A stretch of DNA of 24,000 bases from Terriglobia bacterium (GTDB taxonomy: Bacteria; Acidobacteriota; Terriglobia; Acidiferrales; UBA7541), in the NCBI GenBank assembly GCA_963746945.1, contig CAVVDG010000001.1, forward strand, positions 99,077-123,076, written 5' to 3'. The notes under the pieces were generated by a model. The model made no database searches, was not told where the DNA came from, and saw only the letters and a program-made list of their open reading frames with translations. The position numbers and the translations under genes were made by a program. Positions 1 through 24,000 of the stretch are shown here, piece after piece. How positions within the stretch are numbered: the first letter of the stretch is position 1; each line of letters opens with the position of its first letter.

Positions 1-1530
1 CTCCACCGAGTTTGGGTCCCGGTCGAGCGCTTGTTGGAACAGTTTCCCCGCGTCGCCGGGGCGGTTCTGCGCCGCTCGCAATTCCCCAAGCCGCGTGTAG
101 GCAGCGGCGTCGCCAGGAGCCACCTGCATGGCCTTGTTGAAATAGATCTCCGCCACGGCCATGTCTTTGCGCGCCAATCGCTCCGTGCCGCGATCGACAT
201 ACCCCTCCGCGGCGGTCGGCTCGTATTTCATCAGTTGGTCCGCGCTCTTGGCCAGCAGGTCCCAATCGCCTCGCCGTAGCGCCATCGAAGCCAGCGCGCG
301 CTGCGCGCCCACCAACCCGGGCGCCAGACGCAAGGTAGTCTGCCATTCGCTCTGCGCCAGATCGGGTTCCCCCGCCTGGTCGTACGCAACGCCCAGTTCA
401 AAATGGGCATTCGGGTTCTGCGCATCGTTCTTGATGGCTTCTCGCAGAATCGGTATGGCATCGTCGGGATGCCCGTTGCGGATCATAAATCGAGCGCTGG
501 TAACCTGGGCCTCCACATCGCCCGGGTCCTGTTTCAGAATCTGATCGTTGAGTTTCTTGGCCTCATCCGCCTTGCCCTGCCGGATCAAAACCTGGATGTA
601 GGTCTTGCGGACGGACAGGTCTTTGGGGTGCGCCTGAGAAAGGGCCGCAAATTCGGACAGGGCTTTTTCGAGCTGACCTGTTTGCAGGTAGAAATCGCCC
701 AGCATACGATAACCCTTTGGATTATTGGCAAGAGCCTGCTTGGCATCGCTCAGCGTACGTTCCGCATCGGCTTTGCGGCCTTGCGAAAGATAGAAGCGCG
801 CCAACTCCGCCCGCGGAGCAGGATCGGTCGGATTGGTGGCGATGGCGGAGTTGTACTGCCGCTCCGCATCGGCCCAGCGCTTCTGCGCGATGTACGTCTC
901 CGCTAGACCAAGGTGTCCGGGAAGGAACTTTGAATCGATCGAAAGCGATTTCTGAAAACTGGCCTCGGCGTCACTGGGCTTGTTGCCGCGCATTTGGAGC
1001 GCTCCCAGAGTGGAATAGCCCTCGGGACGCCCGGGTGACATCTGAATCGCCTTCTGCGCTTCTTCCGTAGCCAGATCCAGGTGTCCCAGTCCCAGATCCG
1101 CTTCGGACAATAGGATTGCCGCATCAAAATTACTCGGCTGCAGTTGCAGGGCCGCGGCGGACCGGTCATGCGCCTCTTGGAATTTCCGTGCGGCAAGCAA
1201 AATTTTCGCCAGGTCGGTGAGAGCGTTCACATTTTTGGGATCCAGCTCCACTGTGCGGCTCAACTCCTGAAACGCGCCCTGCAGCTGCGATTGCTTCAGG
1301 TAACACTGCCCCAACTGGTAGTGCGCATCAGCGAAGTCTGGATCGATCTGGATGGCGTTTTGGAACTCGATGGCGGCCTCGCGATAGAGGCCCTTCTGGA
1401 AATAGCTCATGCCGCTGGCAAAATATTTCTGCTCGCGAACCTTGGGATCGCGGGAACAGCCTGGCAGAATGGTGGACGTCAATACGACCAATACGAAGAA
1501 AACGGTCCAGAAACGAAGCCATGCGCGCAC
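1..1530 (-). CDS. TPR-repeat lipoprotein (C-terminal part runs off the left edge of the window)
   Basis: Absent from the ORF track because there is no in-window stop. My own minus-strand translation from GTG at 1530 gives VRAWLRFWTVFFVLVVLTSTILPGCSRDPK: a basic n-region, a hydrophobic core and an LPGC lipobox. About 500 open codons follow, with recurring TPR-like units such as YFQKGLYREAAIEFQNAIQIDPDFADAHYQLGQCY. GGAGGG lies 5-6 nt upstream of the GTG. An in-frame ATG at 1584 is an alternative start. Confidence 0.8.
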   Translation of the reverse strand, partial: MRAWLRFWTVFFVLVVLTSTILPGCSRDPKVREQKYFASGMSYFQKGLYREAAIEFQNAIQIDPDFADAHYQLGQCYLKQSQLQGAFQELSRTVELDPKNVNALTDLAKILLAARKFQEAHDRSAAALQLQPSNFDAAILLSEADLGLGHLDLATEEAQKAIQMSPGRPEGYSTLGALQMRGNKPSDAEASFQKSLSIDSKFLPGHLGLAETYIAQKRWADAERQYNSAIATNPTDPAPRAELARFYLSQGRKADAERTLSDAKQALANNPKGYRMLGDFYLQTGQLEKALSEFAALSQAHPKDLSVRKTYIQVLIRQGKADEAKKLNDQILKQDPGDVEAQVTSARFMIRNGHPDDAIPILREAIKNDAQNPNAHFELGVAYDQAGEPDLAQSEWQTTLRLAPGLVGAQRALASMALRRGDWDLLAKSADQLMKYEPTAAEGYVDRGTERLARKDMAVAEIYFNKAMQVAPGDAAAYTRLGELRAAQNRPGDAGKLFQQALDRDPNSVE

Positions 1531-1835
1531 GAAATCCCTCCATCCACAGCATACACTGGCCTGCACAACGGTGGACAATTCCATCGGAAACGATTCCGAG
1601 ACAGTAAACAGAACGCGCGAAACGAGAATCCTTCGCAATTTCACATGCGCAACCGATTGCAGGAAAAGCAACCCACTCGACTGTCATTCCGCCCCCTGGC
1701 AGGCGCCGGGGTTAAACTGCACGAGGCGTCCGGTTTCCAAAGGTCCTGACGACCGGGGGTATCGGACAGAAAACAGAAAGCAACTCTTTACCCTGCATTG
1801 GGGTTCATAATAGGGGTGCAAACTCAGGGGTTGGC

Positions 1836-3185
1836 ATGCGGCCAGGCATGAAACTTTCAAGATGGGGCGTGCTGTTCTGCGTGTTGATTGGATTTGCGAC
1901 GCAGGCGAGCGCCGGGGTGACGGTGCTTCTGGAAGAGCCCTACAGCTACGATGGCGCTCTGGCCGGGATCGGCCATACTGCCGTTTATCTGACGCACGTC
2001 TGCGCGGCTACCCCTATTCATCTGCGCCGCTGCGGACCGGGAGAGCGCGGCGTGGTCATCAGCCGCTACAACCGGATCGCGGGATATGACTGGATTGCGA
2101 TTCCGCTGATTCCCTACCTGTATGCCGTCGACAAACCGGAGGATGTCCCTCTGTCAGCGAACCAGAAGCTTGTCGCGTTTCTCAGGGACCAGTACCGGCG
2201 CGCCCATCTGGAAGAATTGGCGCCCGACACAGCTTCCGGAGACGCCCCGAAGGGCGACTGGGTCCAGCTCGTCGGGTCATCGTATAACCGCACCAGCTAC
2301 GGCTTCCAGATCGAGACCACGGCAGCGCAGGATGACGCGCTGATCCAATGGCTCAATTCCCGCCCGAACCGCGCGTCCTACAAGGTCCTATCCCGCAACT
2401 GCGCCGATTTCGTCCATGAGGTCGTGAACTTCTACTATCCCAAGGCCATCTCGAGAAGGGCCATCACGGACCTGGAAGTCATGACTCCCAAACACGCCGC
2501 CAAGTCGCTGGTCAAGTACAGCAAACATCATCCGGATTTGAAATTCACGCGGATCGTATTTCCGCAGGTGCCCGGCACGATGAAACGCAGCAAGCCGGTA
2601 CGCGGCGTGCTCGAATCGGTTGTTCGCGCGAAAAAATATATTCTTCCGCTGGCGGTATTCCACCCTATCGTCGCGGGCGGCGTCGCGGGGGCCTATTTGT
2701 TCGGAGACCGTTTCCACCCCGCGCGAAACGCGGTGGTTTTTAACATCCATGGCAGTCCGGAGGCGCCGCCGTCGGACGACGAGCGTCAAAGCTACCGCGA
2801 GGACCTGGAATCGGAACAGAATGCCCATGGGGATGGCGACGCCAAGGGCGACCGAGCCAGCTGGCGGGAGTTCCAGCAGAAGGCGCAACCGCAGCTGGAT
2901 GATTCCGGCCGTCCGGTACTGGCTGCATCGTACGGAGGGGATGAGGTTGAAATGGGCGTTACCCGGCAGGACCTGCCTCGCGACGACGTTCCGGCAACGC
3001 TGCAAAGAGGGCTGATGCTGGCGCGTCTGCGGCAAGCATTGTCCCGCAGCCGCTCTCCGAGAATATCCGGCGATGAACTCCGCAATGACTGGCAATTGCT
3101 GCAGGAGATCGATTCGGCCGAGCAGGAAAATGCTTCACGATCCGAGCAAGCCGGAAACGAGATACCCGAGCAGAGTTCCAATTGA
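1836..3185 (+). CDS. Secreted/membrane-anchored hypothetical protein with a permuted papain-fold (NlpC/P60 superfamily, LRAT/PPPDE-like) His...Cys signature
   Basis: 449-aa ORF with AGGGG 5-6 nt upstream of the ATG. It has a signal peptide (KLSRWGVLFCVLIGFATQASA/GV), then GIGHTAVYL (His47) and YKVLSRNCADFVHEVV (Cys189, TGC at 2400-2402). The latter resembles the NCEHF/NCNHF motif of LRAT/PPPDE proteins. A hydrophobic helix follows (ILPLAVFHPIVAGGVAGAYLFG), then a charged low-complexity tail of about 150 aa. Confidence 0.6.
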   Translation: MRPGMKLSRWGVLFCVLIGFATQASAGVTVLLEEPYSYDGALAGIGHTAVYLTHVCAATPIHLRRCGPGERGVVISRYNRIAGYDWIAIPLIPYLYAVDKPEDVPLSANQKLVAFLRDQYRRAHLEELAPDTASGDAPKGDWVQLVGSSYNRTSYGFQIETTAAQDDALIQWLNSRPNRASYKVLSRNCADFVHEVVNFYYPKAISRRAITDLEVMTPKHAAKSLVKYSKHHPDLKFTRIVFPQVPGTMKRSKPVRGVLESVVRAKKYILPLAVFHPIVAGGVAGAYLFGDRFHPARNAVVFNIHGSPEAPPSDDERQSYREDLESEQNAHGDGDAKGDRASWREFQQKAQPQLDDSGRPVLAASYGGDEVEMGVTRQDLPRDDVPATLQRGLMLARLRQALSRSRSPRISGDELRNDWQLLQEIDSAEQENASRSEQAGNEIPEQSSN

Positions 3186-3202
3186 AGTTCCCGGGCAGGC
3201 GC

Positions 3203-3240
3203 CTGGCATATTTACATATATAAATGTGCTGGCTCTTCTT
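3203..3240 (+). terminator. Possible weak intrinsic terminator after the 1836..3185 gene
   Basis: AU-rich hairpin CTGGCATATTTA-catata-TAAATGTGCTGG with a 12-bp stem that includes G-U pairs. It is followed by the pyrimidine tract CTCTTCTT. The U-tract is poor, so this is tentative. Confidence 0.3.
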
Positions 3241-3416
3241 GCAAAACCGTAAGACACTCTCTCTGCAACGACGATTCACTGTATCCGCTCGACTCACTTT
3301 CCACCGGTGAGCATTGACATTGGGCCACATTGGTTCTTAAGATTGGTTTTCGAAAAAAAATTTACGGATGTGGTGCCATTTTTAATTTGTATGCGTCTGT
3401 CTGAAAGAGAAACCCT

Positions 3417-4412
3417 ATGATTACTGTCAAAGGCCTTACAAAAAGGTACGCCCACAATACTGCCGTAGACCACATCTCATTTGAAGTCGAACGGGGGCAA
3501 ATCGTTGGTTTTCTTGGACCTAACGGCGCCGGCAAGACCACTACGATGCGCATGCTCACGTGCTTTTTGACGCCCTCGGGCGGTTCGGCGACCGTGGCGG
3601 GCTTCGATATCCTCGAACAGCCCCTGGAAGTCAAGAAACACATCGGATACCTGCCGGAAACGCCGCCAGTTTATCCGGAAATGCGCGTCGGCGAGTATTT
3701 GACCTTCGTGGGCCGGCTCAAGGGGCTTTCCGGGGCGGAACTCCGCACGCGCGTGGGCTATTCCTGCGAGCGCTGCTCGGTCGCGGACGTCCGGAACAAG
3801 ATCATCGGAAAGCTTTCCAAGGGCTACCGACAGCGCGTCGGCCTGGCTCAATCCATCATCCACAATCCCGACGTGCTGATCCTGGATGAACCGACGGCGG
3901 GGCTGGATCCAAAACAGATCAATGAGACGCGAGACCTCATCAAGAGCCTGGCCGGCGATCACACCATCATCTTGAGCACGCATATTCTTCCCGAGGTCAG
4001 CCAGACCTGCGAGCAGGTCATTATCATCAACAAGGGCAAGATCGTGGCCACCGACTCGGTGAGCAATCTGCAAAACCGCGCGCGCTCCGGAGAATCGGTG
4101 CTGGTTGAAGTTGCCGGCCGCAACGGCAGCCTGGATCCCGCCGCGGTGCAACACAAACTGGAGCAAGTCGCGGGAGTCAGCCGGGTTATCTCCAAGGCCG
4201 ACGGCCAGAAACGCGTGATTTTTGAAGTCGAGGGAAGCAAGGACCGCTCCATTCGCGGCGAAATCGCGCGCGCGGTCGTCGAATCCGGCTGGGACCTGAA
4301 TGAGCTGCGCGCCGCCGCGATCAGCCTGGAAGAAATCTTCCTCCAGCTTACCGGATCGGAAGCGCCCGCCGAACTGGAAGGCGTCGCGGCAGGGGGACAA
4401 AACCAATCATGA
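3417..4412 (+). CDS. ABC transporter ATP-binding protein (ABC-2 / GldA-like)
   Basis: Walker A GPNGAGKTT, signature LSKGYRQRV, Walker B VLILDEPTAGLD and H-loop STHIL. The stop TGA overlaps the ATG of the next gene (ATGA at 4409-4412). Confidence 0.93.
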   Translation: MITVKGLTKRYAHNTAVDHISFEVERGQIVGFLGPNGAGKTTTMRMLTCFLTPSGGSATVAGFDILEQPLEVKKHIGYLPETPPVYPEMRVGEYLTFVGRLKGLSGAELRTRVGYSCERCSVADVRNKIIGKLSKGYRQRVGLAQSIIHNPDVLILDEPTAGLDPKQINETRDLIKSLAGDHTIILSTHILPEVSQTCEQVIIINKGKIVATDSVSNLQNRARSGESVLVEVAGRNGSLDPAAVQHKLEQVAGVSRVISKADGQKRVIFEVEGSKDRSIRGEIARAVVESGWDLNELRAAAISLEEIFLQLTGSEAPAELEGVAAGGQNQS

Positions 4413-5177
4413 AGAATATCTGGATCATTTGCCGCAAGGAACTCCGCAGTTATTTCGTTTCTCCGGTCGCTTATATCCTGCTCGTCCTGTTTGCCGTCAT
4501 TTTCGGGTTCTTCTTCTGGAACTCGCTGGGCTATGTCGTGAACGTGGCCATGGAAGCCCAGATGCAAGGTGAACCGTTTACCATGAATGTCAACGAGCAG
4601 GTCGTGCGGCCCCTGCTTGCCAACCTCAACGTAATCGGCCTGTTTTTCATACCCCTGATCACCATGCGCCTGTTTGCCGAGGAAAAACGCAGCGGCACCA
4701 TCGAACTGCTCACCACTTCTCCCATCCGGGACTCCGAAGTGATCGTGGGAAAATGGCTGGCGGCGCTTCTGATGTATGCGGCTCATGCTGCTGACGACCG
4801 TGCTCGACTTCGTTTTCCTTTTCCGGTACGGCAACCCCGATTGGAAGCCAGTGGCCATCGGATTCCTGGGCCTTCTGCTGCAGGCCGGCGGGTTGCTGGC
4901 CATCGGAACGTTTATTTCCTCGCTCACGCGGAATCAGATCATCGCCGGCGCCGTGACGTTCGCGGTCTGCCTGTTGCTGTGGGTGCTGGGCTGGGTCAGC
5001 GAGTACAATAACGCCACGTGGGCCCAGGTGCTTTCCTATATGTGCGTGATCACGCACTTCGATTCGTTTGCCAAAGGCGTAATCGATTCAAGAGATGTGA
5101 TCTTTGACGCGACGGTGATCTTCCTGGGCCTGTTTTTTACCGCGCGTTCGATGGAATCCCTGCGTTGGAGGTCGTAA
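4409..5177 (+). pseudogene. ABC-2 type permease (GldF-like) interrupted by a +1 frameshift near 4772-4782
   Basis: ORF 4409..5011 reads like a permease up to ...GKWLAALLMY and then becomes Arg/Pro-rich nonsense. ORF 4776..5177, in the next frame, continues with LMLLTTVLDFVFLFRYGNPDWKPVAIGFLGLLLQAGGLLAIGTFISSLTRNQIIAG. Removing one base in the GCGG at 4778-4781 restores a single multi-TM permease of about 255 aa. Coupling signals at both ends are intact. Confidence 0.75.
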
Positions 5178-6551
5178 GTGAACAGCCGTTGGATCCAGGC
5201 AAGGCAAACCAAGTACGCGGTGTATGTAACGCTTTATATTCTCGTGATCCTGGGCATCGTTTCGGTGGCCAATATTCTGGGCGATCGCTACAACAAGTCT
5301 TATGACTCGACCTCGAACAAGCGCTACAGCCTGTCCGAGCAGACCGCGAAAATTGTAAAAGGAATCTCGCAGCCGACGACCATCACCTATTACGACAAGA
5401 ACAGCAACTTCCAAACCGCAAAGGACCTGCTGGACCGCTACACGACTCTTTCGACGCGCATCCACGTGGATTACATCAATCCCGACAAGGACCCCCAAGC
5501 AGCCCGCGCCGCCGGCATCACCAAGTACGGAACCACGATCGTGCAAGTCGGCACGAAAAAGAATGAAGCCAAGAGCTTGACTGAGGAAGACGTTACCGGC
5601 GCGATCATCCGCGACCTGAAAAACAATACGCGCACCGTTTGCTTTGTTTCCGGTAGCGGCGAACATCGCCTGGACGACACCGACCGCAACGGCTATTCGC
5701 ACCTGAAGGATGATCTGGGCAAGGACGACTATCAGACCAAGACCATCAGCCTGCTCGAAAAGCCCGAAGTCCCCGCGGACTGCACGGTGGTGGTGGTGGG
5801 CGGCCCCAAGAACGACTACCAGCAGCCGGAAGTGGACGCGATCAAGAAGTACGTCGAGCAGGGCGGCCGGGCGATGTTCCTGCTCGACCCGCCGCTGAAG
5901 ATCGGGCGCCCCACCGCGGACAACAATGCCCTGGCAAGCCTTCTGCAAAGTTGGGGCGTCACGCTGAAAAACAACCTGCTCCTGGATATGAATCCCGTGG
6001 GCCAATTGATGGGCGTGGGTCCCCAGATCGCCCTCGTCTCCGCCTACGAATCGCAACCGATCGTGGACGACATGAAGGGCACAGCGACCGGCTTCCCGCT
6101 TTCGCGATCGATGACCGTCAAGAATACGGATAAGACGAAGGTGCAAAAACTGTTCGAATCCTCCGCATCGACCTTTGCGACTTCCAAGCTGGATTCACCC
6201 AACGTCAATCCGAACGACCCCAGCAATCAGAGGGGTCCACTGACGATCGCCGCTGCGGGCAGCTATGCGACCGGCAAGAAAGATTCAGAGGGCCGCTTTG
6301 TGGTCGTCGGCAGTTCCATGTGGGCCGCCAATTCGTTTCTCAACTTCAATGGAAACAGCGATCTTGCTTTGAACGCGATGAACTGGCTTTCCTCGGACGA
6401 AGACCTGATTTCCATCCGCCCGAAACCTCCGGAAAACCGCAAGATCACCATGACGCAGTCTCAATTTGCCTGGGTACGGCTCAGCACTCAGTTTCTCCTG
6501 CCGGCCGCGCTGCTTCTGATGGGACTGTCGGTCTGGTGGCGGAGAAGGTAG
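5178..6551 (+). CDS. GldG-like ABC transporter auxiliary component
   Basis: GTG start immediately after the permease TAA stop, with GGAGG 6 nt upstream. It has an N-terminal TM helix (YAVYVTLYILVILGIVSVANIL), a large extracytoplasmic domain and a C-terminal TM helix (LSTQFLLPAALLLMGLSVWW). That is the architecture I associate with the GldG family, and it sits in the expected position after the ATPase and permease. Confidence 0.85.
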   Translation: MNSRWIQARQTKYAVYVTLYILVILGIVSVANILGDRYNKSYDSTSNKRYSLSEQTAKIVKGISQPTTITYYDKNSNFQTAKDLLDRYTTLSTRIHVDYINPDKDPQAARAAGITKYGTTIVQVGTKKNEAKSLTEEDVTGAIIRDLKNNTRTVCFVSGSGEHRLDDTDRNGYSHLKDDLGKDDYQTKTISLLEKPEVPADCTVVVVGGPKNDYQQPEVDAIKKYVEQGGRAMFLLDPPLKIGRPTADNNALASLLQSWGVTLKNNLLLDMNPVGQLMGVGPQIALVSAYESQPIVDDMKGTATGFPLSRSMTVKNTDKTKVQKLFESSASTFATSKLDSPNVNPNDPSNQRGPLTIAAAGSYATGKKDSEGRFVVVGSSMWAANSFLNFNGNSDLALNAMNWLSSDEDLISIRPKPPENRKITMTQSQFAWVRLSTQFLLPAALLLMGLSVWWRRR

Positions 6552-6591
6552 CGGGAACGCCGGGAAAACTTCATTCACCGCTGAAAATATT

Positions 6592-7926
6592 ATGATGAAA
6601 ATGCGACAACTTATCGCAGCCGCCGTCGTGCTTGCCGCGCTGGCCGCGACGCTTTACTGGTCCAACCACCACAAGCCGGCGGACACCAGCGCAAAAACCG
6701 ATGCGACCACAAAAATCATTTCCCTCACGCGGGATGACATCAACAAGCTGGAAATCAAGAAACAGGGCGAAGGCGACGTCGTTCTGAACCGAGTGGGGCC
6801 GGACCACTGGAAAATCACGTCGCCCAAAACGCTGATTGCCGATGAGAACGTGGTTTCGCCCATGCTCTACGCGCTTTCCCCCATGGATTCCGCCACGCTG
6901 ATCGAGGAAAAAGCCGGCGACCTGAAACCCTTCGGCCTGGCCGATCCCGCCGTCACCGTTTCCGTCACCGAAAAGGACGGCAAGACGCAGACGCTTCGGT
7001 TTGGCGACAACACACCCACCGGCGATTCCGCTTACGTGATGCTTTCCGGCGATCCGCGCCTGTTTTCCGTCGCCGCCGCCACCAAAACGGAATTCGACAA
7101 AAACCTCACGGACCTGCGGGACAAACGCCTGCTCCCGGTCGATTTCGAAAACATCACCAGCGTGCAAATCACCAATCCGAAACTCAACCTCACGTTCGGC
7201 TCCGACGACGGCCAATGGACCGTTCGCATTCCCAAACAAATGCGCGGGGACACCTCGAAACTCGAGGGCGTGATGGAAAAACTGAAAGAAGCCGACATGG
7301 ATCCCAGCACACCGACGGCGGAAATGAACAAGGCCGCGTCTTTGTTTGCCTCGGGGACGCCGGTGGCAACCGTGAAGGCGACCGATGCGTCAGGCACGCA
7401 GGAGCTGCAAGTTCGCAAGAACGGAAATGCCTACTACGCCAAGACCACGGCCATGAATGGCGCGTACAAGGTTTCGAACGATCTTGGCAAGGATGTGGCC
7501 CAGAATCTCGAGGAATTCCGCGAACACAGATTGTTCGATTTCGCGGCCGAAGATCCGGACAAAGTGGAAATGCACGACGGGCCCAAGGCGTATTACCTGA
7601 CGCACAGCGGCGAGGACTATTGGTCGGGGGAAGGCAAAAAGATGGACCCGCTGAGCGTGCAGGACTTTCTCCGCGTCGTCCGCACGTTGACCGCCACGAA
7701 ATTTGTGACATCCGGATTCTCAGACCCCACGATCAAAATTGTGGCCACCTCGCGGGGCGGCAAGCGCGTGGAAAAAGTGGACATTGCGAAAACCGGCGCC
7801 AACTACATCGCGAAGAGAGAAGACGGACCGACGCTCTATGAACTGGACCCGGCGCGAATCGCCGACTTGCGAAAAAACGCAGCCGCTATGAAACCTGCCC
7901 AGGCTCCCCCGGCCAAGAAGAAATAA
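6592..7926 (+). CDS. DUF4340-like domain protein, N-terminally anchored
   Basis: N-terminal anchor MRQLIAAAVVLAALAATLYW, followed by repeated beta-rich segments (KLEIKKQGEGDVVLNRVGPDHWKITSP...LRFGDNTPTGDSAYVML). As I recall, this is the usual fourth gene of GldA/F/G-like operons. Confidence 0.78.
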   Translation: MMKMRQLIAAAVVLAALAATLYWSNHHKPADTSAKTDATTKIISLTRDDINKLEIKKQGEGDVVLNRVGPDHWKITSPKTLIADENVVSPMLYALSPMDSATLIEEKAGDLKPFGLADPAVTVSVTEKDGKTQTLRFGDNTPTGDSAYVMLSGDPRLFSVAAATKTEFDKNLTDLRDKRLLPVDFENITSVQITNPKLNLTFGSDDGQWTVRIPKQMRGDTSKLEGVMEKLKEADMDPSTPTAEMNKAASLFASGTPVATVKATDASGTQELQVRKNGNAYYAKTTAMNGAYKVSNDLGKDVAQNLEEFREHRLFDFAAEDPDKVEMHDGPKAYYLTHSGEDYWSGEGKKMDPLSVQDFLRVVRTLTATKFVTSGFSDPTIKIVATSRGGKRVEKVDIAKTGANYIAKREDGPTLYELDPARIADLRKNAAAMKPAQAPPAKKK

Positions 7927-7966
7927 CCTCGATTTATTTCCGGCCGGATCCGTCGGGGCGATCGCC

Positions 7967-8010
7967 AAAAAAAACGGCGGGATCGAAGATTGTCTTCCCT
8001 CGATCCCGCC
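7967..8010 (-). terminator. Rho-independent terminator for the minus-strand MBL hydrolase gene
   Basis: On the minus strand, GGCGGGATCGA...TCGATCCCGCC forms an 11-bp perfect GC-rich stem (7976-7986 pairing with 8000-8010). It is followed by G plus T8 (A8 at 7967-7974 on the plus strand), 64 nt downstream of the stop at 8074. Confidence 0.7.
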
Positions 8011-8073
8011 GGTCAAGCCCGTAAAGCCCAAACCATTGTTCCACACGATCCGCGGCAAAGCGCGGTCGTGCGG

Positions 8074-8814
8074 TTAAGCCTTCGGATAAAAGTCAAGCAG
8101 GCGCACATCGATTCCCGTGCCCTCTAGGGCCTTCTTGAACACGGTGGTGTCCTGTCCCCGGTAGTGGTACGGAATCACGACCTTCGGATGAAACGCCTTG
8201 ACGGCTTCGGCTGCTTCTTCCGGAGGCATGGTGTAAGGCAGATTCATGCAAACAAACGCCACGTCAATGTTCTTGAGGGCGCGCATTTCCGGAGTGTTCG
8301 CGGTGTCGCCCGAAAAATAGAAGCGCTTGCCGCCATAGGTGAGCACGTACCCGTTACCGCGCCCTTTGGGGTGAAACAGCTGACCGGGCTTGGGACCCCG
8401 GGTCAGGTTGTACATGGGAATCGCTTCAATCGTCCAGGCGCCCCACGTTTTTGTTTCGCCGTTGGAAATCGGCATGGCCGTCGTCACCGTCTTCACCACT
8501 GCCGGGGGAGCCATAATTTCCGTTCCCGCCTTGCTCACCGTCTTGATCAGCGCGGGGTCCATGTGGTCGCCGTGGATGTCCGTGATCAGAATCAGATCAG
8601 CCTGCGGAAGTCCCGTGAACACGGCAGGCTTGGCAGGATCAAGGATGATGACCTTGCCGCCCGCTTCGATCTCCACCGAGGCATGGTATACCGGCGTGAT
8701 TTTCACCGGACCGGCCGACGTATCAAACGTCTGCGTAGGCCTCATCTGCGCCTGCACCCCCACCGCAAACAGGGCGATGGCTGCCAGAGAAAAAATCCGT
8801 ACAATTGATTTCAT
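8074..8814 (-). CDS. Secreted MBL-fold metallo-hydrolase
   Basis: Signal peptide MKSIVRIFSLAAIALFAVGVQAQ. It has the metallo-beta-lactamase-type motif LILITDIHGDHMD plus later His/Asp residues (FSGDT, PYHY). GGAG lies 7 nt upstream of the ATG. Confidence 0.85.
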   Translation of the reverse strand: MKSIVRIFSLAAIALFAVGVQAQMRPTQTFDTSAGPVKITPVYHASVEIEAGGKVIILDPAKPAVFTGLPQADLILITDIHGDHMDPALIKTVSKAGTEIMAPPAVVKTVTTAMPISNGETKTWGAWTIEAIPMYNLTRGPKPGQLFHPKGRGNGYVLTYGGKRFYFSGDTANTPEMRALKNIDVAFVCMNLPYTMPPEEAAEAVKAFHPKVVIPYHYRGQDTTVFKKALEGTGIDVRLLDFYPKA

Positions 8815-9026
8815 TTGAACACTCCTGTAGTTTATTGCACCCTGAACCTTCGGAATCTTAGCATGCGTGCAGCCCCCCTACAACTTCATCAACCGGAGGA
8901 ATCGTCTTCACGCAGTTTGCGGGCTCGCCGGAATCGCCGGTCTTTGCCCTGCCTGTACCAAAGGCCAGATGGCTCTTTCGCAATTTTTCGCGGACGAGTG
9001 ATTGTTGCCCTTCCACCCTGCGTAGA

Positions 9027-9398
9027 ATGGGGCTACAGATTCTCGGTAACGTTCCGGACCCAGTGAGGCATACCGTGAAGGAAACATTCTACGATGTACC
9101 GCGAACCACCCCGCGCTTCGCGTTTATCGCCGATGCGGAACTCATCGGCGGCGGCAGCCATGCGCGTGTCTCGGAGTTGAGCGCCTGCGGGTGTTACCTG
9201 GACACGCTCAACCCGTTGCCCAAAGGCTCCGAATTCCGTTTCCGCATTCACTATGGCTGCAGTTCGTGTGAATTTTCCGGCCGGGTCATCTACTCGCATG
9301 CGGGTTTCGGCATGGGCGTCGTCTTCACAAAGCCCACCGCCGAGCAGCGATCCACCCTCGACGTCTGGCTCGATGAGCTTGCGCGAAAATTGGCCTGA
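9027..9398 (+). CDS. Stand-alone PilZ domain protein (putative c-di-GMP receptor)
   Basis: RxxxR motif RTTPR (9102-9116), followed about 25 aa later by VSELSACGCYL, matching (D/N)xSxxG with Glu in the first position. The size is typical of single-domain PilZ proteins. The start is ambiguous: an in-frame GTG at 9075 has GAGG 6 nt upstream, whereas the ATG at 9027 has no SD. Confidence 0.7.
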   Translation: MGLQILGNVPDPVRHTVKETFYDVPRTTPRFAFIADAELIGGGSHARVSELSACGCYLDTLNPLPKGSEFRFRIHYGCSSCEFSGRVIYSHAGFGMGVVFTKPTAEQRSTLDVWLDELARKLA

Positions 9399-9437
9399 TT
9401 CGACGCGGCAAGTTCGCCCATCCGTGCGCGCCTTCTC

Positions 9438-9466
9438 TTGACGTGTGCATCCGCCTTCGCTACTGT
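9438..9466 (+). promoter_or_regulatory. Sigma70-like promoter candidate upstream of the MetE-like gene
   Basis: TTGACG (9438-9443), a 17-nt spacer, then TACTGT (9461-9466), about 65 nt upstream of the ATG at 9532. This is a pattern match only. Confidence 0.35.
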
Positions 9467-9531
9467 GTGGACACAAGTTCCCCAAGACGCTGTAAGCAAT
9501 GAGAGCGCCCAAGAGAGGGGGTCCATCACGT

Positions 9532-10635
9532 ATGGCCGCAACGTTTCGCGCTGAGCACGTGGGCAGTTTGCTTCGTCCGCCGGAACTGTTGCGAGCCCGA
9601 TCGGCCCATCCCGCAGGCCGGCTCAACCTGCAAGAACTGCGAACCCTGGAAGACCAAGCCATCCTTCAAGTCCTGGAAAAGCAAGCCCAGTTGGGATTGA
9701 GCATCGTCACCGACGGAGAAATGCGCCGCGACTCGTGGCTCACCGACATGGCGGACGCCGTGAACGGATTCGTTCCCGAGCGCGTGGCGCTGGAATGGAA
9801 GGGACCCGGCGGGGGCATGGAGGGGAGCACGGCGCATACCGTCGGCGCAAAGCTGCAAAAGGTCCGGAAAATGACGGGCCATGAAGTTCCCTTTTTGAAA
9901 AAAAACGCGAAAGGGCCGTTCAAAGTTACGCTTCCCGCGCCCTCCAACTTCATGATCACCAGCTATAGGGCGGGCACCACCGATCCGTTCTATCCGACGC
10001 GCGGCGATCTGCTCAAGGATCTGGTGGCGATTGTTCACGACGACGTGCAATGGCTGGTATCGGAAGGCGTGCAGTACATTCAATTCGACGCTCCCTATTA
10101 CTCGCATTACCTTGACCCGCGGCAGCGCGCGAACATGCGCCGGGCGGGGATCGACCCGGACAAGGAACTGGAAGATGCGATTGCCGGAGACAATGCGGCG
10201 TTGCGCGACGTTCCGCGCGGCGGCGTTACGCTCGCCTTGCACATCTGCCGGGGAAACAGCAGAAGCCGTTGGTACACCGAGGGCGGCTACGACTCCATCG
10301 CCGAAAAACTTTTCGGATCGCTCCTTGTGGATCGATTCCTGCTCGAATATGACACCGGCCGCTCCGGCGGGTTCGAGCCGCTGCGACTTGTGCCGCGGGG
10401 CAAGAGCGTCGTGCTGGGACTGGTCACCTCCAAGGAGCCGAACCTGGAATCGCAGGACGACCTTCGGCGGCGAATCGACGAAGCGGCGAAATTCGTGCCC
10501 ATGGAAAACCTCGCGCTCAGCCCGCAATGCGGTTTCGCTTCCGTGGCGGCCGGGAACCTGATTTCGATGGACCAGCAGTGGAAAAAACTCGAACTGGTTG
10601 TGGAAACCGCCCGGAAAGTCTGGGGCACGCCGTAA
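9532..10635 (+). CDS. Cobalamin-independent methionine synthase (MetE C-terminal domain)-like methyltransferase
   Basis: MAATFRAEHVGSLLRPPELL...IVTDGEMRRDSW...LHICRGN...LSPQCGFAS, with Zn-ligand-type His/Cys positions of the MetE catalytic-domain family. I prefer the start at 9532 because homologues as I recall begin just before FRA(D/E)HVGSLLRP. The track ORF begins at 9499. Confidence 0.85.
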   Translation: MAATFRAEHVGSLLRPPELLRARSAHPAGRLNLQELRTLEDQAILQVLEKQAQLGLSIVTDGEMRRDSWLTDMADAVNGFVPERVALEWKGPGGGMEGSTAHTVGAKLQKVRKMTGHEVPFLKKNAKGPFKVTLPAPSNFMITSYRAGTTDPFYPTRGDLLKDLVAIVHDDVQWLVSEGVQYIQFDAPYYSHYLDPRQRANMRRAGIDPDKELEDAIAGDNAALRDVPRGGVTLALHICRGNSRSRWYTEGGYDSIAEKLFGSLLVDRFLLEYDTGRSGGFEPLRLVPRGKSVVLGLVTSKEPNLESQDDLRRRIDEAAKFVPMENLALSPQCGFASVAAGNLISMDQQWKKLELVVETARKVWGTP

Positions 10636-10902
10636 TAAGATCGGATCGCAACACCAAACCGTAACACCGGCCCGAAACGCCATCTAAAATTCTGGACCAG
10701 CAGGCTGCCCTCCGCGTGAATCCGGGAAATTCAGAATCCCCTGCTTCTGACTTTCCAGGACACCATTGCCTCGACCGTCATCGGTATCATTGCAGTTTGG
10801 CAAATTGAGCTGAAGGAATTGGATCGCTCGACAGAATTCCTCGGAGCCATTTACACTGGTGGCCGCGATTGTGAGCCGCGGACGAAACAACAAGGATGGT
10901 TG

Positions 10903-11226
10903 ATGCCCAGCGTTACTTATCTTTTACCGGGCGGGACTTCGCGAACCATTGACGTGCCCGCCGGAACATCGGTGATGCAGGCTGCGCTGCAGCACCGCGT
11001 CGAGGGGATTCTCGGCGAGTGCGGCGGCAATTGCATGTGCGCGACCTGCCACGTCTACGTGGATCCCGATTTTTTCAGCCGTATTCCCGAGCCCCTGGAA
11101 AATGAGAAGTTCATGCTGAGCATCGCCGCGGAAGGACCCCGGCCCAACAGCCGCTTGAGCTGCCAGATCAAAATGAAGGATGAATGGGACGGGCTCATAG
11201 TGCGGCTTCCGGCAAAGCAACGGTGA
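10903..11226 (+). CDS. [2Fe-2S] ferredoxin, putidaredoxin/adrenodoxin type
   Basis: Cys pattern ECGGNCMCATCHVYVDP plus the distal SRLSCQI. The product is 107 aa. The ATG at 10903 has AAGGA 6 nt upstream. The track ORF start at 10819 is a TTG with no usable spacing to an SD. Confidence 0.88.
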   Translation: MPSVTYLLPGGTSRTIDVPAGTSVMQAALQHRVEGILGECGGNCMCATCHVYVDPDFFSRIPEPLENEKFMLSIAAEGPRPNSRLSCQIKMKDEWDGLIVRLPAKQR

Positions 11227-11281
11227 TGCGCGCGAGCCCCTCGATCTGATTGGGGCCATCGGGAAAAAATGTGAGGCAACC

Positions 11282-12163
11282 ATGAAACTCCGCAAATTCG
11301 CGAAGCCTTTCCGCGTTGCCGGTGGAGGGGCCCATTTCCGCCTGAAAAACTTCGATCCCGCCGAGACGCTCGGATTGAAATCCAAAGAGCACGCGCAAAA
11401 AACGCTGGAGCACGGCATTGCCCGCCTCGCGGAATTGCAGGAGAAACTTTACGCGCAGGACCGCTGGGCCATCCTCATCATCCTGCAGGCCATGGATGCT
11501 GCCGGAAAAGACAGCACCATCAAACACGTCATGTCCGGAATCAATCCGCAGGGTTGCCAGGTCACTTCGTTCAAGGCGCCGTCGGCGGAGGAACTGGACC
11601 ACGATTTTCTATGGCGGACCATGCGATTTCTCCCGGAACGCGGAAAGATCGGCATTTTCAACCGTTCCTATTACGAGGAAGTTCTGGTGGTGCGAGTGCA
11701 CCCGGAAATTCTGGCCCGGGAAAAGATGCCGGCGCGGCTGGTCTCGAATAAAGTCTGGCGGGAACGTTTCGAGGATATCAACGCGCATGAAAAGTATCTG
11801 TCGAGGAATGGCATTGCGATTCTGAAATTTTTTCTGAATGTTTCGCGGAAAGAGCAGAAGAAACGGTTTCTGGAACGGCTCGACGAACCGGAAAAACACT
11901 GGAAATTCTCCGCCGGCGACGTATTGGAGCGGCGGCACTGGAACCAGTATATGCGGGCGTACCAGGAGATGATCGGCCGGACTAGCACCAGAACAGCGCC
12001 CTGGTACGTCGTGCCGGCGGACCATAAATGGTTCACGCGGCTCGTGGTTGCGGAGGCCATCATCGATGCGCTGGATGAACTGAATCTCCGCTATCCCAAA
12101 GTCGATTCGGAAAAACGCAAAAATTTGAAAAAGGCGCGCATCACTCTGCTTCACGAATCGTGA
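11282..12163 (+). CDS. Polyphosphate kinase 2 (PPK2) family polyphosphate:nucleotide phosphotransferase
   Basis: ILQAMDAAGKDSTIKHV (PPK2 Walker A), FNRSYYEEVLVVRVH, and a lid-region WYVVPADHKW. It is a single-domain protein of 293 aa. GAGG lies 5 nt upstream of the ATG. Confidence 0.9.
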   Translation: MKLRKFAKPFRVAGGGAHFRLKNFDPAETLGLKSKEHAQKTLEHGIARLAELQEKLYAQDRWAILIILQAMDAAGKDSTIKHVMSGINPQGCQVTSFKAPSAEELDHDFLWRTMRFLPERGKIGIFNRSYYEEVLVVRVHPEILAREKMPARLVSNKVWRERFEDINAHEKYLSRNGIAILKFFLNVSRKEQKKRFLERLDEPEKHWKFSAGDVLERRHWNQYMRAYQEMIGRTSTRTAPWYVVPADHKWFTRLVVAEAIIDALDELNLRYPKVDSEKRKNLKKARITLLHES

Positions 12164-12264
12164 CGGCCGAAACACCCGCCGCAGGGGGCCCCCCGTCCAT
12201 TTCCCATTTCCGTTACCCCGCGAACGCGCGATGAGTACAACTTCACGGTGAAACCGGGCATCTG

Positions 12265-13398
12265 ATGAGCCCGGCAGGAAAATCTAGCATGACCGCACGC
12301 GCAGAGGTCGTCATCATCGGAGCGGGACCCGCGGGGATCGCCGCGGCCATTGCGGCCAGCCAGAATGGATTCCGCGCCACGGTCCTGGACGCGCGCATGC
12401 CCCCGCTGGACAAGCCATGCGGCGAAGGCATCCTGCCGCACGGCGTCGCCGCGCTGGCCGCCCTGGGTATCCATCTGGATGCCGCCGGGGCCGTTCCTTT
12501 CGCCGGAATCCGTTTTGAGGACGAGGAATCTTCCGCGCGCGCCGAATTTGCGGGCGGAACCGGTTTTGCTCTCCGGCGCACCCGCCTGCATTGGCTTCTC
12601 CTGGATCGCGCGATACGCGCCGGCGTGGAATTCCATTGGGGCGCGGAAGTCGTCCACGTCGATTCCGACTTTGTAATCACAACGGAAAGACGTATTCCGT
12701 ACGCGTGGCTGGTCGGGGCCGACGGGCAGAATTCGGCTGTCCGGAAATGGGCGGGGCTTGATAAACGTAAAGTTCGCGCAAAACGATTCGGCTTCCGCAG
12801 GCACTTTCAGGTGCGTCCCTGGGCCAATACCGTCGAAGTCCATTGGGCTGAAGGCTGCCAGATGTATGTGACGCCCACCGGCGAACAGGAAGTGGGCGTC
12901 GCCGTGTTCTCTCGCGATCCGCAGATGAGGCTGGAGCAGGCGTTGCCTCGATTCCCCGCCCTTGCGGAAAAACTGCTCGGCGCGGCCCCGACGACGGACG
13001 AATTGGGGGACACTACATCGTTGCGCATATTTCCGGCCGTGACCCAGGGTTGCATCGCGCTGGCCGGCGACGCCTCGGGCACGGTGGACGCCATTGCGGG
13101 TCACGGGCTGAGCATGGCGTTCCAGCATGCGATTCAATTGGGGGAAGCGCTCAGGCAAGGGAACCTGGAGCGATACGAGTCCTGCCACCGCAAGATCGCG
13201 GCCGCGCCGGTGGCCATGTCCCGGCTGATGCTCCTGATGGAGGCGAACAACCAGCTTCGCCGGAGAACCCTTCGCCTGTTTGCGAATTCACCGAATCTGT
13301 TTTCAAAATTGCTTTCCGTGCATTCCGGGACACTCCCGCTTTCCTCGATCGGCGTGGGCGAAATGGCCGATTTCGGATGGAAGTTGTTGTGGGCATAG
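12265..13398 (+). CDS. FAD-dependent oxidoreductase, geranylgeranyl reductase-like family
   Basis: VVIIGAGPAGIAAAIAASQNGFRATVLDA (a Rossmann GxGxxG with an acidic residue at the beta2 end), DKPCGEGI, and VGADGQNSAVRKW. An alternative start at 12289 (MTARAEVV) has AGGA 10 nt upstream. Confidence 0.85.
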   Translation: MSPAGKSSMTARAEVVIIGAGPAGIAAAIAASQNGFRATVLDARMPPLDKPCGEGILPHGVAALAALGIHLDAAGAVPFAGIRFEDEESSARAEFAGGTGFALRRTRLHWLLLDRAIRAGVEFHWGAEVVHVDSDFVITTERRIPYAWLVGADGQNSAVRKWAGLDKRKVRAKRFGFRRHFQVRPWANTVEVHWAEGCQMYVTPTGEQEVGVAVFSRDPQMRLEQALPRFPALAEKLLGAAPTTDELGDTTSLRIFPAVTQGCIALAGDASGTVDAIAGHGLSMAFQHAIQLGEALRQGNLERYESCHRKIAAAPVAMSRLMLLMEANNQLRRRTLRLFANSPNLFSKLLSVHSGTLPLSSIGVGEMADFGWKLLWA

Positions 13399-14024
13399 AG
13401 TCCACATCCGCCTGGAAGGCGAATATCCGATTTTTCCGCGGCCGATTCCTGTTTGCGCTGATCGCTGCGCCGGCCTTGCTTGTGTTCGTTCCCGTATCGT
13501 ACCCGCAGGTAAGGGCCGCGCAGCTCGACCCGGCACAAACAAGAATTGAATTCACCCTCGGCACCACTTTCCATACGGTTCACGGAAATTTCAAACTGAA
13601 AAGCGGCACCATCCGGTTTGACCCGGCGACCGGCGCGGTCCGTGGTGTCATTATCGTGGACGCCGCCAGCGGGGAGAGCGGCAACGGCGTCCGCGATCGC
13701 AGAATGCATCGCGAAATCCTCGAAAGCGACCGGTTTCCGGAAATTATTTTCACGCCGAGGCAAATGACGGGCGCGCTCACACTGAACATTCCATCCAGAG
13801 TGTTGATTGCAGGCCAACTGCGTCTGCATGGACAGGATCACGACATAACGATTCCCGTCGATGTCCAGCCGGAAGGGCAACAATTGCAAATCGCGGCCCG
13901 CTTCATCATTCCATTCATCCGGTGGGGCCTCAAGAATCCGAGCACATTCATTTTGCGGGTCAGCGACAAGGTCACCATTGACATTCATGCCGTGGGGCGC
14001 GTTACGAACGCAGGAACCTCATAA
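13377..14024 (+). CDS. YceI family (polyisoprenoid-binding-like) periplasmic protein
   Basis: The C-terminal ~215 aa of track ORF 13050..14024 read IEFTLGTTFHTVHGNFKLKSGTIRFDP...FPEIIFTP...GQLRLHGQDHDITIPVDV. A signal-like segment RFFRGRFLFALIAAPALLVFVPVSYPQVRA precedes this. The first usable start after the upstream gene frame is ATG 13377 (or GTG 13389), which overlaps the flavoprotein stop at 13398. Confidence 0.85.
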   Translation: MEVVVGIESTSAWKANIRFFRGRFLFALIAAPALLVFVPVSYPQVRAAQLDPAQTRIEFTLGTTFHTVHGNFKLKSGTIRFDPATGAVRGVIIVDAASGESGNGVRDRRMHREILESDRFPEIIFTPRQMTGALTLNIPSRVLIAGQLRLHGQDHDITIPVDVQPEGQQLQIAARFIIPFIRWGLKNPSTFILRVSDKVTIDIHAVGRVTNAGTS

Positions 14025-14049
14025 AAAGGCAGGAATGACGATAGACATT

Positions 14050-15066
14050 TCAGGCTGACGGTTTGGCGGCCGCGCCGAGTTGCGCCGCCCGCCTCGCCCG
14101 CGACATTGCGCCAATCAGCGGCGCTTCCTCGTTCAAGACCATGAAAATCGGGATTTGCGCCAGCAGGGGTGCAAATTTCTCCTTTTCGCAAAAGGCCCGG
14201 AAAAACGTCCCGTCTTCCATTTTCTCGCGGATCTTGACGGCGATTCCTCCGGCGATCCAGACACCGCCACGGGCGAGAACTTTCAGCGCCAGGTTTCCTG
14301 CTTCGGCGCCGTACATGGAGACCCACATGTCGAGCGTCTCAACGCAGACCGGGCACTTCCCCGCAAGCGCCAGTTGAGTGATTTCGGGCGCCGCGTCCGA
14401 TTCCGGGTCGTCGAAGGATGGATGCCTAACGGCTGCGTCAAGAAATTCGTGGATCGTAAAAAATCCCCTGCCCGAAAGGATCAGTTCCACACTCACGAAC
14501 TCATGGTGCTTCTTCATATGGCGCAACAACTCAATTTCACGTTCGTTGCGCGGCGCAAAGTCGGCGTGTCCTCCCTCGGAACTGGCAACCACATGCTGGG
14601 TGCCGTCCCAGAACAGGATGGCCTCGCCCAAACCCGTTCCCGCCGCGAGCAGAGCCTCGGTGGATTGCGGCGCAGGCACTCCGCGATTCAGAGTTGAAAT
14701 TTCCGATGGCGGCAGCAATGCCAGGCTGTGCGCGGTTGCTTCCAGATCATTCAGCAGGACAACATGATCGGTATCCAGAAGTTTTGCCAGCGCCGCGCCA
14801 TCGACGACCCACGGCAGGTTGGTTGCTTTGACGCGATGGCCGATGACCGGACCGGCGACGCCAAATCCCGCCGCCTCGATCGCTCCCGCACCCGCATTCC
14901 TGGTTTCTTTCCGTGTTTCGAGCAGGAATTGACCGATGACCTCTTCGAAGGTGGCGAATTCACGGCTTGCGAAGCGGTGCTTGACGACTTTCTCGTAACC
15001 GTCCGGGCGGTGCTCGTAGAGCGCCAGATTGCATTTCGTTCCGCCAATGTCGCCGGCCAGAATCAT
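14050..15066 (-). CDS. glk: Glucokinase
   Basis: MILAGDIGGTKCNLALY (ROK/glucokinase phosphate-1 motif), LLNDLEATAH, AGTGLGEA and SEGGHADFAP. The start at 15066 overlaps the pgl stop (ATGA). The upstream 255 aa of the 594-aa track ORF are Arg/Pro-rich and overlap pgl out of frame. Confidence 0.9.
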   Translation of the reverse strand: MILAGDIGGTKCNLALYEHRPDGYEKVVKHRFASREFATFEEVIGQFLLETRKETRNAGAGAIEAAGFGVAGPVIGHRVKATNLPWVVDGAALAKLLDTDHVVLLNDLEATAHSLALLPPSEISTLNRGVPAPQSTEALLAAGTGLGEAILFWDGTQHVVASSEGGHADFAPRNEREIELLRHMKKHHEFVSVELILSGRGFFTIHEFLDAAVRHPSFDDPESDAAPEITQLALAGKCPVCVETLDMWVSMYGAEAGNLALKVLARGGVWIAGGIAVKIREKMEDGTFFRAFCEKEKFAPLLAQIPIFMVLNEEAPLIGAMSRARRAAQLGAAAKPSA

Positions 15067-15890
15067 GAACCCTGCCTCGGCTTTCTGGGAACCGATCCCG
15101 CGGCATTTCCGGCCGGCGCTTTCGATTGCGAGTCGCCGGTTTCGAGCAGCGCGGCGGCGGCTTGATCGACCAGGAAAAGTTTCACCCCGTTTTCGCGAGG
15201 CTGAACCAGCTGAGCCGGATACGGCGGATCGGGTTTCGTTTGCAGGACGGCATGCAGAATTTCCGCTTTCTCCGAACCTTCGACCAGAAAAACCACGCGC
15301 AGCGCGGCATCCAGTACGGGAAGCGTCAGCGTCATGCGCCGCGCATTCAGCTTCGCAACCATCGGCGTGCTGACCCAACGCGAAGTTTGGCGCGTCACGC
15401 GGGTGCCGGGAAACAGCGACGCGGTGTGGCCTTCGGTCCCCATGCCCAGCAGGATCAAGTGGAAACGCGGAAAGCCCTGGCTGTCGAGTTCCAGATGTTT
15501 TCGGAGGATTTCCTCGTATTCGTGGGCCGCGCGGCCGATATTCGGCTTCTCGGCTTCCATGCGGTGCACGTTGGCCTGCGGGATTGGAACGCGCAGCAGG
15601 AGTTCGCGCCGGGCCATCCCGTAGTTGCTCTGCAGGTTTGTGGGGGAAACCGCGCGCTCGTCGCTCCAGAAGACGTGGACCTTGGCCCAGTCCACTTGCC
15701 CTCGAAATTGGCTGGAGGCAAGAATTTCGTACAACCTGCGCGGAGTGTTTCCCCCGGACAGCGCGACCATGAACTGCCCGTACTTCGCAATCGACTGCCA
15801 CGCATAGTCCACGAACAGCCGCGCCGCGCCCCACGCGACCTCTTCGGGATTGGGGTACACATGCACACCGGGGAGAATCTCCCGCGGCAT
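15063..15890 (-). CDS. pgl: 6-phosphogluconolactonase
   Basis: VALSGGNTPRRLYEIL, VHVFWSDERAV, HLILLGMGTEGHTASLFPG. I chose the ATG at 15890, 4 nt after the zwf stop. Upstream in-frame ATGs at 15920, 15938 and 15971 would overlap zwf. Confidence 0.87.
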   Translation of the reverse strand: MPREILPGVHVYPNPEEVAWGAARLFVDYAWQSIAKYGQFMVALSGGNTPRRLYEILASSQFRGQVDWAKVHVFWSDERAVSPTNLQSNYGMARRELLLRVPIPQANVHRMEAEKPNIGRAAHEYEEILRKHLELDSQGFPRFHLILLGMGTEGHTASLFPGTRVTRQTSRWVSTPMVAKLNARRMTLTLPVLDAALRVVFLVEGSEKAEILHAVLQTKPDPPYPAQLVQPRENGVKLFLVDQAAAALLETGDSQSKAPAGNAAGSVPRKPRQGS

Positions 15891-15894
15891 GCGT

Positions 15895-17433
15895 TTACGA
15901 ATTCCGCCAGTGTCGGCCATCACGCTCCAGAAGTACATCCGATTCGTGCGGGCCCCAGGTGCCCGCCGCATAGTTTGGAAAGTTCGGTTTTTTCGCCTGA
16001 AACCAGTCGAGGATGGGATTCACCAGCGCCCAGGCCGATTCCACGCCATCGGCGCGGTCAAACAGCGTCGCGTCGCCGCGCATGCAATCGTTGATCAGCG
16101 TCAGGTACGCGCTTCGTTCGCCCGCGCCAAATTCCTTCTGATAGCTGAAGTCCATCGTCACGGTTTTCAACTTCATCGCCTGGCCCGGGCGTTTCGCGTG
16201 AAACGAAATTGAGATTCCTTCATCGGGCTGCACATTCAGCACGAGCGTATTCGTGGACAAATCCTGCCCTCGAAACACCAGATGCGGCGCGCGCCGGAAC
16301 TGGATCGCAATTTCGCTCACGCGGCTTGGCAGGCGTTTGCCGGTACGCAAGTAAAAAGGGACTCCCGCCCACCTCCAGTTGTCGATCTGCAATTTCGCGG
16401 CGACATAGGTTTCCGTGCCCGAGTCCTTCGCGACGCCCGGCTCTTCCCGATACCCCGCCAGCATGGAAGAATTTCTCGGCGAGCTACCCGGGCCGTATTG
16501 CCCGCGCACGATGTCGGTGGCGATGGTTTCTTCGGTGAATGGCCGGATCGACTGCAGGACTTTGATCTTTTCGTTGCGCACGGCCGTGGCGTCAAACGCG
16601 GCGGGAGGCTCCATGGCCACCAGCGAAGTCAATTGCAGGACATGGCTCTGAATCATGTCCCGGGTGGCGCCCGCGGTTTCGTAGAAGGCCGCGCGCTGCT
16701 CGACGCCGAGCGTTTCCGCCGCGGTAATCTGCACGTGGTCCACGAAATTCCGGTTCCAGAGCGGTTCGAAGATTCCATTTCCAAACCGCAGCACCAACAG
16801 GTTCTGCACCGTATCTTTACCCAGATAGTGATCGATGCGGTAAACCTGCGACTCGTCAAAAGTTTTGAGCACAATCTGGTTCAGCTTCTTCGCCGAGGCC
16901 AGGTCCCGGCCGTAAGGCTTTTCGATAATGATGCGCACCCAGGATTTCCCGTTGGAATGCCTGGCGAGCCCGGCCTTGTCGAGCTGCTCGATAATTACCG
17001 GATACACGTCCGGCGGGGTGGCCAGGTAAAACAGCCGATTCCCGTTGAGCTTATGCGCGTGGTCGAGTTCCTCGAGCCGCTGCTTGAGCTTCTCAAACGC
17101 CGCCGGCTGATTGTATTCCCCCGCCACGTAGGCGAGCGCGCCGGCAAAATCCTTGCACCCTTGGTCCGTCGCCGCGCCGCCATCAGTAAACTTTTTTACC
17201 GAATCGATGGCCGACTGCTGAAATGCCTCGTCCGTCATATGTGTGCGCGCGAACCCGATGATTGCAAACCGCCGCGCCAGGCAATTCTGCGCCGCCAAAC
17301 CGTATAACGCGGGCACCAGCTTCCTGCGCGAAAGATCACCGGAAGCGCCGAAGATGACGATCGTGCACGGATCGGCGGGGATCATGGAGCTGTCCATGGT
17401 AGGCTCGGCTGCTTCGTTTCCGGTTGGGGTCAT
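15895..17433 (-). CDS. zwf: Glucose-6-phosphate 1-dehydrogenase
   Basis: IFGASGDLSRRKLVPALY (NADP-binding motif), RIDHYLGKD (active-site motif) and EPPAAFDA. The ATG at 17433 has GAGGA 7 nt upstream and lies 10 nt after the gnd stop. The track start at 17472 overlaps gnd. Confidence 0.93.
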   Translation of the reverse strand: MTPTGNEAAEPTMDSSMIPADPCTIVIFGASGDLSRRKLVPALYGLAAQNCLARRFAIIGFARTHMTDEAFQQSAIDSVKKFTDGGAATDQGCKDFAGALAYVAGEYNQPAAFEKLKQRLEELDHAHKLNGNRLFYLATPPDVYPVIIEQLDKAGLARHSNGKSWVRIIIEKPYGRDLASAKKLNQIVLKTFDESQVYRIDHYLGKDTVQNLLVLRFGNGIFEPLWNRNFVDHVQITAAETLGVEQRAAFYETAGATRDMIQSHVLQLTSLVAMEPPAAFDATAVRNEKIKVLQSIRPFTEETIATDIVRGQYGPGSSPRNSSMLAGYREEPGVAKDSGTETYVAAKLQIDNWRWAGVPFYLRTGKRLPSRVSEIAIQFRRAPHLVFRGQDLSTNTLVLNVQPDEGISISFHAKRPGQAMKLKTVTMDFSYQKEFGAGERSAYLTLINDCMRGDATLFDRADGVESAWALVNPILDWFQAKKPNFPNYAAGTWGPHESDVLLERDGRHWRNS

Positions 17434-17443
17434 GACGGGGTCC

Positions 17444-18358
17444 TCATTTTTTTGCTTCCGGCTTGATCGCATGGCCGCCGAACTGGTTCCTCATGGCCGC
17501 CAGCAGTTTATCGGAATACGATTCGGTGTCGCGCGAGGTCAGCCGCTGCAACAGCGCCAGCGTGATCACCGGCGCGGGAACATCCATATCCACGGCCTCG
17601 GCCACGGTCCAGCGCCCTTCTCCCGAATCCGAAACATACGGCGCAATCCCGGACATCTCGGGATTTTCCTTCAGCGCGATGCTGAGCAGGTCCAGCAGCC
17701 AGGACCGCACCACGCTTCCCGTCCGCCAGACTTCCGAGACCTGATGCAGATCGAGCGCGAATTCGCCTTTCTTCTTCAGGATCGCGAAGCCTTCCGCGTA
17801 CGCCTGCATCATTCCGTATTCGATACCATTGTGCACCATCTTCACAAAATGTCCCGCGCCGGACGGGCCCACATGCCCCCAGCCCTTATCCTTGGCGGGC
17901 GCCAGAGTTTCCAGCAGCGGGCGCAGGCTTTCGACCGCGCTGTTATCCCCGCCCACCATCATCGAATATCCTTCCGTCAGCCCCCAGATCCCGCCGCTGG
18001 TGCCGACGTCCACGAACTGAAATCCGCAGCCTTTCAACGACACGGCCCGGCGCTGCGTATCCTTGTAATTGCTGTTTCCGCCGTCAATCAGGATGTCGCC
18101 CTCGGAAAGATGCGGCGTAAGCGCGGCCAGGGTTTCATCCACCGGCGCGCCCGATGGAACCATGATCCAGATGGCTCGAGGTTTGCCGAGGCTGCCGGCC
18201 AGACCGGTAAGGGAATCCGCGCCTCCGCCTCCGGCGGACACCACACGCGCCACGGCGCCTGCATCGCGGTCGTAACCTACGACGCGATGTCCTGCCCGCA
18301 CCAGGCGCTCCGCCATGTTCGCGCCCATGCGGCCCAGGCCAACCATGCCGAGTTCCAT
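17444..18358 (-). CDS. gnd: 6-phosphogluconate dehydrogenase (decarboxylating), short ~300-aa form
   Basis: MVGLGRMGANMAERL, DGGNSNYKDT, GTSGGIWG and GAGHFVKMVHNGIEYGMMQAYAEG. GGAGG lies 5 nt upstream of the ATG. Confidence 0.92.
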   Translation of the reverse strand: MELGMVGLGRMGANMAERLVRAGHRVVGYDRDAGAVARVVSAGGGGADSLTGLAGSLGKPRAIWIMVPSGAPVDETLAALTPHLSEGDILIDGGNSNYKDTQRRAVSLKGCGFQFVDVGTSGGIWGLTEGYSMMVGGDNSAVESLRPLLETLAPAKDKGWGHVGPSGAGHFVKMVHNGIEYGMMQAYAEGFAILKKKGEFALDLHQVSEVWRTGSVVRSWLLDLLSIALKENPEMSGIAPYVSDSGEGRWTVAEAVDMDVPAPVITLALLQRLTSRDTESYSDKLLAAMRNQFGGHAIKPEAKK

Positions 18359-18374
18359 CTGATCCTCCCGATGA

Positions 18375-18992
18375 CTATTCCGCGATCGCCACGCCGCACG
18401 CCGCTAATTCCCGCCGCAACTGCGCCGCGTTTTGAAAATGAATCGTGCGCATCCGCAACTGTTGCGCGCACTCCAGATTCAGTTCGCGGTCGTCAATAAA
18501 CATACATTCCTCGGGCCGGCGCTGGGTCACTTCCAGAGCCAGCTTATAGATTCCTTCATCCGGCTTCCGGATGCCCAGGTAGCAGGAACTGAAAAAGGCT
18601 TTGAATTCCCGCCGCAGCTGAAACTGCCGGATCCGGTATTCGTTCAGCTCCATCGGCTCGTTATTGATGGTCGAAAGCAGATACTTGCCCGACGCGGCCA
18701 CGGCCGAAAGGATCGCTCGCGTTTCCGGATGCTCGACCGATTGCGCGAACATGAAAGCGGTAAATTCCTCCCGCGTGAAGGCGCGTTTGCGGTAAAAAAT
18801 GATTCGCTCCAGGTACATATCGAGGGTGATTTTTCCCGTTTCAAATGCGGGGCTCGCGAGTTCATGCCGGTCCTGCAACTCTTCCCAATCCAGGCCGAAC
18901 TTGTCCGACGCCGCCAGACGGGCGGTGCGATCCCAACCGTTCGACAGAATGACTCCGCCGACATCCCAGAACAGCGCTGTCACATCCTGCAT
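18375..18992 (-). CDS. HAD-superfamily phosphatase, YihX-like (putative sugar-phosphate phosphatase)
   Basis: Motif I is FWDVGGVIL, motif II is STINN, and the motif III/IV region is LGIRKPDEGIY...FIDDRELNLECA. By eye the order and spacing parallel E. coli YihX. The stop lies 16 nt upstream of the gnd start. Confidence 0.8.
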   Translation of the reverse strand: MQDVTALFWDVGGVILSNGWDRTARLAASDKFGLDWEELQDRHELASPAFETGKITLDMYLERIIFYRKRAFTREEFTAFMFAQSVEHPETRAILSAVAASGKYLLSTINNEPMELNEYRIRQFQLRREFKAFFSSCYLGIRKPDEGIYKLALEVTQRRPEECMFIDDRELNLECAQQLRMRTIHFQNAAQLRRELAACGVAIAE

Positions 18993-19193
18993 TGCGCCCC
19001 CCTACCAGCCAAACGCGCGACCCGATTATTGTAAGCGAACCTGGATTTCAAGAGGTGCAATGTTCCAAAATCATTTTCTAAAATCCTGCGCCGGGCTTTC
19101 CGGCCCCGGCCGGTTTGGATTTCATTGAATCTTGCAGTATCGTAGGAGGGACACGATAGCTCAATTCTTGAATCAGTTCGAGGGAGGATGCAG

Positions 19194-19532
19194 ATGGCGG
19201 ATGATTCCAGCGGGCCCACAAAACCAGAGGCTTCCGGTGAACCCCAAAAGCCGGGCGAACGAATCGTACATTGCGTGAAATTCGGCAAAGATCTTCCTGG
19301 TCTGGACCGGGTTCCCTGGAAGGGCGAACTGGGCAAGAAAGTCTACGAGAATGTGTCCAAAGACGCGTGGAAGCTGTGGATCGAACACTCGAAGATGCTG
19401 ATGAACGAGTACCGCTTGAATCCACTCGACCCGCAATCGCAGAAGATCATGGAAGAGCAAATGGACCAGTTTTTCTTCGGCGAAGGCGCAAAACTTCCCG
19501 CGGAATACGTTCCGCCAAAGGCCAAGGGTTAA
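19194..19532 (+). CDS. yggX: Fe(2+)-trafficking / oxidative-damage protection protein YggX
   Basis: IVHCVKFGKDLPGLDRVPWKGELGKKVYENVSKDAWKLWIEHSKMLMNEYRLNP...EEQMDQFFFGEG parallels E. coli YggX (IFCTFLQREAEG...YPGELGKRIYNEISKEAW). GGAGG is 6 nt upstream of the ATG at 19194, whereas the track start at 19188 abuts the SD. Confidence 0.85.
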   Translation: MADDSSGPTKPEASGEPQKPGERIVHCVKFGKDLPGLDRVPWKGELGKKVYENVSKDAWKLWIEHSKMLMNEYRLNPLDPQSQKIMEEQMDQFFFGEGAKLPAEYVPPKAKG

Positions 19533-20824
19533 TCCGGCGTCCCCGCGGGCGGCAGCGTTCCGGTTACCGGATGCTCGACCGGCAATCGTTCGATCATTTC
19601 GAATTTTAGAACGCTGTGCGCAAGGCGGAGCGTTGCCTCCACTTCCTCGGGCGATTTCGCTCTCGCGAAAATAAATCCAAGATAGGTCGATCCCTCCGGC
19701 CACGCCGCGATGAAGTCGTGCAGGCGGGCCGTAATCTCTACCCCGTCCACATGCGGCGTCGCGCGGGCTTTTTCCACTCCCTCGACGCCCTCCAGGACCC
19801 CCGTTTTCGGCACCGGAACCATCATGACGCCGGAGGCCTCGCTTTCCCGGTCCAGATCGCTGTCCGGCAATCCCATCGCATGGCGCACGAGCAATTCCTC
19901 CAGCGGAATCAGCTGCGGGCCAAAACGCAGCGCGCGCGAACACAGGCCGCCAATGGGCCTTGGCGATACTTCGAGCACCCACGGACCCTGCTCGTTCACC
20001 CGGAATTCGGCATGCACCGGTCCATGCGTGAGTCCCAGGGCGCGAACTGTTGCCGCAGCGCAGTCCGCGATGCGTTCCTGCATCTCCTCCGGCTGCCGAG
20101 ACGGCGTGACGTAGATGGTTTCCTCGAAGTACGGCCCTTCCAGCGCGTCGGGCTTGTCGAAGATCGCCAGCGTCCGCAACTTCCCTCGCGTCAATAATCC
20201 TTCGACGGCAACTTCCGCGCCCGGAATGTACCGCTCGACAAGCACGCGGTCGAGTTCCCCTTCGCGCGTGGCCTGAATTTCGGGAGAGTTCAGGAGAGAC
20301 TGGATGCGCTCCACGGCCGCTTGAAACTCCTCGGGATTGTTGGCGCGGATCACGCCCTGGCTCGCCGCCAGCCGCAAAGGTTTGACGACGCACGGGAAAT
20401 GCACGCGCGGAAGAATTTTCTCCACGCGCTTATCGAGGCGGAAGCAGAAAAACCCCGGCACTGGCAGGCCCGCCTCGCGCAGCACTTCCCGCTGGCGCAA
20501 TTTACTGCGGCAATTTTCGACCGCCGCGGGCGAGTTGTACGGAATCCGGATGGCGCGGGCCACGAAAGCGGCGGAGGCCGCCGGACGATCGCCCAGCGCG
20601 ATCAGCCCGTCCAGCGGACGCACCAGGGATTGTTGAACGATGCGCCGCGCGGCATCCTCCGGCCGGTCGAAACGCACGGCCATGGCGCCGTCCGACCAGG
20701 GATCTTCGAGCTGGTCGCAGCGGTCGCTGGCGAACACGACTTCCACGCCCAGCGCGCGCGCCGTTTCGGCAAAGCTGCGCGTCTGGTAACCCAGCTTGCT
20801 CGCGAGGATGAGGATACGGCTCAT
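19529..20824 (-). CDS. ATP-grasp enzyme, L-amino-acid-ligase-like
   Basis: It has a pre-ATP-grasp N-domain, FPCVVKPLRLAASQGV (ATP lysine), VLVERYIPGAEVAVEG, and GPVHAEFRVNEQGPWVLEVSPRPIGG (Mg/ATP-binding loop). A C-terminal alpha/beta domain (GVLEGVEGVEKA...GFIFARAKSPEEVEATL) resembles the C-domains of amino-acid ligases. Confidence 0.85.
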   Translation of the reverse strand: MSRILILASKLGYQTRSFAETARALGVEVVFASDRCDQLEDPWSDGAMAVRFDRPEDAARRIVQQSLVRPLDGLIALGDRPAASAAFVARAIRIPYNSPAAVENCRSKLRQREVLREAGLPVPGFFCFRLDKRVEKILPRVHFPCVVKPLRLAASQGVIRANNPEEFQAAVERIQSLLNSPEIQATREGELDRVLVERYIPGAEVAVEGLLTRGKLRTLAIFDKPDALEGPYFEETIYVTPSRQPEEMQERIADCAAATVRALGLTHGPVHAEFRVNEQGPWVLEVSPRPIGGLCSRALRFGPQLIPLEELLVRHAMGLPDSDLDRESEASGVMMVPVPKTGVLEGVEGVEKARATPHVDGVEITARLHDFIAAWPEGSTYLGFIFARAKSPEEVEATLRLAHSVLKFEMIERLPVEHPVTGTLPPAGTPD

Positions 20825-20860
20825 GCGGTGGATGTATGCCTGATGCTGGTACTCGCCTCT

Positions 20861-20904
20861 AAGCGGGCCTAAACGGGCCTAAACGGGCCTAAACGGGCCT
20901 AAAC
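20861..20904. repeat. 10-bp tandem repeat (AAACGGGCCT), about 4.4 copies
   Basis: Read directly: aagcgggcct aaacgggcct aaacgggcct aaacgggcct aaac. That is three perfect units, one with a single mismatch, and a partial unit. The array fills most of the 74-nt gap between the radical SAM stop (TAG, 20899-20901) and the ATP-grasp start (20824). Confidence 0.9.
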
Positions 20905-22350
20905 AAACTGGTCCGCCTTGGGGACCGCTTCCTTCACTTTTCCGATGGACACAAGCTGATCGTTCATGGGCTCGGCGCAACAATACCAGGGCTCGTCCAG
21001 ATAAGGTACCGGCGCGGCTTGCGCTACGGGGGGAGCCGAGTCCCGCGGCGCGCGAATCCCGGCGGCCGCCATCGCCGCCCGCCGAATATGCCAAAATATT
21101 TCTGTCCGCGACAATTTGAGCGCATCGCCCCGCTGCACGAGGTCGGAAACGACGCGCGCCAGAGCGTCTACGCGGGCGTCTTCGTGCTTCCACGGATACA
21201 CAAGCGCCGCGGAATCAAACGGCCCCACCATGACGCGCATCTCCGGCAAATCCAGCAGGAGCGAGCCCGCCGGAATCAGCAGGCGGATCGCGAGTTGAAT
21301 GGGGGCGACATTCTCGCGCAAATCTTCCTGCGCGATCACGTCCAGCAGATCGATATATCCCTCAAGCGTGGTCCACGGCGTGAAAGGCACGAACGTGGGC
21401 AACAGCGTCATGCCCAATTCCCGGAACCTTGCGGCGACGGCGCGGAAATCGGCGCGCGTGTGTCCTTTATCGAACTTTTCGAGCACAACATCGTCCACCG
21501 ATTCGACCGCGCTGATCACGAACAGGCATCCGGTATCGCGCAGGGTTGCCAGATGATCGTCGTGCCTGCGCAAGTGCTCGATTTTGATCGTCACGTCGTA
21601 GGTGAGTTCCGGAAATTCGCGGTGCATCGCTTCGACGATGGGAAGGGCGTGCGCGGGGCCATTAAAGAAATCCGGGTCGCCAAACGTTATGTGCTGCGCC
21701 CCGGCCGCCACCTGACGGCGGATATCCTCCAGCACAACGTCGCGCTCGACCACGCGAAATGCGCCGTTGTACACGGGCACAATCGGACAGTGCCGGCAAA
21801 GGTGCTTGCATCCGCGCGTCGCTTCGGTCGACCCCGCAATGCGGCGTTCCCCGCCGGGCATCACGACGCGCGCGTACCTGCCAAGCTCCGGCATTCCCGC
21901 GCGGTCAGGCACAAGAAATTTCTGCCGCTCAAGCGAAATCACCGGCTCCGGCTGCGCCGCGCCGCCATTTTGATTTTCCGCGGCCTGCTGCAGGCGATCC
22001 GCGAGACTTGCCAGACCCTGCTCGAATTCCCCGCCCAGAATCGTACCCACGCCGAGGCCGCGCAGGTATTCTTCGTTCACGGGAGCGTAGAGGCCATAAA
22101 AGCAGAGATGCGCGTGTGGATTCATTCCCCGAACAGAAGTGATGAGTCCCGCGGCAAGCCGTGTGGCCGTGTGCATGGGCACATAAAAGGCGATCAAATC
22201 CGCCGGACCAATCGCGCCCTCATCGAGCGATTGCCGGGTCAGATCGAGGCAGGCGACCTCATGCGCGCGGGCGCGAAGCCAGGCCGCGGGCGATGCCAAA
22301 CCGAATGGCTGCCTGCCAAGTTCATACGTTGAGATGAGTACGATGTTCAT
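20899..22350 (-). CDS. Radical SAM enzyme with a B12-binding-like N-domain and a C-terminal CCAEP tail
   Basis: N-terminal Rossmann-like domain (MNIVLISTYELGRQPFGLASP...ADLIAFYVPMHT), a CxxxCxxC motif (GCKHLCRHCP), a TIM-barrel-like core (ITFGDPDFF...ISAVESVDD), and the tail YLDEPWYCCAEPMNDQL (TGT TGC at 20977-20982). Confidence 0.9.
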   Translation of the reverse strand: MNIVLISTYELGRQPFGLASPAAWLRARAHEVACLDLTRQSLDEGAIGPADLIAFYVPMHTATRLAAGLITSVRGMNPHAHLCFYGLYAPVNEEYLRGLGVGTILGGEFEQGLASLADRLQQAAENQNGGAAQPEPVISLERQKFLVPDRAGMPELGRYARVVMPGGERRIAGSTEATRGCKHLCRHCPIVPVYNGAFRVVERDVVLEDIRRQVAAGAQHITFGDPDFFNGPAHALPIVEAMHREFPELTYDVTIKIEHLRRHDDHLATLRDTGCLFVISAVESVDDVVLEKFDKGHTRADFRAVAARFRELGMTLLPTFVPFTPWTTLEGYIDLLDVIAQEDLRENVAPIQLAIRLLIPAGSLLLDLPEMRVMVGPFDSAALVYPWKHEDARVDALARVVSDLVQRGDALKLSRTEIFWHIRRAAMAAAGIRAPRDSAPPVAQAAPVPYLDEPWYCCAEPMNDQLVSIGKVKEAVPKADQFV

Positions 22351-22467
22351 CCGGCCTTGAGAATTGCAGATGCGGTTTCAAGCGGGCGCGGGCTGGGCTG
22401 GCGCTCGCCTTGAGGGAATTTAAATACGGTTCAGACCGAGGAGCCAGCCTTCTCTGTCTGGTTTTCT

Positions 22468-22493
22468 CTGAGCGTTTTTGCTGAGCGTTTTCA
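22468..22493. repeat. 13-bp tandem duplication in the rSAM upstream region
   Basis: ctgagcgtttttg followed by ctgagcgttttca, with 11 of 13 positions identical. Read directly. Confidence 0.7.
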
Positions 22494-22722
22494 GTGATCC
22501 CGTTCAAAGATCCCGAATGGCGACCGTCCCTCGGCTCCTTCCAGGAAGGAAGATGACCAAGGAAAGCATCGCCGTTTTTTTCTCAGCTGCCGGCCCGCAG
22601 CCATAAGCTCGGAGGAGAGGAATCAGAATTCAATTCTTGTGCCTACCAGGCGACACCCCAAATGCACAAGTTATCGATGCCGCCCTCTCCGCCCGAACTC
22701 TCTGATAGCGGTACGCCCAAAT

Positions 22723-23064
22723 TTATGGACAGGTAGCAGAGATATGCTTCATCGCGGTTACCTTCATGTAGTGCGGGGCCTTCGGAACGTTCTTGTTTTC
22801 CTTCATCGCTTCGGCTTCGGGCACTGCCGTTCCGGTAATTTCCACCTTATGTCCGATGTGCGGGGCCATGTTCACCGTCGACGATACGATTCCCACCGTC
22901 TTGGGTCCCTTTGCCAGGTCGGTGAGCATGTAGGTTCCGGCTGTGGGTCCCGCCCGCAAACATCCGGTCATGTTGTGAACTTTTGGCGCTTCCTGGGCAT
23001 GCGTGCCTGTGGAAATGGCAAACACGCAGGAAACAACGATTGCTGCAAGGATCGAAAGTTTCAT
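22723..23064 (-). CDS. Small secreted protein with a conserved-looking Cys pair, function unknown
   Basis: Perfect GGAGG 5 nt upstream of the ATG. Signal peptide MKLSILAAIVVSCVFAISTGTHA/QE. The mature ~90-aa beta-rich sequence has Cys in NMTGCLRAG and in the C-terminal SATCP, plus HIGHKVEITGT. Confidence 0.75.
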   Translation of the reverse strand: MKLSILAAIVVSCVFAISTGTHAQEAPKVHNMTGCLRAGPTAGTYMLTDLAKGPKTVGIVSSTVNMAPHIGHKVEITGTAVPEAEAMKENKNVPKAPHYMKVTAMKHISATCP

Positions 23065-23162
23065 ACAAACCTCCTGATAGGTAGAGGATCGTTGGCGATC
23101 ATAACACAGGTGGTGCCGCTATCGCCGACGGCCCGCCTTCACGCACGGCTCGCAAAGCCGCG

Positions 23163-23188
23163 AACCCTGTGCCGCGACCCTGTGCCGC
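23163..23188. repeat. 13-bp tandem direct repeat upstream of acnA
   Basis: aaccctgtgccgc followed by gaccctgtgccgc, with 12 of 13 positions identical. It is followed 9 nt later by TATAAA. Confidence 0.8.
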
Positions 23189-23299
23189 TTTCCCGAGTAT
23201 AAAATTTATCGCAACGCGCCTGGACTCGCAAGCTGCGCGGAACCCCAGGATGAGTTATGATATTGTCCCTGCAAAAATTGAGAAAGGAACAACAGGAGA

Positions 23300-24000
23300 A
23301 TGTCCCCAGTATCCAAGAATTCGTTCGGCACGCGCGAAACGCTGCCGGTTGACGGAAAAAATTACGAAATTTTCAAATTGAGCGCGCTGGAGAAAAAGGG
23401 CGTGGGCCATCCCGCGAAGCTTCCCTTCTCGCTGCGCGTGCTGCTGGAAAACCTGCTGCGCCAGGAAGACGGGCGATTCGTTCACCCGCAGGATATCGAA
23501 GCGCTGGCGGCGTGGGAACCGAATTCGGCGGCGCAGAAAGAAATTTCCTTCATGCCCGCGCGCGTGCTGCTGCAGGACTTCACCGGCGTACCCGCCGTGG
23601 TTGATCTGGCCGCGATGCGCGAAGCGTTCCGCGAACTGGGCGGCGACCCGAAAAAGGTCAATCCCCTGCTGCCTGCCGAGCTTGTGATTGACCACTCCGT
23701 GCAGGTGGACAAATCCGGCTCCGACATGGCCTTCGCCTTCAATGCGGAACTTGAATTCCACCGCAACGTCGAGCGCTACGCCTTCCTGCGCTGGGGGCAG
23801 GAAGCCATGGACAACTTTAAAGTTGTTCCTCCGGACACTGGCATCTGCCACCAAGTGAACCTGGAATACCTCGCGCGCGTCGTGTTTGACGCCGCCGTGG
23901 ACGGCAAGTCATTTGCGTTCCCCGATTCGCTGGTCGGCACGGATTCACACACCACGATGGTCAACTCCCTCGGCGTGTTTGGCTGGGGCGTCGGCGGCAT
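23300..24000 (+). CDS. acnA: Aconitate hydratase A (N-terminal part, runs off the right edge)
   Basis: Not in the ORF track because there is no in-window stop. My translation from ATG 23300 is [34 protein letters not shown]...[14 protein letters not shown]...[24 protein letters not shown]...[22 protein letters not shown]. These are hallmark aconitase motifs. Confidence 0.93.

Follow-up and report, generated by a model that had tools for sequence, protein, structure and literature searches.

The window, a 24,000-nucleotide stretch from a soil acidobacterium of the class Terriglobia, contains a conserved three-gene module that combines a CCAEP-tail radical SAM protein with a dedicated ligase and an iron-trafficking protein, and no description of this module was found in the literature consulted. 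A preliminary description had presented the locus as a two-gene cassette of a radical SAM enzyme and an L-amino-acid-ligase-like (LAL-type) ATP-grasp enzyme; its two co-oriented genes, 74 nt apart on the minus strand, were recovered as described, but a third, YggX-type gene at 19188-19532 was found to travel with the radical SAM gene through rearrangements. The features of the module are as follows:

19188..19532, plus strand: gene for a YggX-type Fe(2+)-trafficking/oxidative-damage-protection protein (114 aa), convergent with the ligase gene
19529..20824, minus strand: gene for the LAL-type ATP-grasp ligase (431 aa)
20825..20898, minus strand: spacer between the radical SAM and ligase genes (74 nt)
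20899..22350, minus strand: gene for the CCAEP-tail radical SAM protein (483 aa)
20968..20991, minus strand: tail motif PWYCCAEP (residues 454-461)
21787..21810, minus strand: CxxxCxxC [4Fe-4S]/SAM motif (C181, C185, C188) within GCKHLCRHCP (residues 180-189)
22351..22722, minus strand: presumed promoter/leader upstream of the radical SAM gene (372 nt)

The radical SAM motifs quoted in the preliminary description are present at the residues given above, as are its ligase motifs VVKP (residues 146-149), ERYIPGAEV (197-205), HAEFRV (271-276) and LEVSPRPIGG (284-293), and, as it stated, the window holds no transporter, regulator or precursor gene linked to the pair. Its placement of the genes between housekeeping flanks, rather than in an island, stands insofar as conserved synteny of central-metabolism genes surrounds the module, although one of these flanks, 19188-19532, is the conserved third partner. 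The spacer consists mostly of a 10-nt tandem repeat, (GTTTAGGCCC)x4, the first copy of which begins inside the stop codon of the radical SAM gene, while the stop codons of the ligase and YggX genes read as overlapping in TTAA at 19529-19532. The sole terminator-like consensus match around the spacer (20926-20910) lies mostly inside the coding end of the radical SAM gene and does not rise above shuffle expectation. No recognizable element, and no sigma-70-like site, was found in the 22351..22722 stretch, and an Rfam search of the window returned no match.

The radical SAM protein belongs to the family that the preliminary description had named, 'CUAEP/CCAEP-tail radical SAM (seleno)protein' (NF040546). 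Its score of 639.3 bits (E 3.5e-192) exceeds the cutoff of 500, and the match spans residues 3-466 of the protein and positions 1-466 of the 468 in the model. The Radical_SAM domain PF04055 was likewise recognized (45.2 bits against a gathering threshold of 29.5), and the three cysteines of the cluster motif, C181, C185 and C188, are invariant among 35 diverse family members. An N-terminal Rossmann (B12-binding-like) domain is joined to a radical SAM core and a helical C-domain, with a Cys-Cys tail at the end; the AF2 model of the protein has a pLDDT of 92.4 and a pTM of 0.91. The family, whose structure and function were described as 'not well known' (Haft 2022), yielded 647 cluster representatives (50% identity) at an E-value of 1e-30 or better; over 590 genome loci at the species level were also found, along with soil metagenome proteins in the thousands.

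Among the NCBIfam families, the second-best match of this protein is NF040542 (ArsL), with 275.3 bits (E 1e-81), while the next families score at most 38 bits; the ArsL score lies below the cutoff of 450, and the protein is thus no member of that family, yet on this ranking ArsL is its nearest characterized relative. A Bacillus cereus RCCLKC-tail protein of the ArsL family aligns over residues 1-406 with 33% identity (E 8e-75); of the residues conserved in the CCAEP family it has 20 of the 26 that are invariant and 24 of the 32 that are near-invariant (44/58, 76%). The two share a three-part architecture, the core, the CxxxCxxC motif and a flexible C-terminal tail with a vicinal Cys pair; H187, which precedes the third cluster cysteine and is invariant in the CCAEP family, is replaced by Tyr in the Bacillus protein. 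As judged from this alignment the main difference is the tail: that of ArsL reads RCCLKC, with three cysteines, whereas the CCAEP family carries WYC(C/U)AEP, with two conserved chalcogens, often including selenocysteine. The RCCLKC tail is accordingly absent from the window protein, which ends in ...WYCCAEPMNDQ.... ArsL has been described as standing alone among canonical-fold radical SAM enzymes in using the aminocarboxypropyl half of SAM and not the adenosyl half. It cleaves SAM to methylthioadenosine and an ACP (3-amino-3-carboxypropyl) moiety, binds As(III) on its Cys-rich tail and transfers the ACP group to the arsenic held there (10.1101/2024.02.01.577332), and an organometallic Fe-C-gamma species, attacked by a nucleophile, has been proposed for it (10.64898/2026.04.29.721666). 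The most active variant of the ArsL tail, 'MCCA', was described as likely suppressing disulfide formation (PMC13598754); we take this result to mean that a vicinal CC pair is enough.

The W[YF]-C-[C/U]-A-E-P motif of NF040546 is present in the window protein and common to the representatives and loci of the family. At the position of the second tail cysteine, 52 of 78 relatives carry TGA (selenocysteine), followed in frame by AEPT, and a SECIS-like hairpin with at least five of the six core pairs accompanies 31 of the 52 TGA forms as compared with 3 of the 26 Cys forms. The codon for C458 in the window is TGC, and by this comparison its protein represents the Cys form of a family in which selenocysteine predominates, a point absent from the preliminary description. 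The invariance of C457, the restriction of position 458 to Cys or TGA and the enrichment of the hairpin in TGA forms indicate that the tail is under selection. In the model, the block 451-460 has a pLDDT of 84, while residues 471-483 fall below 50.

The second gene encodes an enzyme with the domains ATPgrasp_N, ATP-grasp_4 (PF13535; 122 bits against 27) and LAL_C2 (PF18603; 51.5 against 29.4), all of them shared with L-amino acid ligases such as BL00235 (3VOT), BacD/YwfE, RizA and DdaF. With both the ATP-grasp and the LAL C-terminal domain 2 above their Pfam thresholds it is of the LAL type, and its best solved relative is 3VOT, the structure of BL00235 (E 2.9e-42, residues 20-400), followed by BacD, so that the earlier assignment as L-amino-acid-ligase-like is well founded. 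No curated NCBIfam cutoff was reached (BacD 33 bits against 850, DdaF 25 against 840); in contrast to these ligases, the enzyme falls into a separate clade of high internal conservation (mean column identity 60%) that adjoins only NF040546 radical SAM genes, and its orthologues beside the radical SAM gene in distant loci are 43-61% identical over their full length. Several LALs join non-proteinogenic warhead amino acids that enzymes encoded nearby produce; for BL00235, a preference for Met or Leu on the N-terminal side has been reported.

Among metagenome loci of the ligase clade with at least 300 nt of upstream room, the radical SAM gene lies directly upstream in 71 of 71. Conversely, the ligase is present at approximately 56 of 80 genome loci of the radical SAM gene, about 30% being without it. 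The gaps between the genes of the module measure 3-150 nt in most loci (3-18 nt at the smallest), and in Terriglobia the module is vertically conserved beside acn, zwf and gnd. The reversed order, ligase before radical SAM gene, occurs in an Actinomycetota MAG and in unassigned contigs, with gaps of 7-34 nt or a 4-nt overlap, and there the radical SAM protein is about 40% and the ligase 45% identical to those of the window. The two genes, proposed as a functional pair in the preliminary description, are thus co-located well beyond close relatives. Where the ligase is missing, Nonomuraea has a GCS2 carboxylate-amine ligase in its place, Virgisporangium an NRPS A-T didomain together with a CmlA-like beta-hydroxylase and a PLP decarboxylase, Thermomicrobium roseum a PLP aminotransferase, and loci L047, L087 and L089 methyltransferases (cf. 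ArsM). Because these replacements are non-homologous small-molecule enzymes, they suggest that the product of the radical SAM protein is a free amino acid.

The third gene product belongs to the YggX family (NF003817, 124.4 bits against a cutoff of 74; PF04362, 121.9 bits); it has a conserved Cys, and its N-terminus is extended by 24 aa in a lineage-specific manner. It is found at approximately 50 of 80 radical SAM loci and, since it follows the radical SAM gene through four architectures, it is on this gene-order evidence the third member of the module, although in Terriglobia the adjacency is mostly convergent and not operonic. In the reversed-order loci it is replaced by a non-homologous NfuA-like gene, and NfuA-like, SaoD/DsrE-family and DUF169 genes occur near the radical SAM gene elsewhere. 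NfuA reloads LipA and YggX protects Fe-S enzymes; the genetic linkage of a YggX-type or NfuA-like gene to the radical SAM gene likewise resembles the support of radical SAM enzymes by Fe-S carriers. A sacrificial cluster is not indicated in the window protein, since no auxiliary-cluster Cys triad is conserved in the CCAEP-tail family.

Family membership, kinship with ArsL, gene linkage and selenocysteine usage are observed; from here on, the chemistry, step order and product are what we infer. Our preferred reading, which is tentative and draws on the analogy with ArsL, is that the three genes form a pathway for a small amino-acid-derived metabolite, in which an ArsL-like transfer is followed by ligation. 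By homology to ArsL, the [4Fe-4S] cluster held by the CxxxCxxC motif would cleave the C-gamma-S bond of SAM, giving methylthioadenosine and a cluster-bound ACP unit. A soft nucleophilic atom carried on the C-terminal vicinal Cys-Cys pair (mostly Cys-Sec in relatives) would then capture the ACP unit to yield a gamma-heteroatom-substituted 2-aminobutyrate, i.e., an amino acid resembling methionine, homocysteine or arsinothricin; judged from the context, arsenic is a less likely acceptor than a chalcogen (S or Se) or some other non-arsenic atom. The ligase, as its strict gene coupling suggests, would activate a carboxylate with ATP and couple the amino acid so formed with a partner into a dipeptide or amide, although it could also act before the radical SAM enzyme rather than after it. 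The YggX-type protein may supply or protect iron for the radical SAM cluster, a role that would fall to the NfuA-like Fe-S carrier in other lineages. The preliminary description had invoked the logic of PylB/PylC, in which a radical SAM product is ligated by an ATP-grasp enzyme. This logic is indeed that of the module, but the radical SAM protein has no family relationship to PylB, and ArsL is the more informative comparison: no Pyl family occurs among the 14 NCBIfam matches of the radical SAM protein, and PylB ranks 50th in its fold search (E 4e-4, generic radical SAM core only), while PylC is absent from the best 25 of the 38 NCBIfam matches of the ligase, all of which lie below cutoff.

A more specific form of this pathway, which is rather doubtful as it stands, would amount to a new chemistry of carbon-heteroatom bond formation, an ArsL-type Fe-C ACP species being caught by S, Se or another soft atom and the ligase producing a new dipeptide. 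For example, sulfur or selenium handed on to the Cys-Sec tail as a persulfide or perselenide would give a homocysteine- or selenohomocysteine-like amino acid directly from SAM. The ligase might convert this into a hitherto undescribed low-molecular-weight thiol, selenol or metal-binding dipeptide that would be common across soil Acidobacteriota and tied to iron and oxidative-stress physiology.

The alternative that best withstands the evidence, though we consider it unlikely, is that the enzyme uses a conventional 5'-deoxyadenosyl radical to rearrange, dehydrate, methylate or thiolate an amino acid or dipeptide, with the CC/CU tail serving as a swinging redox pair or H-atom donor, as in the GCUG tail of thioredoxin reductase or the Cys pair at the C-terminus of RNR, and the LAL making the substrate or ligating the product. 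Vicinal Cys-Sec tails are classic redox shuttles, and the closest solved folds are of the conventional or cobalamin type, the best Foldseek matches of the model being AprD4 (E 2e-18, TM 0.65), TsrM and OxsB, with MgmA and MiaB/RimO also found. Weak HMM matches to PhpK, HpnR and other B12-dependent radical SAM methylases point the same way, and ArsL-type cleavage has no known sequence signature. Furthermore, since ArsL binds SAM in the canonical way (10.64898/2026.04.29.721666), members of the family could still generate 5'-deoxyadenosine. The B12-binding-like N-domain of the preliminary description is supported at the level of fold but weak in sequence: PF02310, the domain expected of class B (cobalamin-dependent) enzymes, scored 17.6 bits, below its Pfam cutoff of 32.1, which counts against this alternative. 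The fold is as close to that of AprD4 as to those of TsrM and OxsB, and AprD4 is not known to contain cobalamin. A conventional radical is also opposed by the 275 bits to the ArsL family as compared with at most 38 for any 5'-deoxyadenosyl enzyme, by the 76% of family-invariant positions common to the ArsL-family protein, and by the lack of a recurring reductase partner such as AprD3 in the examined neighbourhoods.

A pathway for arsenic or antimony analogous to that of arsinothricin is distinctly unlikely; in it the tail would serve as the binding site for As(III), MAs(III) or Sb(III), with the LAL building a Trojan-horse dipeptide from the organo-metalloid amino acid. This alternative has on its side the homology to ArsL, the 'MCCA' result if read as above, and the B. 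cereus ars island on pAH820_272, where an RCCLKC-tail radical SAM gene accompanies a LAL-type ATP-grasp gene in a sister-family parallel to the module; some loci of the CCAEP family have methyltransferase, HgcAB-like/CpaM or SaoD-family neighbours, and CU motifs have been tied to heavy-metal chemistry by Haft. However, ArsL resides in ars operons with ArsM and ArsQ, whereas the partners here are a LAL and an iron-trafficking protein, and neither the window nor the related loci whose neighbours were examined contain arsR, acr3, arsC, arsM, arsN, arsQ, any other ars gene or a permease near the module. The same loci lack an exporter or resistance gene, and an arsinothricin-like antibiotic is therefore unlikely. 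The vertical conservation of the Terriglobia module beside central-metabolism genes, the sub-cutoff ArsL score and the different tail likewise speak against arsenic.

It is improbable, and slightly more so than the arsenic pathway, that the module modifies a protein or RiPP, the radical SAM enzyme placing an ACP group (diphthamide-like) or a crosslink on YggX or an unrecognized precursor, to which the ATP-grasp enzyme would add residues, or which it would cyclize, in the style of RimK or graspetides. With Dph2 there is a known case of a protein receiving an ACP group and, if the ArsL analogy holds, diphthamide synthesis would share with the module an ACP unit derived from SAM and a subsequent ATP-dependent modification; YggX, moreover, co-travels tightly and has the conserved Cys and N-terminal extension noted above. 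Dph2, however, is a non-PF04055 enzyme with a protein substrate, while the window protein has the canonical fold and a ligase of the free-amino-acid type, marked by the LAL-specific C-terminal domain and by free-amino-acid ligases as best solved relatives. In addition, YggX is exchanged for the NfuA-like protein in reversed pairs, and the ligase-less loci carry small-molecule enzymes (GCS2, NRPS A-T, PLP enzymes, methyltransferases). No graspetide or RiPP precursor gene was recognized, the short gaps in most loci, down to 3-18 nt, leaving no space for a conserved small ORF. Finally, phylum-level synteny without functional coupling, suggested by the predominance of Acidobacteriota among the sampled loci and by their equally conserved housekeeping flanks, is scarcely credible and effectively refuted by the 71/71 reverse test and by a pair that persists at approximately 40-45% identity with reversed order and different third partners, the YggX linkage being kept through four arrangements.

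NF040546 emerges as the sister family of ArsL, much larger than it and consisting mostly of selenoproteins. Its linkage to a dedicated ligase and to iron/Fe-S proteins, together with the partner swaps seen elsewhere, gives what was a bare family name a pathway hypothesis that can be tested. Tractable sources for this are natural Cys-Cys forms like that of the window, which sidestep the expression of selenocysteine, and, among cultured organisms, Thermomicrobium roseum, Virgisporangium aurantiacum and a Nonomuraea strain. If the chemistry proves to be ArsL-like, it would extend noncanonical radical-SAM C-X bond formation beyond arsenic, and could reveal a new metabolite in one of the most abundant phyla of soil.

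The ORF listing places the two same-direction minus-strand genes of the preliminary description, with 74 nt between them, beside a convergent third gene, and the motifs quoted there were all found at defined positions:

20899..22350, minus strand, CCAEP-tail radical SAM protein (rSAM), 483 aa
19529..20824, minus strand, L-amino-acid-ligase (LAL)-type ATP-grasp protein, 431 aa
19188-19532, plus strand, Fe(2+)-trafficking (YggX)-type protein

Profile matches of both minus-strand proteins are very strong, on which basis they can be taken as real genes rather than chance ORFs. The rSAM scored 639.3 bits against NCBIfam NF040546, the 'CUAEP/CCAEP-tail radical SAM (seleno)protein' family, against a cutoff of 500, and is therefore a member of that family, the one named in the preliminary description. 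ArsL (NF040542), the arsinothricin C-As bond-forming radical SAM enzyme with an RCCLKC tail, ranked second in NCBIfam at 275 bits, under its cutoff of 450, and every other family returned 38 bits or fewer. The Radical_SAM domain was found by Pfam, while the suggested B12-binding-like N-domain held only in part, its Pfam match being sub-threshold although fold comparison of the AF2 model returned a Rossmann N-domain. This confident model (pLDDT 92.4, pTM 0.91) draws on 35 diverse homologues, and its closest PDB neighbours, AprD4, TsrM, OxsB, MgmA and MiaB/RimO, indicate a predicted architecture of Rossmann N-domain, radical SAM core and C-terminal domain. PylB ranked 50 in the PDB fold search, its likeness being confined to the core, and sequence search for the rSAM returned no solved structure at E 0.01 or better.

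The ligase carries the Pfam domains ATPgrasp_N, ATP-grasp_4 and LAL_C2 and matches the solved L-amino acid ligase BL00235 along its whole length (3VOT, E 2.9e-42), BacD coming next, which bears out its reading as an L-amino-acid-ligase-like ATP-grasp enzyme; no curated NCBIfam cutoff was reached. Selenocysteine (Sec) in the ligase was rejected, the seeming in-frame stops being genuine C-terminal stop codons.

The genomic coupling of the two genes is strict when seen from the ligase. An orthologue alignment (mean column identity 60%) retrieved 80 metagenome loci, and the rSAM lies directly upstream on the same strand in 71 of the 71 whose upstream sequence reaches 300 nt or more, while the remaining nine each have less than 300 nt of upstream room. 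As the rSAM is upstream in all 71 loci with room, this ligase clade is dedicated to the CCAEP/CUAEP-family rSAM. YggX follows the ligase convergently in nearly all metagenome loci with downstream room. The rSAM, unlike the ligase, is also found without its partner: among the 80 species-level genome loci nearest to the window, which are mostly Acidobacteriota, with Methylomirabilota, Chloroflexota, Actinomycetota, Calditrichia and Proteobacteria added by MAG labels, the ligase adjoins it in about 56 and a YggX-type gene is present in about 50. Furthermore, co-location extends beyond close relatives, as more distant rSAMs (~40% identical to that of the window), among them those of a Solirubrobacteraceae MAG and of several long contigs without assignment, occur in loci of reversed order, i.e., a divergent NfuA-like gene, the LAL ligase and then the rSAM, with gaps of 7-34 nt or a 4-nt overlap; the one ligase compared directly, that of locus L081, shares 45% identity with the one in the window over its full length (E 1e-107). 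A SaoD/DsrE-family gene or DUF169 is sometimes near the rSAM in reversed-order loci. In L081, the opposite strand immediately 3' of the rSAM carries a 121-aa SaoD/DsrE-family gene (8459-8824; NF040913, 198 bits, cutoff 152), and a gene in the related locus L090 (8480-8845) is presumed equivalent by size and position, the NF040913 score coming from the L081 copy only.

The linkage of YggX is kept across rearrangement, four arrangements being seen among the rSAM loci (L numbers denote related loci):

YggX and ligase converging, the arrangement of the window
Same strand as the rSAM and 5' of it, in L053/L054 and in L066/70/72, the latter with an inverted ligase
rSAM and ligase separated by yggX, in L067
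A 4-nt overlap with the start of the rSAM, in L089, which has no ligase

Conservation of aconitase, zwf, gnd and HAD genes is, unlike that of YggX, confined to Terriglobia; they were therefore rejected as module members and ascribed to synteny.

Within the window, most of the 74-nt spacer is taken up by a 10-nt unit repeated perfectly in tandem, (GTTTAGGCCC)x4, after which comes a degenerate fifth copy. The convergent ligase and yggX genes end in overlapping stop codons (TTAA, 19529-19532), and the 3' ends of their transcripts must therefore overlap, an arrangement that could provide antisense coupling; gaps of 3-9 nt between these genes are common in related loci. Rfam returned no match anywhere in the window, the region 5' of the rSAM, examined for a riboswitch or leader, included, and a scan for promoters and terminators yielded no convincing candidate, performing no better than on shuffles. 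The repeat and the surrounding features are as follows:

20865-20904, minus strand, tandem repeat starting within the rSAM stop codon
22723-23064, minus strand, 113-aa protein between the module and the aconitase gene, signal-peptide-like N-terminus, no Pfam/NCBIfam match
23300-23998, plus strand, N-terminus of a divergent aconitase gene
9499-11226, plus strand, short MetE-like 'methionine synthase' core (NF005085, 296.7 bits, cutoff 313), then a 2Fe-2S ferredoxin-like ORF
3417-7926, plus strand, GldA/GldF/GldG-like ABC transporter set and DUF4340 protein, all under equivalog cutoffs

The 113-aa protein is conserved in the closest relatives only (L002, L003, L037 and L049). The MetE-like core and ferredoxin-like ORF lie ~9 kb from the module, and no linkage of these genes to it was seen in related loci. 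The first 258 aa of the 'glucokinase' ORF yielded no domain, and its start codon probably lies further downstream than listed.

An exhaustive representative search for the rSAM returned 3499 clusters with E values up to 1e-3, 647 of them with E values of 1e-30 or below. The motif [LM][TS]E[PSA]W[YF]C-C-AEP[TM] is common to full-length family members, and about half of the family representatives end precisely at '...W[YF]C'. The tail motif was readable in 78 of the 80 genome loci, and in 52 of these a TGA stands directly 3' of the tail Cys codon, followed by a conserved in-frame 'AEPT..'. The TGA forms carry, ~15 nt downstream, a hairpin with an AGUU loop and a stem that differs in sequence from locus to locus but preserves its pairing; five or more of the six core pairs are formed in 31/52 TGA forms versus 3/26 Cys forms. 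Given these TGA codons and the hairpin that accompanies them, which the window gene lacks, the window rSAM is the Cys-Cys variant of a mostly Cys-Sec family. C457 is the sole invariant Cys besides the CxxxCxxC triad, which argues against an auxiliary cluster. The residue directly before the third cluster Cys, H187 (21790-21792, minus strand), is an invariant His (CxHxCxHCP); this position is aromatic in most radical SAM enzymes, and the ArsL-family protein of Bacillus cereus has Tyr here.

The latter protein, with its RCCLKC tail, is 33% identical to the window rSAM over residues 1-406 (E 8e-75) and has 20 of the 26 invariant and 24 of the 32 near-invariant CCAEP-family positions, the tail being the main difference between ArsL and the CCAEP family. 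ArsL converts SAM to MTA and a 3-amino-3-carboxypropyl (ACP) species, As(III) being bound by the Cys tail (10.1101/2024.02.01.577332), and an Fe-C-gamma organometallic intermediate attacked by the bound nucleophile has been proposed (10.64898/2026.04.29.721666). The ArsL tail variant 'MCCA', the most active form, has been described as likely suppressing disulfide formation (PMC13598754); by our reading, it retains only the vicinal CC pair. On the B. cereus AH820 plasmid pAH820_272 (L092, 1444-7275), an ArsL-family (RCCLKC-tail) rSAM resides in an ars island that also holds a MIP channel, a CobW GTPase, a GNAT protein and arsR/acr3/arsC/D/A, with a LAL-type ATP-grasp gene (LAL_C2, 32.9 bits) 3.3 kb upstream. 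This gene set raises the possibility that the B. cereus group makes an arsinothricin-type dipeptide. The ATP-grasp protein was rejected as an orthologue of the window ligase: being just 28% identical over the grasp domain only, it represents a parallel rather than the same clade.

No consistent replacement for the ligase emerged across ligase-less rSAM loci, whose varied neighbours include oxidoreductase, arginase-family, glutamate-synthase-like, Fpg and arylsulfotransferase genes, among others. The following genes were found to adjoin the rSAM:

Nonomuraea, divergent GCS2 (glutamate-cysteine-ligase family 2) gene and DUF169
Virgisporangium, PLP decarboxylase, NRPS A-T didomain and CmlA-like diiron beta-hydroxylase
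Thermomicrobium roseum, divergent PLP aminotransferase and MFS transporter
Blastocatellia locus and L089, class I methyltransferase
L047 (Pyrinomonadaceae MAG), 10001-13042, CUAEP rSAM followed by DUF169, CpaM (NF043040, 245 bits) and HgcAB-like fusion (NF043039, 332 bits)
Calditrichia, NfuA-like gene upstream of the rSAM

The occurrence of three non-homologous carboxylate-activating enzymes (LAL, GCS2 and the NRPS A-domain) together with PLP enzymes points to a free alpha-amino acid as the probable product or substrate of the rSAM. Methyltransferases beside CCAEP/CUAEP rSAMs echo the ArsL-ArsM pairing, and the L047 neighbours make a link between the CUAEP family and corrinoid-dependent metal(loid) methylation possible. 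On the megaplasmid of T. roseum DSM 5159 (NC_011961; L091, 8935-10431), the annotated CUAEP/CCAEP protein ends '...LTESWFC'. As the tblastn match runs 60 nt beyond this annotated stop, this cultured organism is judged to carry a Sec form annotated as truncated.

The best-supported model, itself tentative, is that the rSAM would move the ACP group, in the manner of ArsL, to a soft atom that its CC/CU tail presents, the LAL ligase would carry out ATP-dependent ligation of the resulting amino acid, and YggX or NfuA-like proteins would service the rSAM cluster. Conventional 5'-dA chemistry by the rSAM in place of ACP transfer is considered somewhat less likely. As to the acceptor atom, no ars gene turned up in the window or in the neighbourhoods examined, and the partners that recur are Fe/S-relay proteins, which together argue for sulfur, selenium or another acceptor atom rather than arsenic; metal(loid) chemistry is a possibility in view of the HgcAB-like, CpaM and SaoD neighbours.

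Full-text searches for the module returned only Haft's one-sentence mention of the family, and NF040546 has been mentioned solely as uncharacterised (10.1101/2022.07.06.499078). The rSAM family name, without function, was thus already known, while the literature searched yielded no account of the reading centred on ArsL, of the strict coupling to the ligase, of YggX or an NfuA-like protein as third partner, or of the alternative partners. In kind, the module would belong with the known pairings of a radical SAM enzyme and an ATP-dependent ligase in pathways of amino acids.
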